From the NCBI GenBank assembly GCA_036493875.1, contig DASXPB010000054.1, positions 5,764 to 69,763 of the forward strand: a stretch of 64,000 nucleotides of DNA, written 5' to 3'. The translations under genes were made by a program, and so were the position numbers. Positions 1 through 64,000 of the stretch are shown in pieces; the stretch's first letter is position 1; each line of letters starts with the position of its first letter. This stretch comes from Thermoanaerobaculia bacterium. Lineage in GTDB: Bacteria; Acidobacteriota; Thermoanaerobaculia; UBA5066; Gp7-AA6. The notes under the pieces were generated by a model. It was not told the origin of the DNA. It did not search any database and saw only the letters and a program-made list of their open reading frames with translations.

Positions 1-225
1 GGGACGACTCCGGTCCAGTCCGTCAAGCTCTACGAGGCGATCCGCGGCAACGGCGGGACGGCGCGCCTCGTCATGCTTCCGCACGAGCCCCACTGGTACT
101 CGGCATTGGAGTCCAACGAGCAGCTCGCCTACGAGGAGCTCCGCTGGTTCGACACCTACGTCAAGAACGCGCCGGCGCGCGGGAACGCCGTGGAGACGAA
201 GGCAGGGGCCGCGAAGAAGCCCTGA
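1..225 (+). CDS. 3' fragment of an S9-family serine peptidase / alpha-beta hydrolase (5' end outside the window)
   Basis: Frame 1 is open from base 1 to TGA 223-225. The sequence ...GGTARLVMLPHEPHWYSALESNEQLAYEELRWFDTYV... resembles the catalytic-His C-terminal region of prolyl-oligopeptidase-family enzymes. Confidence 0.5.
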   Translation, partial: GTTPVQSVKLYEAIRGNGGTARLVMLPHEPHWYSALESNEQLAYEELRWFDTYVKNAPARGNAVETKAGAAKKP

Positions 226-246
226 CCGCTTGGATCCCGAGAGGGG

Positions 247-1605
247 TCAGGCCGGCCCCAGCCGCTCCGCGATCAGCCGGTCGGCGCGCGCGAGGTCGAC
301 GTCGGCGATGCTCGCCGCCTGTCTCGTCAGCTCGTCGAGGATCTCCTCCTGGATCGCTCCCCGCCGCTGTGCCTCCGCGTAGGGAATCGTGTGGAACATC
401 ACCATCGAGTAGCGGGGGATGAATCGTCCGGGGTGCCTCTCCTCGAGACGGAAGGAGAGGTCCTTCTTCAACTGGAACTTCGGCTCGCGGACGGTCGACC
501 GCATCTCGACGTAGTTCTCGAGGGCCATGTCCGCGATCGCATCGGTGTTGGGCCGGCGCAGCCTCTCGAATTCGGCGAAGACGTCGTTCCACGGGCGATC
601 CGAACTCGCCTCTGCCAGGCACCGATCGAAGGCGCTGCAGTCCTCGAACGCCGCGTTCATGCCCTGCCCGTGAAAGGGAACGATCGCGTGCGCCGCGTCG
701 CCGAGGATGAGCGCCTGGTCCTCGAACGACCAGGGCTCGCACCGGATGGTCTCCAGATGGCCGGTGGGATTTCCGAAGAAGTCTTCGACGAGGCGGGGCA
801 TGATCGGAATCGCGTCGGCGAAGCGGCGCGCGAAGAGCGCGAGCACGGCCTCGGGGGTCCTCAGGGCCTCGAAGCTCTCGGCTCCTCGTTGCGGCAGGAA
901 GAGCGTGGCCGTGAAGCTTCCGTCGGCGTTGGGGAGCGCGATCAGCATGTACTCGCCTCGCGGCCAGATGTGCAGGGCGTTCTTCTCCATCTGGAACCCG
1001 CCGCCTTCCCCTCCCTTCGCCGGGATCGAGAGCTCCTTGTACCCGTGACCGAGCGGCTCCTCGTCGAGGCGTCCGCGCGTCCTCTCCAGGATCGCGGCGC
1101 GGACGGCCGAGGCGCTTCCGTCCGTCCCGATGAGGACGTCGTAGCGAGCCGCCTGCGGCAGCACCCGGCGATCATCGAAGTCGACGCCGCGGACCGTCTC
1201 CCCGAAGCGGATCGAGACTCGGCCGGTCGCCTCGGCGGCGTTCACGAGGAGCGTGTTCAGGCCGCCGCGCGAGACCGAGTAGATGACCTCGTGCGGCTTG
1301 TTCCCGTAGGGAATCAGCTTGAGCCGTCCCTCCTCGTCGTGAAGCATCCGGCCGGCCATGGGGATGAGCGCGGCGCCGACGCTGTCCATGACGCCGACCT
1401 CTTCGAGCGCCGCGATGCCGCGATTGGCGAGCGCAAGGTTGATGGATCGCCCGGCCGATCCCGCCACCGTCACGTTTCGGGGATCGGGGCGGCGCTCGAG
1501 GAGCGTCACGCGGTAGCCGCGACGGGCGAGGAAGATTGCCAGAAGCGAGCCGGCGAGACCGGCGCCGACGAGCGTGATCTCGGAAGTGGAGCGGGGGGAT
1601 TTCAG
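247..1605 (-). CDS. kmo: kynurenine 3-monooxygenase (FAD-dependent)
   Basis: The track ORF 247..1509 starts at GTG. It has flavin-monooxygenase motifs TDGSASAVR and LILGDAAHAIVPFHGQGMNAAFED. The Rossmann motif ITLVGAGLAGS is encoded upstream at 1546-1578, in frame, so I extend to CTG 1605. An in-frame stop lies at 1630-1632. The start is unresolved. Confidence 0.85.
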   Translation of the reverse strand: MKSPRSTSEITLVGAGLAGSLLAIFLARRGYRVTLLERRPDPRNVTVAGSAGRSINLALANRGIAALEEVGVMDSVGAALIPMAGRMLHDEEGRLKLIPYGNKPHEVIYSVSRGGLNTLLVNAAEATGRVSIRFGETVRGVDFDDRRVLPQAARYDVLIGTDGSASAVRAAILERTRGRLDEEPLGHGYKELSIPAKGGEGGGFQMEKNALHIWPRGEYMLIALPNADGSFTATLFLPQRGAESFEALRTPEAVLALFARRFADAIPIMPRLVEDFFGNPTGHLETIRCEPWSFEDQALILGDAAHAIVPFHGQGMNAAFEDCSAFDRCLAEASSDRPWNDVFAEFERLRRPNTDAIADMALENYVEMRSTVREPKFQLKKDLSFRLEERHPGRFIPRYSMVMFHTIPYAEAQRRGAIQEEILDELTRQAASIADVDLARADRLIAERLGPA

Positions 1606-1611
1606 GAAGCC

Positions 1612-1725
1612 CCCCTCACCCTGACCCTCTCACCCCGCTGGGGGGAGAGGTAATGTTTGGGGAGGACCTCGCCAAAGGACTCCCTCGCCCCCCGAAGGGG
1701 GGAGAGGGCAGGGGTGAGGGGGGAG
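1612..1725. repeat. GC-rich composite palindromic intergenic repeat (family 2), two inverted copies
   Basis: cccctcaccctgaccctctc (1612-1631) is nearly the reverse complement of gagagggcaggggtgagggg (1702-1721). Each half also folds locally (ccctc.cccc / gggg.gaggg). A third copy lies at 50445-50486. Confidence 0.7.
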
Positions 1726-1732
1726 AACAGGC

Positions 1733-3010
1733 TCACAGCGCCCCGCGCAGGATCTCGACGAACCGCCAAACCTCCTCGTACCGGTTGTAGAGGGGCACCG
1801 GCGCCACGCGGATCACGTCGGGCTCCCGCCAGTCGCAGGTGACGCGGGAGGCTTCGAGCTTCTCGAGGACCGATCTTCCCGGACGCTTCGACTTGACGCG
1901 CAACGAGAGCTGACAGCCGCGCCGGCTCGGGTCCGCCGGGGTGAGGATCTCGACCGCATCGCCGAACTCGCGCTCAAGAAGCCATTCGAGGTACGCGGTG
2001 AGGCGCAGCGATTTCTCCCGCAGCGGCACGATTCCCCCCGCCTCCAGGAAGACGTCGAGCGAAGCACGGATCGACGCGAGCGAGAGGATCGGAGGGTTCG
2101 AGAGCTGCCATCCTTCCGCGCCGGGGATCGGCTGGAATCCGCTCTCCATCCGGAAGCGCGACGCCTTGTCGTGTCCCCACCAGCCGGCCAGGCGCGGCAG
2201 GTCGGCTCGCCGTCCGTGCCGCTCGTGGACGAAGCATCCGCCCACCGAGCCGGGGCCCGAATTGAGGTACTTGTAGGTGCACCAGACGGCGAAGTCGACG
2301 TTCCAATCGTGGAGGCGCAGCGAGAGGTTTCCGGCCGCGTGGGCCATGTCGAACCCCACCACACATCCCTTCGCATGGGCGACTCGGGTGATCTCCTCGA
2401 TGTCAAAGGCCTGGCCCGTGTAGTACTGGACTCCCGGGAGCATCACCAGCGCGATCGAGCCCTCCTCGCGCTGGAGGACCTCGGCGATCTCTCCGGCGTC
2501 GATGGTGGCGCACCCCTTTCGCGGCCGCAGCCGCATGAGCGCCTCGGCCGGGTCGAAGCCGTGGAAGCGGGCCTGGGACTCGAGCGCGTAGTCGTCCGAG
2601 GGGAACGCGTGCTCCTCGAGGAGGATCCGGTGCCGCTCGCTGGTGGGCCGATAGAAGCTCGCCATCATCAGGTGGAGGTTGACGGTGAGCGAGTTCATCG
2701 TCACGACTTCGCCCGGGGAGGCGCCCACCAGTCGGGCCATCGGCTCCGCGAGGAGCTCGTGGTACGGCATCCACGGGTTCTCGCCGGAGAAGTGCGCCTT
2801 GACGGCGAGCCGCTTCCACTTCTCGAGCTCCTCCACGACGTATCTCGGGGTTCTCTTCGGCATCAGCCCCAGCGAGTTGCCGGCGAAGTAGATCTCCTCC
2901 TCGCCGCTGTCGCTCCTGGGAATGCGGAATTCGTCCCGGAACCGCCCGATGGGATCGTCGCGATCCAGGGCGACCGCGAAGTCGCGTCCGGGCTGGAAAG
3001 GCTCGCTCAC
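1733..3010 (-). CDS. kynU: kynureninase (PLP-dependent)
   Basis: 425-aa ORF with a GTG start. Motifs: DDPIGRFRDEFRIP, NSLTVNLHLMM, and DFAVWCTYKYLNSGPG, which carries the PLP-lysine context typical of kynureninase. Confidence 0.9.
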   Translation of the reverse strand: MSEPFQPGRDFAVALDRDDPIGRFRDEFRIPRSDSGEEEIYFAGNSLGLMPKRTPRYVVEELEKWKRLAVKAHFSGENPWMPYHELLAEPMARLVGASPGEVVTMNSLTVNLHLMMASFYRPTSERHRILLEEHAFPSDDYALESQARFHGFDPAEALMRLRPRKGCATIDAGEIAEVLQREEGSIALVMLPGVQYYTGQAFDIEEITRVAHAKGCVVGFDMAHAAGNLSLRLHDWNVDFAVWCTYKYLNSGPGSVGGCFVHERHGRRADLPRLAGWWGHDKASRFRMESGFQPIPGAEGWQLSNPPILSLASIRASLDVFLEAGGIVPLREKSLRLTAYLEWLLEREFGDAVEILTPADPSRRGCQLSLRVKSKRPGRSVLEKLEASRVTCDWREPDVIRVAPVPLYNRYEEVWRFVEILRGAL

Positions 3011-3134
3011 CGTGAAGCAGTCGCGCGCGGGTCTATGGCCAGCACTCGGCGCCGCGGCATCGGGCTCACTCTATCAAGGGAGCGTCGAAGGACGGCGACC
3101 CGCGTCCGGGAATGCGCCGTGTTGTCAACGAGCG

Positions 3135-6100
3135 TTAGAACGCCACCCGGATCCCGGCGCGGAAGATGCGCGGGCTCTGGAAGTCCTGGACCTGGTTGAA
3201 GCGGTCGTCGGGCTGGAACGGGGGGCCGGGGTCGCTCCGGTCGTTGTAGATCCCGACTCGGGCGTGCCGGCCGAGAACCGTGTTCGCGTTGAGAGCATTG
3301 AAGACCTCGAGCGACGGCGTGATGCTCACCGGGCCGAGGATGAACGTGTTCTGGATGCGCAGGTCGAGCTCGTACACGTCCGGCAGGCGATAGGTGCCGG
3401 TCGGTGATGTGGGGATCGCGACCATCCCGGCCGGGCCATGCGTGAGGACCCGGACGACGTAAGCCTGCGCGAACCCCTGACGGCCGAGGAAACTTCCCGA
3501 GACCGCAAACCCGTGCGGGAGCTGATAGAGCCCGCTGAGACGGAAGACCCAGTCGGAAATCCCTCCCACATCGCCGCCGTCGAGGTTGCCGCCGGGGTCG
3601 TTCGGGTTGAAGATCGCCTCGGGGCTCACCGACTGCTTCCAGGAATTCCAGGAAAAGGTCCCCCGGAGCATCCATCGGTCGGAGAACGCCTTGACGAGCT
3701 GCAGGCCGACTCCCTGGTACGTCTGGCTATAGCCCGGGCGGTTGCGCAGCACGACACCCGTCGAAGGGATCGTCAGTCCGTAGTACGGCACGTCGAACGA
3801 GATCCCAAATCCCGATGGGTCCGCCACCGAGCCGCTCGCGTTGCCAATGTATTCGTACTCGCTGCCGCCCGAGGTCACACCGATGGGGGGCGTGAACGCG
3901 ATGGCCCGGATGGAGCGGTAGGTGTAGTGGACCGAGCCCGTGAGGCCCGCGAAGAGCTCCTGGTCCACGCCGACCACGGCCTCGTCGATCGTCGTTGGCT
4001 TCAGGCCCGGGCTGATCTGGTTGGGCGAGGTGGCCGCCCCGGGATTCGCCGGATCGACGCCGTAGGAGCCGTAGATGCCGCTGGCGAAGTCGATTTCGCC
4101 CAGATCCACGTGGTGCTTGGTGTTCGCGTCCGTCCAGTGGTAGTAGATTCCCTGCGTCAGGGGAAACGGGCTCGCGAGGCCGACCATGTCGAGAGCGAGG
4201 TCCGCGAACCGCGCGTAAGACGCTCGGAGCAGCGTCCTTCGCTTCTCCCCGAGCGCATAGGTCGCGCCGGCCCGCGGCTGCCAGCTGCCCGCCGAGATCG
4301 GGTAGCCGTGGTCGCCCGCGTAGTGCACGGCGGGAAGGATGTCGGGGTAGTCCGGGTTTGCGGGAACCGACGAGGCGATGTTGCGCGCCCGCGCATAGTC
4401 GTAGCGAACGCCTATGTTGACCGTCAGCCGCTCGGCCGTCACCGTGTCGCTGACGAATCCTCCGACGCGCTGCTGTTGATTCCCGGCGATGGCCGCGCGC
4501 GTGATGACCGCCAACCCGGACTCTTCGTCGCCCCAGACCTGCCTCCCCGGCAGCGACGAGGAGCTGTTGCTGGTCGCGTATCGATATCCGAATCCGACCT
4601 TGAGCTCATGGGACAGGTTGCCGGTGGTGAAGAACTTCGAGGCCGAGGCCCCGAATTGACGAACGATGGAGTCGTTGCTCGTGAAGCTCGAGCTCCCGCG
4701 GTACACGCCCTCCGAATCCAGGTATTGCGGCGTGCCGACGCCTCCGACCGGGGTCGAAGTCTGCGCGGCGTCCATGTACGCAAAGAATGCCGAGGCTGTC
4801 AGGCTCGGCGAAAAGACCTGAGTGTCGGCGACCTTGTAGATCGGCACCGGCTGAGTGAGATCCAGAGTGGACTCCGGCGCATAATTGGCGCAGCGGCCCG
4901 GGCACCGGCCATGCTGGGTCCGGTTCCCGTGATGGTAAAAGAGCTCGACGGAATTGCTCGCAGTGAGCTGGGCGTCCAGCCGCGCGTCGAAGTTCAGGAG
5001 CGTCGACTTCTCGCCGAACTCATGGCCTGCCGCGTCCACCTGCCCGACCTTCTGAACGTCGATCAGATTTGTGCCCCAGGCGCCCCAGATCCAGAGCCGG
5101 TCGGAAAGGATCGGCCCTCCGGCCTCGATGCCGTAGTCGCGGAGGACGTTGGTGCGGTTCGTCGTGATGCCCTCGGCGTCCACCTCCGGCGGGGTGTTCT
5201 CCGCCTGCCAGCGGCTCGGCGCATAGAAGTACCGGGCGAGCCCGTGGATCGCGTTCGTCCCGCGCCGGGTAACCAGGTTGAAGCTGGCGTTGCCGGTCAA
5301 CAGGCTCGCGTCCGAGCCGCCCGTGATGACCTGGATCTGCTGGAAGGAATCGAAGTTGTAGAACGTGGGCGAGATTCCACCCAGGGTGATGCCGGCGCCA
5401 TCCAGGTTGTAGTTGGTTCGGGTCGTTCCCTTCGAAATGACTTGCGGCTGGATCGCCGTGTTGCCCGCGACGTCGACCTGGTTGGTGACGACTCCCGGCA
5501 CGGCCCAGAGCGTCGCCCAGATTGTGCGCGGGGTCGGGATCTCCTGGAGCTCCTTCTCTCCGAACGTCGCTCCCGTGACCGTCTTGCGGCCGTCGATCGC
5601 CGGTGAGGCGCCGATCACCGTCACGGTTTCGGAAACTCCGGCAGACCTCATGGTGACGCGCAGCGGCGTGCTCCGGTCCACGACGACGGCGACCTGCTGG
5701 TAGTCCACGGTGGCGAGGCCCGTGAGCGAAAGGGTCACGGAATACGTCCCGGGAGAGAGGTACAGGAACCGGAACTTGCCGCGCGCGTCGGTCTGCACGG
5801 GGGCGCGCTCACCCGCGCCGACGAGCCTGGCCTCGACGCCGGGTAGCGCGTCGCCGTTCTCGTCCAGCACCGTTCCATGGATGTTGCCGGTCGAGAGCAG
5901 CGTCTGCGCGGCGAGCGATCCGGCGCCGAGCGCCAGAACGACGAGAGCCGCTACGGAGAACCGGCGATTCCCGATCTCTGACCTCCGCGGCCTCGAATTT
6001 GCCTCGGAGCGTTGCCGGGTCGAATCGAGCGCATTGCCGCGACGCGAACTACGTACGACGGCCCCCTGACCGTCGGCGCCGATTTGATGACGATCGAAAT

Positions 6101-6143
6101 CGGGCCCACCGTTCGCGTGCAGCCCTTCGTTCCCCCGGCGCAT
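3135..6143 (-). CDS. outer-membrane TonB-dependent-receptor-like protein with an N-terminal carboxypeptidase-regulatory-like domain
   Basis: 1002-aa ORF. It has a CarboxypepD_reg-like segment (GNIHGTVLDENGDALPGVEARLVG...GKFRFLYLSPGTYSV), then a plug-like region, a long beta-rich barrel, and a terminal ...GIRVAF. The signal-peptide-like RRFSVAALVVLALGAGSLAAQ begins about 60 aa after the only canonical start, so the start is uncertain. Confidence 0.8.
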   Translation of the reverse strand: MRRGNEGLHANGGPDFDRHQIGADGQGAVVRSSRRGNALDSTRQRSEANSRPRRSEIGNRRFSVAALVVLALGAGSLAAQTLLSTGNIHGTVLDENGDALPGVEARLVGAGERAPVQTDARGKFRFLYLSPGTYSVTLSLTGLATVDYQQVAVVVDRSTPLRVTMRSAGVSETVTVIGASPAIDGRKTVTGATFGEKELQEIPTPRTIWATLWAVPGVVTNQVDVAGNTAIQPQVISKGTTRTNYNLDGAGITLGGISPTFYNFDSFQQIQVITGGSDASLLTGNASFNLVTRRGTNAIHGLARYFYAPSRWQAENTPPEVDAEGITTNRTNVLRDYGIEAGGPILSDRLWIWGAWGTNLIDVQKVGQVDAAGHEFGEKSTLLNFDARLDAQLTASNSVELFYHHGNRTQHGRCPGRCANYAPESTLDLTQPVPIYKVADTQVFSPSLTASAFFAYMDAAQTSTPVGGVGTPQYLDSEGVYRGSSSFTSNDSIVRQFGASASKFFTTGNLSHELKVGFGYRYATSNSSSSLPGRQVWGDEESGLAVITRAAIAGNQQQRVGGFVSDTVTAERLTVNIGVRYDYARARNIASSVPANPDYPDILPAVHYAGDHGYPISAGSWQPRAGATYALGEKRRTLLRASYARFADLALDMVGLASPFPLTQGIYYHWTDANTKHHVDLGEIDFASGIYGSYGVDPANPGAATSPNQISPGLKPTTIDEAVVGVDQELFAGLTGSVHYTYRSIRAIAFTPPIGVTSGGSEYEYIGNASGSVADPSGFGISFDVPYYGLTIPSTGVVLRNRPGYSQTYQGVGLQLVKAFSDRWMLRGTFSWNSWKQSVSPEAIFNPNDPGGNLDGGDVGGISDWVFRLSGLYQLPHGFAVSGSFLGRQGFAQAYVVRVLTHGPAGMVAIPTSPTGTYRLPDVYELDLRIQNTFILGPVSITPSLEVFNALNANTVLGRHARVGIYNDRSDPGPPFQPDDRFNQVQDFQSPRIFRAGIRVAF

Positions 6144-6173
6144 TGAATCCGCCGGCGCTCGCCCCGACCGCGG

Positions 6174-8846
6174 TCACTTCGGCGCAACCCCCGCCCTCCA
6201 ATCGAGGACGACCGTGAGCGGGAGCTCGTCGGCGACGACCTCGGGAATCGTGACGAGGAACCGCTTGCCGTCCTGCGACATGCTGAAACCGAAGCGGTCT
6301 GCGCTGAACGCCTGTAGCCGCGGGCCCTTGAGCTTGAAGAGCGCCGTCGGCGATCCCACCTGGAGCGCCGGAGACGTTCGGACCGGAACCGACATCATCT
6401 GTCGGTCGGCCGAGACGTAGAAGAGCTCGCGGCCGTCCGGGCTCCACGTCAACAGCAAGGCGCCGGCGGGCGATACCCTGGTCTTCTCGCCCGGCCCCGG
6501 ATAAGGCATGACGTACGCCTCGGAGCGGCCGGACTCTCCCGAGAGAAAGGCGACGAAACGGCCGTCCGGCGAGAAGCGGACCTGCCCGATCTGGGAAGGA
6601 GACTTCAGAAGCAGAACCGGCTTGGCCGAACCAGAAAGGGGCCCCGCCCAGGCTTCGTAGACGCTCCTTTCGTCGCGCTCGGTATAAGCGAGGGTGCCCC
6701 CATCCGGGGAGATGTCTTGCGCCTGCTGGAACAATCCGGTCTTAGGGAAGAGCGGCTCCTCGTTCCCTGTCGCGAGATCCCGGAGGGAGAGCTGCGGCGA
6801 GCCTCCCCGGGCCACCGAGTACACGATGCGCTTTCCTTCCCGCAGACCCAGCGGGGATAGGTTGCCGCCCACCTCCGAGGTGATTCGCGTCTCGACCCCG
6901 CGTTCCAGATCGAAAGACCAAATGTCGGGTGTCCCAGTCTCCGGCCGCGTGCGACCGAAGAAGACCCTCCGGCCATCCGGAGCAATCGAGAACGTCCTGT
7001 ATCCGCCGGGCGGCCCGACGGTCCCGACCTCGCGGCCGGTCCGGTCGAGCCAAACGAGACGGCTCACGTCGTCCCGGTCCTGATAGACCAGGACGCCGGA
7101 GCGCGACAACGCGAACGCCGCGGCGAAGGTCGTCAAGAAGTATCGGACATGCTCGGCGACCGAGAACGGCTCGCCCGACAGGCGTCCGGCCTTCCAGTCG
7201 AAGCGCTGTCCCAGCAGCGTCCCCTCCCGGCAGAACACGAGATAGCCGGGGTCGCAATACTGCACGGCCGAGACCATCGGCGCGAGAACGCGATGCGCTC
7301 TGCCCGGCTCGGCCAGCATCAGGTTCCCCGTGTTGCCCTTGAGCCGGACCAGATAGAGAAAGCGCTCGCCGTCCGGCAGAAACCACGGAAAAACCATCCG
7401 CAGCTCCCCGCGCGAAGGCTCGACTCGAGCGACCTCGACCGGCTCCCCGCCCGCAGAGGAGACGCGGTAAATCGCCGAGCTCTGGACACCGGAGAAGAGA
7501 ATGTCGCCGCCACGGCCCCAGGTCCCCGACTTGTCACCGCCGGCCGGAACATCACAGATCGGAACCGCCGCGCCGCCCGCGACGTCCACCTTCTTGAGCT
7601 TCAGCCCGCCGAAGAAACCGATCGATAGGCCGTCCGGCGACCAGAAAAGCGTCGAGGCGTCCTCGGTGCCCGGAATCGGGCGCGCTTCCAGCGCCGAGAG
7701 CCGCCGGACCCAGATGCGCGGCCCTGACTGCGCATCCGAGGCGACGTAGGCGATCTGCGAGCCGTCGGGCGCAACGGCGATGAATGTGCCCCCCGGCCTG
7801 TAGTTGAAGGCGCCGTTCTCCGGCGGCGGCACGCCGAATCGGACCAGGGCAGCCGGGGATCGTGCCGCCGCCGGCCGTAACAGCAGCGCCGCCGCGGCGA
7901 CGGCGGCGAGGACGGCGGCAACCGCCCAGGGCAGCCATCCGGCGCGGCGACGCGCCGGAGCGCCCGGCTCCGACGTGGGAAGAGAGACCTGTTCGGAGAT
8001 GGACCGGAGCTGCAAGGCGACGTCGCGAGCCGACTGCCAGCGCTCCGCCGGATCTTTGGCGAGGCAAGTCCTCACCAGCCGATCGAGAACCGGGGGGCTC
8101 ATGGGCTGAATCGAAGAGACCGGTGGAGGCTCCGAGCGCAGGATCGACGCGATCAAGGAGGCCTGGCTCGAGCCCGCGAACGCCTTCTTGCCGGTCGCCA
8201 TCTCGTAGAGCACGGAGCCGAAGGCGAAGATGTCCGTCCGCGCGTCGACTTCCCTTCCTTCGAGCTGCTCGGGCGCCATGTAGGGAATCGTGCCGAGGAG
8301 AGTCCCTTGCGTCGTCAAGTCCCTCGTGCGAGTCGGAGCCGACGTCTGGTCATCGATCGGCACGGCCGGGGCAGTGGCCTTCGCGAGCCCGAAGTCCAGT
8401 AGCTTCACTCCGGTCGTCGTCAGCATCACGTTGCCGGGCTTCAGGTCCCGATGGACGATTCCCGCGGCGTGCGCTGCCCCGAGAGCCTCGGCGATCTCGG
8501 TCCCATAGCGCAGGCTCTGCTCCAGGGAGAGCGCGCGGAAGCCGATGCGATGCGCCAGCGTGTCGCCCTCGAGGTACTCCATGACGAGGTACTCGATCTC
8601 CCCTTCGCGACCAACGTCGAAAAGAGCGCAGATGTGCGGGTGCGAGAGCTTGGAAATTGCCCTGGCTTCGCGCTCGAAGCGCTCGCGCAGCTCCGGCGAC
8701 GAGGAGAGCTCCTCGGGAAGGACCTTGATGGCGACCAAACGGTCCAACCGCGTGTCCCTCGCTCGATAGACCTCGCCCATCCCGCCCGCCCCGATCGGAG
8801 CGAGAATCTCGTAGGGCCCGAGGCGACTGCCGGTGGGAAGAGACAT
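6174..8846 (-). CDS. Ser/Thr protein kinase with a transmembrane segment and a C-terminal TolB/PD40-like beta-propeller
   Basis: 890 aa. Kinase motifs: [43 protein letters not shown]. One TM helix (WLPWAVAAVLAAVAAAALLL). Repeated SPDG motifs (WSPDG, IAPDG, ISPDG, FSPDG, WSPDG). Confidence 0.9.
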   Translation of the reverse strand: MSLPTGSRLGPYEILAPIGAGGMGEVYRARDTRLDRLVAIKVLPEELSSSPELRERFEREARAISKLSHPHICALFDVGREGEIEYLVMEYLEGDTLAHRIGFRALSLEQSLRYGTEIAEALGAAHAAGIVHRDLKPGNVMLTTTGVKLLDFGLAKATAPAVPIDDQTSAPTRTRDLTTQGTLLGTIPYMAPEQLEGREVDARTDIFAFGSVLYEMATGKKAFAGSSQASLIASILRSEPPPVSSIQPMSPPVLDRLVRTCLAKDPAERWQSARDVALQLRSISEQVSLPTSEPGAPARRRAGWLPWAVAAVLAAVAAAALLLRPAAARSPAALVRFGVPPPENGAFNYRPGGTFIAVAPDGSQIAYVASDAQSGPRIWVRRLSALEARPIPGTEDASTLFWSPDGLSIGFFGGLKLKKVDVAGGAAVPICDVPAGGDKSGTWGRGGDILFSGVQSSAIYRVSSAGGEPVEVARVEPSRGELRMVFPWFLPDGERFLYLVRLKGNTGNLMLAEPGRAHRVLAPMVSAVQYCDPGYLVFCREGTLLGQRFDWKAGRLSGEPFSVAEHVRYFLTTFAAAFALSRSGVLVYQDRDDVSRLVWLDRTGREVGTVGPPGGYRTFSIAPDGRRVFFGRTRPETGTPDIWSFDLERGVETRITSEVGGNLSPLGLREGKRIVYSVARGGSPQLSLRDLATGNEEPLFPKTGLFQQAQDISPDGGTLAYTERDERSVYEAWAGPLSGSAKPVLLLKSPSQIGQVRFSPDGRFVAFLSGESGRSEAYVMPYPGPGEKTRVSPAGALLLTWSPDGRELFYVSADRQMMSVPVRTSPALQVGSPTALFKLKGPRLQAFSADRFGFSMSQDGKRFLVTIPEVVADELPLTVVLDWRAGVAPK

Positions 8847-9002
8847 CAGTTGGCAAGGATTCTATCCGCGGAGGTTGGCCTGCGCTGGAAAGGCTCGCTC
8901 GACGCTATCCGGTTCCTCCGAAGCGCTCAACGGGAAGTCCGAGCCAGTCTCTGCGCCGGCGCGCAGCAACTCGACCGCCTCCGCGAACGCCTTCAGCCAA
9001 TC

Positions 9003-9941
9003 TCAGGCGCTCTTCAACCCCTTCCAGTGCTTCAGCCGGGTCGCGATCAACTTCGCGCGTTGCTTGTTGTCGGTCCCATCGAGAATGGTCAGATCCGCCG
9101 GGTCGGCGCGCAGATAGACACCGGATGTACGCGCGTTCAGTGTCGGATCCGTGTCCGCTCGGGTGATCCAGTACCCGGCCGCGCGATCGGCGGACTCCGT
9201 CAGAATCTCTCCCGTCCCGTAAAGCTGTGGAGCGGCCGGGTCCAAGGGGCGCTCCAGCCGGTGATAGTAGAAGACGCCCGAAGGCTCCTTCTTTTCCTTC
9301 ACGGCCTCGCTCCAGTATCTGGCCGACAGCTTGCCATCATCCTGCCAGGCACGGCCGGTCACTTCCAGCGCGCCGTCGCGGCCTCGCGAGACTCTGAGGA
9401 GGCTCACGGCGGAGGGCTCCCGCGCGCTGCGCTCGGTCAGGGAGAACTGCCACCACAGGCCCTCGATGCGGGCGATGTGCCCCTCGTTCTCGATCGCCTT
9501 CCGGAGCTTCTGGTTGACCGCATCCGTCTCCGCCGCGGTTTCCGCGGTCGCCGCGTCGCCGTACCGGATGGACGTCAGTCCGAGGAGATCGGTCGGGAGC
9601 TTCGAGCCGTTGGCGTGGAGGATGAAGGTCCGGCGCATTCCGAGGACTCCGCCGAAGAGGCCGGCTTCGAAGACGACGTTGTCCCGCGGAGAGGCCTGAC
9701 CGGACTCCGGCGAAGGGGTTGAAGGGGAGGTGGCCGCCGTCCAATCGTCCTGGGCGAACACGAACGCGGCGAAGTCGACTTCATGCGCGAGCTCGACCAG
9801 GCGCTCGATCGTCGTCGTCCCGGGATTGAAGGAGGTCGTCCACGGATCGACGTGCGCGACGTCTTCGAGACCGCGCGTCAGCGCCTCCACCAGCTTCGCC
9901 TGCTTTCCCGACGAGCCCAGAAAGATGCGAGGTTTGTCCAT
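9003..9941 (-). CDS. TIR-like domain protein (PF10137/COG4271-type) with an uncharacterised C-terminal domain
   Basis: Internal ATG at 9941 of the 519-aa track ORF, in frame and preceded by GAGGAG. The N-terminus reads RIFLGSSGKQAKLVEAL..DFAAFVFAQDD..SPRDNVVFEAGLFGGVLGMRRTFIL..KLPTDLLGLT, which matches the bacterial TIR-like signature. The longer track ORF overlaps the AraC gene in another frame. Confidence 0.7.
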   Translation of the reverse strand: MDKPRIFLGSSGKQAKLVEALTRGLEDVAHVDPWTTSFNPGTTTIERLVELAHEVDFAAFVFAQDDWTAATSPSTPSPESGQASPRDNVVFEAGLFGGVLGMRRTFILHANGSKLPTDLLGLTSIRYGDAATAETAAETDAVNQKLRKAIENEGHIARIEGLWWQFSLTERSAREPSAVSLLRVSRGRDGALEVTGRAWQDDGKLSARYWSEAVKEKKEPSGVFYYHRLERPLDPAAPQLYGTGEILTESADRAAGYWITRADTDPTLNARTSGVYLRADPADLTILDGTDNKQRAKLIATRLKHWKGLKSA

Positions 9942-9964
9942 CCGCTCCTCTACTCCCCAGCGGG

Positions 9965-10975
9965 TCAGCCCGCTCGGAACTGTCTCGGCGTCGCGCCCAC
10001 GAGTCGTCGAAACGTGCGCGCGAAATGGCTGGGGTTGTCGAAGCCTGCCGACAAGCCGGCCTCGAGGACGGAGTGCTTCGGGTTTCGGAGGGACTTCTTG
10101 GCCCGTTCGATCCGTTGCGACAGAACGTATTGATGGGGAGGGCGCCCCATGCTCCGTCGAAAGAGCTCCGAAAAGTAATGAGGGCTCATTCCAGCGACGC
10201 CGGCAAGATCCGCGAGGCCCAGGTCCCCGGTCAGGTTCTCGCCGATGTAGTCGAGCACCCTCCGAAGACGGCGTCCCGGCATCCCTCCCACGGGCGTTCG
10301 GGGCGGCGCGCGTCGGACGCCGTAGCGACCCACGAGGTACACGGCCAGCGCATTCGCCAGCGACTCGCCGTACAGGCGCCCGGCGGGCGAGCCTTCGGAG
10401 AGATCCGTCCGCATGGCCTGGAGAATGGACGCGATCTGCGGATCGACCAGGGCCCAGTGCTCGACGAGCTCGATGTCGCCGCGGCTCATCGTCTCGTCCG
10501 TCGAGCCTTCCAGGAGATAGGGGCCGATCGCCACGGCCAGCCGGCGGGTCGGACCCTCCCATCGGACCTCATCGACCGTGCCGCGCGGCAGGATGAACGT
10601 CGTTCCCGGGACGGCTTCGAGCCTCTTCAACCGGCCCCGCGTGCTGACCTCGTACATGACGGACCCGGAGAGGACGACGTGCAGGAAGATCTCCGGGTGC
10701 TCATGGCGCTCGATGAGGCAGGCCGGAACCGCATATTCCTCGACGGCAATCTGCCGCCATCGCACACCAGTGCTCGACAGCCTTGGGGTGGCTTCCAGGA
10801 ATCGCGTTCGCCTGCCCTGACGGAGGAGGTGAACCCGGGGAAGAAGAACGCGCTCGGCGGCTCCGGAAGCGTGGGAGACGCTCCCTCCTGACGGGTCACG
10901 AAGATGCGAGAAAGCGGTGGCCAATCCTGCCTCCGCGATTGGGCCCGGGCCTTCGCCCAGGCGAGAACCGATCAT
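9965..10975 (-). CDS. AraC-family transcriptional regulator (cupin-like N-terminal domain plus C-terminal HTH)
   Basis: 336 aa. The C-terminal region [43 protein letters not shown]...[24 protein letters not shown] is a typical AraC double-HTH region. Confidence 0.85.
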
Positions 10976-11079
10976 CAGGAGCCTATCGCAAAGAGAATCG
11001 GAGGATTTGTAAAGTTTCGGTCGATCGGAACGTCTTCGCTCCCGGCCCGCGAATAGCCTCGATGAAGAGAGGAGACCCC

Positions 11080-11976
11080 ATGAGCTTCGTGACGACCAAA
11101 GACGGCACCGAGATCTACTACAAGGACTGGGGCCCCAAGAACGCGCAGCCGATCGTCTTCCATCACGGCTGGCCGTTGAGCGCCGATGACTGGGACACCC
11201 AGATGCTCTACTTTCTCGGGAAGGGGTATCGCGTCGTTGCGCATGACCGGCGCGGCCATGGCCGCTCGAGCCAGGTGAGCGACGGCCACGACATGGACCA
11301 CTACGCTGCGGACACAGCCGCGGTCGTCGAGCACCTGAATCTGCTCGACACCATCCACATCGGGCATTCGACGGGCGGAGGCGAGGCCACGCACTACGTC
11401 GCGCGTCACGGGAAGGGCCGTGTCGCCAGGTTGGTACTCATTGGCGCCGTACCGCCGCTCATGCTGAAGACGGCTTCCAATCCGGGAGGCCTGCCCATCG
11501 AAGTCTTCGACGGTCTCCGGCAGCAGCTCGCCGCCAACCGGGCGCAGTTCTACGTGGAGTTCGCGAGCGGTCCCTTCTACAGCTACAACCGGCCGGGAGC
11601 GAAGCCGTTGCAGAGCGTCATCGACAACTGGTTCCGTCAAGGAATGATGGGCGGCGCGAAGGCGCACTACGACGGCATCAAGGCCTTCTCGGAGACGGAC
11701 TTCACCGAGGACCTGAAGAACATCGACGTGCCGACCCTCGTCATGCACGGCGAAGACGACCAGATCGTTCCGGTCGCGGATTCCGCGCCGCTCTCCTCGA
11801 AACTCCTGAAGAAGGCGACTCTCAAGGTTTACAAGGGGTACCCGCACGGCATGGCGACGACGCACGCCGACGAGATCAATCCCGAGCTTCTCGCCTTCAT
11901 CGAGGAAGGTAAGGCGGCGCGGGCGACGACTCGGCCGAGGAGCAGCGGTCCGAGCCCGGCTCCTCCGGCGAGCTGA
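11080..11976 (+). CDS. alpha/beta hydrolase, non-haem haloperoxidase/arylesterase-like (tandem copy 1)
   Basis: ATG 11080 follows GAAGAGAGGAGA. Motifs: HHGWPLS, the nucleophile elbow GHSTGGGE, and HGEDDQIVP. 298 aa. The upstream part of track ORF 10783.. has no support. Confidence 0.85.
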
Positions 11977-12031
11977 GTCAGGCGTCGACACGGAACCTGA
12001 ACGTCAAACAACCGAAAGTGGAGGAGAGCCC

Positions 12032-12928
12032 ATGAGCTTCGTCACGACCAAAGACGGCACCGAGATCTACTACAAGGACTGGGGCCCCAAGAACGCGCAG
12101 CCAATCGTCTTCCATCACGGCTGGCCGTTGAGCGCCGACGACTGGGACACCCAGATGCTCTACTTTCTCGGGAAGGGGTATCGGGTCGTCGCGCATGACC
12201 GGCGCGGCCATGGCCGCTCGAGCCAGGTGAGCGACGGCCATGACATGGACCACTACGCTTCAGACGCCGCGGCGGTCGTCGAGCACCTGGATCTGCGCGA
12301 CACCATCAATATCAGCCATTCGACGGGCGGAGGCGAGGCCACGCACTACGTCGCACGCCACGGCAAGGGTCGCGTCGCCAGGCTGGTGCTGATGTCCGCC
12401 GTGCCGCCGCTGATGCTGAAGACCGCCGCCAATCCGGGCGGCATACCCATCGAGGTCTGGGACGGACTCCGGCAAGGGCTCGCCGCCAACCGTGTGGAGT
12501 TCTACCAGCAATTCGCGAGCGGTCCCTTCTACGGCTACAACCGGCCGGGCGCGAAGGTGTTGCAGAGCGTGGTCGACAACTGGATGCGCCAGGCCTTGAT
12601 GGGCAGCGCGAAGGCCCAGTACGACTGCATCAAGGCCCTCTCGGAGACCGACTTCACCGAGGACCTGAAGATCATCGATGTGCCGACCCTCGTCATGCAC
12701 GGCGATGACGACCAGGTCGTCCCGATTGCGGATTCCGCCCTGCTCTCCTCGAAGCTGCTCAAGAAGGGCACTCTCAAGGTGTACAAGGGATACCCGCATG
12801 GCATGCCGACGACCCACGCCGACGTGCTCAATCCCGAGATCCTCGCCTTCATAGAGGAAGGTAAGGAGGCGCGGCCTGCGGCTCGGCCTCGGAGCGGAGG
12901 ACCCAGCCCGGCTCCGCCGGCCAGCTGA
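12032..12928 (+). CDS. alpha/beta hydrolase, non-haem haloperoxidase/arylesterase-like (tandem copy 2)
   Basis: 298-aa paralogue of 11080..11976. The first ~76 residues are identical, and both share the Pro-rich tail [13 protein letters not shown]. Confidence 0.85.
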
Positions 12929-12954
12929 GGCGCGCAGTCCGTTTCGGCTGATTT

Positions 12955-12981
12955 CAGCGGCGGCGGCGTCCGCCGCCGCTG
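12955..12981. terminator. GC hairpin between convergent genes (possible bidirectional terminator)
   Basis: cagcggcggcgg (12955-12966) pairs perfectly with ccgccgccgctg (12970-12981) around a 3-nt loop. It lies between the stop at 12928 (+) and the stop at 13019 (-). There is no clear U-tract. Confidence 0.35.
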
Positions 12982-13018
12982 CCTTCGGCCCATCGCTTGC
13001 GGGGCCGGCGCCATCGCC

Positions 13019-13222
13019 TCAGTCCTTCAGTACGAAGGTCACCTTGAGGGTCACGCGATACTCCGTGATCTTGCCGTTCATGACGATGGCCTTCTGAGAC
13101 TTCACCCACGCCGCCCGGACGTTCTGCAGCTTCTTGTTGGCCCGCTTGATGCCCGCGTCGACGGCATCGTCGAAGCTCTTCGAAGACGAGGCGATGATTT
13201 CGGTGACCTTTGCGATGGACAT
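13019..13222 (-). CDS. dodecin-family flavin-binding protein
   Basis: 67 aa. MSIAKVTEIIASSSKSFDDAVDAGIKRANKKLQNVRAAWVKSQKAIVMNGKITEYRVTLKVTFVLKD matches the dodecin pattern. GGAGGAGC lies upstream of the ATG. Confidence 0.8.
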   Translation of the reverse strand: MSIAKVTEIIASSSKSFDDAVDAGIKRANKKLQNVRAAWVKSQKAIVMNGKITEYRVTLKVTFVLKD

Positions 13223-13312
13223 AGCTCCTCCTGCCCCGGCGAGGACCGGGACGGTCCAGTGATATCACGGGCAGAATCGCTTCCGAGTCGTGAGTCTGCG
13301 CGGACTCCTTCG

Positions 13313-14344
13313 TCAGCGGCTGAAGCGTGCGGCGGGCAGTCCGAGCCACTCGAGCGCCGTGCCGTGGAGCAGCCGTGCGCGCGTCTCGTCGGGGAATCCA
13401 CAAGACTCGATCAGCTCTCCCGGGCGAGCCTCGCCGAGCGGGAAGGGATAGTCGCTACCGAGGGCGATCCGATCCGGACCCATCAGGTCGACGAGGTACT
13501 GAAGCATCCGCGGGTCGTGCACGAGCGAGTCGAGCGTGATCCGCCCCAGATACTCGCGCGGGGAAACGTCGTTGACGACGGCGCAGAGATCGGGCCGCAC
13601 GTCGAAACCGTGGGCGATGCGACCGATCGTCGCCGGAAACGCGCCGCCGCCGTGCGCGAAGGCGATCCGGAGCGCCGGCAGCCTCTCGAGCACCCCGCCG
13701 AAGATGAGCGAGCAGATCGCGAGCGAAGTCTCGGCGGGCATCCCGACGAGCCAGAGGAGCCAGTAGCGCGTCATCCGATCGCGGCCGGCCATCTCCCAGG
13801 GATGGACGAAGACGGCGGCGGAGAGCGACGCGGCCGCCTCGAAGATCGGGAAGAGCTCCGGGCTGTCGAGATTCGCCCCGTTGACGTTGGTGCCGATCTC
13901 GATCCCCGCGAGGCCCAGCTCACGCACGCAGCGCTCGAGCTCGCGGATCGCGAGGTCGGGCGCCTGCATCGGAATCGTTCCGAGGCCGACGAAGCGCCTG
14001 GGATGTCCCGCGACGACGCCGGCGATGTGGTCGTTCAGGTGCCGCGCGAGCTCGAGCGCCGGGGCCGGATCCGCCCAGTAGCTGAACATGACCGGCACCG
14101 TCGAGAGGACCTGCACGCCGACGCCCGCCGCGTCGCACTCCGCGAGCCGCGCGTCGACGCTCCAGCTGTTGCTCTCGATCTCGCGGAACAGGGAGCCGCC
14201 GATCGTCATCCGCGCGCGGCCGCCCTCCTGGTGCTCGATCTGGACGAATCGTTCGGCGCCCGGCGCGTTTCGAAAGTCGGGCAGCCTCTCGGGAAGGATG
14301 TGGGTGTGGACGTCGATCTTCAGCAAGTCAGGCGCGATTTGCAC
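13313..14344 (-). CDS. nbaD: 2-amino-3-carboxymuconate-6-semialdehyde decarboxylase (ACMSD, amidohydrolase superfamily)
   Basis: Motifs: [72 protein letters not shown]. These align closely with ACMSD. The start is GTG 14344 or TTG 14326. Confidence 0.85.
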
Positions 14345-14855
14345 GAGCGGGCGCGGGCATCACCGTGCCGCACTTCTTACAGGTGCGCTTCTTCTCGTCA
14401 GCGAAGAATCGGTCGAAGATCGGAGGGAAATCCTTCTCGACGTTGTGGAGCGTGAAGTACTCCTCGTACAGCAGATTCGTGCAGTGATCGCAGTACCACT
14501 GGAGCCCGTCCTTCTCGTGCGGGAGCCGCTTGCGCTCGATGACGAGACCGACCGAGTTGGGCATTCGCTGGGGCGAGTGTGGGACGCGCGGCGGATGAAG
14601 GTAGATCTCACCGGCGCGGATCGGGACGTCCACGACTCTCCCGTTCTGGATCGTCTTGAGGACCATCTCGCCTTCGAGCTGGTAGAAGAACTCGGGCCCC
14701 TCGTCGATGTGGTAATCCTTGCGGCTGTTCGGTCCGCCGACGACCATCACGATGAAGTCGTCTTCCTCGAAGACCTGCTTGTTGCCGACCGGCGGCTTCA
14801 GAAGGCTCCGGTGCTCGTCGATCCACTTCTGGAAATTCAGCGCCTTCGATTCCAT
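14328..14855 (-). CDS. nbaC: 3-hydroxyanthranilate 3,4-dioxygenase
   Basis: 175 aa. Cupin motifs [21 protein letters not shown] and [10 protein letters not shown], plus a C-terminal Cys pair set (WYCDHC...CKKCG). Confidence 0.9.
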
Positions 14856-14877
14856 GGCTCGCGGCTAGTATATCGGC

Positions 14878-15276
14878 GTGAATCCGCCCTCGAAGAAGCC
14901 GGCGTCGTCCACCGTTTCCTCCCGTGCGCCGCGGCCCCTCGGTCCGTATCCGCACGCTCGCCGGCTCGGTAGCCTGGTCTTCCTCTCCGGCATCGGGCCG
15001 CGGCATCCGAAGACCGAGGAGATTCCGGAGGGCATCGAGGCCCAGACGCGCGCGTGCATCGAGAACGTCCGGGTGATTCTCGAGGACGCCGGGAGCTCGC
15101 TCGAGAAGGTGGTCGACGTGACGGTCTTCCTGACGGACATCGACCGCGACTTCGCCGCATTCAACCGGGTCTACGGCGAGTACTTCGAGGGAATCCGGCC
15201 GACGCGAACGACCGTCGGCGTCGTCGCGCTGCCGGTTCCGATCTCGGTCGAGCTGAAGGTCATCGCCGAGAGTTGA
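14878..15276 (+). CDS. RidA/YjgF-family protein (candidate 2-aminomuconate deaminase)
   Basis: 132 aa with a GTG start. Motifs: PLGPYPHARRLGSLVFLSGIG, VDVTVFLTDIDRDFAAFNRVY, RPTRTTVGVVALP. The role is inferred from pathway context only. Confidence 0.75.
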   Translation: MNPPSKKPASSTVSSRAPRPLGPYPHARRLGSLVFLSGIGPRHPKTEEIPEGIEAQTRACIENVRVILEDAGSSLEKVVDVTVFLTDIDRDFAAFNRVYGEYFEGIRPTRTTVGVVALPVPISVELKVIAES

Positions 15277-16376
15277 ATCGGAATCCCGCTCTCAGTCTTC
15301 CGCAGCTTCGCCGCTACGCGATTGCGCGAAGTCTCTTCAAGCCCACCAGCCTGTCGCGGGCCATCGAGCGCCTCGGCTTCGTCCAGGCCGACCCGGTGCG
15401 CGCGCCGGCTCGTGCGCAGGATCTGATCCTCGGGCACCGCGTCGAGGGCTATCGCGCGGGCGAGCTGGAGCGCCGCTACCCGCGCCTGGCGATCGAAGAA
15501 GACTTCTTCGTCAACTACGGCTTCCTGCCCCGCGAGACCCTGGCCCTGCTGCATCCGCGCGGGAGGCCGATCCCCTGGCGGGCCTGGGATCCCGAGATGG
15601 AGGCGCGCTCTCGGACGGTGCTGGCTTTCGTGCGCCGGCATGGACGCACGGGCTCCAGGGATCTGCAGGCGCATTTCGACCATGGACGCATCCAGCGCTG
15701 GGGCGGCGACCTGAACGTCGCCACCCATCTGCTGGAGGGCCTGCACTATCGCGGGCTGCTACGCGTGGTGCGCCGCGAGTCCGGCATCCGCGTCTACGAG
15801 GCGATCGAGCACCCGCCGCGGGACGGCGGCCCCGGAGTCCGGCGCGCGCGCGCCGGGCGGTTGCTGGACATGGCGGTACGGCTCTACGCGCCGCTGCCTG
15901 CGGCGAGTCTGGGATATCTCGGCGCACTCCTGCGCTCCGGAGTGCCGCACCTGGCCGCCGAAGTGCGGCAGGTCCAGGAGAGCGCCGGCTCGCGCTATCC
16001 CCATGCCCGGGTCGATGGCCTGCTGTGGTTCTGGCCGGAGGGCGAGAAGCCCGAGGCGGCGCGGCATCGGGTCGACGACAGGCTCCGCTTGTTCACACCC
16101 TTCGACCCGGTGGTCTGGGACCGCCGGCGCTTCCAGCTGTTCTGGGGCTGGGAATACAAGTTCGAGGCTTATCTGCCGGCCCACAAGCGCCGCATGGGCT
16201 ACTACGCGATGCCCATGCTCTGGGGCGAACGAATGCTGGGGTGGGCCAACCTGAAGGTGGCCGATGGACGGCTCCGGCACGAGCTCGGGTTCGCGGGCGA
16301 GCGGCCGCGCGGCCGCGCGTTTCAGCGCGCGCTGGACGAGGCGCTGCAGCGGATGCAGGAGTTCCTGGGTCTCTAG
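15273..16376 (+). CDS. YcaQ/AlkZ-family winged-helix DNA glycosylase-like protein (DUF1006)
   Basis: TTG 15273 overlaps the RidA stop (TTGA). The N-terminal LGFVQADPV carries a Q-x-D motif as in YcaQ. The C-terminal region reads YLPAHKRRMGYYAMPMLWGERMLGWANLK. The upstream part of track ORF 15054.. overlaps the RidA gene. Confidence 0.7.
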   Translation: MNRNPALSLPQLRRYAIARSLFKPTSLSRAIERLGFVQADPVRAPARAQDLILGHRVEGYRAGELERRYPRLAIEEDFFVNYGFLPRETLALLHPRGRPIPWRAWDPEMEARSRTVLAFVRRHGRTGSRDLQAHFDHGRIQRWGGDLNVATHLLEGLHYRGLLRVVRRESGIRVYEAIEHPPRDGGPGVRRARAGRLLDMAVRLYAPLPAASLGYLGALLRSGVPHLAAEVRQVQESAGSRYPHARVDGLLWFWPEGEKPEAARHRVDDRLRLFTPFDPVVWDRRRFQLFWGWEYKFEAYLPAHKRRMGYYAMPMLWGERMLGWANLKVADGRLRHELGFAGERPRGRAFQRALDEALQRMQEFLGL

Positions 16377-16392
16377 AGTTCCGGCGGCAGGA

Positions 16393-17499
16393 TCATTGTG
16401 GGCTCTGGAACCGGAACCCCATCCGGCTCCTCACCTCGGCCGGGAGCCTGGGAAGCGCCGAGCGGGGAATGAAGAAGCTCGCCAGCGCCGAGAGGTCCGC
16501 GAAGACCCGGTGACGCTCGGCCGCGCGGTCGAGATACTGGTGTCCCGAGGTGCCACCGGTGCCGATCCGGGTGCCGATCATCCGCATCGCCATCTGGGCG
16601 TGGCGCTGGCGCCAGGTCGTGAAGTTCCGCTCGATGTCCGCCAGGAGCGCGAGCAGCCGGAAGGGGAGGTGCAGGATCGGCTCGTCCCGATAGAGATGGA
16701 TGAGGAGCGCCGCCTGCAGCGCTCGGCGGGAGAAGTGGCGCCCGGGCGCCGTTTCGGGCTTTGCGGCGTCCTTAGCGTCCGCAAAGAGGTCCGCGAACCG
16801 GCCGGCCGTTGCCTCGACTCCCGAGAGCTGCGTCGTCTTCTCGGTTTCGGTCAGCGTGGGGTTGCTCCGGATCGAGGCGCGGTCGGCATCGAGCATGGCG
16901 TCCACCGCCCGCCGGTACTCCCGCCAGAAGTCGAAGTCGCCGAAGTGGAGGAAGGGCGTCCGTTCGAGCCAGCCCTGGATCAGGTCGAAGAGCGAGGGCT
17001 CACGCTCCGACGCCTCGGCGCGCGCGGCGTCCTCCTTCGTGAAGCGCGAAGTGTAGGGCGCGTCGTTGACCTGCAGCCGGTCCCCGCGCCGCATCCCGAG
17101 CTTGTTCTCGACCAGCCGGAACTGGACGCTCTGGAAGCCCGAGGCCGGGAACAGCGCGTCCCGGAAGTCGAGGAAGTCGAGCGGCGTCATGGTCTCCAGG
17201 ACGTCGACCTGCTGGATGAGGACGCGCTGGATCTCGACGATGCGCCCGAGCCGCAGGACGGCCTGCCCGAGGTCCTCCTCCGGGACCGGCGAGGTGCGAA
17301 ACGTGGCGAGCACCGCGTCGAGCTCCCAGATCACCTGCTTGAACCACAGCTCGTACGCCTGGTGGACGATGATGAAGAGCATCTCGTCGTGCGCCGGCTT
17401 CCCGTTCAGCGCGCTCTGCATCCGCTGGCAGGAGAGCAGCCGGTCGAGCTGGAGGTAGTCGGCGTAATAGAGGGGACCGCGAGGCTTTTCGTTTTCCAT
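16393..17499 (-). CDS. kynA: tryptophan 2,3-dioxygenase
   Basis: Motifs: YADYLQLDRLLSCQ, HDEMLFIIVHQAYELWFKQVIWE, SGFQSVQFRLVE, GTGGTSGHQYL. I prefer ATG 17499. The alternative ATG 17559 lies inside a repeat element. Confidence 0.88.
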   Translation of the reverse strand: MENEKPRGPLYYADYLQLDRLLSCQRMQSALNGKPAHDEMLFIIVHQAYELWFKQVIWELDAVLATFRTSPVPEEDLGQAVLRLGRIVEIQRVLIQQVDVLETMTPLDFLDFRDALFPASGFQSVQFRLVENKLGMRRGDRLQVNDAPYTSRFTKEDAARAEASEREPSLFDLIQGWLERTPFLHFGDFDFWREYRRAVDAMLDADRASIRSNPTLTETEKTTQLSGVEATAGRFADLFADAKDAAKPETAPGRHFSRRALQAALLIHLYRDEPILHLPFRLLALLADIERNFTTWRQRHAQMAMRMIGTRIGTGGTSGHQYLDRAAERHRVFADLSALASFFIPRSALPRLPAEVRSRMGFRFQSPQ

Positions 17500-17554
17500 T
17501 GAGCGTGCTTCGTACCATGAGGACCGAGACGATTCAAAGCGTCGAGATTGAGCT

Positions 17555-17659
17555 GTCATCCCGAGCGATAGCGAGGGATCCGTCGTCGGCAGGCTCTGAG
17601 CCGCGGCATCCGTCGGCTCGACGAGTCCGGGATCCCGTCGCTCTGCTCCCCGGGATGAC
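17555..17659. repeat. palindromic intergenic repeat, family 1 (GTCATCCCGAG...GGGATCC // GGATCCC...GGGATGAC)
   Basis: The left arm gtcatcccgagcgatagcgagggatcc and the right arm ggatcccgtcgctctgctccccgggatgac are inverted. Related copies lie at 31926-32018, 35593-35696 and 41752-41917. Confidence 0.75.
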
Positions 17660-17692
17660 GGGCTAACGGGCGGCTTTTCGAGACGCGGCGGC

Positions 17693-18115
17693 CTATTTGG
17701 GAATCTCGCTCAACTTCGCCTGCTGGGCCGGCGTCAGGACGTTCTTGATCCGCACGAGGAGCGAGATCTGCGTCTTCTTGATGTCCTTCTCGAGCGCGAG
17801 GATCCGATCCACCTCGGCGAGCACGCCGGCCTCGTCGACCGGCTTCTGCTGGAGGAGCCGGATCATCTTCTCCGACTCGCCCTGCAGCTCGAACTGCAGG
17901 TCCACGAACTTGCCCTGGGCCTTCTGGACCTCGTTCTTGATCGAGGTCTTCTGCGCCTCGTCGAGGCCGAGCTCCATGGCGTGTCCCATGACGCGGTCGG
18001 GCGGGTAGAGATAGCGGGCGAACGGGTCGTCCGGCGGGGTGCTGGCGCTGTCGGCCAGAGCGAGAAACGAGAGCAACAGGATCACGAGGGTTCCGGAAAG
18101 CGTCTTCGTCTTCAT
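17693..18115 (-). CDS. periplasmic Spy/CpxP-like (LTxxQ-motif) protein
   Basis: 140 aa. Signal peptide MKTKTLSGTLVILLLSFLALA, a helical charged body, and the motif LTPAQQAKL. Its ATG overlaps the upstream stop (ATGA). Confidence 0.7.
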   Translation of the reverse strand: MKTKTLSGTLVILLLSFLALADSASTPPDDPFARYLYPPDRVMGHAMELGLDEAQKTSIKNEVQKAQGKFVDLQFELQGESEKMIRLLQQKPVDEAGVLAEVDRILALEKDIKKTQISLLVRIKNVLTPAQQAKLSEIPK

Positions 18116-18501
18116 CGTGTGACTCCTTTCGTGGGCTCGGGGGAGGAAACGTTCTCGTTAGCCGGAGAGGAAGCCAGGTTCGGGATCTCCGTGAGGAGCT
18201 CCGATCCGGGGTTGTCGAGGAGGAAAGCGGTCGGCGACTCCCAGTCCGCGAGCTGCACGACCTCCGCGGGCGGGGTGACTTGGCGCGGCGCGCCCTTATG
18301 GACGTCCACGAGGAGAATCGCCAAGGTGACCAGGCTGGCGAGCGCCAGCGCCCAGGCGATTCGGCGCCCGACGGAGATCCGGCGGCGCGGTCTCCGCGCA
18401 AGGAGCGCGCCGAGGTCCGGCGCAGCCGACTCGTCCGCGCGCCGCTCGGCCTCGAAGAGGCGGGAAAGCTCGCGATCGGGCTCAAAGGAGTCCTGCGTCA
18501 C
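18112..18501 (-). CDS. putative anti-sigma factor / single-pass membrane protein
   Basis: GTG 18501 overlaps the sigma-factor stop (GTGA), in the frame of track ORF 18112..18933. One TM helix (IAWALALASLVTLAILLV). No zinc-finger anti-sigma motif is visible. The call rests on position. Confidence 0.45.
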   Translation of the reverse strand: MTQDSFEPDRELSRLFEAERRADESAAPDLGALLARRPRRRISVGRRIAWALALASLVTLAILLVDVHKGAPRQVTPPAEVVQLADWESPTAFLLDNPGSELLTEIPNLASSPANENVSSPEPTKGVTR

Positions 18502-19001
18502 GCGCCGCTCCTCGCCGACAACAGGGCCGCGAGCCGGCGCTTGCCGCGGTGATAGTGCCGGGCCGCAGCGCCGAGCGAGATCGACAGAGTCTCCGCCGCC
18601 TCCTGGAGCGTCATGCCCATGGAGAAGACGAGGTGGAGGATTTCGTTCTGGCGCCGGGGGAGCGTTTCGACGGCCGACCTCAGGGCGAGAATCTCGACCG
18701 GCGCGGCTCCGTCGGCGGCGCGGCTTCCCGGATGGTCCTCGCCCCGATACCGCCCGAGCAGGAGCCCGGACATCACGGCGCGGCGCCGCTCCTCGGACGC
18801 CGTTCGCCGGATGACGCCGAACAGGTACGTCTTGAAGCTCGAGCGCCCGGCGAACCGCGCCCGCCCGTCCAGGATCTTCAGGTAGCTCGTCTGGAGCACG
18901 TCCTCGGCCCTTTCCCGATCTCGTCCGCAGCACGCCAGTGCCCAGGCGAAACCGGCCGCATGCAGCCGTTCGATCTCGTCCTTCAGCTCGGTGGGCGTCA
19001 T
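18498..19001 (-). CDS. ECF-type RNA polymerase sigma-70 factor
   Basis: 167 aa. Region 2-like DVLQTSYLKILDGRARFAGRSSFKTYLFGVIRR and region 4 LPRRQNEILHLVFSMGMTLQEAAETLSISLGAAARHYHRGKRRL. Confidence 0.85.
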   Translation of the reverse strand: MTPTELKDEIERLHAAGFAWALACCGRDRERAEDVLQTSYLKILDGRARFAGRSSFKTYLFGVIRRTASEERRRAVMSGLLLGRYRGEDHPGSRAADGAAPVEILALRSAVETLPRRQNEILHLVFSMGMTLQEAAETLSISLGAAARHYHRGKRRLAALLSARSGA

Positions 19002-19187
19002 CGATCGGACTCTGCGTCTCTGAGTGGCTCCGCGGGCGGCTTTTTATGACGGGCGCCCTGCTCGGGCCGATACGGTCCGGATGCGACCCGGCGACGGGTC
19101 AGGTGATCGCCGGGGTCGGGGAGAGCCGCCCCGAGAGCATCGACGGGACGATCTCCGCGGCCGCTCCGATAGAGCGAAGAATCCGCC

Positions 19188-22100
19188 TCACGACTTCCCG
19201 CTCTGCAGCCTCCGCGCCTCGTTCACCACGCGGAGAAAGCCGCTCGCCTTCGCATCCCTCGCGACGTCGTCGAGCTCCGCCCGCGCCCGGGTGAGCTGTC
19301 CCGACTGCAGGTCGATGTACGCGACCGCGAGCCGCGCGTCGAGCTGAAAGTTGACCCAGCCGATGCGCTGCGTCTTCTGAAGGACCTCGACCGCCTCCCT
19401 CCGGGCCTGCTCGGTGTGACCGGAGGCGGCGTCGGCTCGGACGCACGCGATTCGGGCCGGGAGGATTTCGTTGACCTGAGCGGTTCCTCGGAGCAGGCTT
19501 CGGACGCGGCTCGCCGTTTCTTCCGCCTCGGGCGTCCGCCCGAGAAGGATCAGCGCCTGGATCAGGGACCCTTCCGCGAGCGCCTGATTGCCCTTCGCGC
19601 CGCTCTTCTGGAACTCCGCGTCCGCCTCCCGCGACAGCTTCGCCGCCTCCTCGGCCCGACCCGAGGCGATCAGGACGTCCGCCTGCGAGAGGGCACTCTC
19701 CGCCCGCGTCTCGCTTTCGCCGAGCCGTTGCTGGATGGCCATGGCCTGCGAAGAGAGTCTCCCGGCCTCGGCCAGATTCCCCATGTCGAAGAGAACGCCG
19801 GAGAGCGCGTTGAGCTGACGGGCCTCGCCCCCTTCACTCTTGATGCTCTTCGAGATCGCGATGGCGTCCTCGTAGCTTCGCTTCGCCGCGGCCAGGTCCC
19901 CCTGGGAGTGCAGGACGTCGCCGATGCACTCGAGCGTCCAAGCCTCCCACGACGGCTTCCCGATCTCGCGTGAGATCGCGAGCGCCTGCCGGTGGAGGTC
20001 CATCGAACGGGAGAGGTCGCCCTGATCCCAGGCCACGGTCGCGATGCCGTTCAACGCCCACGCGATGCCGGACCGGTCGCTCACTTCCGTGTCCAGAGCC
20101 TGCAGCTCCTTCAACTCGCGCTCCACGAGGGGAAGATCCCCGGCCTGGAGCCAGTCGATGTTGATGAGATCGGTCAGAGCGGCGGCCTCGCCTCTCCGGT
20201 CGCCGATTCCGTGGAAGGTTGCGAGTGCCTGGCGGTAGAGAGCGCGACCACCGGACAGGTCGCCCTGGCCCATCAGCATGCCGCCGATGTTGCGGATGGC
20301 TTGGGCGGTGCCGTCGCGATCTCCGATCTGCTCGTAGAGATCGCGAGCCTCTTCGTACTTCGACCGCGCGGCGGCGGGATCTCCCTGAGCGTCGAGAGCA
20401 GCCGCCTCCTCCTGACGCGCTCGCGCCAGAAGCCCTTTCTCGTCCAACCGCAGGGCCTTCGCCGCGGCCCGGGTGGCGGCGGCCTTCTGGCCGGCGGAAT
20501 CGGACCGGGATCCCGCGGCGGCGGCTTCCGCGAGGTCGATCCGGGGATCGTCCCGCTGCGGCGGTGGCAGCCGGCGAAGCTGCACGACGGTCCCGAGCGA
20601 ATCCTTGAGATGTCCGCCGGAGAGTTGCGCCCGGGCGAGCCGGAGCCCGTACTCCAGGTCGTCGGGGTAATCCTTCCAGAGCGACTGGTAGAGCCCGATG
20701 GCCTCGTCCCACTTCTTTCGGGACTCGGCGAGCCTCGCCCGGATGCGGAGCTGCTCCTCGTTCCCGAGGCCCTCGGCGTGTTCGACCGCCTTCGCGGCCT
20801 CCTCCTCGGCACGGCCGTCGTATCCCAGCGCCGACCAGGCGTCCGACAGCGCGGCGTGCGAGAGAGCGAAGCCCGGCTCCGCCTCCGCGGCCCGAATCAG
20901 GAGATCGCGGGCGGCCGGCGCGTCTCCGCGACGCAAACGATCGAGACCTTCCGCGTAGAGACGCATGGCTTCGGGGCTCGCCGGGAGCGACGCCTTCACG
21001 CTGGCCGCCTCGGCCGCGGTCGGCCCCGCGAGCCCCAGCCTCGTCCGCAGCTGCTCGCCGGCCAGCGACACGAGCGCGAAGAGGTCCGCCTCCGACCCCG
21101 TCTCGGAGATCGACGCCACCGTCTCTCCGGTCCCGGCGTCCTGGACGAAGAGGTCGATCCGAATCTGCTCGCCGGCGGGAGCGACGAGGGCGAGGTAGGA
21201 GCCGACGACGACGTCGTCCGCGTTCAGGCCTGAGCGAAGGGTCGCGAGTGTCTCGCGCGAGAGCGCACCGGCCGGAGGATCGAGATGCCGGCGCGCGACG
21301 TTCTCGGCCGGGACGATTCGGACCTTCTCGCCGGCCGCGATCTCGGCGGTCACCATCGCGGAGATCGCGGTGCCGAGCCAGTCGGCTTCCCGGCGGCCCG
21401 ACAGGTTGCGCAGTCCGAGAACGGCGACGGACTTCCGAATCCGAGCGGGCGACTCGTTTCCCGAAACCGGCCTTTCCGCGCGCGGCTTCGACCGGACACC
21501 GGCGACGATCCATGTGACTGCGGCGATCAGGGCCGCGGCGGCGGCCGCGACGAGCGTCCACCGGCCCCGGCGTCTCGAGAGTCTTTCGGGAGCGCGGCGA
21601 GTCGAGGCGAGAGCGGCCGCACCGGAGGACGACCGCCCGGCCGAGGCTGCGGCGCTTCTCAGATCCGCCGCCAGGTCCGGCGCGGACCGATAGCGGTCGG
21701 CGGGTCGCTTCTCGAGACAGCGGCGAAGGATCCGCTCGACTTCGGGAGCGACCGAAACGCCGGCGGCCGAGAGGGGGGGCGGCTCCTCCTTCAGGATCGC
21801 GATCATCGTCTCGGGAGCCGTCGGCCGCTCGAACGCGCGCCGGCCGGAGAGCATCTCGTAGAGCACGGAACCGAGAGAAAAGATGTCGGAGCGGCCGTCG
21901 GTCAGCCGGCCCAGCACCTGCTCCGGCGACATGTAGTCGATCGTGCCGAGGACGAGCCCGGGCTCCGTCCTCGCCGCCGACGGCGGGTCCTCGCGCGAGC
22001 CCGCCTCTTCCGTATGCGTCAGTTTCGCGAGCCCGAAATCCAGGATCTTGACTCGGCCGTCGTTCGTCAGGAGGAGATTCGCTGGCTTCAGGTCGCGGTG

Positions 22101-22928
22101 CACGATCCCCTTGTCGTGCGCCGCGGCGAGGCCGTCCGCGATCTGCGCCGCGACGTCGAGTGCCTGGACGGGTGGGAGCGGCCCGCCCGCGAGCCTCGAC
22201 TGGAGGGTCTCGCCTTCGAGGAGCTCCGTCACGATGTACGGCTCCCCTTCGTGAGAACCCATGTCGTAGACCGCCGTGATGTTCGGATGATTCAGCGCTC
22301 CGGCCGACTGTGCCTCGCGCTCGAAACGACGGAGGCGGTCGGGATCGGTCGCGAGTGAAGCGGGCAGGACTTTGATCGCGACGTCTCGCCTGAGCCTGTC
22401 GTCGCGAGCGCGATAGACGGTTCCCATCGCGCCGGCGCCGAGGACCGAGAGGATCGTGTAGGGGCCGAGTCGCGCGGGAACGGTGGGCCGTGGCTTTTCG
22501 GCCGCGATCGCTCCGGACGGCGTCCCGGCGACGAGCGGCGAACCCTCGGGGGCCGCAGGGCGCGCCGACGGAGAGATCTCCACCGCCGGTTCCGCGCGGA
22601 CCGGTGCGACGAAGCGGTATCCGACGCGCGGAATCGTTTCGATGTACTCGCTCCCGTCCGGATCGCCGAGAACCTTCCGAATCGTCCAGATGTTCTTGGT
22701 GAGGTTGCTCTCCTCGACGACCGTGTGCGGCCAGAGCGCCGAGATGAGCTGCTCCTTGGTCAGGAGATGGCCGGCGTTCTGGACGAGAAGGACCAGCGTG
22801 TCGAAAACGCGCGGTTGGAGGCTCTTCGGACTGCCGTCCCGTAAGAGACGGCGTTCGGCGACCTCCAACCGGAACGGCCCGAAGCTGTAGCCGACCGGAG
22901 GATCTGCGTCCTTCGCCCCTCTATCCAT
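19188..22928 (-). CDS. multidomain protein: OmpR/CadC-type winged-helix DNA-binding domain, Ser/Thr kinase, TM helix, TolB_N-like segment and TPR array
   Basis: 1246 aa. The wHTH region reads [17 protein letters not shown]...[12 protein letters not shown]...[11 protein letters not shown]. Kinase motifs: [38 protein letters not shown] helix [22 protein letters not shown]. Many TPR-like repeats follow. Confidence 0.85.
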
Positions 22929-23025
22929 TCTTTATCCAGAAGAAATCCATCCAGAAGCCAGCGTCAGTCCAGCGACGGAATTATTCCATGCGGGCATCCT
23001 GCCCCCCGAATAAGGAGGGTGACTC

Positions 23026-23958
23026 ATGACGATTGGCCTGTTTCGGAGGATTTCGGCGGCCTTTCTCGCTCTCGCTCTCGCCCCGGCCCTGGCCCAGGCC
23101 GCGCCCCAGCCCCAGCCACGGACGTTCGTCTCGGCCAAGAAAGGAAGCGACGCGGCCAACTGCAGCCGGACGTCTCCGTGCCGGACGTTCTCCCGGGCGA
23201 TCGCCATGACGAATGCGGGCGGCGAAGTCGTGGTGCTCGATTCGGGCGGCTACGGCGCAGTGACCATCAACCAGGCCGTGTCGCTCGAGGCACCCGACGG
23301 CATCTATGCCGGGATCACGGCGTCGTCGGGGGACGCGATCACCGTCGCGGCGGGCGTCAACGACGTCGTCGTCCTTCGAGGTCTGACGCTGACCGGGACG
23401 AGCGCGGCCGGGAACGGAATCAACGTCGTGACGGCCGCTACGGTCCACGTCGAGCACTGCACGATCCGGGGATTCTCGGCCGGTAACGGAATTCTTGCGA
23501 CGGAAAGCGTCCTTCTTCAGCAGCTCTACGTCGAAGATTCCGAGATTGAGGAGTGCAACAAGGCCGTGAACGCCACGGCGTCCACACTCTCGTTCGTCTG
23601 GATCGACCGCTGCCGGTTTGAGGGGGGCGAGGGTGAGGGTACCGGATTGCTCCTGGAGGGGCCGAGCGACGGAAGCTCTCTCACCGTCTCCATTAGCGAG
23701 TCCCGTTTCACGGGATGGCACGACGGGATCGAGGTGGGCGATACCGTGTTTCTTACGGTGGATCGTTGCGTCTTGAGGGATTTTTCAATCGACATCTCGG
23801 CATTGGGAACCCGTGAGTCCACGCTGACGATCACGAATTCGGTGGTTCCCAATTCCTTCGCCGGCGTCGAGCTCGGTGGCCATGTAAGCGCCTGTTCCCT
23901 CGGAAACAACTTCATCGCCCACGTCATAGGGACGCTCAATCAATGCCCGCTTCAGTGA
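23026..23958 (+). CDS. secreted right-handed parallel beta-helix repeat protein
   Basis: AAGGAGGG precedes the ATG. Signal peptide ...ALALAPALAQA. An N-terminal G.D...CS...PC.T motif (KKGSDAANCSRTSPCRTFSRAI) is followed by repeated short beta-helix turns. Confidence 0.7.
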   Translation: MTIGLFRRISAAFLALALAPALAQAAPQPQPRTFVSAKKGSDAANCSRTSPCRTFSRAIAMTNAGGEVVVLDSGGYGAVTINQAVSLEAPDGIYAGITASSGDAITVAAGVNDVVVLRGLTLTGTSAAGNGINVVTAATVHVEHCTIRGFSAGNGILATESVLLQQLYVEDSEIEECNKAVNATASTLSFVWIDRCRFEGGEGEGTGLLLEGPSDGSSLTVSISESRFTGWHDGIEVGDTVFLTVDRCVLRDFSIDISALGTRESTLTITNSVVPNSFAGVELGGHVSACSLGNNFIAHVIGTLNQCPLQ

Positions 23959-24641
23959 GCGAGGCTGTCGTGACTGTGACGAGAAGGGTCTCGCTGGCGG
24001 CCGCGGCCCTCTGCGTGTCCGCCGTACTCTGCTTCTGCTCCCGAAAGACCTCCGCCGAGGCGGCCTCGGCTTCCTCGCCCGGGGAGGCCCCCGCGAGCGC
24101 GTCGAGCGCGACGAGCCCGGCCCGATCCCCGGACCCGTGCACGCTCGTGACGGCCGAGGAGGTCGGCGCGGTGCTGAAGAGAAAGATGGTTTCCTCCTCT
24201 TCCGGTTCGAGCTGCGAGTATGGGAATGCTTCGGAATCGTCGTCGGGTACCACCGTGTCGCAGATACCCCAGGCCGTCGCGACGCTTACGGACGTGAAGC
24301 TCGACCTGGCACGGGACGACATGACCGAGGCACAGGTCAAGGCCATCTACGCGCGTACCGGCGACACCGTCCGGCGCTCGCTCGACCCCGAGAAGAGAGG
24401 GCTGCAGGGAACGATCGTCGTCGCCAACGACATCCCGAAGGTCGGAGACTGGGCGTTCACGACCAACGTCGCCGCGGTCAACATGGGTTTCGGCTTCTCT
24501 TCGCGAGGCCGCATCCTCCACGCGCGCAAGGGCCCGTGGCATCTGACCGTCGGCGCCACCATCTCGCCCGATCCGGGCGAGGCCGCGCTCGACGCCGAGC
24601 TCGCGGACATCGCGCGCGCGGCGATATCCCGTCTGCCGTAA
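23943..24641 (+). CDS. hypothetical exported or membrane-anchored protein
   Basis: 232-aa ORF overlapping the previous stop. Hydrophobic N-terminus RRVSLAAAALCVSAVLCFCS followed by an Ala/Ser-rich linker. The start could be ATG 23943 or GTG 23970/23976. No family recognised. Confidence 0.5.
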   Translation: MPASVSEAVVTVTRRVSLAAAALCVSAVLCFCSRKTSAEAASASSPGEAPASASSATSPARSPDPCTLVTAEEVGAVLKRKMVSSSSGSSCEYGNASESSSGTTVSQIPQAVATLTDVKLDLARDDMTEAQVKAIYARTGDTVRRSLDPEKRGLQGTIVVANDIPKVGDWAFTTNVAAVNMGFGFSSRGRILHARKGPWHLTVGATISPDPGEAALDAELADIARAAISRLP

Positions 24642-24658
24642 CGGAAAGGAGAGCTCCG

Positions 24659-25387
24659 ATGGCTTCGCCGTTCCCTTCGATACCGAATCCGCTGATCGCA
24701 ATTCCGCAGCTCTACGTCGTGCCGATCTTCTGGGGAGAATCCTGGATCGCCCACACACCCTACAACTGCTTCGACGTCCTCGAGAACATCACGACGATCA
24801 TGTCCGGCCACTATCTCGACGGTCTCGCAGAGTACGGGATCGCGGCGGGAGGTGCCGCGTCTTTCGGCGCCGTCCTGCACGTGCCCGACGCGGAGATCCC
24901 GAACCCCTTTCAACACGAGGACTGCTGGAGAGTGATCGACGGCGCGATCGCCGCGAAATCGGTGGAGGCGCCCGCGGTGTACGACCAGCCGGCGCTCGTC
25001 GGCGCTCGTTATCGCACCGTCTATTCCCTGTTCGTCGCGCCGAATCACTACTTCACGGATCCCAACATTTTCGGCTGGAACAAGCCGGACTACCGGCCCG
25101 GCGCGGCGGCGACATGGGTCTCCTGCAATTCCGATCTGGCCGGCGCCGTCGAGACGTTCGCCCACGAGCTGGTCGAAGGGGGGAGTGGCGCGCAGATCGC
25201 CGACGCCTGCGAGACGGAGAAATTCGAGCTGGATGGCATTCGCCTGCCCAAGTACGAGGTCCATGGGAACTGCTGGCCTGATCTCCAGACGCGGTTGATC
25301 TGGATGGAAGAGAAGCTCGCGCGATATCGGCAACGGGAACGAGGGTTCGCCGGGCGGCAGCCCGCCGGAATCGTTCCCGCCCACTAG
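24659..25387 (+). CDS. hypothetical protein (no signal peptide seen)
   Basis: Internal ATG 24659 of track ORF 24137.. (in frame), preceded by GGAAAGGAGAG. 242 aa, beginning MASPFPSIPNPLIAIPQLYVVPIFWGESW and containing FAHELVEGG. No family recognised. Confidence 0.55.
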   Translation: MASPFPSIPNPLIAIPQLYVVPIFWGESWIAHTPYNCFDVLENITTIMSGHYLDGLAEYGIAAGGAASFGAVLHVPDAEIPNPFQHEDCWRVIDGAIAAKSVEAPAVYDQPALVGARYRTVYSLFVAPNHYFTDPNIFGWNKPDYRPGAAATWVSCNSDLAGAVETFAHELVEGGSGAQIADACETEKFELDGIRLPKYEVHGNCWPDLQTRLIWMEEKLARYRQRERGFAGRQPAGIVPAH

Positions 25388-25443
25388 TGTCCCGAGCGCG
25401 CGGTCCAACGACCGCTCCATGCAGCCGACAAGGAGGCAAGTGC

Positions 25444-26154
25444 ATGAAGTTCGGATTCTGGATTCTCATCCTCTCCACCCTGGCGAGCGCCGCCGCGCGA
25501 GCGGATCAGGCGGCCTGCGACCGGATCCGCGAGGAGAACCTGAAGACCCAGAGCAGCCACGTTCAGATGACGGTGACGGGATACGCGTTCGCCGCCGACA
25601 CGCCGGACATCTATGGCTCGGGGACCCACACCTGCAGCTTCCTGCGCGACGAATCCGTCGACGGTCAGCCGGCCTCGGTCTATCGCGAACAGTATCGATC
25701 GAAGACAGGCAGCACCGACGCGACGATCTGGATCTCGAAGAGCTCCGGAATGCTGCTGCGGGAGGAGCAGGACGGGGACGTGACCGGCAAGGGGAAAGGG
25801 CACATCGCGTATCGATGGACCCCGCGGACAACGGTCGAGCCCGCTCCCGCCGGCGGCGCATCCTCGAAGGACAACGGCAAGCTGCCGATCTACCCGCGCG
25901 GCCGCAACCTGAACGACATGCCGGCCTCCGTGGTCGCGCAGGGCGTGCCGATGGTCCTGGAGACAAGCGACTCCGTGGCGACGGTCGATGCCTGGTACAA
26001 GTCCCACGTTCCCGGATCGTGCGCCCGGACGGCCGCTTCGGAGGGCGTCAAGTGGGCCTGTCCGGCGGGCAGCGTCGTGATCTACCCGCACGAGGGCAAG
26101 ACGCAGATCGCGTTCGTGCCGGCGAGGTCGACGTCGTGGGGAAGACAACGATGA
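25444..26154 (+). CDS. hypothetical secreted protein
   Basis: ATG 25444 follows AAGGAGG. Signal peptide MKFGFWILILSTLASAAARA. 236 aa. No family recognised. Confidence 0.55.
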   Translation: MKFGFWILILSTLASAAARADQAACDRIREENLKTQSSHVQMTVTGYAFAADTPDIYGSGTHTCSFLRDESVDGQPASVYREQYRSKTGSTDATIWISKSSGMLLREEQDGDVTGKGKGHIAYRWTPRTTVEPAPAGGASSKDNGKLPIYPRGRNLNDMPASVVAQGVPMVLETSDSVATVDAWYKSHVPGSCARTAASEGVKWACPAGSVVIYPHEGKTQIAFVPARSTSWGRQR

Positions 26155-26210
26155 GAGCGTCGAGCCGGCGTGAAATCCAGCGCGCCGGATCAAACAAAGG
26201 GAGGAATCTC

Positions 26211-26720
26211 ATGAGGAACCACAGGTCTACCGGCAAGACTCGACGGAGCACAGCACGTGTCGCGTTGTTACTTCCCCTCGTCCTGCTCCTATCGATCCGA
26301 CCGGCGAGAGCGGATGACGACGACAAATCGAAATGTCAGGCCTTCTACGGCCCCTTTACCTCGGTCGTGGTGCCGCCGCCGGACTGCACGTCCCCGGTGG
26401 GGCTGTGCACTCACGGCACGCTGGTCGGCGAATTCCCGGCCACCTATGACTTCACGGCGATGACGCAGACGACGGATCCTGACGATCCGAACATCGTCAC
26501 GCTGACGGGTACGAGCGTCGTCACGACGGCCGCCGGCGTGATTCACACCGACGACGTCAGCGTGATCAACTTCGCAACCGGCGACTTCGTCACCAAGGCT
26601 CTCGTTGATCGGACCAAGATCCACGACGCGAAGACCGGAGGCTTCATCGCGGCCGGCAATCTCGATTTCGCGACCGGGCAGGCGACCGGGAACTATTCCG
26701 CCGTACTCTGTCCGCGTTAG
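26211..26720 (+). CDS. hypothetical small secreted Cys-containing protein
   Basis: ATG 26211 follows AAAGGGAGG. Basic n-region plus VALLLPLVLLLSIRPARA, an acidic DDDDK stretch, and four Cys. 169 aa. No family recognised. Confidence 0.55.
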   Translation: MRNHRSTGKTRRSTARVALLLPLVLLLSIRPARADDDDKSKCQAFYGPFTSVVVPPPDCTSPVGLCTHGTLVGEFPATYDFTAMTQTTDPDDPNIVTLTGTSVVTTAAGVIHTDDVSVINFATGDFVTKALVDRTKIHDAKTGGFIAAGNLDFATGQATGNYSAVLCPR

Positions 26721-26741
26721 CGCAGGAGTAGTAAACGGGAA

Positions 26742-26843
26742 GCCGGTCTGCCAGCGCGTCGCCCAGTGAGGGGCGACGCAGAGTGAGAGAGAGAGGGGAG
26801 CCCCTTCGCCGAGTCGATCTCCTTCGCGCTCTGGCAGACCGGC
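26742..26843 (+). other. structured intergenic element (long-range 13-bp stem enclosing a 9-bp hairpin)
   Basis: gccggtctgccag (26742-26754) is the exact reverse complement of ctggcagaccggc (26831-26843). Inside, gcgtcgccc (26756-26764) pairs with gggcgacgc (26771-26779). The element lies between the stop at 26720 and the dehydrogenase start. Confidence 0.4.
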
Positions 26844-26919
26844 GACCCGGCCGCCGCCATCGTCCGTGGCGTCGTCGTCAACGAGACCGTCCACGCCCCG
26901 CGCTCACCAGGCGCCGGCG

Positions 26920-28395
26920 ATGTCCTCCTGCGGGATAGGATTCTCGGCAGTGAAACGCGTCCTCAATTTCATCGACGGCCAGTTCAAGCCGCCCTGCTCG
27001 GGACGCTACCTTCCGGACGTCGACCCGGCGACCGGGCAGGTCATCGCCGAGATCGCCGAGAGCGGCCCGGAGGACGTCGATGCTGCGGTTTCCGCGGCTT
27101 CGCGCGCGTTCGCGTCGTGGCGCCGGACGCCCGCCGAGGAACGTTCCCGGCTCCTGATCCGGGTGGCCGAGCTCATCGAGGAGAACTTCGACGAGCTCGC
27201 GCGGCTCGAATCGGAGGACAACGGGAAGCCGATCGCGCTCTCTCGCCGGATGGACGTGCCGCGGGCCATCCTGAACTTTCGCTTCTTCGCGACGGCGATC
27301 CTGCACGCCGAGACGTCCTGCCACGTCACCGACGATCGCGCGCTCAACTACACGCTCCGGCAGCCGCTCGGAGTCGCCGGGCTGATCTCGCCCTGGAACC
27401 TGCCGCTGTACCTCCTGAGCTGGAAGATCGCTCCGGCCATCGCCGCGGGGAACTGCTGTGTGGCGAAGCCCTCGGAGCTCACGCCGCTGACCGCCGACCG
27501 GCTCGCCGCGCTGACCGTGGAGGCGGGCATTCCCCCCGGCGTCGTCAACATCGTGCACGGCCCGGGAGGAAGCGCCGGCCGCGCCCTCACGGCGCATCCG
27601 AACGTCCCGCTCATCTCGTTCACCGGCGGAACGAAGACGGGCGCCGACGTCATGGCCCAGGCCGGGCCGCTCTTCAAGAAGGTTTCCCTGGAGCTCGGGG
27701 GAAAGAACCCGAACATCGTGTTCGCGGACGCCGATCTCGAGCAGGCCGTCGCCACGTCGATCCAGTCGAGCTTCTCCAACCAGGGGGAGATCTGTCTGTG
27801 CGGCTCGCGCCTGTTCGTCGAGAGGACCATCTACGACGAGTTCCTCGGCCGCTTCCTGGAGGCGACGAAGAAGCTCCGGATCGGAGACCCGCAGGACGCC
27901 ACGACCGACGTGGGCGCGCTCATCAGCGAGTCGCACCTCCGGAAGGTCGAGGGTTACGTCGCGCTCGCGAGGGAAGAGGGGGGCGAGATTCTCGCCGGCG
28001 GAAAGCGTCCCGCGAGTCTCCCGGAGCGCGTCCGGGACGGGTACTTCCTGGAGCCGACGGTGATCGCCGGCCTCGACTGCAATCGGCGCGTGATGCAGGA
28101 GGAGATCTTCGGACCCGTCGTCACCGTCACGCCCTTCGAGTCTCCGGAGGAGGCGATCGCCTACGCCAATGGCACCCGTTACGGCCTCTCCGCGAGCGTC
28201 TGGACCCGGGATCTCCAGAAGGCCCACCGGGTCGCGGCCGCGCTCGAGAGCGGCACGATATGGGTCAACACGTGGCTGCTTAGGGACCTCCGCGTTCCCT
28301 TCGGCGGAATGAAGGAGAGCGGCGTCGGCCGCGAGGGCGGATTCGACTCGCTTCAGTTCTTCACCGAGGCGAAGAACGTCTGCATCAAGCTCTGA
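26920..28395 (+). CDS. NAD-dependent aldehyde dehydrogenase of the 2-aminomuconate/2-hydroxymuconate semialdehyde dehydrogenase type
   Basis: Motifs: NFIDGQF, LESEDNGKP, FTGGTKTG, ELGGKNP, the catalytic-Cys context GEICLCGSRLFV, and EEIFGPV. The start is ambiguous (GTG 26866, ATG 26920 or GTG 26950). Confidence 0.8.
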   Translation: MSSCGIGFSAVKRVLNFIDGQFKPPCSGRYLPDVDPATGQVIAEIAESGPEDVDAAVSAASRAFASWRRTPAEERSRLLIRVAELIEENFDELARLESEDNGKPIALSRRMDVPRAILNFRFFATAILHAETSCHVTDDRALNYTLRQPLGVAGLISPWNLPLYLLSWKIAPAIAAGNCCVAKPSELTPLTADRLAALTVEAGIPPGVVNIVHGPGGSAGRALTAHPNVPLISFTGGTKTGADVMAQAGPLFKKVSLELGGKNPNIVFADADLEQAVATSIQSSFSNQGEICLCGSRLFVERTIYDEFLGRFLEATKKLRIGDPQDATTDVGALISESHLRKVEGYVALAREEGGEILAGGKRPASLPERVRDGYFLEPTVIAGLDCNRRVMQEEIFGPVVTVTPFESPEEAIAYANGTRYGLSASVWTRDLQKAHRVAAALESGTIWVNTWLLRDLRVPFGGMKESGVGREGGFDSLQFFTEAKNVCIKL

Positions 28396-28527
28396 GCGGA
28401 TGCGCTGACGCGGTTTCGTGTCCATCGCCGCCGGAGGTCAAACTCTAGTCGTACCGGGGACATCCGAAGCCCTCGGTCGGCGACGCAGGTCGATTGGTCG
28501 TGGCTCTTGACTGAGGGTTGACTTTGC

Positions 28528-28545
28528 CTACTACAGGTGTAGTAG
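28528..28545. promoter_or_regulatory. perfect inverted repeat, candidate BlaI-family operator
   Basis: CTACTACA-GG-TGTAGTAG lies 25 nt upstream of the blaI-like ATG, next to two TTGACT hexamers (28507-28512 and 28518-28523). TACA/TGTA dyads are typical of BlaI/MecI operators. Confidence 0.55.
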
Positions 28546-28569
28546 CATCACCGCGGCGCGTAGGAGATC

Positions 28570-28998
28570 ATGCCGAAGTCCCGAACCGCGAACGCTCCTC
28601 TCTCCAGGGCCGAGGCCCGGATCCTCGAGCAGTGCTGGACGCTCGGGACCTGCTCCGTCCGCGAGATCCTCGACAGCCTGTCGGAGGACGAGCGCGTTGC
28701 CTACACGACCGTCCAGACGCTCGTGCATCGGCTCGAGCAGAAGGGCGCCGTCCGCCGGGTCAAGAAGATCGGCAACGCGCAGCTCTTCGAGCCGGTCCTC
28801 GGGCGGCACGAGTACCGCCGCGGCGTGGTCCGCGAGCTGCTCCAGCTCTTCGGCGGCTCGCCGCGCCTGCTCGTCTCCAACCTGCTCGAGAGCGGGACCA
28901 TCACCCTGAAGGATCTGAAGGCGCTGCAGGACGCGGCGCGGACCGCAACCGGCGACTCCGCCCGCCGTAAGGGAAGGAGAGGGAGACGCCATGTCTGA
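28570..28998 (+). CDS. BlaI/MecI/CopY-family transcriptional repressor
   Basis: 142 aa with TAGGAG upstream. Winged-helix pattern LSRAEARILEQCW..GTCSVREILDSL...YTTVQTLVHRLEQKGAVRR. Confidence 0.85.
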   Translation: MPKSRTANAPLSRAEARILEQCWTLGTCSVREILDSLSEDERVAYTTVQTLVHRLEQKGAVRRVKKIGNAQLFEPVLGRHEYRRGVVRELLQLFGGSPRLLVSNLLESGTITLKDLKALQDAARTATGDSARRKGRRGRRHV

Positions 28999-30028
28999 TC
29001 CGCTCACGTTCGCCTTCACGCTGCGCGCCCTCGAGATCCACCTGACGTTCGCGACCCTCGTGGCACTCGCCGCCTGGGCGGTGACCTCGTCGCCGCCGTT
29101 CGTCACCGCGACGAAATGTTCGCGTCGCGTCGTGAGCGCGACGAAGCGTTCGCGTCGCGTCGTGAGCGCGACGACCAAGTACTGGATCTGGGTCGCGACG
29201 TCGCTCAACTTCCTGCTGCCGGCCGGAGTCTTCGTCGATCGGTTGCGGCCGCCGAACCTGGCATGGGTTCTCCCGCTGGAGGATTTCGGAAGCCGGATCT
29301 CCCGTGACCGCACGGTGGGCATGGCGCTCGCGGCCGTCTGGGTGATCGGCGCGGCCCTGATGCTCGCGCGGCTCGCCTGGCGGATTCGGGCCGATCGTGG
29401 GCGCCTGCGTCTGCCCCCCGCGACGCAGAGCCGGAGCGGCCTGTTCGCCCGCGGGGTGCCGGTGCGCTTCGACGCGGAGGGCGCCGCTCCCGCCGTCGAC
29501 GGGTTGTTTCGTCCCCGCATCTCGCTTCCGGCCGGCATCGAGCACCTCCTGACCCCGCCCGAGCTCGACGCGGTCCTCATCCACGAGCTGACGCACGCGC
29601 GGCGGCGCGACAATCTCATCCGTCTCGCGCACGAGATCGGCGTCTGCGTGTTCTGGTTCCACCCGATGGTCTGGGTCGCGGGATCGCGGCTCTCGCTCTA
29701 CCGCGAGCTCTCCTGCGACGAGTCCGTCATCCGGCGTGCGCGCGGCGGCGACCTGGTCTCCGCGCTGGCGAAGCTGACGAACCCGGCGGAGACGCTCCTG
29801 CTGCAGTCGGGGGCCTCGTCCTTTCTCGCGGATCGAGTCGCGAGCCTGGCGGTGCCTCGGCGGATCTCGCCGGCGGCGAGCACCCTGCAGGCCGTTCTCT
29901 TCGGTCTCTTGCTGCTGGCGAGCATCCTCGGATCCGCGTTTCAGGCGAACCTGATGCGCCGGGCCTCGCTCGGCGAGTTCTGTCCGCGACTTCGCGCGGA
30001 GCTGGCCGCGGCCACACCAGCAAAATGA
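28991..30028 (+). CDS. M56-family (BlaR1-like) membrane metalloprotease without a recognisable sensor domain
   Basis: 345 aa, overlapping the repressor gene by 8 nt. Several TM helices. HELTHARRRDN (HExxH) followed by FWFHPMVW. The protein ends soon after a last TM helix. Confidence 0.8.
   Translation: MSDPLTFAFTLRALEIHLTFATLVALAAWAVTSSPPFVTATKCSRRVVSATKRSRRVVSATTKYWIWVATSLNFLLPAGVFVDRLRPPNLAWVLPLEDFGSRISRDRTVGMALAAVWVIGAALMLARLAWRIRADRGRLRLPPATQSRSGLFARGVPVRFDAEGAAPAVDGLFRPRISLPAGIEHLLTPPELDAVLIHELTHARRRDNLIRLAHEIGVCVFWFHPMVWVAGSRLSLYRELSCDESVIRRARGGDLVSALAKLTNPAETLLLQSGASSFLADRVASLAVPRRISPAASTLQAVLFGLLLLASILGSAFQANLMRRASLGEFCPRLRAELAAATPAK
29108..29167 (+). repeat. in-frame 30-bp tandem duplication inside the BlaR1-like gene
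   Basis: gcgacgaaatgttcgcgtcgcgtcgtgagc is followed by gcgacgaagcgttcgcgtcgcgtcgtgagc. The two copies differ at 2 positions and encode ATKCSRRVVS/ATKRSRRVVS. Confidence 0.85.
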
Positions 30029-31248
30029 CTGGAGCCCGCCTGATCGCGATGTCCGCCGGAGTGCTCGCGTCCGGGCTGCTCCTCGGCCTGCCGCAACCGC
30101 CGTCTCCGCGCGCGGTGGACCTGCGGGCGTCAGACGGCATGGTGCTGAAGGCAACCTTCTACGCCGCGTCCGCGCCCGGACCCGGCGCGATCCTCTTCCA
30201 CCAGTCGAACCGCACCCGAGCCTCGTGGGACGGCATCGCCGCGCGTCTGGCGTCCGCCGGCATTCACGTCCTCACGCTCGACATGCGCGGGCACGGCGAG
30301 ACGGGCGGCGCGTACGACGAGGACCCCAAGAAGGCGAAGACGACCCGTCTCGGCGACCTCGACGCCGCGTTCGCGTTCCTGACGTCGCAGCCGGGCATCC
30401 GCCGTGACGTGATCGGCTTGGCCGGCGCCGGTTGGAAAGGCGTCGTCGACGCGGTCGACACGGCGCAGAGGCATGCCGACTCGACCCGGGCGTTGGCGCT
30501 GCTTTCCGGCGAGACCGGCCTCGAGGGGATGCAATTTCTCAAGGAGAGCTGGCGCCTTCCGGCGCTATTCGTCGTCGCGGACGACGACGAATATCCGCCG
30601 ACCGTCGAGGCCATGGGGCTCCTCTACGAGTCCGATGGGAGCCCGAGCAAGAAGCTCATCCACTACGCGGCGGCGCAGGAGGCGCCCTGGCTCTGGTACG
30701 AGACGTCGGACGCCGGCAAGGTGCCCGCGAAGGGAGGTCATGGCACGGATCTCTTTGCGGAGCATCCGGAGCTTCCGGGAATCCTCGAGCAGTGGTTCGT
30801 GACGACGCTAATTCGGACGCCGGGCCACGCACCGGCTGAGACGGCCGCGTGCGCGGCCGCGCTCGACGAGATCCGCGAGCCCGGCGGAGTCGGCCGGGTG
30901 AGACAGCGCCTCCTCGACGCGAAGAAGACGGATCCGCAGGCCCAGCTCTTTCCCGAGATCACGGCGAGCATCATCGGCTTCGACCACCAGCGCGACGGCG
31001 ATCCGAAATCGGCGGTCGAGGTCCTGGAGCTCGTGCTGCTCGCCTATCCGACCGCGGCCGCGCGCGAGAACCTGTCCGAGGCGTACCTGCAGAACGGACA
31101 GAAGGATCTCGCGCGGCGGGAGGCCGAGACGGCGCTCGCGATGCTCGACGCCCACAAGGCTCCCGCGTCGTCGTGGTCCGACACGGAGGAGTTTCGCGGC
31201 GAGCTCCGGCGAGGCGCACAGGAAGTTCTCGCGAAGACGGGGAAGTGA
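30025..31248 (+). CDS. alpha/beta hydrolase (dienelactone-hydrolase-like) with a C-terminal TPR-like region
   Basis: Its ATG overlaps the BlaR1-like stop (ATGA). Motifs: GAILFHQSNRTRASW and HVLTLDMRGHGETGG. It is a paralogue of 44096..45286. Confidence 0.7.
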   Translation: MTGARLIAMSAGVLASGLLLGLPQPPSPRAVDLRASDGMVLKATFYAASAPGPGAILFHQSNRTRASWDGIAARLASAGIHVLTLDMRGHGETGGAYDEDPKKAKTTRLGDLDAAFAFLTSQPGIRRDVIGLAGAGWKGVVDAVDTAQRHADSTRALALLSGETGLEGMQFLKESWRLPALFVVADDDEYPPTVEAMGLLYESDGSPSKKLIHYAAAQEAPWLWYETSDAGKVPAKGGHGTDLFAEHPELPGILEQWFVTTLIRTPGHAPAETAACAAALDEIREPGGVGRVRQRLLDAKKTDPQAQLFPEITASIIGFDHQRDGDPKSAVEVLELVLLAYPTAAARENLSEAYLQNGQKDLARREAETALAMLDAHKAPASSWSDTEEFRGELRRGAQEVLAKTGK

Positions 31249-31308
31249 AGTCGACGCGCGCGTGCGCTTCGCGATGAAGGACGGGCGTGTTGACGTGAGG
31301 AGGCTGCC

Positions 31309-31908
31309 ATGACGCGATTCCGGACTCTTTCCCTGAGCGCGCTCGTCGTCGCGCTCGGCCTCGTGTGGAACCGCGGCGACGCGCAGACGTCTGCGCCTAT
31401 GGCGCCTGCGACGCCGCCGCCGCTGAAATCATTGCGCGATGGCCAACACGATTTCGACTTCCTCCTCGGCAAGTGGAAGTACCACCTGAAGCGCCTCGAG
31501 AATCCATTGACGGTGCCGGGCTCGACGCACTGGGTCGAGTTTGACGGCACTGGCGAATGCCGCCCGATCTGGAACGGGAAGGCGCAGCTCGACACGCTGG
31601 ACGTGAACGGTCCGGGCGGCCACATCGAGGGTCTGACGCTGCGCCTCTACGGCCCGGAGTCTCACCAGTGGAGCCTCTACTGGTCGAACGCGGCGAAGGG
31701 GACGGTGGACGTTCCGACGGTCGGGTCGTTCGTGGACGGGCGTGGCGAGTTCTACGACCAGGAGGTCTACCGGGGCCGCATGATCCTGGTGCGCTACGCC
31801 TGGACGGGGACCACGTCGAAGTCGCCACACTTCGAGCAATCGTTCTCGGAAGACGGCGGCAAGACGTGGGAGGTCAACTGGATCACGGATCAGGTGAGGG
31901 TGGAGTGA
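31309..31908 (+). CDS. hypothetical secreted protein
   Basis: GAGGAGG precedes the ATG. Signal peptide MTRFRTLSLSALVVALGLV. 199 aa. No family firmly recognised. Confidence 0.55.
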   Translation: MTRFRTLSLSALVVALGLVWNRGDAQTSAPMAPATPPPLKSLRDGQHDFDFLLGKWKYHLKRLENPLTVPGSTHWVEFDGTGECRPIWNGKAQLDTLDVNGPGGHIEGLTLRLYGPESHQWSLYWSNAAKGTVDVPTVGSFVDGRGEFYDQEVYRGRMILVRYAWTGTTSKSPHFEQSFSEDGGKTWEVNWITDQVRVE

Positions 31909-31925
31909 CGGCGCCTCTTCCTGTC

Positions 31926-32018
31926 GTCATCCCGAGCGCAGCGAGGGATCCCGGACTCGACCGCCACTCCGTCGATGACGCACGGGATCCCTCGTCGGCT
32001 GCGCCTCCTCGGGATGAC
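31926..32018. repeat. palindromic intergenic repeat, family 1
   Basis: gtcatcccgagcgcagcgagggatccc ... gggatccctcgtcggctgcgcctcctcgggatgac. It fills the gap between the convergent stops at 31908 and 32033. Confidence 0.75.
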
Positions 32019-32032
32019 AGAGAGGGCGGTGT

Positions 32033-34573
32033 CTACTTCGCCGCCAGCAGCGCCTCCTGCGCCCGCGCCTCCGGCTTCTTGCCCCACGCCTTGTAGAGTT
32101 CGGCGCGCGCCTTGATCGCGTTGCGCGCGGCCGTGGCCGCTCCCGGGCCGGCGGCGGCGAGGTTCGTTGCGGCCTGCCGGAGAGGCTCGTCGGCTTCGGG
32201 ATAGCGTTTCCTGGCGGTCAGGATCTGCCCGAAGCGGAGGCGGCTGAGCGAAACGGGGATGCTCGTGTCGGGAAATTTCGCGAGCCGGATCTGGAGCGCG
32301 CGTCTCACCGCGGCTTCGGCCTCGTCCAGTCGACCCAGCCGCTGCAACGCTCCCGCCTCGCCGGTCAGCACCGCCGCCACGTCGGGATGGTCCGGGCCGA
32401 GGAACTTCGTCAGGCGCTCGAGCGCCTCCTGATACTTCGGAACCGCGGCCGCGTCGTTTCCGGACGAGCCGTACACGGCGCCAAGATTCGCCAGGGTTCT
32501 TGCGACGGGCTCGGCGTCGTCGCCGAGAGCCTTGCGCCGGATCGCCAGGACCCTCTCGAGCTGCTCCGCGGTCCGGGCGTACTCGCCCTTGCGGTACCAG
32601 ACGTTGCCGAGGTTCTCGAGGCCGCTCGCGTACTCGGGATGGTCCTCGCCGAGGGCCCGCTTGTGGATGGCCATCGCCTCGGCGAACGTCTTCTCGGCCG
32701 CGTCGTAGTCCCCGAGCTGTGTTTGCGCCACCGCGACGTCGTTCAGCGCGCCCCCGAGTTCAGCGGTGTCGTCGTGCAGAGCGCGACGAATGGCGACCTG
32801 AAGGTTGCACTCCTCGAGCGCGCGCTTCCATTCTTCCTGTTCGGTGTACAGACTGCAGAGCGTCCGATGGCTCTCGGCGGCTTCGACACTCTTCGGGCCG
32901 GCGACCCGCTCCCGGATCGCGAGCCCCTCCCTGGCGAGCTTCTCGGCCTCCTTGTAGTCGCTCTTGTTCACCAGCGTGCGCGCAAGCTCGTTGAGCGCGC
33001 CGGCGGCCTCGAGGCTCTCGCGGCCGTGCAGCTTCTCGCGGATCGCGAGCGCCTCGCGCAGCAGCTTCGCCGACTCGTCGGCGTTTCGCTCGACCTGCAG
33101 CGTGTAACCGAGCGTACTGAGGATGTCGGCGACGCCGTCGGTCTCCCGGCCCTCCGCCGCGACGCGGGTGGCCAGCGCGGAGCGCAGGAGCCGCTCGGCG
33201 TCCGCGTACTCGCCGAGCCCGTAGTAGGTGCGGGCGATCGTGGCGAGAACGTCGGCCTCGACCAAGGGCTGGCCCTGGAACGATCCGTGGACCTGCTTCT
33301 CCGACTGCTTCAGCGCGTCGACGAGAGTGACGCCGCGCGAGCCGCCGCGCTGCCACGGGTCCGCGGCGCCCAGCGTCTTCTGCAGGAACTGGTTGATCGC
33401 CGTCGACCGGGCCGCTTCCTGCGCGGCGCGGTCGCGCTCGTGCCGGATCTTCTGGGCCTGGACGGCGAGCGCGACGACGGACACGACGACGACGAGCCCG
33501 ACCGCGGCGGCGGTCCCGAATGCGGCGCGGTGGCGCGAGACGAGCTTGCGGAACTGGTAGGTCGTGCTCGGCGGATGCGCCAGGATCGGCTGGTTGTCGA
33601 GGTATCGCTCGATGTCCTCGGCGAGGGCATCGGCGCTGGCGTAGCGGCGGTTGGGCTCCTTCTCGAGCGCCTTGCCGACGATGGTCGCGAGGTCGGGGTC
33701 GAGGCGGTAGCCGCCGCCGAAAGCCTGCTGGAGGGGCCTCGGAGACCCCTCGAGGACGGTCTTGAGCGCGGCGATCGCCGATCCGGGCAGGTCGTAGGGA
33801 AAGCGGCCGGTGATCGTCTGATAGAGCGTGACGCCGAGCGAGTACACGTCGCTGCGCACGTCGATCTCGCGGCTCGCTCCGCGCGCCTGCTCGGGGCTCA
33901 TGTACGCGAGCGTGCCGCCGATCTGCCCGAGCTGGGACAGCAGCGTTCCCGCCGCCGAGCCGTCGCCCTCCGCGATGCGCGCGAGGCCGAAGTCGAGGAT
34001 CTTGACCGTCGGAACCCAGGGCCGCGAGTGACTGTGGCCATGCGAGGCCGAGCTCGTCGGCTTCTCGTCGGCGACGACGAGGACGTTCGACGGCTTGATG
34101 TCCCGATGGATGACTCCGCGTTGGTGAGCGTAGGCGACCGCGCGGCAGACCGTCGCGAAGAGGCGCAGCCGGTCGCGGAGCTGGGCGGGGGAGGGCCGGT
34201 CGCCGCCCATCTTCTCCCGGACGTACTCGTCGAGAGGACGGCCGCGGACGAGCTCCATCGTGAAGAAGTGCTGCCCGTCGTCCGTGCGGCCGGCCTCGTA
34301 GAGAGCGGCGATGTTGGGATGGATGAGGCGCGCGAGCGTCTGCACCTCGCGGCGGAAGAGCCGCAGCTGCAGCTCGTCCACGAGCTTGCCGCCGCGGATG
34401 ACCTTGAGCGCGACGCGGCGCTCCGGGTCGCGCTGCTCGGCCTCGTAGACGACGCCCATGCCTCCGCGTCCGAGAACGGCGACGACGCGGAACTCGCCGA
34501 TCTCGCCGGGGGCCGGGAGATCGGAGCCGGATTCCGGAAACCCGAGCGTCGGAAACTGGGTGTCGTCGGTCAT
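32033..34573 (-). CDS. Ser/Thr protein kinase with a TM helix and a C-terminal TPR array
   Basis: 846 aa. Kinase motifs: GRGGMGVVYEAEQ, VALKVI, HRDIKPSNVLV, DFGLAR, YMSPEQ. TM helix AAVGLVVVVSVVALAV. Repeated TPR_12-like units follow. Confidence 0.9.
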   Translation of the reverse strand: MTDDTQFPTLGFPESGSDLPAPGEIGEFRVVAVLGRGGMGVVYEAEQRDPERRVALKVIRGGKLVDELQLRLFRREVQTLARLIHPNIAALYEAGRTDDGQHFFTMELVRGRPLDEYVREKMGGDRPSPAQLRDRLRLFATVCRAVAYAHQRGVIHRDIKPSNVLVVADEKPTSSASHGHSHSRPWVPTVKILDFGLARIAEGDGSAAGTLLSQLGQIGGTLAYMSPEQARGASREIDVRSDVYSLGVTLYQTITGRFPYDLPGSAIAALKTVLEGSPRPLQQAFGGGYRLDPDLATIVGKALEKEPNRRYASADALAEDIERYLDNQPILAHPPSTTYQFRKLVSRHRAAFGTAAAVGLVVVVSVVALAVQAQKIRHERDRAAQEAARSTAINQFLQKTLGAADPWQRGGSRGVTLVDALKQSEKQVHGSFQGQPLVEADVLATIARTYYGLGEYADAERLLRSALATRVAAEGRETDGVADILSTLGYTLQVERNADESAKLLREALAIREKLHGRESLEAAGALNELARTLVNKSDYKEAEKLAREGLAIRERVAGPKSVEAAESHRTLCSLYTEQEEWKRALEECNLQVAIRRALHDDTAELGGALNDVAVAQTQLGDYDAAEKTFAEAMAIHKRALGEDHPEYASGLENLGNVWYRKGEYARTAEQLERVLAIRRKALGDDAEPVARTLANLGAVYGSSGNDAAAVPKYQEALERLTKFLGPDHPDVAAVLTGEAGALQRLGRLDEAEAAVRRALQIRLAKFPDTSIPVSLSRLRFGQILTARKRYPEADEPLRQAATNLAAAGPGAATAARNAIKARAELYKAWGKKPEARAQEALLAAK

Positions 34574-34729
34574 CGCGCTGAAGGCGTCCGACGAATCCTA
34601 TCCGAGCCGCTCTATTCCCATTTGAGGAGACTCTCAGGTGATCCCGCACGCGGACGAAACGCCCTCCGGACGACCGGTTCGGGAAACCGCGAAGGCCGAG
34701 TGCACCTAGTTGAAGAGTAGGAGGCGAAG

Positions 34730-35506
34730 ATGCCGCTCGACCGACGGGAGTTCCTCAATGCCGCCGCCCTGGGAGTCGTCGCCGGCGCGCTGCCCCTGCG
34801 CATCCTCGGCGCGCCGGCGGCGGGGCGGACGATCAGGGCCGTGGCCTTCGACGCGTTCCCGATCTTCGACCCGCGGCCGGTCTTCGGACTCGCCGAGCGG
34901 GTCTTCCCCGGAAGGGGGACCGAGCTCGCCGCCGCCTGGAGGTCGCGGCAGTTCGAATACCAGTGGCTGCGGGCTCTGGGCGGCCGCTACGCCGACTTCC
35001 GGCAGGCGACCGAGGACGCGCTGGTGTTCGCCGCCCGAAGTCTCGGGCTCGACCTGACCGCCGGGCAGCGCGCGCAGCTCATGAACGCGTACCTCCAGCT
35101 CCGCGCGTGGCCCGACGTCCCCGCGGCGCTGGCGAGCCTGAGGAACGCCGGCCTCCGTCTCGGGTTGCTCTCCAACTTCACGTCGGCGCTTCTCGACGCC
35201 GGGATCCGCAACGCGGGTCTGAGCGGAGTGTTCGAGCACGTCCTGAGCACCGACGCGATTCGCTCGTACAAGCCGGATCCGCGAGCGTACGAGCTCGGGA
35301 CGGAAGCGTTCGGCCTGGCGAAGGAAGAGATCCTCTTCGCCGCGTTCGCGGGATGGGACGTGGCGGGCGCGAAGTGGTTCGGCTATCCGACGTTCTGGGT
35401 GAATCGCGCCGGAGCGCCGGACGAGCAACTCGGCGTCGCTGCCGACGGGGTCGGCCGCGACCTGAACGCGCTCGTGGCCTTCGTGGGCGTCGGAGGACCT
35501 CGATGA
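34730..35506 (+). CDS. haloacid dehalogenase type II (HAD superfamily) with a twin-arginine signal
   Basis: GTAGGAGG is upstream. The N-terminus MPLDRREFLNAAALGVVAGALP is Tat-like. Core motifs: AVAFDAFPIFD, LLSNFT, SYKPDPRAYE, WDVAGA. Confidence 0.8.
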   Translation: MPLDRREFLNAAALGVVAGALPLRILGAPAAGRTIRAVAFDAFPIFDPRPVFGLAERVFPGRGTELAAAWRSRQFEYQWLRALGGRYADFRQATEDALVFAARSLGLDLTAGQRAQLMNAYLQLRAWPDVPAALASLRNAGLRLGLLSNFTSALLDAGIRNAGLSGVFEHVLSTDAIRSYKPDPRAYELGTEAFGLAKEEILFAAFAGWDVAGAKWFGYPTFWVNRAGAPDEQLGVAADGVGRDLNALVAFVGVGGPR

Positions 35507-35592
35507 CCGGCGCGCCGCTCCGGAGCGCGACGCTGGGCTGCGGGTCGCGCTGCTCGGCCATCGCGGCATGGCGCCGCCATGATCGTATGCCC

Positions 35593-35696
35593 GTCATCCC
35601 GAGGCGAGCAGCGCCTAGCGATCCCGCGCTCGGCTCAGAGCCTGCCGAGCGCGGGATCCTTCGCTATCGCTCAGGATGACGGGCTTCGCCCGTCAC
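35593..35696. repeat. palindromic intergenic repeat, family 1, with a terminal hairpin that includes a stop codon
   Basis: gtcatcccgaggcgagc...gcgggatcc...ctcaggatgac, followed by gggcttcgcccgtca. The minus-strand TGA of the cupin gene (35693-35695) lies in the stem. Confidence 0.75.
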
Positions 35697-36187
35697 TTGG
35701 TCCCCGGCTTCGCGTTCCGCGGGTCGTCGGCCGGGTTCACGTACTTGAACTCGACCGGTCCCTGCCCGTAGAGGACGATGTCCGCTCCCTTGTCTCCCGC
35801 GAACGCGTAGTGGTTCATGTTGGTCGGCATCAACGCGTAGCCGCCGGCGTCGAGCGTCTTGTTGCCCGCCGCCGTCTTGGACAGCTTGTCGCCCATGCCG
35901 AAGGTCACCGACCCGGCGGTGACGACGACGTTCTCGTCCGTCGGGTGGGAGTGCGCGGGGATCCCGTAGTTGGCCGGGAAGCGGACCCGGACCGCGTAGG
36001 CGCCGGGGCCCATAGGATTGCCGGAGAGGACCGCGAGCTGCGCGCCGGGCGGCAGCATCGGCGGGGCGGGCCCGAACTTGGCGTCGGGAACCGCGCTGAT
36101 GACGTGCGGCGTGCCCGCCTGCGCGACCGCCCAGGCCGCACAGACGGAGCCGAGGACGACCAGGCTCCAGGTCGAGAGCTTCTTCAT
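35693..36187 (-). CDS. secreted cupin-domain protein
   Basis: 164 aa. Signal peptide MKKLSTWSLVVLGSVCAAWAVAQA. Cupin core GIPAHSHPTDENVVVTAGSVTFGMGD. Confidence 0.7.
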   Translation of the reverse strand: MKKLSTWSLVVLGSVCAAWAVAQAGTPHVISAVPDAKFGPAPPMLPPGAQLAVLSGNPMGPGAYAVRVRFPANYGIPAHSHPTDENVVVTAGSVTFGMGDKLSKTAAGNKTLDAGGYALMPTNMNHYAFAGDKGADIVLYGQGPVEFKYVNPADDPRNAKPGTK

Positions 36188-36233
36188 GATTTCTCCTTTT
36201 TGGCTTCGACGACCATATCCGATCCGCGCCGCG

Positions 36234-36632
36234 TCAGCTCGTGGCCGCCAGCGGGACCGCCGCTCTCTGCTCCCGCGGCAGGAGCACCGAGAGCACGACG
36301 GCGACGAGGAAGAGCGCGGGCACGTCGCCCATCAGGTGTCCGTGGCTTCCGGGAGCCAACGACTGGAACAACATGATGAGTCCATGAACGGCGCTCGACC
36401 AGATGGTGAATTGGACAAGACTCCGGTTCGCGAGAGGATCGCGGGCGGCCGCGATCAGGAAGACGCCGAGCGTGGCGTAGACCCCGACGATCATCAGGAA
36501 GTAGTCGGAGTAGCCCATGTGCCACGACCACCCGGACGGCCACACCATCCCGAGCGGGTAGATGAAGAGGAAAACGACCCCGAAGCCGAAGAGGGCGATC
36601 TTGAGCCATTTCAAACGCGTGGTGTCGGACAT
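36234..36632 (-). CDS. hypothetical small multi-pass membrane protein
   Basis: Internal ATG 36632 of track ORF 36234..37040 (in frame). 132 aa with about four hydrophobic helices (LKIALFGFGVVFLFIY, YFLMIVGVYATLGVFLIAA, ...). Confidence 0.55.
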   Translation of the reverse strand: MSDTTRLKWLKIALFGFGVVFLFIYPLGMVWPSGWSWHMGYSDYFLMIVGVYATLGVFLIAAARDPLANRSLVQFTIWSSAVHGLIMLFQSLAPGSHGHLMGDVPALFLVAVVLSVLLPREQRAAVPLAATS

Positions 36633-36770
36633 GACCTCCTCCGTTAGGATGACGCAGGAAAGATTCCGGCGCCGAGTCGAGCCTAGAAAGCCCGATGGTC
36701 CCGGCGCTTGGAGGCCGCCTGGATTTTTCTTGAAGATCGCCGTCCCGGGGCGGCGCGATCGGGTAAGCCT

Positions 36771-38405
36771 TTGATTTATCGCTTCGAATGCTTCGAGCTC
36801 GACACCGACCGGTACGAGCTCCGCCGCGAGGGGGGGCCGGTCGCGGTCGAGCCACAGGTCTTCTCCGTCCTGACGATGCTGGTCGAGAACCGCCATCGCA
36901 TGGTGCCGCGGGAGGAGCTGATCGAGACCGTCTGGTCGAACCGCGCGGTCTCGGATTCCGTGCTGTCGAGCCGGATCAAGTCGGCGAGGCAGGCGCTGAA
37001 CGACGATGGCAATGCGCAGAGGCTCATCAAGACGGTGCACGGGCAGGGGTTCCGATTCGTCGGCGGCGTCGAGGCGGTCGAGTCGGCGGGCTCCCCGCGG
37101 CCGAGCGCCGTCCAGACGTGGGTCCGAGAGGTCCTGGCGCGTCCGGTCCTCGCGGTGCTGCCCTTCGAGACGGATGCTGCGGATGAGACGGATAAAACGG
37201 ATAACCGGGCGGCCGAGAGCTCCTACTTCGCCGACGGGATCGCGGAGGAGCTGATCTCCGAGCTCGCGTCGTGGCGCTGGTTCCCGATCCTCTCGCGCGA
37301 CTCCTCCTTCGACAGGACTTATGCCTCCCTGGCGGCGTCGCCACGCGGGGCGGCGCTGGGCGCGCGCTACGCGGTGGCCGGGCGCCTCGCGCGCAGCGGG
37401 GCGGCGCTACGCCTGACCGTCGAGCTGCTGGACACGGCGACCGACACGCAGCTCTGGTCCGCTCGGTACGACGGCCCGGCGTCCGAGTTCCTCGGCAGCC
37501 GCAAGCAGTCCGAGATCGCCGCGGAGATCTTCCGCCGAATCGCCCCCGAGCTGACCTCGGAGGAGACGCGCCGGGTCATGCGGAAGCGGCACGAGGACCT
37601 GACCGCCTGGGACCTCACGATCAAGGGTCTCTGGCATCTCCGCCGATCGACACCGAGCGATCTCGCCAGGGCCCTGGAGCTGCTCGAGGACGCAACCCGC
37701 GTGGATCCGGGGTTCGCTCTCCCGTGGGGAGTCATCGCGCAGACGCGTTTCGAGCAGGCACTCGCCGGTTGGAAGGGCGGGCAGGTCGTGGCGTCGCGCG
37801 AAGCGTTTCGCGGCATGCTCGAGGCCGCGAGCACGGCGGTCGACCTCGATCCCTCGTCGTGGATGGGACACACGCTGCTGAGCGCGGCGGAGCTCTGGAC
37901 CAACCTCTCCTTCGCGCGCGCGCGGCTCCACGCGAACCGCGCGCTCGAGCTCAACCCGAGCGCGTCCATGGCGCATCACTTCTCGGGCTGCATCTCGGGC
38001 TTCGCCGGTGACCTCGACGAAGCGATCGCGGGACAGTGCAACGTCTACCGAGTGGACCCCCGCTACGGCCACGCCGACGTCGTGGAAGCCGATCTCGGGT
38101 TGTGGAACCTGCTGAAGGGTGAGCTCACGAAGGCACGGGAACATCTGCGCCGCTCCGTCGCCCTCGATCCGGCCAACGTGCGCGCCCGGCAGCGCCAGAT
38201 CGTCCTGGCCGGATTCTCGAAGGACAGCGCCCTCGCCCGCGAGGCGCTCGAGGCCCTCGAGCGGCTGGGCGGAACGATGGACGAGCCCTATCTCGCCGCG
38301 TCCTATCCCTTCCAGGACGCCGCGCACGCCGAGACGTTCCGCGAGGGCCTTCGCGCGGCCCGAAGACTGGGCGGCAGCCGTGATCAGGACCGGCCGATCG
38401 CGTAG
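36771..38405 (+). CDS. winged-helix (OmpR/CadC-type) transcriptional regulator with a TolB_N-like segment and TPR repeats
   Basis: LIYRFECFELDTDRYELRREG...EELIETVWSNRAVSDSVLSSRIKSARQAL...IKTVHGQGFRF, then VLAVLPFET...YFADGIAEELISEL. The start is TTG 36771 or TTG 36708. No TM helix is seen. Confidence 0.8.
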   Translation: MIYRFECFELDTDRYELRREGGPVAVEPQVFSVLTMLVENRHRMVPREELIETVWSNRAVSDSVLSSRIKSARQALNDDGNAQRLIKTVHGQGFRFVGGVEAVESAGSPRPSAVQTWVREVLARPVLAVLPFETDAADETDKTDNRAAESSYFADGIAEELISELASWRWFPILSRDSSFDRTYASLAASPRGAALGARYAVAGRLARSGAALRLTVELLDTATDTQLWSARYDGPASEFLGSRKQSEIAAEIFRRIAPELTSEETRRVMRKRHEDLTAWDLTIKGLWHLRRSTPSDLARALELLEDATRVDPGFALPWGVIAQTRFEQALAGWKGGQVVASREAFRGMLEAASTAVDLDPSSWMGHTLLSAAELWTNLSFARARLHANRALELNPSASMAHHFSGCISGFAGDLDEAIAGQCNVYRVDPRYGHADVVEADLGLWNLLKGELTKAREHLRRSVALDPANVRARQRQIVLAGFSKDSALAREALEALERLGGTMDEPYLAASYPFQDAAHAETFREGLRAARRLGGSRDQDRPIA

Positions 38406-38962
38406 ACCAGGCTGAGGCGGCCGTCGGGGAGCTTTTCCGCCTCACGGAGGTCGAGGTCGCGACGGCCCTGGAAAGTGTCGAAGAGGGACTTCATCCCTTC
38501 GCCCGCAATCAGCGGATAGACGAGGAGGCGGAGCTCGTCGACGAGGCCCGCGTCGATCAGGCTCGCGAAAGTCCGCGCGCCGCCGACCAGGTAGATGTCC
38601 TTGCCGGATTGTTTCTTGAGGACGGCGAGCTCGTCGGCGCTCCGCAGGAACTTCGTGTTCGGCCAGGCGGCGGTGTTCAGCGTCCTCGACAGCACGTAGT
38701 GCGGGGTCCGTTCCGTCAGGCGGGCCCAATCGACTTCGGCCTTCGTAGGAGGGTTGCTCGTCCAGGCCGGCTTCCCGGGCTCGTTCCGGATCCCCGTCCA
38801 GTACCCCTCGTACCCGGGATACATCCCGCCGCCGAGTACGCACGCGTCGATCTGCTCGGTGAGGCCGAAGTCGTCCGACCATGCCCGCACCCAGTCCGCG
38901 CCCTTCGGCCCGTCCATCTTGCCGTCGACCGAAACCTTCATCGCCGCGATCAGCTTGCGCAC
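38384..38962 (-). CDS. dihydrofolate-reductase-like (RibD C-terminal domain) family protein
   Basis: VRKLIAAMKVSVDGKMDG...DIYLVGGARTFASLIDAGLVDELRLLVYPLIAGEG. I prefer GTG 38962 over the track ATG 39043. Confidence 0.75.
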   Translation of the reverse strand: MRKLIAAMKVSVDGKMDGPKGADWVRAWSDDFGLTEQIDACVLGGGMYPGYEGYWTGIRNEPGKPAWTSNPPTKAEVDWARLTERTPHYVLSRTLNTAAWPNTKFLRSADELAVLKKQSGKDIYLVGGARTFASLIDAGLVDELRLLVYPLIAGEGMKSLFDTFQGRRDLDLREAEKLPDGRLSLVYAIGRS

Positions 38963-39077
38963 TTCGTCCTCCTGGTCCTTCAACCCCAAATACGCAATTC
39001 GCGGTGCAGTCTCTTCGGCGCACCGGGCGCGCGCAATGGCCATTTGGGGCCGCGGCGCGCGACCACTTCAGGAGGGT

Positions 39078-39824
39078 TTATTTTCCCGTGCGGATCAGGT
39101 CCATGAACCGCCGCAGGGCGATTCGCGGGACGAGACGGCGCTGGTCGCGCGGCATGCGTTCGTCCATGATCTCGCGGGCGAGCTCCTGCGTCGCCTCGGA
39201 GGCCTTGCTCAGGTGACCGGAGTCGAACGGCGGCCGCGGGTCGTACTCGATCGCCAGCTGGATCGCCTCGGCACGGTCGCGCCCCGCGATCTCACCGGCG
39301 AGCCAGAGCGCGAGGTCGATGCCGGCCGAGACGCCGGCTGCGGTGGCGATCTTGCCGGATCGCACGAAGCGCCAGTCGGGGCTCGGCTTCGCCCCGAGGA
39401 CCTTGAGAACGCTCATCTTCCACCAGTGCGTGGTCGCGCGTCGGCCCTTCAGAAGCCCGGCCGCCCCCAGGATCAGCGCGCCGGTGCAGACCGACGCCGT
39501 CCAGATCGTCGTCTCGTGGACGCGGCGGATCCAGTCGAGGACGTCGTCGTCCACCATCTGGCCTGGTGTGGTCATGCCGCCGGGGACGAGCAAGACGTCG
39601 GCCGAGGAGGTCTCGGCGAGCGTGTGCGTCACCCCGAGCCGAAGCACGCCGCCCTCGACCGTCACCGGCCCCACGCGCTTGCCGACGAACCGCACGGAGG
39701 CGTTCGGAAGCCACGCGAACACCTCCCACGGCCCCACGGCGTCGAGTGCGGTCACGCCGGGGTAGAGGAGGATCGCGATCCGCAGCGGCTTCGGCTTCGT
39801 TCGGATTTCGCGGACTTCGCCCAT
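39078..39824 (-). CDS. DJ-1/PfpI-family (class I glutamine amidotransferase-like) protein
   Basis: RIAILLYPGVTALDAVGPWEVF, the nucleophile-elbow Cys in IWTASVCTGALILGAAGLL, and GVSAGIDLAL. Start at ATG 39824 (the track TTG 39854 is an alternative). Confidence 0.8.
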   Translation of the reverse strand: MGEVREIRTKPKPLRIAILLYPGVTALDAVGPWEVFAWLPNASVRFVGKRVGPVTVEGGVLRLGVTHTLAETSSADVLLVPGGMTTPGQMVDDDVLDWIRRVHETTIWTASVCTGALILGAAGLLKGRRATTHWWKMSVLKVLGAKPSPDWRFVRSGKIATAAGVSAGIDLALWLAGEIAGRDRAEAIQLAIEYDPRPPFDSGHLSKASEATQELAREIMDERMPRDQRRLVPRIALRRFMDLIRTGK

Positions 39825-39914
39825 TCCTGCGCGCCTCCGGGAGAGCGGACGCAATCACGGTGCCAGTGTCCAGCGCCTCGACAGATCGGCACCGGACTTG
39901 CTTCGGAGTTCCTC

Positions 39915-41156
39915 GTGGTCAGCGCGGCGTCGAAAGAGAGATCGCAGGGAATCGCGAGGCCCGAAACGGCCCCGGAGCCGTTTCGGATCCACGTCCCGGA
40001 CGCCTTGCTCGTGGACCTGAGGCGGCGGCTGGAGAGCACTCGACTTCCCGAGGCGGAAGCCGGCCCGGAACACGCCGAGGGGTGGGCCCTCGGAATGAAT
40101 CCCGGCTATTTGCGCGAGATCCTCGAGTACTGGCGGAACGCGTTCGACTGGCGCGCGCAGGAACGCGCTCTCAACGGCTTCGCTCAGTTCACCGCGACGG
40201 TCGACGGGACGCGGCTGCACTTCCTCCACGAGAAGGGCCGCGGGCCCGCGCCGTTGCCGCTCCTGCTCACGCACGGGTTCCCGGACTCCTTCTTCCGGTT
40301 TCACAAGCTGATTCCTCTGCTGACCGATCCCGCGTCGCACGGGGGCGACGCCGCGGATGCGTTCGACGTCGTCGTGCCGAGCCTGCCCGGGTATGGCTTC
40401 TCGGAGCCGCGTCCGGCCCACGGCGGGCTCTTCGGCTTCGGCGACCTCCTACACGATTTGATGCGGGACGTCCTCGGCTACGAGCGCTTCGGCGCGCACG
40501 GCGGCGACTGGGGCAGCACGATCACGGAGCAGATGGCGCGCAGCCATGGAGGCTCGCTCGCCGGGATCCACCTGACGGACGTTCCGTTCTGGCATGCGCT
40601 CCGGAGGTCCAGGAAGACCACCGGCGCCGAGAAGAAGTACTTGAGTCAGATCGAGGCGTTCCAGAAGAAGGACGGCGCGTACGCGATGATCCAGGCCACG
40701 CGCCCGCGCACGCTCGAAGTCGGACTCTCGGACTCGCCCGCGGGCCTCGCCGCCTGGATCGTCGAGAAGTTCCGGGAGTGGAGCGACTGCGGCGGCGGCA
40801 ACGACGCCTTCGAACGCTGCTACACGAAGGACGAGCTCCTCACCAACGTCATGATCTATTGGGCCACAGACACGATCGGCTCGTCGTTTCAGCCGTACTC
40901 CGACGTGATGAGCGCGGGCGCCCCGCGCTGGATGAAGGAGGCCGCGAAGAACCTGGTCGGGTCGAAGTCGGTGCCTGCCGGGTTCGCGATGTTCCCGAAG
41001 GACCTGTCGTCGCCCCCGCGCGAGTGGGCGGAGCGCTTCTTCCGCGTCGTGCGGTGGACCGAGATGCCTGACGGCGGGCACTTCGCCGCGTTGGAGGAGC
41101 CCGAGGTCCTCGCCGAGGACATCCGGGCGTTCTTCCGGGAGCTGAGGGAGGGCTAG
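39915..41156 (+). CDS. epoxide hydrolase (N-terminal EHN domain plus alpha/beta hydrolase)
   Basis: PEPFRIHVPDALLVDLRRRLESTRLP, LLLTHGFPDSF (HGxP), the nucleophile HGGDWGS, and MPDGGHFAALEEP. The rest of the 800-aa track ORF is antisense to two good genes. The GTG 39915 start is tentative. Confidence 0.8.
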   Translation: MVSAASKERSQGIARPETAPEPFRIHVPDALLVDLRRRLESTRLPEAEAGPEHAEGWALGMNPGYLREILEYWRNAFDWRAQERALNGFAQFTATVDGTRLHFLHEKGRGPAPLPLLLTHGFPDSFFRFHKLIPLLTDPASHGGDAADAFDVVVPSLPGYGFSEPRPAHGGLFGFGDLLHDLMRDVLGYERFGAHGGDWGSTITEQMARSHGGSLAGIHLTDVPFWHALRRSRKTTGAEKKYLSQIEAFQKKDGAYAMIQATRPRTLEVGLSDSPAGLAAWIVEKFREWSDCGGGNDAFERCYTKDELLTNVMIYWATDTIGSSFQPYSDVMSAGAPRWMKEAAKNLVGSKSVPAGFAMFPKDLSSPPREWAERFFRVVRWTEMPDGGHFAALEEPEVLAEDIRAFFRELREG

Positions 41157-41162
41157 GGGTCG

Positions 41163-41747
41163 TCAGCCCTTCCCGGGTCGCGTGAGCGGACCGAGCCTGC
41201 GCCCCGCGGCGCTGTCCGCGATGAGCCGCGCCAGGCGGCGCGCGCGAGTCTCCGATCGCTTTGCCCGGATCACCCAGTGGGTCGCGGTGCGGCGGTACCA
41301 GGGAGGCTGGGCGTCGAAGAACGCGGCGGCCTTGTGGTTAGCGCGGAGCGCAGCCTCCTGCTCCTTCGAGAGCCTCGCCGGCTGTTTCTGCTCGAAGGCG
41401 TAGACGCCGGTCTTCTCCGCTCGCCGGGCGGCGAACGCGCGGCGGCCCGCCGGACGGAGGCGGCCCTGCTTCGTCAGCGCCTTCACCCGCGCGACGTTGA
41501 CGTCGCTCCAGATGCTCGTCGGACGCCGCGGGGTGAACCGGATCGTGTAGGACGTCTCGCCGAGGCTGCGGCGCACGCCGTCGATCCAGCCGAAGCAGAG
41601 CGCCTCGTCGACGGACTCGGGCCACGTGAGGCTCGGCTTGCCCGAGCCCTTCTTGTGAAACCCGACGAGCAGCTCCTCCGCCGTCTCGTGATGCGCCTCG
41701 AGCCAGGCGCGGAAGTCGGCGGGCGTGGAGAAGTAGATCGGCTTCAT
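41163..41747 (-). CDS. YdeI/OmpD-associated family protein
   Basis: 194 aa. MKPIYFSTPADFRAWLEAHH...ELLVGFHKKGSGKPSLTWPESVDEALCFGWIDGVRR is typical of this family. Confidence 0.75.
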   Translation of the reverse strand: MKPIYFSTPADFRAWLEAHHETAEELLVGFHKKGSGKPSLTWPESVDEALCFGWIDGVRRSLGETSYTIRFTPRRPTSIWSDVNVARVKALTKQGRLRPAGRRAFAARRAEKTGVYAFEQKQPARLSKEQEAALRANHKAAAFFDAQPPWYRRTATHWVIRAKRSETRARRLARLIADSAAGRRLGPLTRPGKG

Positions 41748-41751
41748 TCGA

Positions 41752-41917
41752 CTCCCGACGATAGCGACCGCCGCGAGGGATTCCCGCCTTCTGCCAGTCG
41801 GCCGACCGAGTCCGGGATCGATACCGCCGACCTTCGGTCGGCGTTGCCTACTGTCGTGGGTCTGCCTCTGGTGGTCGGCTCGCTAGCGCTCAGGATGACG
41901 GGCTTCGCCCGTCACTT
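41752..41917. repeat. degenerate copy of family 1 repeat with a conserved terminal hairpin overlapping a stop codon
   Basis: 41881-41917 (cgctagcgctcaggatgacgggcttcgcccgtcactt) matches 35662-35698 at 36 of 37 positions. The left part is degenerate (cgatagcga..gagggattcc). The minus-strand TGA of the peptidase gene (41912-41914) lies in the stem. Confidence 0.6.
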
Positions 41918-44035
41918 CAGCATCATCCACAGATACGCGTACTGCAGGGCGGTGACCATCGCCGTCTGCTTGTTGACGGCGCCGGCCCCGTGGCCGCCCT
42001 CGGTGTTCTCGAAGTAGTAGACGGGGTGGCCCTGGGACTCGAGCTTCGCGACCGCCTTGCGAGCGTGGCCGGGATGGACGCGGTCGTCGCGGGTGTTCGT
42101 CCAATAGAACGGCGTCGGATACGAGGCGCCCTCCTTGATGAGGTGGTACGGGGACCAGGTCTGGATGTATGCCCAGTCCTCGGGTTTGTCGGGGTCGCCG
42201 TACTCGGCCATCCAGCTCGCGCCGGCGAGAAGATGGCTGTAGCGCTTCATGTCGGAGAGCGGCACCTGCACGACGACGGCGTGGAAGAGGTCGGGGTACA
42301 TGAGGTAGGTCCCACCGACGAGGAGCCCTCCCTGCGAGCCGCCCATGATGCCGAGGTGCCGCGGCGAGGTGATCTTGCGGGCGATCAGGTCGCGCGCGAC
42401 CGCCGAGAAGTCCTCGAAGTTGTGGATGTGGTTCTGCTTGACCGCGCCCTTGTGCCAGGCCGGGCCGAACTCGCCGCCGCCGCGGATGTTGGCGAGGACG
42501 AACACGCCCCCTCGCGCGAGCCAGGCCGCGCCGCGGGCGCCGTTGTAGGTCGGGACCTCGGACAGCTCGAAACCACCGTAGGCGTTGAGGAGCGTCGGCG
42601 CGGTCCCGTCGTCCTTGACGCCCTTGGGGCGGACCACGAAGTACGGGATCTTCGTGCCGTCCTTCGACGTGGCCTCGTACTGGTCGGTCGTCATCCCGGC
42701 CGCGTCGAAGAACGCGGGCATCGACTTGACCTTTTCGGGCTTGCCCCCGTTCTCGGACAGCCAGAGTGACTCCGGCGTCGTGAAGTCCTGGTACGTGAAG
42801 AACCAGTTCCTCGACGAGTCGTTCATGTACTGCGAAACGCCGTTCGGACCCGAGAGCTCGGCCGATCCGAGGCCCGGCGTCGGAATCTCGGTCCGTTTCC
42901 ACGCGTCGTTCTCGAGCGACAACGCCGTGAGCTTGCTCTTCACGTTGTCGAGGGTTTGGAGCAGGACTTTGTCGCGCGTGCGCTCGACGTCGGCGAGAGA
43001 GACCCGTGCGCTCGGCTCGAACAGGACCTCGATCCGCCGCTTGCCGCCGACGAGATCCTCCATCGGCGAGGCCAGGAGCGATCCCTCGCGATACGTCTTC
43101 CCATCGACGTTCCAGTCGCTGCGCAGCGAGAACAGGAGCCGGCCGCGGAAGAAGGCGCGCGGCTCGGCGTCCTCGGGGATTTCGACCTTCGCGAGCTTCT
43201 CGCCGGTCAGCAGAAACGTCTCCTGGCGGAAGAATGCCGGGGTGCGCGTCACGATGTCGTAGCGGCCGTCGCTCAGAATCTGGCTGTTGCCCGACGAGGC
43301 GACGTCCTCCGCCTTGCCCTCGAAGATCGTCTTCGCCTCCGAGAGCGGCGTGCCTCGCTTCCAGAGCTTCACGATGCGCGGGTAACCGGACGTGGTCAGG
43401 GATCCGGGCCCGAAGTCCGTGCCGACCCAGAGCGTGTCCTGGTCGCGCCAGGAGGTCTGCGACTTCGCCTCCGGGAGGGTGAACCCGTCCGGCACGAACG
43501 CTTTCGTCTTCGTGTCGAACTCGCGCACGACGTGCGTGTCCGAGCCTCCGGGGGAGAGGCTGATGAGGCAGCGCTCGTTGGCCGGCGGCAGGCAGGTTGC
43601 CCCGTGGAAGACCCAGGACTTGCCCTCGGCCTTCGCGAGCGCGTCGACGTCGAGCACCGTCTCCCACTCCGGCGAAGCCGTCCGATAGGAGGCGATCGTC
43701 GTCCGGCGCCAGATTCCGCGCTCGTGGACGTCGTCCCTCCAGAAGTTGTAGACGGTGTCGCCGAGAAGCTCGGGAGTAGGAGTCTTCTCCTTCGAGTCGA
43801 GGATCTCGAGCGTGCGCTTGAAGATCGGGTCGTACTCCGGCCGGGACTCGAGCAGCTTCGTCGAGACGGCGTTCTGCTCCTTGACCCAGGCAAGGGCCTT
43901 CTCGCCCTGGACGTCTTCCAGCCACTGGAACGGGTCGTCGGTCGTCGACGCCCCGAGGGCCGCCAGGGCAGCCACGGCCGTCAAGGCGACCGCCGCCACC
44001 GACGTCCGCGATCGATGCGCAGGAGTGCTCTCCAT
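41912..44035 (-). CDS. prolyl oligopeptidase (S9A family serine peptidase)
   Basis: 707 aa with a signal-like N-terminus. Motifs: DPFQWLEDVQGEKALAWVKEQN, the nucleophile GGSQGGLLVG, and RDDRVHPGHARK. Confidence 0.9.
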   Translation of the reverse strand: MESTPAHRSRTSVAAVALTAVAALAALGASTTDDPFQWLEDVQGEKALAWVKEQNAVSTKLLESRPEYDPIFKRTLEILDSKEKTPTPELLGDTVYNFWRDDVHERGIWRRTTIASYRTASPEWETVLDVDALAKAEGKSWVFHGATCLPPANERCLISLSPGGSDTHVVREFDTKTKAFVPDGFTLPEAKSQTSWRDQDTLWVGTDFGPGSLTTSGYPRIVKLWKRGTPLSEAKTIFEGKAEDVASSGNSQILSDGRYDIVTRTPAFFRQETFLLTGEKLAKVEIPEDAEPRAFFRGRLLFSLRSDWNVDGKTYREGSLLASPMEDLVGGKRRIEVLFEPSARVSLADVERTRDKVLLQTLDNVKSKLTALSLENDAWKRTEIPTPGLGSAELSGPNGVSQYMNDSSRNWFFTYQDFTTPESLWLSENGGKPEKVKSMPAFFDAAGMTTDQYEATSKDGTKIPYFVVRPKGVKDDGTAPTLLNAYGGFELSEVPTYNGARGAAWLARGGVFVLANIRGGGEFGPAWHKGAVKQNHIHNFEDFSAVARDLIARKITSPRHLGIMGGSQGGLLVGGTYLMYPDLFHAVVVQVPLSDMKRYSHLLAGASWMAEYGDPDKPEDWAYIQTWSPYHLIKEGASYPTPFYWTNTRDDRVHPGHARKAVAKLESQGHPVYYFENTEGGHGAGAVNKQTAMVTALQYAYLWMMLK

Positions 44036-44095
44036 GTCGTCACCTCACACAAGGAACGGGATCTTAACGAATAGGGCGGCGTTGCGGACCGACTT

Positions 44096-45286
44096 CTAGG
44101 ACTTCGCCGGCGATCCCTTGAGCCGATCCAGCTTGCCCTGAGCGCTGTCGCGAATGGCCTTGCGCTGGGCCTCGGTCTCCGCGAGGTCCGAGTCGACCAG
44201 CTTCAACGACTTCTCCGCGGCTGCGCGCGCCTCGTCCTTCTGGCCGGCGGCGAGGTAGGCGTCGCTCAGGCTGTCCCAGGCGTTGGACGACTGGGGGTGG
44301 CCGTCGGCGTTGACCTTCATGATCGAGACGGCGGACTTCGCGTCGCCCGACTGGAGGGCCGTGTAGCCCAGGAAGTTGACGAAGCGGGGCTCGAGGATCG
44401 GCGACTTCGGGTCCTTCGCGCGGGCGGCGGTCAGCGCGTCGACCGCCTTCGCGTACCCGCCGGGCTCGTCGGCTGTCAGCAGGAGGCGGACCTGCGGCGA
44501 GGCGCGGCGGGCGCGGTTGTCGGTCGAAGCCGGCGCGCCCTTGCCGAGGAGCGTGGCCTCGTACCACGCGACGATCTGGTCGGGCAGCTCGGGGTGCGGC
44601 GGAAACATGTCCACACCGTGGCCGCCGGTCTTGTACTCGACGAAGCGGTTGGTCGGGTTGTTCGAGGAGGCGTCGAGCACCTCCATCAGCTGGACCGCGT
44701 TTCCGTCGTCGTCCGCGGCCGCCAGCAGGAGCGGCGGAGAAGACTTCGTCTTGAGATGATTGCGCCCGGACTTGTCGGTGCTCCCCGAGAGGAGGACCAG
44801 CGACTTGATCTCGGGGTGCCGCCGCGAGAGCTGAATCGAGTTGTTGACGCCGCAGCTCGCGCCGCCGGCGCCGGTGACGCCCCGGACGCCCGGCTGCGCG
44901 GCGAGGTACTTGTACGCGACGTCCAGGTCGCCGGGCCAAACCTCCGTGACGAGCTTCGCGCGCTGGGCGTCCGGCAGGTCGTTGTGGCGAGCGCCGGTGC
45001 TCTCGCCGAAGCCGCGGTAGTCGATCGTCAGGACGTGAAATCCCGCCCGCGCGAGCCTCTCCGCGAGGCCGTTCCACGACTTGCGGTCCTTGTTGCACTG
45101 GTGGCAGAGGAGGATCCCGGGACCGGGCTTGCCGGCGGAGTAATAGGTCGCGGCGAGCCTCGCGCCGTCCGGGGCGGATAGGGTCGCGGGGGTCCCCGTG
45201 ACCGAGTCGGCGGCGGCCGCCGCCGCGCCGGCGACGGACAGGGTCAGGGCTACGGCGAGCGCCTCGAGGCGCCGGGACATTCTCAT
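44096..45286 (-). CDS. alpha/beta hydrolase (dienelactone-hydrolase-like) with a C-terminal TPR-like region
   Basis: 396 aa with GGAGGAGG upstream and a signal peptide. Motifs: GILLCHQCNKDRKSW, HVLTIDYRGFGESTG, GGASCGVN. The C-terminal region is helical repeats. Confidence 0.7.
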   Translation of the reverse strand: MRMSRRLEALAVALTLSVAGAAAAAADSVTGTPATLSAPDGARLAATYYSAGKPGPGILLCHQCNKDRKSWNGLAERLARAGFHVLTIDYRGFGESTGARHNDLPDAQRAKLVTEVWPGDLDVAYKYLAAQPGVRGVTGAGGASCGVNNSIQLSRRHPEIKSLVLLSGSTDKSGRNHLKTKSSPPLLLAAADDDGNAVQLMEVLDASSNNPTNRFVEYKTGGHGVDMFPPHPELPDQIVAWYEATLLGKGAPASTDNRARRASPQVRLLLTADEPGGYAKAVDALTAARAKDPKSPILEPRFVNFLGYTALQSGDAKSAVSIMKVNADGHPQSSNAWDSLSDAYLAAGQKDEARAAAEKSLKLVDSDLAETEAQRKAIRDSAQGKLDRLKGSPAKS

Positions 45287-45349
45287 GGAGGAGCCTCCTC
45301 CCTCGTCCTACGACGGCGGGAACCGAAGGTTTGGGCGACGGGTCGCGCG

Positions 45350-45589
45350 TCAGGGCCCTTCGATCTCGTCCTTCGGCAAGAATGCCTCGCAGCGGACGAC
45401 CGGCTGAGGCGGGTACCGCTTGAGGATCGGGCAGCGGATGAACGTCGAGCGCGCGGTGCGGATGTATTGCGGCGGGGCCGCGCAGCGATGGCAGAGGCTG
45501 TCGGGAAAAGGTAGGGCTCGTCCGTCGGCTTCGTTCGGGTCCCCGCCCGGGGACCCCTGTGGCAGCGGAGAGTCGTCGTCCCGTTTCAT
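45350..45589 (-). CDS. hypothetical small Cys-containing protein
   Basis: 79 aa from ATG 45589 (the track TTG 45604 is an alternative). Four Cys residues: CHRC...C...C. No family recognised. Coding status is uncertain. Confidence 0.35.
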   Translation of the reverse strand: MKRDDDSPLPQGSPGGDPNEADGRALPFPDSLCHRCAAPPQYIRTARSTFIRCPILKRYPPQPVVRCEAFLPKDEIEGP

Positions 45590-45681
45590 CCGGCAAAGGT
45601 ACAAAGGTAGCCCAACCGGGGGGAGGCCTTGCGCGTAACCCCCGCTCCCTCGGCGCGTCTCCAGCTGGAGGGAGATCCCCG

Positions 45682-46197
45682 ATGCCGTTCCTGCTGGACG
45701 CCGGATCCGCGCGCACGCTCTTCGCCTACAACGCCTGGGCGAATCGCCTCCTGCTCGAGGCGGCGGGGGAGCTGCCGCCGGAGGAGCTCGGCCGGGACCT
45801 CGACGGGAGCTTCGGGTCGATCCTGGGAACGCTGCGGCACCTGCTCTGGGGAGAGCGCGCCTGGTTCGGGTTCTGGACGCAGGGCGCGTTCAGCCCCGCG
45901 CTGACTCCGCAGGATTACCCGGACCTTTCTTCGGTCGAGGCGGCTTGGGCCGCGCTCGAGCGGGAGCAGGACTCCTTCGCCCGGGAGCTCACGGACGAGA
46001 AGCTGGCGGCGGACTGTGCCGTCGCCGAGAACGACTACGTGCTCGGCGAGCTCATCCAGCACGAGATGAACCACTCGACCCACCATCGCGGCCAGGTCGT
46101 CCTCATGCTGCGCCAGCTCGGCCACACGCCCCCCGGCACCGGCTTCCGGCAGTTCCTGACGGCGAACCGAAGCCGCGAGAGCCTCGCCCGGGTCTGA
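45682..46197 (+). CDS. DinB-family protein
   Basis: ATG 45682 follows GGAGGGAG. Motifs: FAYNAWANRLLLEAA, LGTLRHLLWGERAW, HEMNHSTHHRGQVVLMLRQLG. Confidence 0.8.
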   Translation: MPFLLDAGSARTLFAYNAWANRLLLEAAGELPPEELGRDLDGSFGSILGTLRHLLWGERAWFGFWTQGAFSPALTPQDYPDLSSVEAAWAALEREQDSFARELTDEKLAADCAVAENDYVLGELIQHEMNHSTHHRGQVVLMLRQLGHTPPGTGFRQFLTANRSRESLARV

Positions 46198-46205
46198 CGG
46201 GTGGC

Positions 46206-46661
46206 CTAGCGTCCGCCGGCGCCCTTGCTCTCCACGGAGCCTTTCTCGAAGAGCCTCTTGGTGAGGAGCACGACGCCCAGGACCTGCACCCACTCCGAGA
46301 GGACGTTGCCGACGACCTGACCCCACCGCGACGTCGGATCGAGCCGCAGGTAGAGGACGAGCCAGCCGATCCCGGTCGCGACGAGGACCAGCGTGAGCGA
46401 GTGCCTCTCGAGTAACCGCGCGACGCGTCCGCCGTGCTCGTGGACCGGCTTGCTCTCGCGGGAGCCGCGCTCGAAGAGGAACTTGGTCCCGACGACCATC
46501 ATCACGACGCCGGTCCAGTCCGCCGCCGCGTTGCCGAAGAACGCGCCCGCGTGCGTCTCGGGATCCGAGCGGCTGTAGAGAACGACCCAGAGGATCAGGA
46601 ATCCCGCGGCGACGAGCGAGAGCGAGTGCTCGCGGAAGAACCCGACCTTCTTCCGGCGCAT
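46206..46661 (-). CDS. hypothetical membrane protein built from two homologous halves
   Basis: 151 aa. Both halves follow the pattern EHSL(S/T)LV...W.VLY.R.DP...G(N)...W..V....V.TK.LFE(R/K)GS.ESK. Confidence 0.55.
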   Translation of the reverse strand: MRRKKVGFFREHSLSLVAAGFLILWVVLYSRSDPETHAGAFFGNAAADWTGVVMMVVGTKFLFERGSRESKPVHEHGGRVARLLERHSLTLVLVATGIGWLVLYLRLDPTSRWGQVVGNVLSEWVQVLGVVLLTKRLFEKGSVESKGAGGR

Positions 46662-46674
46662 GGTCGGGATCCCG

Positions 46675-47058
46675 TCAGTGCTGGCTGCAGAGCTTCGCGC
46701 GTCCGCCCAGGTCGGTGTGGTACTCGTAGGTCGCGTCGCTCACGCGCAGCACCACGCGGTAGCCCGGCGTCAGGACCTGCGCGCAGTTTTCCCCGGTCTG
46801 GGGACAGCCGAGGCACGAATCGTTCCAGGTCGTCTCGTCCTGCGACACACCGGCGATCGAGTCGACGGGCGCGTTGACCTGACGGCTGAGCTCGTTCGCG
46901 GCCGCCCGGAACGCCGTCTTCCGCGCGTCGGGGCTCGCGGTCGAGCTCGACCCGGGTGGCGGCGACGACGCCGGCGGCGGGGACGGCTGGGAGCTGCACG
47001 CCGCCAGGAGACCGACCGCGAGGAACACCGAGCCGTAGAGAGTCGCCGTGGATCGCAT
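46675..47058 (-). CDS. hypothetical lipoprotein
   Basis: GGAGGAGTGC is upstream. Signal with lipobox-like LLAAC, then a Ser/Pro-rich linker. 127 aa. Confidence 0.55.
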   Translation of the reverse strand: MRSTATLYGSVFLAVGLLAACSSQPSPPPASSPPPGSSSTASPDARKTAFRAAANELSRQVNAPVDSIAGVSQDETTWNDSCLGCPQTGENCAQVLTPGYRVVLRVSDATYEYHTDLGGRAKLCSQH

Positions 47059-47155
47059 CGCACTCCTCCGCGCATTGGCGGTGCAAGAGGAGTGCCCAGC
47101 GGGGTTCTAGGAGGGCGGCTCTACCTCAGGGTCGGACGCGGACCAACTCGATGGA

Positions 47156-47869
47156 CTAGGCCGGCGTCGGCGCGGCGCGAGGCCTCCGCGCGCCCCAGAT
47201 CAGGAGCCAGAAGATGATCGGAAGCTCGAGCGCGGTGAGCTTCGTGACCGGCGCGAGCAGGTCCGCGTAACGCGGAACGACGAGCGAGGACGCCGAGCTC
47301 GCGAGGTAGCCGAAGGCCGCGATCATCAGGAGGACACCCAGGAAGCGCGGGATGAAGCCAGAGCGGATCACGCAGATCCCGAACGGGAAGAGCCAGAGTC
47401 CCCAGAAGACCTCCGCGACGGAGTAACCCTTCGCGTGAAGGTGAAGGCAGAGGGAGGCCAGCGCGTCGCGCTGATGCGCGTCGAGGGCAGAGAGGGAGCC
47501 GCTGATCCCGGAGCCGCCTCCCGCAAGGTCGAGCGCGGCCACCTCCGGAAGGACTCCAATGAACGTGATCGGGATCGAGATCAGGATGAGAACCATCATC
47601 GCGAGCGCGTGCGGTTCGCTCACCGGTTGGAAGAGTCGGTAGAGGACGAGCGCGACGAAGACGAAGATCGAGAAGCCGGCGATCTCGGAGGCGATGCCGA
47701 GCCGGAGCAGGCCCGCGGAGGCACGGAGGCGGTCGGCCGTCGCGGCCGCGTCCCCCTCGACGATCAGCTTGCCGGGGACGTAGAGCAGCGCGGGTGCGCC
47801 GACGAGGCTGCTCAGCAGGTAGAGCAGGCCGGCGAGCCGGGCGGTCTTCTTCGTCTCGGCGAGGTCCAT
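47156..47869 (-). CDS. DUF4386-like membrane protein
   Basis: Internal ATG 47869 of track ORF 47156..48190 (in frame). TARLAGLLYLLSSLVGAPALLYVPGKLIV.GDAAATADRL pattern. About six helices. Confidence 0.65.
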   Translation of the reverse strand: MDLAETKKTARLAGLLYLLSSLVGAPALLYVPGKLIVEGDAAATADRLRASAGLLRLGIASEIAGFSIFVFVALVLYRLFQPVSEPHALAMMVLILISIPITFIGVLPEVAALDLAGGGSGISGSLSALDAHQRDALASLCLHLHAKGYSVAEVFWGLWLFPFGICVIRSGFIPRFLGVLLMIAAFGYLASSASSLVVPRYADLLAPVTKLTALELPIIFWLLIWGARRPRAAPTPA

Positions 47870-48041
47870 CTTCGCAGTCTGAATACGCAAGCGCGACAGG
47901 TGTGTTCCGGCGAGGACAACAGGAGCCGCCGAGGCCTTCCCCTTGGGGCAACCGTCTTGCGGGCCTCGGGCGACCGAGCATAGGCTCAGCGCCGGTAAAC
48001 GAGGACGAGTGGGTAGGCTGGCTGGAGGCAGGGAGCTTTCT

Positions 48042-49493
48042 TTGGCTCGGACGACGAAAACGCTCGGAATCTCGCGCCGATTCTTCCGCGGCCTCGTCGC
48101 GGTGGCTTGCATCGGCCTCCTCGCCGTCGAAGACGCCGCCCTTCTTGCCCAGGAACCGACTCCGGCCCCCGCGGCGCCTGCCCAGGTCAAGCTCTCGGCG
48201 GATCAGCTCGACTCGCTGGTCGCACCGATCGCGCTCTACCCCGATCCACTGCTCGCACAGACGCTCGCGGCGTCGACCTATCCGCTCGAGGTCGTCCAGC
48301 TTCAGCAGTGGATGGCGAAGAACTCGACTCTCAAGGACAAGGCCCTCGCGGATGCCGTCGCCAAGCAGGACTGGGATCCGTCGGTCCAGTCGATGGCGGC
48401 CTTCCCCGACGTGGTGAAGCGACTCGGGGACGACATCGGCTGGACGAACGATCTCGGCAACGCGTTCCTCGCTCAGCAGTCCGACGTCATGGACGCCGTG
48501 CAGCGGATGCGGAAGAAGGCCAAGGACAAGGGCACTCTCGCGACGACCGAGCAGCAGAAGGTCGATACGGAGGTCGTCGACCAGACCAACACGGTGACGC
48601 ACGTCGTCGAGAAGAAGGAAGTCATCGTCATCCAGCCTTCGAGCCCCGATGTCATCTACGTTCCCTCCTACGATCCGGTGATCGTCTACGGTCCGCCGAT
48701 CTATCCCTATCCGCCGCTGTATTACCCGTACTACCCGTACGGCGGCGCGTTCCTCGCGTTCGGTTGGGGCGTCGCGATGGGCGCGTTCTGGGGAGGAGTC
48801 TGGGGCGGCTGCGGCTGGGGCAACAACACGATCAACATCAACAACAACAACAACTTCAACCGGGTCGAGCATCGCGGGGAGGGGAACCGGGGCGGCGATC
48901 GCGGTCAGGGAAATCGCGGCGATCGCGGTCAGGGAAATCGCGGCGGAGATCGAGGACAGGGAAATCGCGGCGGAGACCGCGGCGGGAACTGGAGCCACAA
49001 CCCCTCACACCGCGGCGGCGCGCCCTATGGCGATCGCGCGACCGCCAACAAGTTCGGCGGCAACGCGCGCGGCGACTCGCTCTCGAGCCGGCAGGCGGGC
49101 GCGCGCCAGCAGATCTCGCGTTCCGGCGGCAACATCGGCAGCGCGGCCGATCGCCCGGGCGCCGGAGGCCGTGGAGGCGCAGGCGCTTCGAATCGTGCTG
49201 CAGGTGGCGCCGGCGGCGCCGGTGCGGGTGCGGGAAATCGCGGCGGACTCTCCGACCGCTCGGCCGGCGGCGCGAGAGGCGGGTCGAACCCGGGATCCTT
49301 CAACCGAAGCGGAAGCGGCGACCGGATCGGAAGCCGGGATCTCAGCAGCGGCAGCCGCTCCCGAGGCGCGAGCGGATTCGGCGGTGGCTCCTCCGGCGGA
49401 TTCAGCGGCAGCGGGGCCCGCTCCAGCAGCTCGCGCGGGGCGTCGAGCTTCGGCGGAGGCCGGGGCGGCGGCGGCGGCGGACGAAGGAGATGA
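48042..49493 (+). CDS. DUF3300-family secreted protein with a Gly/Arg/Asn-rich low-complexity C-terminus
   Basis: QLDSLVAPIALYPDPLLAQTLAASTYPLEVVQLQQW is the DUF3300 signature. TTG 48042 gives a good signal peptide and follows GGGAG. The track start is TTG 47943. Confidence 0.75.
   Translation: MARTTKTLGISRRFFRGLVAVACIGLLAVEDAALLAQEPTPAPAAPAQVKLSADQLDSLVAPIALYPDPLLAQTLAASTYPLEVVQLQQWMAKNSTLKDKALADAVAKQDWDPSVQSMAAFPDVVKRLGDDIGWTNDLGNAFLAQQSDVMDAVQRMRKKAKDKGTLATTEQQKVDTEVVDQTNTVTHVVEKKEVIVIQPSSPDVIYVPSYDPVIVYGPPIYPYPPLYYPYYPYGGAFLAFGWGVAMGAFWGGVWGGCGWGNNTININNNNNFNRVEHRGEGNRGGDRGQGNRGDRGQGNRGGDRGQGNRGGDRGGNWSHNPSHRGGAPYGDRATANKFGGNARGDSLSSRQAGARQQISRSGGNIGSAADRPGAGGRGGAGASNRAAGGAGGAGAGAGNRGGLSDRSAGGARGGSNPGSFNRSGSGDRIGSRDLSSGSRSRGASGFGGGSSGGFSGSGARSSSSRGASSFGGGRGGGGGGRRR
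48894..48986 (+). repeat. coding tandem repeat (24-27 nt units) inside the DUF3300 gene
   Basis: ggcgatcgcggtcagggaaatcgc occurs twice exactly (48894-48917 and 48918-48941), followed by diverged 27-nt and partial units. It encodes GDRGQGNR repeats. Confidence 0.85.
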
Positions 49494-50440
49494 GCGCGAT
49501 GCCGATGCGACACTCGAGCACCGGACGACTCCTCGCTCTCGCTCTGCTCTTCTGCGCCTCCACCGTGGCTCTCGCCGCGCCGCCGCCGCAGGGAGCAAAG
49601 CAGAAGACCTTCGCGACGCCCAGGGCCGCGGCCGACGCGCTCGTCGCCGCCGCCGCGCCATACGACGTTCCGGCCCTGCTGGCGATCCTCGGGCCGGGCG
49701 GCGAGGATCTCGTGTCCAGCAACGACGCCGTGCTGGACAAGAACATCGCGACGGAGTTCGCGGCCCAGGCGAAGACGAAGCTCGCCGTCGACGTCGACCC
49801 GAAGGACCCGAACAGGGCCACTCTGGTCGTGGGCGCGGACGACTGGCCCATGCCCATTCCGCTCGTCCGGAAGGACGGGGCCTGGAGCTTCGACACCGAG
49901 GCCGGGCACCACGAGATCCTCCTGCGGCGCATCGGACGCAACGAGCTCGACGCGATCGAGGTCTGCCACGGCTACGTCGAGGCGCAGGAGGAATACGCCT
50001 CCGAACCGCGCGGCGGCGCGACCGGCGTCCAGTACGCCCAGCGCGTCATCGGCAGTCCCGAGAAGCACGACGGCCTCGCCTGGCGCGATGCCGACGGCGT
50101 CTGGCGCGGACCGATCGGCGAGAAGATCGCGGGCGCGATCGCCGAGGGGTATTCCAGCAAGCTGGAGCCCTACCGCGGCTACTACTTCAAGATCCTCACG
50201 CGCCAGGGACCCCACGCGCCGCTCGGGCAGCTCGACTACGTCGTCAAGGGGATGATGATCGGCGGCTTCGCCCTCGTCGCTGCGCCCGCGGAATACAGGG
50301 TGACGGGCGTGAAGACCTTCATCGTGAGCAACGACGGGGTCGTCTACGAGAAGGATCTCGGGCCGAAGACGCTCGAGGCCTTCGCGACGATGGAGCAGTT
50401 CGACCCGGATCCGAGCTGGAGCCCGGTCGAGGATCACTGA
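49490..50440 (+). CDS. DUF2950-family secreted protein
   Basis: The ATG overlaps the DUF3300 stop (ATGA). Signal peptide LLALALLFCASTVALAAP. Body motifs: AILGPGGEDLVSS, WPMPIPLVRKDGAWSFD, GYYFKILT.QG, GGFALVAAPAEY. Confidence 0.7.
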   Translation: MSAMPMRHSSTGRLLALALLFCASTVALAAPPPQGAKQKTFATPRAAADALVAAAAPYDVPALLAILGPGGEDLVSSNDAVLDKNIATEFAAQAKTKLAVDVDPKDPNRATLVVGADDWPMPIPLVRKDGAWSFDTEAGHHEILLRRIGRNELDAIEVCHGYVEAQEEYASEPRGGATGVQYAQRVIGSPEKHDGLAWRDADGVWRGPIGEKIAGAIAEGYSSKLEPYRGYYFKILTRQGPHAPLGQLDYVVKGMMIGGFALVAAPAEYRVTGVKTFIVSNDGVVYEKDLGPKTLEAFATMEQFDPDPSWSPVEDH

Positions 50441-50444
50441 TCCG

Positions 50445-50486
50445 CTCCCTCGCCCCGCGCGAGCGGGGAGAGGTTGGGGTGAGGGG
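50445..50486. repeat. GC-rich palindromic repeat, family 2
   Basis: ctccctcgccccgcgcgagcggggagaggttggggtgagggg parallels 1681-1723 (tccctcgcccc..ggggagaggg...gggtgagggg). It lies between convergent stops. Confidence 0.65.
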
Positions 50487-50516
50487 TCTCCGAAGGCGCG
50501 GCTACCGGAGGATCGC

Positions 50517-51671
50517 CTACGGCCTCGCCAGCCGCCAGAACTGCGTCTCGTTCAGCAGGACGATGCGGTGCCCCTTCTCGCGCAGCCGCTTGATCTCGAT
50601 GAGTTTTCTCCCCGCGTCGCGGCCGGCGGCCTGGAGCGGATTCGGGCGGCCGCGGACGACGACGGTCGTCTTGGCGGACGGCGAGCCGTGCACGGTCGCC
50701 CCCGCCTTCCGCGCGGCGCGGGCCGCCTCGCTGCGCTTGCGCGTCAGGATACCGGTGAAGGCGAGGTGCGCGCCCTTCAGCGTCCGGAGCCTCCCGACCC
50801 TGAGCGGCGCGGGGGGATGCGTCAGCGCCTCGATCAGCTCCCGCGCGCTCTCGTAGCGCTTCCCGCGCTCTCCGATGCAGCGATAGACGATCTCCTTCAA
50901 GTGGTCGGTGCAGCGGAAGCGACGGACCTCGCCGGGACGGATCCGGGCCTTCGCGGTCCCCTTGAGGAGCATCGCGATGAGCTGTCCGACCTGGTAGACG
51001 TCGTCGCGCGCCTGCCACTTGGGCGCGGCGGCCTCGCGGATCTCGCTCGGCACTCCCCACGGGTTCAGCGTGCGGGTCTTGATCCCGCGGCGGTCGCTCT
51101 GGTGCCTCACGATGCCGAAGTCGCCCAGCTTCAGGCTGCCGTCGTCGCAGACGAAGACGTTCATCGGCGTCAGGTCGCGGTGGAGCATCTGGCCGCGGTG
51201 GAGGCTTCCGAGGACCTGGAGGATCCCGGCGATCTCGCGCCGCGCCGTCTTCTCCGCCCAGCCCTTCCCGGTGCGCTGGAGGAACGCGCGGAGGTCCCCG
51301 TGTCTCGCGTACTCGAGGGCGAGGCAGTAGAGGACGCTGCCGTCCTCGCGCGTCAGCGGAAACGCGTCGTAGACGCGGATCGCGCGCGCATTGCCCTCGA
51401 GGATCCGTCCGAAGTAGGCCTCCCGCAGCCAGCCGTCGAGGTGCTCGCTCGCCTTGAGCGCGACGATGCGCGGGATCCCGCGCGCGCGCTCGAGCCGCGT
51501 CGCGAGGTACGCCTGACCGAAGCCACCCTGGCCGAGCAGGCTGTCGACGCGATACCGGAGCCGCGTCGCGGGGCTAGTCACGACCTGCTGCGGAAGCAGC
51601 AGCGCCTTCCCCCGCGCCGAGCGCGAGGCCGCGGAGAAGGGGAGCGTCGTGGCGCGCGTGGTCGCGGTCAT
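50517..51671 (-). CDS. divergent protein kinase fused to a C-terminal BRCT domain
   Basis: 384 aa. Kinase motifs: LGQGGFGQAY, VALK, HRDLTPMNVFV, LGDFG. The C-terminal region LKGAHLAFTGILTRKRSEAARAARKAGATVHGSPSAKTTVVVRG...GHRIVLLNETQFWRL follows the BRCT pattern. Confidence 0.75.
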   Translation of the reverse strand: MTATTRATTLPFSAASRSARGKALLLPQQVVTSPATRLRYRVDSLLGQGGFGQAYLATRLERARGIPRIVALKASEHLDGWLREAYFGRILEGNARAIRVYDAFPLTREDGSVLYCLALEYARHGDLRAFLQRTGKGWAEKTARREIAGILQVLGSLHRGQMLHRDLTPMNVFVCDDGSLKLGDFGIVRHQSDRRGIKTRTLNPWGVPSEIREAAAPKWQARDDVYQVGQLIAMLLKGTAKARIRPGEVRRFRCTDHLKEIVYRCIGERGKRYESARELIEALTHPPAPLRVGRLRTLKGAHLAFTGILTRKRSEAARAARKAGATVHGSPSAKTTVVVRGRPNPLQAAGRDAGRKLIEIKRLREKGHRIVLLNETQFWRLARP

Positions 51672-51714
51672 GGGAGTCGAGAAGCGAGTCTAACGAAGAG
51701 CCGACCGGCGGCCG

Positions 51715-54369
51715 CTACTTCTGTGCGACGAGCTTCTGGTAACGGGGGCTCGAGTGGAGGGGAGCCCAGAAGGGGTTGATCGAGATCCAGGCGGCCGAGA
51801 TGTTGCACGGGACCTTGAGGAGCGACTCGAGCTGGTCGATCGCCTTGTCCGGTTCGCCGACGAGGGCGTAGATCCGGGCCAGCTGGATCGCATTGTAGGC
51901 GCCGGATTCGCTGCTCTTCGAAATGGGCGACAACTCGACGCCTCGAAGGCCTTCTCGCACCGCTTCCTCTCTTCGGCTGAGATAGGCGAGGGACAGGCCG
52001 AGCAGCGAATGCTGCTGGCTGTTGTCGGGCGTGCCCCGAAGCTGCTCCTCGTAGGCCGCGCGAGCCTCCTCGGCGTAGCGCCGGGTGTTCATCGCGTCGC
52101 CGCCCAGCGCGTAGGCCTCCGTGAGGCAGAGAGCCCAGGACCCCCTATCGTCGTCGAAGGAGCTCGGCGTCAAGCGAACGAGCAGCTCGCGCTGCTTCTC
52201 GTCCAGCACCCACACCAGGTCCTCATAGGTCGCGAGATAAGCCACGAGCTCGGTGGGGCCCACCTGGGTCGAGGCCGCTTGGACGACCTCGCGCGCGGAC
52301 TTCAGGTTCCCCTCGCCGAGATAGCTCATGGTCTTTCCCTCGATGGAGGCGAGGTTCGAGGGAGCGAGCGCGAGCGCGCGGTCGAGGACTTCCCGCGCCT
52401 CCGCAAAGCGCCTGAGCCGAACGAGCATGTCGCCAAGCCGCCGGAGTGGAACCACCGACCGCGGATCCAGGCGCGCGGCCTGCTTGAGGTGGTCGACGGC
52501 CGCGTCCCAGCGCCCGAGCGCTCCCTCGGCCAGTCCAATCCCGACGAGGACGTCGGCGCTCGGCGTGCCCAGGCTCTGACCCTTCGCGTATTGCTGGAGC
52601 GCGGCCTCGAAGTCGGCTTTCACCATGCGCTGGTAGTCGCCGAGCGCCTGGTAGCCCTCGGGCCGCCTGGGCGCGAGCGCGACGGTCTTCTCGGCGGCCT
52701 GCTTCGCGGTCGTGTCGAGCGCCTGGCTGGGAAGCCCCCAGTAATAGAGGGCCGAGTTGACGGTGGAGACCCGCGCCCAACCCTGCACGAAGCCGGGATC
52801 CAGCGCCACGGCCTGCTCGTAGAAGCCGAGTGCCTTGCGCAGGCTCAGGGGATCGCTGTTGGACATCCCCGCAGAGGCCGCCTCGCCCTTCAGGAACGCG
52901 TCGTAGGCGGCGAGGTTCTCCGTCGGCTTCTCGGCCAGCCGCTGCTCCTCGCCGCTTCCGAGCGCCCCGCCGAGTGCCTGCGCGACCTTGGTCGCGATGT
53001 CGGACTGCACCTGGAACACGTCCGTGATCGCGGCGTCGAATGACTGCTGCCACCGCGACGCGGGCGCGCTGGATTCGCGCACCTCGACGAGCTCGGGCCG
53101 GACCTGAACGCGGCTGCCGCCGGCGCCCTTCTGCCAGCGCACGGTGGCCGTAAGGAGGTAGTGGGCGTCGAGCTCCTTCGCAATCTCCTGGGGCGTCTTC
53201 GTCGATTTCTTGTAGGGCGTGGAGCTGCCGCGCGCGATCACCTCGAGCCCCTTGACGGCCGTGAGCTTGCCCCGCACCTCGTCCGCGATGCCGTCGGCGA
53301 AGTAGTCGTCCTCGGGAGCGCCCAGGTTCTCGAAGGGCAGGACGGCTAGCCGCTTGACGCCTCCCGCGGCGACTCCGGCGTCCGCGGAACCATGCGGGCG
53401 CCGGGCGAGGAGGATGCCGATCGCGGCGGCGGCGATCACGAGCGCGGCGACGATGATCCGAGCCTTCCCACGCCGGCCGGAAGCCGAAGCCTGCGCCCCG
53501 GTCGCGGCCCCCGGCCCCGATGCCTCGTTGAGCGCGAAGGCGACGTCCTTGGCCGACTGGAACCGGTTCGACGGCTCCTTCTCGAGGCAGTGCCGGACGA
53601 TGTGATCGAGCGCCGGCGGGACGCTACGGCCCGAGCCCGTCAGCTCCGGCGCTTCCTCCTTCAGGATCGCCGCGATCGTGTCGCTCGCCGTGTTCCGCTT
53701 GAACGCCTTCTTTCCCGAGAGGAGCTCGTAGAGGACGGCGCCCAGGGAGAAGATGTCCGAGCGAGGATCGACGGGCAGCCCGCGCACCTGCTCCGGCGAC
53801 ATGTAGCCCATCGTGCCGAGCACGGTGCCGGGCTCGGTATGGCCCGAGCCCGTCGGCGCGCTCGACTGGTCCTTCTGGGCCGGCGCCTCCACCTTCTTCG
53901 CCAGGCCGAAGTCGAGAATCTTGACGTGACCCGCCAGCGTCACGAAGACGTTCTCGGGCTTCAGGTCGCGATGGACGATGCCCCGCTCGTGCGCGGCGGA
54001 TAGCCCTCTCGCGATCTGGAGGCCCCAGTCGACGGCCTGTCTCTGCGGGATCGCGACGCCGCCGTCGAGCCGCCCGCGCAGCGACTCGCCCTCGAGGAGC
54101 TCCGTGACCGCATAGGCGACGCCGTCATGGCGGCCGAAGTCGAAGATCGCGAGGATGTTCGGGTGCGACAGCGCCGCGACGGCCTTCGCCTCGCGCTCGA
54201 AGCGCGCCAGCGAATCGGAGTCGTTGGCGACCGAGTCCGGCAGGACCTTGATGGCGACGTCGCGGTCCAGCTTGGAGTCGCGCGCCCGATACACCTCTCC
54301 CATTCCGCCCGCACCCAGGGGTGCGAGGATCTCGTACGTTCCGAGTCTGGTGCCTGCCGCGAGTGCCAA
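51715..54369 (-). CDS. Ser/Thr protein kinase with a TM helix, TolB_N-like segment and TPR array
   Basis: 884 aa with a TTG start. Kinase motifs: [44 protein letters not shown] helix IIVAALVIAAAAIGILLA. Then LAVLPFENLG...YFADGIADEV and TPRs. Confidence 0.9.
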   Translation of the reverse strand: MALAAGTRLGTYEILAPLGAGGMGEVYRARDSKLDRDVAIKVLPDSVANDSDSLARFEREAKAVAALSHPNILAIFDFGRHDGVAYAVTELLEGESLRGRLDGGVAIPQRQAVDWGLQIARGLSAAHERGIVHRDLKPENVFVTLAGHVKILDFGLAKKVEAPAQKDQSSAPTGSGHTEPGTVLGTMGYMSPEQVRGLPVDPRSDIFSLGAVLYELLSGKKAFKRNTASDTIAAILKEEAPELTGSGRSVPPALDHIVRHCLEKEPSNRFQSAKDVAFALNEASGPGAATGAQASASGRRGKARIIVAALVIAAAAIGILLARRPHGSADAGVAAGGVKRLAVLPFENLGAPEDDYFADGIADEVRGKLTAVKGLEVIARGSSTPYKKSTKTPQEIAKELDAHYLLTATVRWQKGAGGSRVQVRPELVEVRESSAPASRWQQSFDAAITDVFQVQSDIATKVAQALGGALGSGEEQRLAEKPTENLAAYDAFLKGEAASAGMSNSDPLSLRKALGFYEQAVALDPGFVQGWARVSTVNSALYYWGLPSQALDTTAKQAAEKTVALAPRRPEGYQALGDYQRMVKADFEAALQQYAKGQSLGTPSADVLVGIGLAEGALGRWDAAVDHLKQAARLDPRSVVPLRRLGDMLVRLRRFAEAREVLDRALALAPSNLASIEGKTMSYLGEGNLKSAREVVQAASTQVGPTELVAYLATYEDLVWVLDEKQRELLVRLTPSSFDDDRGSWALCLTEAYALGGDAMNTRRYAEEARAAYEEQLRGTPDNSQQHSLLGLSLAYLSRREEAVREGLRGVELSPISKSSESGAYNAIQLARIYALVGEPDKAIDQLESLLKVPCNISAAWISINPFWAPLHSSPRYQKLVAQK

Positions 54370-54457
54370 GTGGAGTCTCTGGGATGGACTCTAGCAGGTC
54401 AGAGCGGCGCTGCCGATTTTGGATTTTCGGTACCAAGCGCCTCGGTCCGCCGCCGAC

Positions 54458-56017
54458 TCAGCCCCGCGCCTCGACTCCCATCTCGAGCCAGTCGAGCTCC
54501 TCCTCGAGGCGGTGGAAGGCGTCGTCGCCGATCTCCTCGCGCGCGCGCATGTCGAAGACGACGCGCCGGGCCTCGGAGAGCACGCGGCGATGGATCTCCT
54601 GGTGAGACGTGGGACCGCTCCACTCGTCCGCGGTCTCGCCCTCTCCGGATTCCGGCTCGCCTCCCAGATGGGCGACGAGCTCGTGGCGCACGGACTCGGC
54701 CGCCGGCGAGGGATAGTTGTCGAGGCTCGCGAACGCGGCGTCGAGGGCCCGGCTTCGCGCCGCCTCGACCTCGCGGCCGACCGGGTCGTCGTCCTTCAGA
54801 TCGAGCGCCTGGATCAGGGGCCGCAGAGTCAGGCCCTGCACGACGAGCGTGCCGAGCACGACGGCGAACGCCGTCAGGACGATCAGGCCACGGTAGGGAA
54901 AGTCGTCGGGGAGCGCGGCCGCCGCGGCGAGCGAGATGATCCCGCGCATGCCGGCCCAGGAGATGACGACGCCGCCCTTGAACGTCGGAGGCTGGATCGG
55001 GCGCCTGGGATGGAAGCCGAACCGGCGGATCCACGCGAGCGCGACCGAAGTGTGGAGCAGGACCCACGCGATCCGCACGAGGATGACCGTCGCGAGGATG
55101 ATGCCCGCGACCCAGAGGTAGCGTTCGCGCACGTCCGGGTCGAGACTCGACAGGATCGGGCGGATCTGCAGGCCGATGTAGACGAACGCGAGCACGTTCA
55201 GGAGGAACACCGCGGTCTCCCAGACGGCGTAGGAGGGGATGCGGATCCGCGCCGGCGTGCTCGCCGGAGCGCGCCGCGCCACGGAGATCGCGAAGCAGAC
55301 CATCGTCAGGACGGGCGAGAGGTCCAGCCGGTCGGCCAGGATCCAGACGCCGAACGTGGTGGCGAACTGCACGATGACGGCCGTCGGCACGTCCCGGATC
55401 GCGCGCGTCAAGCGGAGGGTGAGCCACGACAGCGCGAGGCCGAGGGCGGCGCTGCCCGCGACGATCACGAGAAGCGAGGGCGCGGCGGACTGCACGGAAA
55501 ACGCGCTCATCGCGACCGCGCCGACGGCCAGGCGGTAGATGAGGAGCGAGGTCGCATCGTTGAGGAGGCTCTCTCCCTCGAGGATCGTGAGGACGCGGTG
55601 GGGGGGCCGCAGCTGCCGGAGGACCGCGGTCGCCGCGGCGGCGTCGGGCGGCGCGACGATGGCGCCCAGCGCGACGGCGGCCGCGAGCGGCATCCCCGGC
55701 ACGAGGCGGCGGACCACGAACGCGACGGCGATCGTGGTCAGGATCACGCTCACCACGGCGAGGCTCGTGACCGGCACCCAGTGATCGCGCAGGTCGCGCG
55801 GAGACATGTCGTAGGCAGCGTCCAGGAGGACCGGCGCCACGAAGAGCGCGAGTGCGACCTCCGGCTGGATCGTGATCCGCGGCGCACCCGGAAGGAAGGC
55901 GAGCACGGCGCCGCCGAGCGCCAGGAACGCGGGATAAGGCGCGCCGGCCCGGCGAGCCAGGGCCGCCAGGAGCGTCGCGACCAGCAGGACGCCGATCAGC
56001 GCCTCGAACTCACGCAT
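54458..56017 (-). CDS. Na+/H+ antiporter (CPA1 family)
   Basis: 519 aa with about 12 helices. N-terminus MREFEALIGVLLVATLLAALARR...PYPAFLALGG. A cytoplasmic C-terminal tail follows. Confidence 0.8.
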   Translation of the reverse strand: MREFEALIGVLLVATLLAALARRAGAPYPAFLALGGAVLAFLPGAPRITIQPEVALALFVAPVLLDAAYDMSPRDLRDHWVPVTSLAVVSVILTTIAVAFVVRRLVPGMPLAAAVALGAIVAPPDAAAATAVLRQLRPPHRVLTILEGESLLNDATSLLIYRLAVGAVAMSAFSVQSAAPSLLVIVAGSAALGLALSWLTLRLTRAIRDVPTAVIVQFATTFGVWILADRLDLSPVLTMVCFAISVARRAPASTPARIRIPSYAVWETAVFLLNVLAFVYIGLQIRPILSSLDPDVRERYLWVAGIILATVILVRIAWVLLHTSVALAWIRRFGFHPRRPIQPPTFKGGVVISWAGMRGIISLAAAAALPDDFPYRGLIVLTAFAVVLGTLVVQGLTLRPLIQALDLKDDDPVGREVEAARSRALDAAFASLDNYPSPAAESVRHELVAHLGGEPESGEGETADEWSGPTSHQEIHRRVLSEARRVVFDMRAREEIGDDAFHRLEEELDWLEMGVEARG

Positions 56018-56056
56018 CTACCGAGGAGTTTATAAGCCCACTCTGCGCGCTACGCT

Positions 56057-56995
56057 GTGCTGATGAAACAAGTCCTGGCGGCGCTTGCGTTGGCTCTGAT
56101 GATGGCGGTTTCTCCTTCGGTGCCTCAGGATCAGCCGAAGGCGAGGTCGGAGGGGCTCGAGCTCCTCGTCCTGGGCTCCGGTGGCCCGCGCTCGTTCGGA
56201 CGCGCCGCGACGAGCTATCTCGTCCTGGTCGGGGGCGTCCCCCGCATCCTCGTCGATGCGGGTCCGGGTGCCTACCAGGCCGTCGGGAAGCTCGGCGTCG
56301 ATCTCAGCCGCGTGGACCTGGTGTTGCTGACGCACCTGCACATCGACCACAGCTCCGACCTGCCCGCGCTCTTCCTCCATCGCTCGTTGACCGCCGCCGG
56401 GCCGATCCGCTTTCGAGTCTTCGGGCCGAAGGGCGGGGGCCTCTTTCCGGACACCAGCCGATTCGTGCGCGAGCTCTTCGGGCCCGGCGGGGCGTGGGAG
56501 TACCAGAGGACGTTCGGGGCGGACGAGCAGATCGACGCCGTCGATCTGGCCACGGGGCTCGATTCACCGGCTCGCGAGATCGTCTCGGACGGCGAGCTGC
56601 GCGTCCGAGAGATCGCGACGCATCATGGCGACTGCCCGTCGGTCGCCTACCGTATCGACTACCGCGGCGAGAGCATTGCGTTCTCCGGCGACATGGACGC
56701 GAGCGCGCTCGCCAACCTCGAGAGCCTGGCGAAGGGCTCGGACCTGCTGGTCTTCCACTGCGCGGTCCTCGACCCGCCGGGTTCTCCGGAGTTTCTGTAC
56801 ACGCTGCACACGCCGCCGCGGAAGATCGGCGAGGCGACGCGGGCGGCCGCCGTGAAGCAGCTCGTCCTGAGCCACTTCGCGCCGGACGTCGAGCGTCGCG
56901 AGGACGAAGTGCGGCGATCCGTCGAGGCCTCGTATCCGGGAACGGTCAAGTTCGCGCACGACGGACTGCGCGTGGCGGTTCGCGGCGCGCGCTGA
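56057..56995 (+). CDS. MBL-fold metallo-hydrolase (secreted)
   Basis: 312 aa with a GTG start and a signal peptide. LLTHLHIDHSSD (HxHxDH) motif. Confidence 0.75.
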   Translation: MLMKQVLAALALALMMAVSPSVPQDQPKARSEGLELLVLGSGGPRSFGRAATSYLVLVGGVPRILVDAGPGAYQAVGKLGVDLSRVDLVLLTHLHIDHSSDLPALFLHRSLTAAGPIRFRVFGPKGGGLFPDTSRFVRELFGPGGAWEYQRTFGADEQIDAVDLATGLDSPAREIVSDGELRVREIATHHGDCPSVAYRIDYRGESIAFSGDMDASALANLESLAKGSDLLVFHCAVLDPPGSPEFLYTLHTPPRKIGEATRAAAVKQLVLSHFAPDVERREDEVRRSVEASYPGTVKFAHDGLRVAVRGAR

Positions 56996-57033
56996 CGACG
57001 GGCGGTCGGGCCCGGTCTCACCCGGCCGGGACT

Positions 57034-57384
57034 TCACTTCGCTTCGGGCGTGTGGGCGAGGATGAACGTCGCGAAGAGAAGGCCGACGAGCATCACGACG
57101 ACGGAGCTCGTGAGCCAGAAGACGGTTCTTCGATACTCCGCGGGGTCGTCGTCCTGGAGCCGCAGGGAGCGGCCCAGCGCGACGATCTGCATCCCGACGG
57201 CCAGAACCATCGTCCCCGCCGCCAGGATCGACCGGAGGGTCCAATCGCCCGGGGCCTCGAAGCTCCAGAAGCGGAAGAGGGCGAGCGAGAAGCCCAGGAG
57301 GACGGTGGCCGATCCGATGATTCCCTGGCGGTAGCCCTGGGGGAGCGGAGCCGGTCGCGGCTTGTGGCTCGGGTCCTGATCCAT
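57034..57384 (-). CDS. hypothetical small membrane protein
   Basis: 116 aa with three to four hydrophobic helices. No family recognised. Confidence 0.5.
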   Translation of the reverse strand: MDQDPSHKPRPAPLPQGYRQGIIGSATVLLGFSLALFRFWSFEAPGDWTLRSILAAGTMVLAVGMQIVALGRSLRLQDDDPAEYRRTVFWLTSSVVVMLVGLLFATFILAHTPEAK

Positions 57385-57439
57385 GGGCCTCCTCGACGCG
57401 CGTCTCGCGCCCGAGACTATCGCGGTCGCCGCGGGCGAT

Positions 57440-58318
57440 TCACCGGATCTTCGCGATGCGGCCCTCGGTCGGGAATCTCTCGAACTGCTTCGGGTCGTGG
57501 CCGGGGACGACGCGGTCGGCGGAGCCGGCGAGGGTCACCATCCGCGCCTGGTTACGGACGTTGGCCGCCCGGTCGGCGTCGCTGAACGTCGCGCTCGGCT
57601 TGTGCTCGGCGAGGTTTCGGTAGAGGTAGGCGTTGTCCGACGCAAGGACGAACGGCGGGTCGCCGTCGACGCGGATGTACTGCGACGCGTACGTGTGCCG
57701 CGCGCCCGTGTAGGCGCGGATGCCGGGGAGGATCTCGACGTCGTCGCCGCCGACGAGACGCACCCGGCCCTCCGTGTTCAGCCGGACGAGTGCCTGCACG
57801 TCCTCCGGATCGATGCCGCCGGGCTGGCCGCCCGGCTGCCACGCGTCGCCGGTGTAGTACGCGAATTCCTCTTTCTGGATCCAGACCTTCGCCTTCGGGA
57901 AGAGGTCGATGCCGCCCATGTGGTCCCAGTGCGCGTGACTGACGACGATGTCCGTCACCGCGTCGGGCGCGACGCCGGCGAGTCTCACGGCCTCGTCCGG
58001 GCGGAGGAAGTCGGCCGTGCTCGGAAACTCCGCCAGCCACTTCTCGCGGTGGAAGCCGCTGTCGAAGAGAATCGTGTGTCCGCCGCCGCGGATCAGCCAG
58101 AGCACCATGGCGATGTCGAGCTTCTCGTTCTCGGGCGCTCCGATGACGAGGGCGGAGACGGGGAATTCCCGGATCGTGGCGTAGCGGATCGCCTGTATCG
58201 AGTAGTCGGGACGGGTGGCCTTGGGGGGAGTCGGGCTCGGGGAGGCGCCGGCGGTGAATACGACGAGCGTTGCCATCGTCGCTGCCGCCGCGAAGGCGGA
58301 AACGTGGGAGCGGTTCAT
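57440..58318 (-). CDS. secreted MBL-fold hydrolase of the N-acyl-homoserine-lactonase-like family
   Basis: Internal ATG 58318 (in frame) gives a signal peptide. Motifs: VVSHAHWDHMGG (HxHxDH) and GHD near the C-terminus. The substrate is not inferable from the sequence. Confidence 0.65.
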   Translation of the reverse strand: MNRSHVSAFAAAATMATLVVFTAGASPSPTPPKATRPDYSIQAIRYATIREFPVSALVIGAPENEKLDIAMVLWLIRGGGHTILFDSGFHREKWLAEFPSTADFLRPDEAVRLAGVAPDAVTDIVVSHAHWDHMGGIDLFPKAKVWIQKEEFAYYTGDAWQPGGQPGGIDPEDVQALVRLNTEGRVRLVGGDDVEILPGIRAYTGARHTYASQYIRVDGDPPFVLASDNAYLYRNLAEHKPSATFSDADRAANVRNQARMVTLAGSADRVVPGHDPKQFERFPTEGRIAKIR

Positions 58319-58403
58319 GGGGAGCGATTCTCTCCCCGTCCGAGTCGATCCGGCGCGGAAACCCGGGAAACGGTCCTGCGTAGGATCCCCTAGGAGGCCT
58401 GAC

Positions 58404-59093
58404 TTGACTCTCCGCACGAACTCCCGAGTCGCCGGGATCGCCTTCCTTCTCTATATCGCCGCGGCCATGAGCGGGATGATGCTCGGCGGCAGCGCCTCTG
58501 CCGGCGACACGCCCGCCGCGAAGCTCGCCAGCCTCGCCGCACACGCCGGGCAGGCCCGCCTCGGGCTGATCCTCGAGATGGTCGGCTGCTTCTGTGCGTT
58601 CGTCCTCGCCGTGACGCTCTGGGCGATCACGCGCGACGAGGACCCTGACGTGGCCCTCCTCGCCGCGGTCTTCCGGGTCGGGGAGGGCGTGGCGGGCGCG
58701 GTCACTCTGGACGCGGCCGCCGAGCGCATCTGGCTCGCGACGAAGGGCGGCGGGCTGGACGCCACGATACGGAACACGCTCGCCGCCGTGGACTTCGGCG
58801 CGCCGCAGGCGATGGGGATCGGCGCGACCTGCTTCGCGGTCGGCAGCACGCTGTTCGCGTGGCTCCTCCTGCGCGGACGCATCGTCCCGGTCCCGCTCGC
58901 GTGGATCGGGGTCGTGGGCTCGCTCGCCGCCGTCGTGGTGCTTCCTCTGCGCCAGGTCGGATTCATTGGGGGTCCGCTCACCAACATCGTCTGGCTTCCG
59001 CTGCTCGTGTTCGAGGTCTGGCTGGCGCTGTGGCTGATCGTCAGGGGCGCGGCCGCTCCGTCGCGCCGGCGCGCAGGAAGCGCCGTCGCCTAG
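58404..59093 (+). CDS. DUF4386-like membrane protein
   Basis: TTG 58404 (in frame with track ORF 58215..) follows TAGGAGG. RVAGIAFLLYIAAAMSGMML...GDTPAAKLASL pattern. It is a paralogue of 47156..47869. Confidence 0.6.
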   Translation: MTLRTNSRVAGIAFLLYIAAAMSGMMLGGSASAGDTPAAKLASLAAHAGQARLGLILEMVGCFCAFVLAVTLWAITRDEDPDVALLAAVFRVGEGVAGAVTLDAAAERIWLATKGGGLDATIRNTLAAVDFGAPQAMGIGATCFAVGSTLFAWLLLRGRIVPVPLAWIGVVGSLAAVVVLPLRQVGFIGGPLTNIVWLPLLVFEVWLALWLIVRGAAAPSRRRAGSAVA

Positions 59094-59113
59094 AAGAAAG
59101 AGGGGAGGACACC

Positions 59114-59704
59114 ATGCAATCCGCGAAGACGTTCATGGCTCTGGCGACGCTCCTGTTCGCCCTGGCCGCTGCCGGTCAGGACGCGAAGCCGGCGCCCACG
59201 CAGGCGGAGCCGCCGCCGACCGTCGCGTCCGTCGTCGACCGCCAAGTGAGCTCCGTCGAGAAGCTCGTGGTCGAGGCGGCCGAGGCGATGCCCGCGGACA
59301 AGTTCGACTTCACGCCGGCGAGCCTGAAGGTTCCGGGGAGCGGCTACGAGGGCGTTCGCACGTTTTCCCAGCAGGTGCGGCACATCGCGGCCTCCAACTA
59401 CGCCCTGTGGATCCCGCTCACGGGCGAGAAGGTCCCGGACAACTTCAAGGGCGGCAACGGCCCTGACGACCTGAAGACGAAGGAGCAGATCCTCCGCTTT
59501 CTGAAGGACTCCTACGCCCTGGGCCACCGGGCCGCGGCCACGCTGACCACGGAGAACATGCTCCAGGCGCCCGAGGGCAGCAAGTCGGTTCGCCTCCACC
59601 GGGCGACCTTCGGAGTCGCGCACGCCTACGACCACTACGGGCAGATCGTGGAGTACCTGCGGATGAACGGGATCGTGCCGCCGGCGAGCCGGGGCGGGAA
59701 CTGA
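59114..59704 (+). CDS. secreted DinB-family protein
   Basis: ATG 59114 follows AGGGGAGG. Signal peptide FMALATLLFALAAAGQ. Motifs: FSQQVRHIAASNY and HAYDHYGQIVEYLRMNG. Confidence 0.7.
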   Translation: MQSAKTFMALATLLFALAAAGQDAKPAPTQAEPPPTVASVVDRQVSSVEKLVVEAAEAMPADKFDFTPASLKVPGSGYEGVRTFSQQVRHIAASNYALWIPLTGEKVPDNFKGGNGPDDLKTKEQILRFLKDSYALGHRAAATLTTENMLQAPEGSKSVRLHRATFGVAHAYDHYGQIVEYLRMNGIVPPASRGGN

Positions 59705-59727
59705 GAAGGGCGCCTTCTTCTCGAACC

Positions 59728-60210
59728 CTACCGCGCCCAGTAGTCCGCGATCCTGCGGATCTTCGGTCCGTCGAACTCGAACACCGTGACCTGCTCGCGG
59801 CGGGACGGCTTCCAGGTTCCGTCGTCCTGCTTGAATTCGAAGGCGACGGTCTGCTGAAGGACGACGACGTTGGCGGTCGCGATGCGGCGGGTCACGACCG
59901 TGCTCGCTTTGCGCGTCGCGCCGAGGAAGGCGGTCATGCCCTTGCGGAGGTTCTCCTTCCCCTGGTTGCGCATCTTCACGACCGGATCCTCGTAGACGAC
60001 GTCGTCGGTCGCGAAGGAGAGGAAACGGTCGACGTCGGCGGCCGTCGCCTTCTCCTGCATCATGGTCGTCCGCGCGGCCACCGCCTGCTCGGCGAGGTCG
60101 GCCAGGTTGGGACCGCCGCATGCGAAGACTCCAAAGAGACCGAGCGCGACAGCCCACGTCGCGTAGATCGCGGCGCGGGTTCTCCGGCGTCTGGTCCTGC
60201 GGTCGTCCAT
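59728..60210 (-). CDS. NTF2/SnoaL-like fold protein with an N-terminal anchor
   Basis: 160 aa. Basic N-terminus plus AIYATWAVALGLFGVFACGG. The body (FLSFATDDVVYEDP...VTVFEFDGPKIRRIADYW) is SnoaL-like. Confidence 0.6.
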   Translation of the reverse strand: MDDRRTRRRRTRAAIYATWAVALGLFGVFACGGPNLADLAEQAVAARTTMMQEKATAADVDRFLSFATDDVVYEDPVVKMRNQGKENLRKGMTAFLGATRKASTVVTRRIATANVVVLQQTVAFEFKQDDGTWKPSRREQVTVFEFDGPKIRRIADYWAR

Positions 60211-60297
60211 GTGCGCGAATTCTGACCCGAGATACGCAGGTCGGGCCTCTTTGTTTACGTCGGCAAGATAGGATCCGGGCGAAGTCCGAGGACGACG

Positions 60298-60756
60298 ATG
60301 ATGTACGCCGGGGCCTTCCTGATCGGTGTCGTGGCCGGCTTGCGTGCGATGACCGCGCCGGCCGTCGCGAGCTGGGCCGCGCGCGTCGGCTGGCTGAATC
60401 TGCAGGGCACGCCCCTCGCGTGGCTGGGCGCCGCGGTGACGCCGTGGATCTTCACGGCCGCGGCGCTGGGGGAGCTCGTCAACGACAAGCTGCCGAAGAC
60501 CGGAAGCCGCAAGGCGCCGCCGGCGTTCCTCGCGCGTATCGTGACGGGGGCGCTCTCCGGGGCGGCCGTCGGCGCGTCGGGAGGGGCGCTCGCGGCCGGG
60601 CTCGTCCTGGGAGCGCTCGGCGCCGTCGCGGGGACCCTCGGCGGTTACGAGCTCCGCGTGCGCCTGGCGAGGGCCATCGGCCGGGATCTGCCCGCCGCGC
60701 TCATCGAGGACGCTATCGCGATCGTCCTGGCGTTCGTATCCGTCGGGCTGAAGTGA
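60298..60756 (+). CDS. small multi-pass membrane protein (DUF4126-like)
   Basis: 152 aa. Gly/Ala-rich helices (GAFLIGVVAGLRAMTAP, GALSGAAVGASGGALAAGLVLGALGAVAGTLGG). Confidence 0.5.
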   Translation: MMYAGAFLIGVVAGLRAMTAPAVASWAARVGWLNLQGTPLAWLGAAVTPWIFTAAALGELVNDKLPKTGSRKAPPAFLARIVTGALSGAAVGASGGALAAGLVLGALGAVAGTLGGYELRVRLARAIGRDLPAALIEDAIAIVLAFVSVGLK

Positions 60757-60771
60757 CGCGCTAACGCCGCC

Positions 60772-62148
60772 TCAGGGCGCCTTCAGCTCGCCCAGGATGG
60801 TCGGCAGGTACTCGGCCACCGTCGGGTGGATGTGCATGGCGCGCTGGAGGACGGTGTAGGGCGCGCGGGCGTACATGACGTCGAGAACCGCGTGGACGAC
60901 CTCGTCGCCGCCGACGCCGAGGATCGCCGCGCCCAGGATCATCTTCGAGTCGGCGTCGACGACGATCTTCATCAGGCCCTGCGTCTCGCCCTTCTCGATG
61001 GCGCGGCCGACCCTGGCCATGTGCCTCTGCCCGACCAGGATCTTCCGGCCCGCGGTGGCCGCGGAAGTCTGCGTCATGCCCGCGCGCCCGAGCGGCGGGT
61101 CGACGAAGAGCCCATAGGTCTCTATGCGGTCGGAGACCTTGCGAGCATCGCCGTCCAGGAGGTTCGCGGCGACGATCTCGAAGTCGTTGTAGGAGGTGTG
61201 CGTGAAAGCACCCTTCCCGTTGCAGTCTCCGAGGGCCCAGATCCCCGCAGTGGACGTGCGGAGCTGGTCGTCGACCTGGATGTAGCCGCGGGCATCGACC
61301 GCGACGCCCGCCCGCTCGAGTCCGAGGTCGTCGGTGTTGGGCCGGCGCCCCACGGCGAGGAGGAGGTGTGATCCATCCACCTCGGGCGAGCCCTCCTCGC
61401 AATCCACGCGGATGCGGACGCCTCCCGAGGGGCCCTTCCGGACCGCGATGCATTTCGCTCCGGTCCTGATCGCGATGCCCTCGTTCTCGAGGATGGAGCG
61501 GATCTGGGCCGAGACGTCCGGGTCCTCCCTCGCGATGAGCCGGTCCGCCATCTCGACGACGGTGACCTTGGCGCCGAACCGCCGATACATCTGCGCGAAC
61601 TCGAGCCCGACGTAGCTGCCGCCGACGACCACGAGGTGCTCGGGAAGGAAGTCCACGCCCATCATCGAGGAGTTCGTCCAGTACGGCGTGTCCTCGGACC
61701 CCTCGATGCCGCGCACGCTCGCCCGGCCACCGACGTTGATGAAGATCTTTTCGGCCGTCAGGATCTCGTCTCCGACGCGCACTTCGCGCGGCGACTCGAA
61801 GCGCGCATGCCCGGTGTAGACGGCGCCGTTTGCGAGGTCTCGAACCAGCTTCTCGACCCCCTCCCGCGACTTCTCCGAGATCGCATCCTTGCGCGCCTTG
61901 ACGGCCTTCATGTCCACCTTCGGGGGCGCGGCCGTCACGCCGTACTGAGAGGCCCGGCGGACGGCCTCGGCGGCCGCGGCGCTCGCGACGAGCGTCTTCG
62001 TTGGAATGCAGCCCGTGTTGACGCAGGTGCCGCCGAAGAGTCCGCGCTCGACGATCGCGACGCGCTGGCCCGCCGCGGACAGCCGCGCCGCGAGGAACGG
62101 GCCGGCCTGCCCGGTCCCGATGACGATCGCGTCGTACCGGCCGGCCAT
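60772..62148 (-). CDS. class I pyridine-nucleotide-disulfide oxidoreductase (FAD/NAD(P)-dependent; dihydrolipoamide-dehydrogenase/mercuric-reductase-like core)
   Basis: Internal ATG 62148 (in frame). Motifs: YDAIVIGTGQAGP, the redox disulfide GGTCVNTGCIPTK, VVVGGSYVGLEFA, and HIHPTVAEYL in the dimerisation domain. The upstream 98 aa of the track ORF have no support. Confidence 0.85.
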   Translation of the reverse strand: MAGRYDAIVIGTGQAGPFLAARLSAAGQRVAIVERGLFGGTCVNTGCIPTKTLVASAAAAEAVRRASQYGVTAAPPKVDMKAVKARKDAISEKSREGVEKLVRDLANGAVYTGHARFESPREVRVGDEILTAEKIFINVGGRASVRGIEGSEDTPYWTNSSMMGVDFLPEHLVVVGGSYVGLEFAQMYRRFGAKVTVVEMADRLIAREDPDVSAQIRSILENEGIAIRTGAKCIAVRKGPSGGVRIRVDCEEGSPEVDGSHLLLAVGRRPNTDDLGLERAGVAVDARGYIQVDDQLRTSTAGIWALGDCNGKGAFTHTSYNDFEIVAANLLDGDARKVSDRIETYGLFVDPPLGRAGMTQTSAATAGRKILVGQRHMARVGRAIEKGETQGLMKIVVDADSKMILGAAILGVGGDEVVHAVLDVMYARAPYTVLQRAMHIHPTVAEYLPTILGELKAP

Positions 62149-62153
62149 CGGGC

Positions 62154-62537
62154 TCAGCCGCGCGTCGCCGCCAGCGTTGATTCCTGATAGATCCCGACGA
62201 CGTTGCCGACGGGGTCGCGGAAGCGCGCGATGATCTCGGGAGCGTCGGGGTGGATCGGCTGAACGATCGCCCCGCCGTTCGCCACGACCTTCTCGAGCGT
62301 CGCGGCGGCGTCGGCGACCATGACGTAGACCATCAGGCCCGGCTCGACCTGCGGGCTCCGTCCGGCGACGAAGGACCCGCTCACCTCTCTCGTCGCATCG
62401 TCGAAGGCGGGCGTGCCGTCTCCGCGTTTTCGGATCGTCCAACCGAAGACCGCCGCGTAGAACTCCGCCGAGCGCCGCGGGTCGTGCGCCGGGATCTCGA
62501 CGTAGCAGATCTTGCCGTTGGCGAGCGTGGGGGGCAT
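62154..62537 (-). CDS. VOC/glyoxalase-family protein
   Basis: Internal ATG 62537 (in frame). 127 aa. Motifs: ICYVEIPAHDPRRSAEFYAAVFGW and RFRDPVGNVVGIY. Confidence 0.75.
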   Translation of the reverse strand: MPPTLANGKICYVEIPAHDPRRSAEFYAAVFGWTIRKRGDGTPAFDDATREVSGSFVAGRSPQVEPGLMVYVMVADAAATLEKVVANGGAIVQPIHPDAPEIIARFRDPVGNVVGIYQESTLAATRG

Positions 62538-62732
62538 GGCGTCTGGCGTTCCCGTGTCTACTCTATAGGAGGGCCTTCCGGGCACGGCGCCGCGCGGGCC
62601 TGGCATCCGCCGCAAAGCAAAGGAGTTAGGCACTTGCCGAGGCTTCCCCTTGCTTACCGAGAGAAAAAAGCGAACTTTTCGAGTGGGATCCCGTAGACTC
62701 CCCTAGGAAACCGATATGAGCAGGCGACTTTC

Positions 62733-63068
62733 ATGAGCAAACCGGCCGACCTCGTCCAGGGCACCCTCGACCTGCTGCTCTTGAAGATCCTCGCCCTCGA
62801 GCCGCTGCACGGCTGGGCGATCAGCCTGCGCCTGCGCTCGCTCTCCTCCGACGTGCTGCAGGTCTCCGAGGGATCGCTCTATCCCGCGCTCCACAAGCTC
62901 GAGCAGGAGGGCTGGATCCAGGCCGAGTGGAAACAGACCGAGAACAACCGCCGCGCGAAGTTCTACGCGCTGACGCGCCTGGGCCGCAAGCAGCTCGAGT
63001 CGGAGGCCGCGAACTGGCAGCGCCTGTCGGCCGCCATCTCGTACCTCGTGCAGCTCTCCGAGGCCTGA
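62733..63068 (+). CDS. PadR-family transcriptional regulator
   Basis: 111 aa. GTLDLLLLKILALEPLHGWAISLRL...VSEGSLYPALHKLEQEGWI...RRAKFYALTRLGRKQL. Confidence 0.9.
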   Translation: MSKPADLVQGTLDLLLLKILALEPLHGWAISLRLRSLSSDVLQVSEGSLYPALHKLEQEGWIQAEWKQTENNRRAKFYALTRLGRKQLESEAANWQRLSAAISYLVQLSEA

Positions 63069-63078
63069 GGGGGACGCC

Positions 63079-64000
63079 ATGCGGCTCGAGCACTGGTGGT
63101 TCACGGCGCCCCTGAGAGTCCGGTCCATTTTCCGGCGGGGCCGCGTCGAGAACGAGATGGACGAGGAGATCCGGTTCCACCTGGAGCACAAGATCGAGGA
63201 GGGGATTGCCAAGGGCCTCTCCGCGGAGGAGGCGCGCCGCCTCGCCCTCCAGGCGATGGGCGGTCTCGAGCAGCGCAGGGAGGAGATCCGGGACGCGCGG
63301 CGCATCCACTGGCTGACGGATTTCATCGACGACCTGCGCTATGCGAGCCGCAGCCTCCGCCGCACCCCCTGGTTGAGCGCGTTCATCGTCGTGACGATCG
63401 CGGTCGGGATCGGGATGACGGCGACGCCCCTCAGCATGCTTGATGCGCTGATCTTCCGGCCGTACCCCGTCCCGCATCCGGGGAGCGTCGTCACGCTGGT
63501 CGGCACGGCCCGCGACGACGCGTACGGCGACTTCTCCCATGCCGAGTACCTCGACATCCGCGATCACACGAAGAGCTACGAAGGCGTGATCGCCAGCACG
63601 ACGCTCCTCCCGGTCGGGTTCGTCGCCCAGCCGGGCGCGACGCCGGAGGTGCGAGGCGGGCAGCTCGTGTCCGGGAACTATTTCCAGGTCCTCGGAGTGA
63701 AGCCGCAGATCGGGCGCACTTTTCGGGAGGACGAGGATCGGGCGCCCGGCCGCGACGCGGTGGCGGTGCTCGCGCCCGACTTCTGGAGGCGCGAGCTCGG
63801 CGCGGACCCGGCCGTGGTCGGGCGGACGATCCGCCTGAACGGCACGGACTTCACGGTGATCGGAGTCGCGCCGGAGAGCTTCCCCGGAATGTACATTTTC
63901 TCGCGCCCCGACTTCTACGTTCCGCTCGCGATGGCGAAGGCGTTCTCGACGAATCCGGAGAAGAGCTTCTTCGTGGACCGCGACGACCGGGAGCTGACCG
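63079..64000 (+). CDS. MacB/FtsX-type ABC transporter permease of the PadR-linked type (5' part; continues beyond the window)
   Basis: ATG 63079 lies 11 nt after the PadR stop and the frame is open to the window end. N-terminus MRLEHWWFTAPLRVRSIFRRGRVENEMDEEIRFHLE..., then TM1 (LSAFIVVTIAVGIGMTA) and a periplasmic MacB_PCD-like region (VSGNYFQVLGVKPQIGR). Confidence 0.8.
   Translation, partial: MRLEHWWFTAPLRVRSIFRRGRVENEMDEEIRFHLEHKIEEGIAKGLSAEEARRLALQAMGGLEQRREEIRDARRIHWLTDFIDDLRYASRSLRRTPWLSAFIVVTIAVGIGMTATPLSMLDALIFRPYPVPHPGSVVTLVGTARDDAYGDFSHAEYLDIRDHTKSYEGVIASTTLLPVGFVAQPGATPEVRGGQLVSGNYFQVLGVKPQIGRTFREDEDRAPGRDAVAVLAPDFWRRELGADPAVVGRTIRLNGTDFTVIGVAPESFPGMYIFSRPDFYVPLAMAKAFSTNPEKSFFVDRDDRELT

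Follow-up and report, generated by a model that had tools for sequence, protein, structure and literature searches.

A TIR-like domain joined to a predicted eight-stranded β-barrel: a candidate ligand-gated NAD+ hydrolase widespread in soil bacteria

Introduction

TIR NADases that are switched by a ligand form a theme central to immunity in bacteria, plants and animals. To our knowledge, every characterised member of the PF10137 type takes its signal from a dedicated nucleotide cyclase encoded next to it. The window considered here, a stretch of 64,000 nt from a Thermoanaerobaculia bacterium, encodes a 312-aa protein in which such a TIR-like domain is followed by a C-terminal domain of a different kind. 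The reading preferred below, at a probability of roughly 0.55, is that the protein is a stand-alone ligand-gated NAD+ hydrolase reading an endogenous small molecule.

Gene and TIR-like domain

A sequence-only reading of the window had described a 312-aa gene starting at ATG 9941 and preceded by GAGGAG. The open reading frame is confirmed, on the reverse strand, and the peptides quoted for its product are all present in the translation. A protein of identical sequence (P0001) bears the annotation ‘TIR domain-containing protein [Thermoanaerobaculia bacterium]’. The gene and its parts are as follows.

9003..9941, reverse strand: TIR-like/β-barrel fusion gene, 312 aa, from the open reading frame and its translation; stop at 9003-9005
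9945..9950, reverse strand: GAGGAG ribosome-binding site, 3 nt 5′ of the ATG, from the sequence
9561..9929, reverse strand: CAP12/Pycsar-type TIR-like domain, residues 5-127, predicted NAD+ hydrolase module (Pfam, PADLOC, PDB)
9666..9668, reverse strand: Glu92 codon GAA in RDNVVFEAGLF, predicted catalytic (alignment to Cap12 TIR-STING)
9474..9545, reverse strand: predicted linker helix, residues 133-156, from TIR to barrel (AlphaFold2, low to moderate confidence)
9108..9461, reverse strand: eight-stranded antiparallel β-barrel, residues 161-278, predicted ligand-binding sensor (AlphaFold2, Foldseek)
9009..9101, reverse strand: two C-terminal helices, residues 281-311, 3′ of the barrel (AlphaFold2)

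The initial assignment of the N-terminus to TIR_like PF10137 is borne out by a Pfam match above the gathering threshold. Residues 5-127 cover positions 1-117 of the 119 in the profile (E 9.5e-23; 80.9 bits against a cut-off of 24.7), and PADLOC TIR-effector and PycTIR models match the TIR-like part at E 5e-30 to 1e-24. The stretch RDNVVFE.GLF is in register with the PDB Cap12 TIR-STING chains 9lmq and 7un8 and with PycTIR 8jsj, and Glu92 aligns with the Glu of both Cap12 chains. This glutamate of the FE pair, expected from the outset to be the catalytic residue, is intact in an alignment of 86 homologues, with conservation of at least 98%. The whole SPRDNVVFEAGLFGG block is conserved at the same level, as are 51% of positions 1-130. 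Glu92 is accordingly listed as the predicted catalytic residue, a role taken from published Cap12 work, and by analogy with these relatives the protein would be an NADase. In the full-length AlphaFold2 model the TIR half has a pLDDT below 50, probably the result of a shallow alignment, so that the inter-domain geometry is not readable from it; the model of the barrel alone was used.

The C-terminal barrel

The C-terminal domain (residues 157-312) has zero matches in Pfam, PADLOC, NCBIfam and PDB sequences, even at E ≤ 10, and no description of a TIR-barrel fusion was found in the literature. The domain had previously been called unrecognised and all-beta. The first description is upheld, in that a confidently predicted barrel (AlphaFold2; pLDDT 87.9, pTM 0.82) is without a family match in these databases. 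The second is right for the eight strands at residues 161-278 and fails for the two helices predicted at 281-311; the domain is thus a β-barrel plus helices, and not strictly all-beta.

Gly-x-Trp in the first strand is a calycin signature. Strand 1 of the barrel carries a GxWWQ motif, of which G161-x-W163 is invariant in the homologues, and 28% of barrel positions are conserved at 98% or above among the 86 homologues. The top Foldseek matches in the PDB are lipocalins and streptavidin, both calycins (probability ~1.0, TM 0.45–0.62); those named include L-PGDS 2czu, retinol-binding protein, sandercyanin and streptavidin, and anticalins are also among the matches. Calycins are up-and-down barrels of eight strands whose first strand carries GxW, and the domain shows these features on the predicted structure only. 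By the fold of the model, the barrel belongs to the calycin (lipocalin/avidin) structural superfamily.

A structural relationship to the receptor barrels of antiphage systems is possible. In BFVD, a viral structure library searched with Foldseek, the top match of the barrel is an S-2TMbeta (Cap15-family) protein (E 1.8e-4, TM 0.59), the second match having an E of 4e-2. Cap15 itself (7N34) is absent from the top 50 Foldseek PDB matches, a set made up of lipocalins and streptavidin, so that a ligand other than a nucleotide, such as a hydrophobic one, is conceivable. PF18153 gave no match at E ≤ 10 for this barrel and seven distant relatives. For profile–profile comparison, the OptE family was collected from the VnOptE sequence in the supplement of the Panoptes paper. 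The hhalign comparison of the barrel family with the OptE family gave a probability of 1% (P 0.05, not significant), and in a column-shuffle control 27 of 300 shuffles scored as high as or higher than the real pair. Sequence homology of the barrel to Cap15/OptE is therefore not claimed.

The barrel is also joined to other modules. It is found with 2TM helices, which is the Cap15/OptE architecture (P0199, P0272, P0285), with TIR_2 plus TM (P0250, P0259) and with divergent PF10137 TIRs (P0256, P0269). Such varied fusions are typical of a sensor domain. The proposal that a sensing barrel gates a TIR-like NADase, made from the single protein, is strengthened by the occurrence of the same barrel on 2TM and TIR_2+TM modules in other proteins.

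Distribution and evolution

The TIR/barrel protein is encoded in at least 436 species genomes. The family is frequent in soil, and its carriers include many species of Mesorhizobium, a genus within which the gene is syntenic and vertically inherited. The best 80 homologues are 71–79% identical and span ~10 phyla, with identity above 70% reaching from Arthrobacter to Acidobacteriota to Mesorhizobium. The median synonymous difference between homologues is 0.52 and dN/dS is ~0.17. The GC content of the gene follows that of the host (r=0.76), and codon usage is host-matched, i.e. ameliorated. Searches of 72,556 plasmids, 50,697 phages and IMG/VR contigs did not recover the gene.

Genomic context

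Neighbouring genes were called with an in-house heuristic gene finder seeded with the tblastn position of the TIR gene. Across 87 loci the neighbours vary and are overwhelmingly metabolic. The genes annotated up to 10 kb to either side of the window gene include no cyclase or partner gene, and no adjoining pyrimidine cyclase, nor is there a partner gene in the 25 most frequent of the 59 Pfam families found in 49 window proteins. The window had been described as containing no nucleotide cyclase, CD-NTase, Sir2 or ThsB-type partner, with which these surveys agree. The other annotated contexts are likewise without a CD-NTase (SMODS) or other cyclase, as are the 138 neighbours surveyed in 45 diverse loci. 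No receptor or effector gene that could act after the TIR/barrel protein is conserved beside its gene in the loci surveyed.

Location in defence islands, raised earlier as something to check for the homologues, is not seen. The PADLOC and Pfam survey of the 138 neighbours does not support it, the PADLOC matches being sporadic. Exceptional conservation, chromosomal location and the lack of defence islands are together atypical for an antiphage gene.

Tryptophan-to-NAD (kynurenine) genes in the window had been noted as a possible coincidence or link. They recur in only four closely related acidobacterial loci, which indicates synteny, and they were not retained as independent functional evidence.

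NAMPT recycles the nicotinamide released by an NADase. A NAMPT gene directly adjoins the TIR/barrel gene in two unrelated loci, in one of them 3 nt upstream on the same strand. This adjacency is a post hoc observation (2 of 87 loci) and stands as a separate hint of an NAD link. A PDB search of the flanks of the two NAMPT loci for further NAD genes gave only an NmrA/triphenylmethane-reductase-like protein, or nothing.

Upstream of the TIR/barrel gene in the window lie the following genes.

9965..10975, reverse strand: AraC-family regulator with cupin ligand-binding domain and HTH_18 (Pfam, NCBIfam AraC-type models)
11080-11976 and 12032-12928, forward strand: two tandem α/β-hydrolase genes (Pfam Abhydrolase_1, PDB)

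The regulator has the C-terminal double HTH and N-terminal cupin of the AraC/XylS family (HTH_18 81.9 bits, E 4e-23; HTH_AraC 58.7 bits; AraC_binding 22.5 bits against 21.1). Its start is uncertain, at 10975 (first ATG, 336 aa) or at 10765, and the public call on an identical contig is 266 aa. As originally reported, it is co-oriented with the TIR gene and 23 nt upstream, measured from the AraC stop to the TIR ATG, both on the reverse strand. Given this short distance the two genes are probably co-transcribed, and no terminator-like site is present in the gap. The spacing is kept at 23–24 nt in seven related loci. An AraC-controlled module, as had been suggested, does not describe the family, since the linkage is lineage-specific: it is found in 8 of the 87 loci, one of which (L003) duplicates the window, and the 8 belong to a single acidobacterial clade. 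AraC is thereby ruled out as a defining partner.

The tandem hydrolases, which are divergent from the AraC gene, are of the non-haem chloroperoxidase/esterase type. The two copies are 86% identical and match PDB 1zoi, 4dgq and 1a88 at E 1e-121 to 5e-127. In 14 loci, which represent at least four phyla, orthologues (55–83% identity) lie no more than 8 kb from the TIR gene, and α/β-hydrolase is the commonest recurrent neighbour of the family.

Proposed function and alternatives

In a stand-alone ligand-gated NAD+ hydrolase, the N-terminal CAP12/Pycsar-type TIR with its putative catalytic Glu92 would be the enzyme module, and the lipocalin-like barrel would be the receptor module, binding a small molecule that is most probably nucleotide-derived. 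The barrel may resemble the Cap15/OptE receptors in fold, and does so in its combination with effector modules. On the model of TIR-STING, TIR-SAVED and PycTIR, the TIR domains would self-associate when the ligand is bound or lost, creating composite active sites at which NAD+ would be split into nicotinamide and ADP-ribose, arresting growth. The ligand would not come from a dedicated neighbouring cyclase, and is most likely a conserved host-made molecule, or one that is universal on infection or stress. The lack of a linked signal synthase and the strong conservation across phyla make a conserved host-made ligand likely. In this Thermoanaerobaculia lineage the gene would be transcribed behind an AraC regulator that is itself expected to respond to a small molecule.

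A further-reaching form of this proposal, possible if somewhat doubtful, is that soil bacteria have long kept this chromosomal gene, under strong purifying selection, as an ‘NAD+ switch’ not primarily used in phage defence, i.e. a TIR NADase domesticated for physiology. The barrel would then read an endogenous metabolite or a housekeeping second messenger, NAD+ would be lowered under stress to bring about growth arrest or dormancy, and NAMPT-type salvage would offer the way back. If true, an immune-type TIR NADase would for the first time be assigned a housekeeping role in bacteria, and the barrel would found a new family of cytoplasmic receptors.

The protein could instead be an orphan, trans-acting abortive-infection effector, similar to those of CBASS, Pycsar, Panoptes or Thoeris, whose synthase lies elsewhere in the genome and whose barrel reads the resulting messenger. 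PF10137 TIR domains are so far known from CBASS and Pycsar effectors, the best viral-library match of the barrel is a Cap15-family receptor, and a few loci are near defence-like genes: one (L030) adjoins a SIR2_2-TIR_2 fusion and an nSTAND1 NTPase, and another (L029) adjoins an nSTAND1. Set against this, zero synthases were found in any neighbourhood examined, and the neighbours are mostly metabolic with sporadic PADLOC matches. Additionally, the absence of the gene from the plasmids, phages and IMG/VR contigs searched, its identity of 71–79% across phyla among the best 80 homologues and its ameliorated codon usage are unlike those of arms-race genes, and its inheritance within Mesorhizobium is syntenic and vertical. 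A trans-acting effector is thus unlikely.

Less likely again is that the TIR-like domain is not a bulk NADase, and makes a signalling nucleotide (a cADPR isomer or ADPR adduct) or processes another nucleotide or nucleoside; the barrel may in that case bind the substrate or product, or serve oligomerisation only. The solved or named PF10137 relatives are NAD+-degrading effectors, Cap12 being named an NAD(+) hydrolase in NCBIfam, and no receptor or effector gene that could answer such a signal is conserved beside the gene. Recombination of the barrel with pore-forming 2TM modules also fits a sensor over substrate binding. In favour of a signalling product, Thoeris TIR domains make signalling molecules (10.64898/2025.12.03.692087), and the old annotation is only ‘predicted nucleotide-binding protein containing TIR-like domain’.

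In a last alternative, a single-gene abortive-infection system, the barrel would directly recognise a component of the phage, be it a protein, a peptide or a metabolite that the phage makes. This would suit a gene without a partner, a typical abortive-infection effector module and a fold in which some proteins, e.g. anticalins, bind peptides. It is nevertheless very improbable. Diversification is the norm in a receptor for phage proteins, whereas here 28% of barrel positions and 51% of TIR positions show conservation of 98% or more across ~10 phyla with differing phages. The gene is also without defence-island context and was not found on the mobile elements searched.

The stand-alone, ligand-gated hydrolase thus remains the preferred reading. 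The family is set apart on three counts, namely a receptor barrel absent from the databases, the lack of a synthase partner and an evolution opposite to that of arms-race genes. Either it is an unusually constrained single-gene immune sensor of a metabolite that is universal on infection or stress, or physiology is a further role of immune-type TIR NADases; either outcome would reveal a new small-molecule signal and a new receptor fold.

Comparison with known systems

The sequence-only reading had held that the protein does not match the described TIR systems, and this is supported: it is without a STING, SAVED or cNMP-binding domain and without a cyclase neighbour. The closest counterpart in layout is Cap12 TIR-STING (7un8, 9lmq), which has the same PF10137-type TIR (~32–39% identity over 125 residues). 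Both proteins are ~310 aa, with an N-terminal TIR and then a C-terminal ligand receptor. The C-terminal domain here is not STING but a predicted eight-stranded barrel, and in contrast to Cap12 CBASS there is no adjoining CD-NTase gene. The NCBIfam Cap12 model NF050172 scores 79.9 bits against a cut-off of 450, with only residues 3-150 matching.

PycTIR (8jsj) has a TIR of the same subfamily (PADLOC PycTIR E 1e-24; PDB 8jsj E 1.6e-8) and shares the logic of a nucleotide receptor joined to a TIR NADase. In PycTIR a cyclic-nucleotide-binding domain at the N-terminus precedes the TIR at the C-terminus, whereas the TIR/barrel protein has its TIR first and a barrel as its receptor. PycTIR models match by way of the TIR part only (profile positions 150-286 against residues 2-154), and no cNMP-binding Pfam match is found in the protein. 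For Thoeris, there is no PADLOC or Pfam match to ThsB and no conserved adjoining gene.

Two features link the barrel to the lipocalin and avidin calycins, namely a GxW in strand 1 and a helix that follows the strands. Their sequence identity to it is 9–16%, with no Pfam lipocalin match, and the TIR-fused barrel differs from them in being cytoplasmic and joined to an enzyme.

The Cap15, OptE and PanE barrels bind cyclic dinucleotides (PMC12657218, PMC12657230, 10.64898/2026.08.10.743972). They are minimal eight-stranded barrels of ~120–130 residues, as the TIR-fused barrel is predicted to be. The 2TM+barrel architecture of Cap15/OptE is identical to that of the three distant 2TM members of the barrel family, and short motifs are collinear between the two (GxW; YYxxxxxPxxP; SG[YF][YFW]T[TD]R). 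In one description the S-2TMbeta barrel is obligately joined to 2TM (PMC12657218); rare barrel-PNP fusions are reported as an exception (10.64898/2026.08.10.743972). Unlike Cap15/OptE, the TIR/barrel protein is without TM helices, its N-terminus being a soluble TIR enzyme, and it has two additional C-terminal helices. Its gene is also without the adjoining CD-NTase, mCpol or mDAC of the Cap15, OptE and PanE systems.

A precedent for action without an own cyclase is a stand-alone TIR-SAVED effector that responds to host c-di-AMP (10.1101/2025.06.19.660554). Its sensor is SAVED and it is still naturally part of a CBASS operon, whereas the TIR/barrel family was never found with a synthase in the neighbourhoods examined. 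What the family combines is a known effector domain and a receptor barrel without an entry in any domain database.

The TIR-barrel gene and its regulator neighbour

The gene and its upstream signals are arranged as follows.

9003-9941, minus strand: TIR-barrel ORF, 312 aa, ATG at 9941, stop codon 9003-9005
9945-9950, minus strand: GAGGAG, 3 nt 5′ of the ATG
9965-10975, minus strand: AraC-type ORF, same direction as the TIR-barrel gene, ending 23 nt upstream of it

This is the gene structure described in the sequence-only reading, every quoted peptide of which is present in the 312 aa translation, and the co-oriented AraC gene was likewise placed correctly. A scan of the intergenic gap found no terminator-like site, thus the two genes are likely to share a transcript. 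Counted from its first ATG the AraC product has 336 aa, against 266 aa in the annotation of an identical public contig; its start codon is uncertain. A protein record of identical sequence (P0001) carries the annotation ‘TIR domain-containing protein [Thermoanaerobaculia bacterium]’, which places the window in an acidobacterial metagenome-assembled genome. Its GC content is 68 %, and long overlapping spurious ORFs are typical of such DNA. Here they overlap real genes on both strands, e.g. 9003-10562 (minus strand), a 519 aa ORF that starts inside AraC and continues through the TIR-barrel gene, and 8451-9722 (plus strand), an antisense ORF of 423 aa. A naive ORF-based gene finder was defeated by these overlaps, and automated annotation of this region needs care.

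N-terminal TIR-like domain

Pfam PF10137, the CAP12/Pycsar effector TIR domain and the family that had been proposed from sequence inspection, covers residues 5-127 (E 9.5e-23; 80.9 bits, gathering score 24.7). The PADLOC CBASS ‘Effector TIR’ and PycTIR models (E 5e-30 to 1e-24) and the NCBIfam Cap12 models (E 2e-22) also match, each confined to the TIR part. The pattern SS...DF...DD...RDNVVFE.GLF...LP.DL.G is in register with the solved Cap12 TIR-STING (9lmq, 7un8) and PycTIR (8jsj) structures, as is Glu92 (codon GAA, 9666-9668). Conservation reaches at least 98 % at 51 % of positions 1-130 among 86 full-length homologues; Glu92, the FE glutamate singled out earlier, and the whole SPRDNVVFEAGLFGG block belong to these positions. 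On these sequence grounds the assignment of the domain as TIR-like is secure. A Ser/Pro/Thr-rich variable loop, TAATSPSTPSPESGQASP (residues 67-84, window 9690-9743), lies between the DDW and RDNV motifs and lengthens this segment by 7 residues relative to Cap12; it is the least conserved stretch of the domain, the remainder being nearly invariant.

By analogy with characterised relatives, the domain would be an NADase; a rival reading is that it is a signal-producing or otherwise non-NADase TIR.

C-terminal barrel

Searches of Pfam, PADLOC, NCBIfam and the PDB sequences with residues ~150-312 found nothing up to E 10, in keeping with the first impression that no motif could be placed there. 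From 62 sequences, distant relatives included, AlphaFold2 predicts an antiparallel eight-stranded arrangement (residues 161-278) and, C-terminal to it, two helices (281-311), with a pLDDT of 87.9 and a pTM of 0.82. In the full-length AlphaFold2 model the barrel half is consistent with the domain model and the TIR half fails. A PDB structure search with the barrel model gave matches at probability ~1.0, TM 0.45-0.62 and E ~3e-3, the best being ligand-binding calycins: lipocalin-type prostaglandin D synthase, retinol-binding protein, sandercyanin, streptavidin and designed barrels. As modelled, the C-terminal domain is a calycin-like barrel, in which G-x-W-W-Q is invariant in strand 1 and later strands carry conserved Arg and Tyr.

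The domain appears to resemble the Cap15/OptE receptor barrel (S-2TMbeta) in fold and usage; membership of that family is unproven. In the viral structure library (BFVD) the top match is an S-2TMbeta protein (E 1.8e-4, TM 0.59), the next one reaching E 4e-2; the top 50 PDB matches do not include Cap15. The S-2TMbeta barrel has been described as a cyclic-dinucleotide receptor (PMC12657218, PMC12657230). For a homology test, the PF18153 family was collected from VnOptE (Panoptes supplement) and aligned family against family with hhalign. Several motifs are collinear (GxW; FYYWxGExPxDP with LYYxYRSxPKxP; SGYfTTR with SGxYYTDR), and the match is not significant (probability 1 %, P 0.05), its score being reached by 27 of 300 column permutations in a shuffle control. 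Sequence homology with Cap15/OptE is not claimed on this basis.

An exhaustive barrel-only HMMER search yielded just 364 clusters at 50 % identity. Outside the main family the barrel lies behind two transmembrane helices in P0199 (Maribacter), P0272 and P0285, exactly the architecture of Cap15/OptE; behind TIR_2 and a TM segment in P0250 and P0259; with a divergent PF10137 TIR (30-38 % identity) in P0256 and P0269; and behind an N-terminus without domain assignment in P0219. A single domain recombined in this way, with modules that disrupt membranes or degrade NAD, is characteristic of the sensor part of effector proteins, and the barrel would accordingly be a mobile sensor module. Fusions of the S-2TMbeta barrel to PNP, described recently, are rare (10.64898/2026.08.10.743972); literature searches brought up no TIR-barrel fusion.

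Two homologues are shortened: P0280 (L088:6001-6531), a 176 aa barrel-only gene call with ~450 nt of uncalled DNA upstream, and P0276 (L005:10001-10798), a 265 aa copy whose TIR domain lacks its N-terminal ~45 residues. These may be decayed copies or mis-called starts. Each adjoins a gene for a 149 aa CBS-pair protein, and a related CBS protein is also encoded near the TIR-barrel gene in loci L059 and L083.

Distribution and evolution

A word-indexed protein search returned more than 8,000 proteins, the best 120 all 76-86 % identical over the full length. Relatives occur in at least 436 species (GTDB contigs, one genome per species). The best 80 of these, 71-79 % identical to the window protein, come from several classes of Acidobacteriota, many Mesorhizobium species and other Alphaproteobacteria, Gammaproteobacteria, Gemmatimonadota, Nitrospiraceae, Rokubacteria, Myxococcota, Planctomycetota, Eiseniibacteriota and Actinobacteria (Arthrobacter, Gaiellaceae, Solirubrobacterales).

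Host locus GC ranges from 0.40 to 0.73; gene GC follows host GC (r = 0.76) and gene GC3 follows that of flanking genes (r = 0.65). Median pairwise amino-acid identity is 0.76 and median synonymous difference 0.52, with dN/dS ~0.17. Given GC-biased codons, this synonymous difference approaches saturation, so the copies are long-standing residents of their genomes under strong purifying selection and not the product of a recent sweep. The neighbour-joining tree is locally coherent (Mesorhizobium, Gemmatimonadales and Pyrinomonadaceae clades) and mixed at depth, e.g. Arthrobacter within an alphaproteobacterial group, a pattern that points to ancient horizontal transfers and subsequent vertical inheritance. 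Searches of 72,556 plasmids and 50,697 phage genomes found zero full-length homologues, the matches being unrelated TIR architectures alone, and neither the protein nor the family alignment found a homologue in IMG/VR viral contigs.

Genomic neighbourhood

Genes in 87 loci were called with a GC3-based heuristic seeded at the tblastn position, and the neighbours were clustered; none is common to the whole family. Eight of the 87 loci (L003, a copy of the window, included) have AraC directly upstream, with a gap of 23-24 nt wherever intact. All eight fall in the window's own acidobacterial clade, thus AraC is a local feature of one lineage and does not define the module.

The most widespread recurrent neighbour is an alpha/beta hydrolase of the non-haem chloroperoxidase/esterase type (PDB 1zoi, 4dgq, 1a88), present in the window as a tandem pair, 86 % identical to each other and oriented divergently from AraC.

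11080-11976, plus strand: alpha/beta hydrolase
12032-12928, plus strand: alpha/beta hydrolase

In 14 loci, representing at least four phyla, an orthologue (55-83 % identical) is encoded no more than 8 kb away, sometimes directly upstream, as in L066 (13 nt gap). A rough chance expectation for a family of a few copies per genome is ~1 of 87 loci, so the linkage looks real. A 67 aa dodecin gene (13019-13222, minus strand) adjoins the hydrolases; the order dodecin-hydrolase-(AraC)-TIR recurs in 7 loci, and in one of them, the alphaproteobacterial L064, dodecin immediately precedes the TIR-barrel gene. Five Ser/Thr protein kinases are encoded in the window, including an 890 aa kinase fused to PD40/Tricorn-type beta-propeller repeats (6174-8846, minus strand), 156 nt downstream of the TIR-barrel gene; similar fusions near the gene elsewhere form a cluster of 6 loci.

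Kynurenine-pathway genes flank the locus on both sides (247-3010 and 13313-17559).

247-1509: FAD_binding_3 monooxygenase
1733-3010: kynureninase
13313-14326: ACMSD-like amidohydrolase
14328-14855: 3-hydroxyanthranilate dioxygenase
14878-15276: RidA
15273-16376: AlkZ-like glycosylase, inserted among the kynurenine genes
16393-17499: tryptophan 2,3-dioxygenase

This tryptophan/NAD-precursor setting, which the sequence-only reading allowed might be coincidence, is shared by only four closely related acidobacterial loci (L010, L020 and L081 among them); it reflects lineage synteny and was rejected as independent evidence. In two unrelated loci the TIR-barrel gene, at 8001-8930 in each, lies immediately beside the gene for nicotinamide phosphoribosyltransferase (NAMPT; PF04095 and PF18127).

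L055 (Acidobacteriota), 6462-7997, plus strand: NAMPT, upstream on the same strand, 3 nt gap
L053 (Gammaproteobacteria), 8946-10871, minus strand: NAMPT, convergent

Nicotinamide, the product of TIR NADases, is recycled by NAMPT, which may be a salvage partner for the nicotinamide freed by an NADase. The adjacency was noticed post hoc; even so, its occurrence in two phyla is unlikely to be accidental.

A defence-island setting was not borne out: 138 neighbours from 45 diverse loci are chiefly metabolic in Pfam content (hydrolases, methyltransferases, SDRs, FMN reductases, GNATs and CBS proteins), with PADLOC matches sporadic at most. A defence-like exception is L030:9055-13640 (plus strand; Steroidobacteraceae), where a SIR2_2-TIR_2 fusion (460 aa) and a 1,068 aa nSTAND1 NTPase lie immediately downstream; nSTAND1 is also found near the gene in L029. 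On its upstream side the TIR-barrel gene of L030 directly adjoins a gene for a pyrimidine-dimer glycosylase.

Proposed mechanism and role

The evidence best supports a protein that works as a stand-alone, ligand-gated NAD+ hydrolase. In this reading the barrel would be the receptor for a small, probably nucleotide-derived ligand and the TIR domain the effector; ligand binding or loss would govern TIR self-association and through it NAD+ cleavage, by analogy with TIR-STING, TIR-SAVED and PycTIR. A rival reading is a trans-acting effector of an unlinked cyclase; neither cyclase nor CD-NTase was found among the 138 neighbours or in annotated contexts. Another is direct sensing of a phage protein. 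For a ligand-gated hydrolase, the lack of a linked synthase and the tight conservation of both domains across phyla make a conserved host-made molecule the most plausible ligand. A stand-alone TIR-SAVED effector that reads host c-di-AMP provides a precedent (10.1101/2025.06.19.660554).

Evidence inclining towards a physiological NAD+/growth switch comes from the conservation, the chromosomal location, the metabolic surroundings and the NAMPT links; evidence inclining towards immunity or abortive infection comes from the domain families and the few neighbourhoods of defence-like type. Of the original proposal, the observation stands and the interpretation stands in part, the AraC and tryptophan/NAD context being local to one lineage. 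As a putative member of the ligand-gated TIR effectors, a known kind of system, the protein is set apart by its uncatalogued candidate receptor barrel, by the lack of a partner gene in the loci compared and by an evolutionary profile unusual among immune genes.
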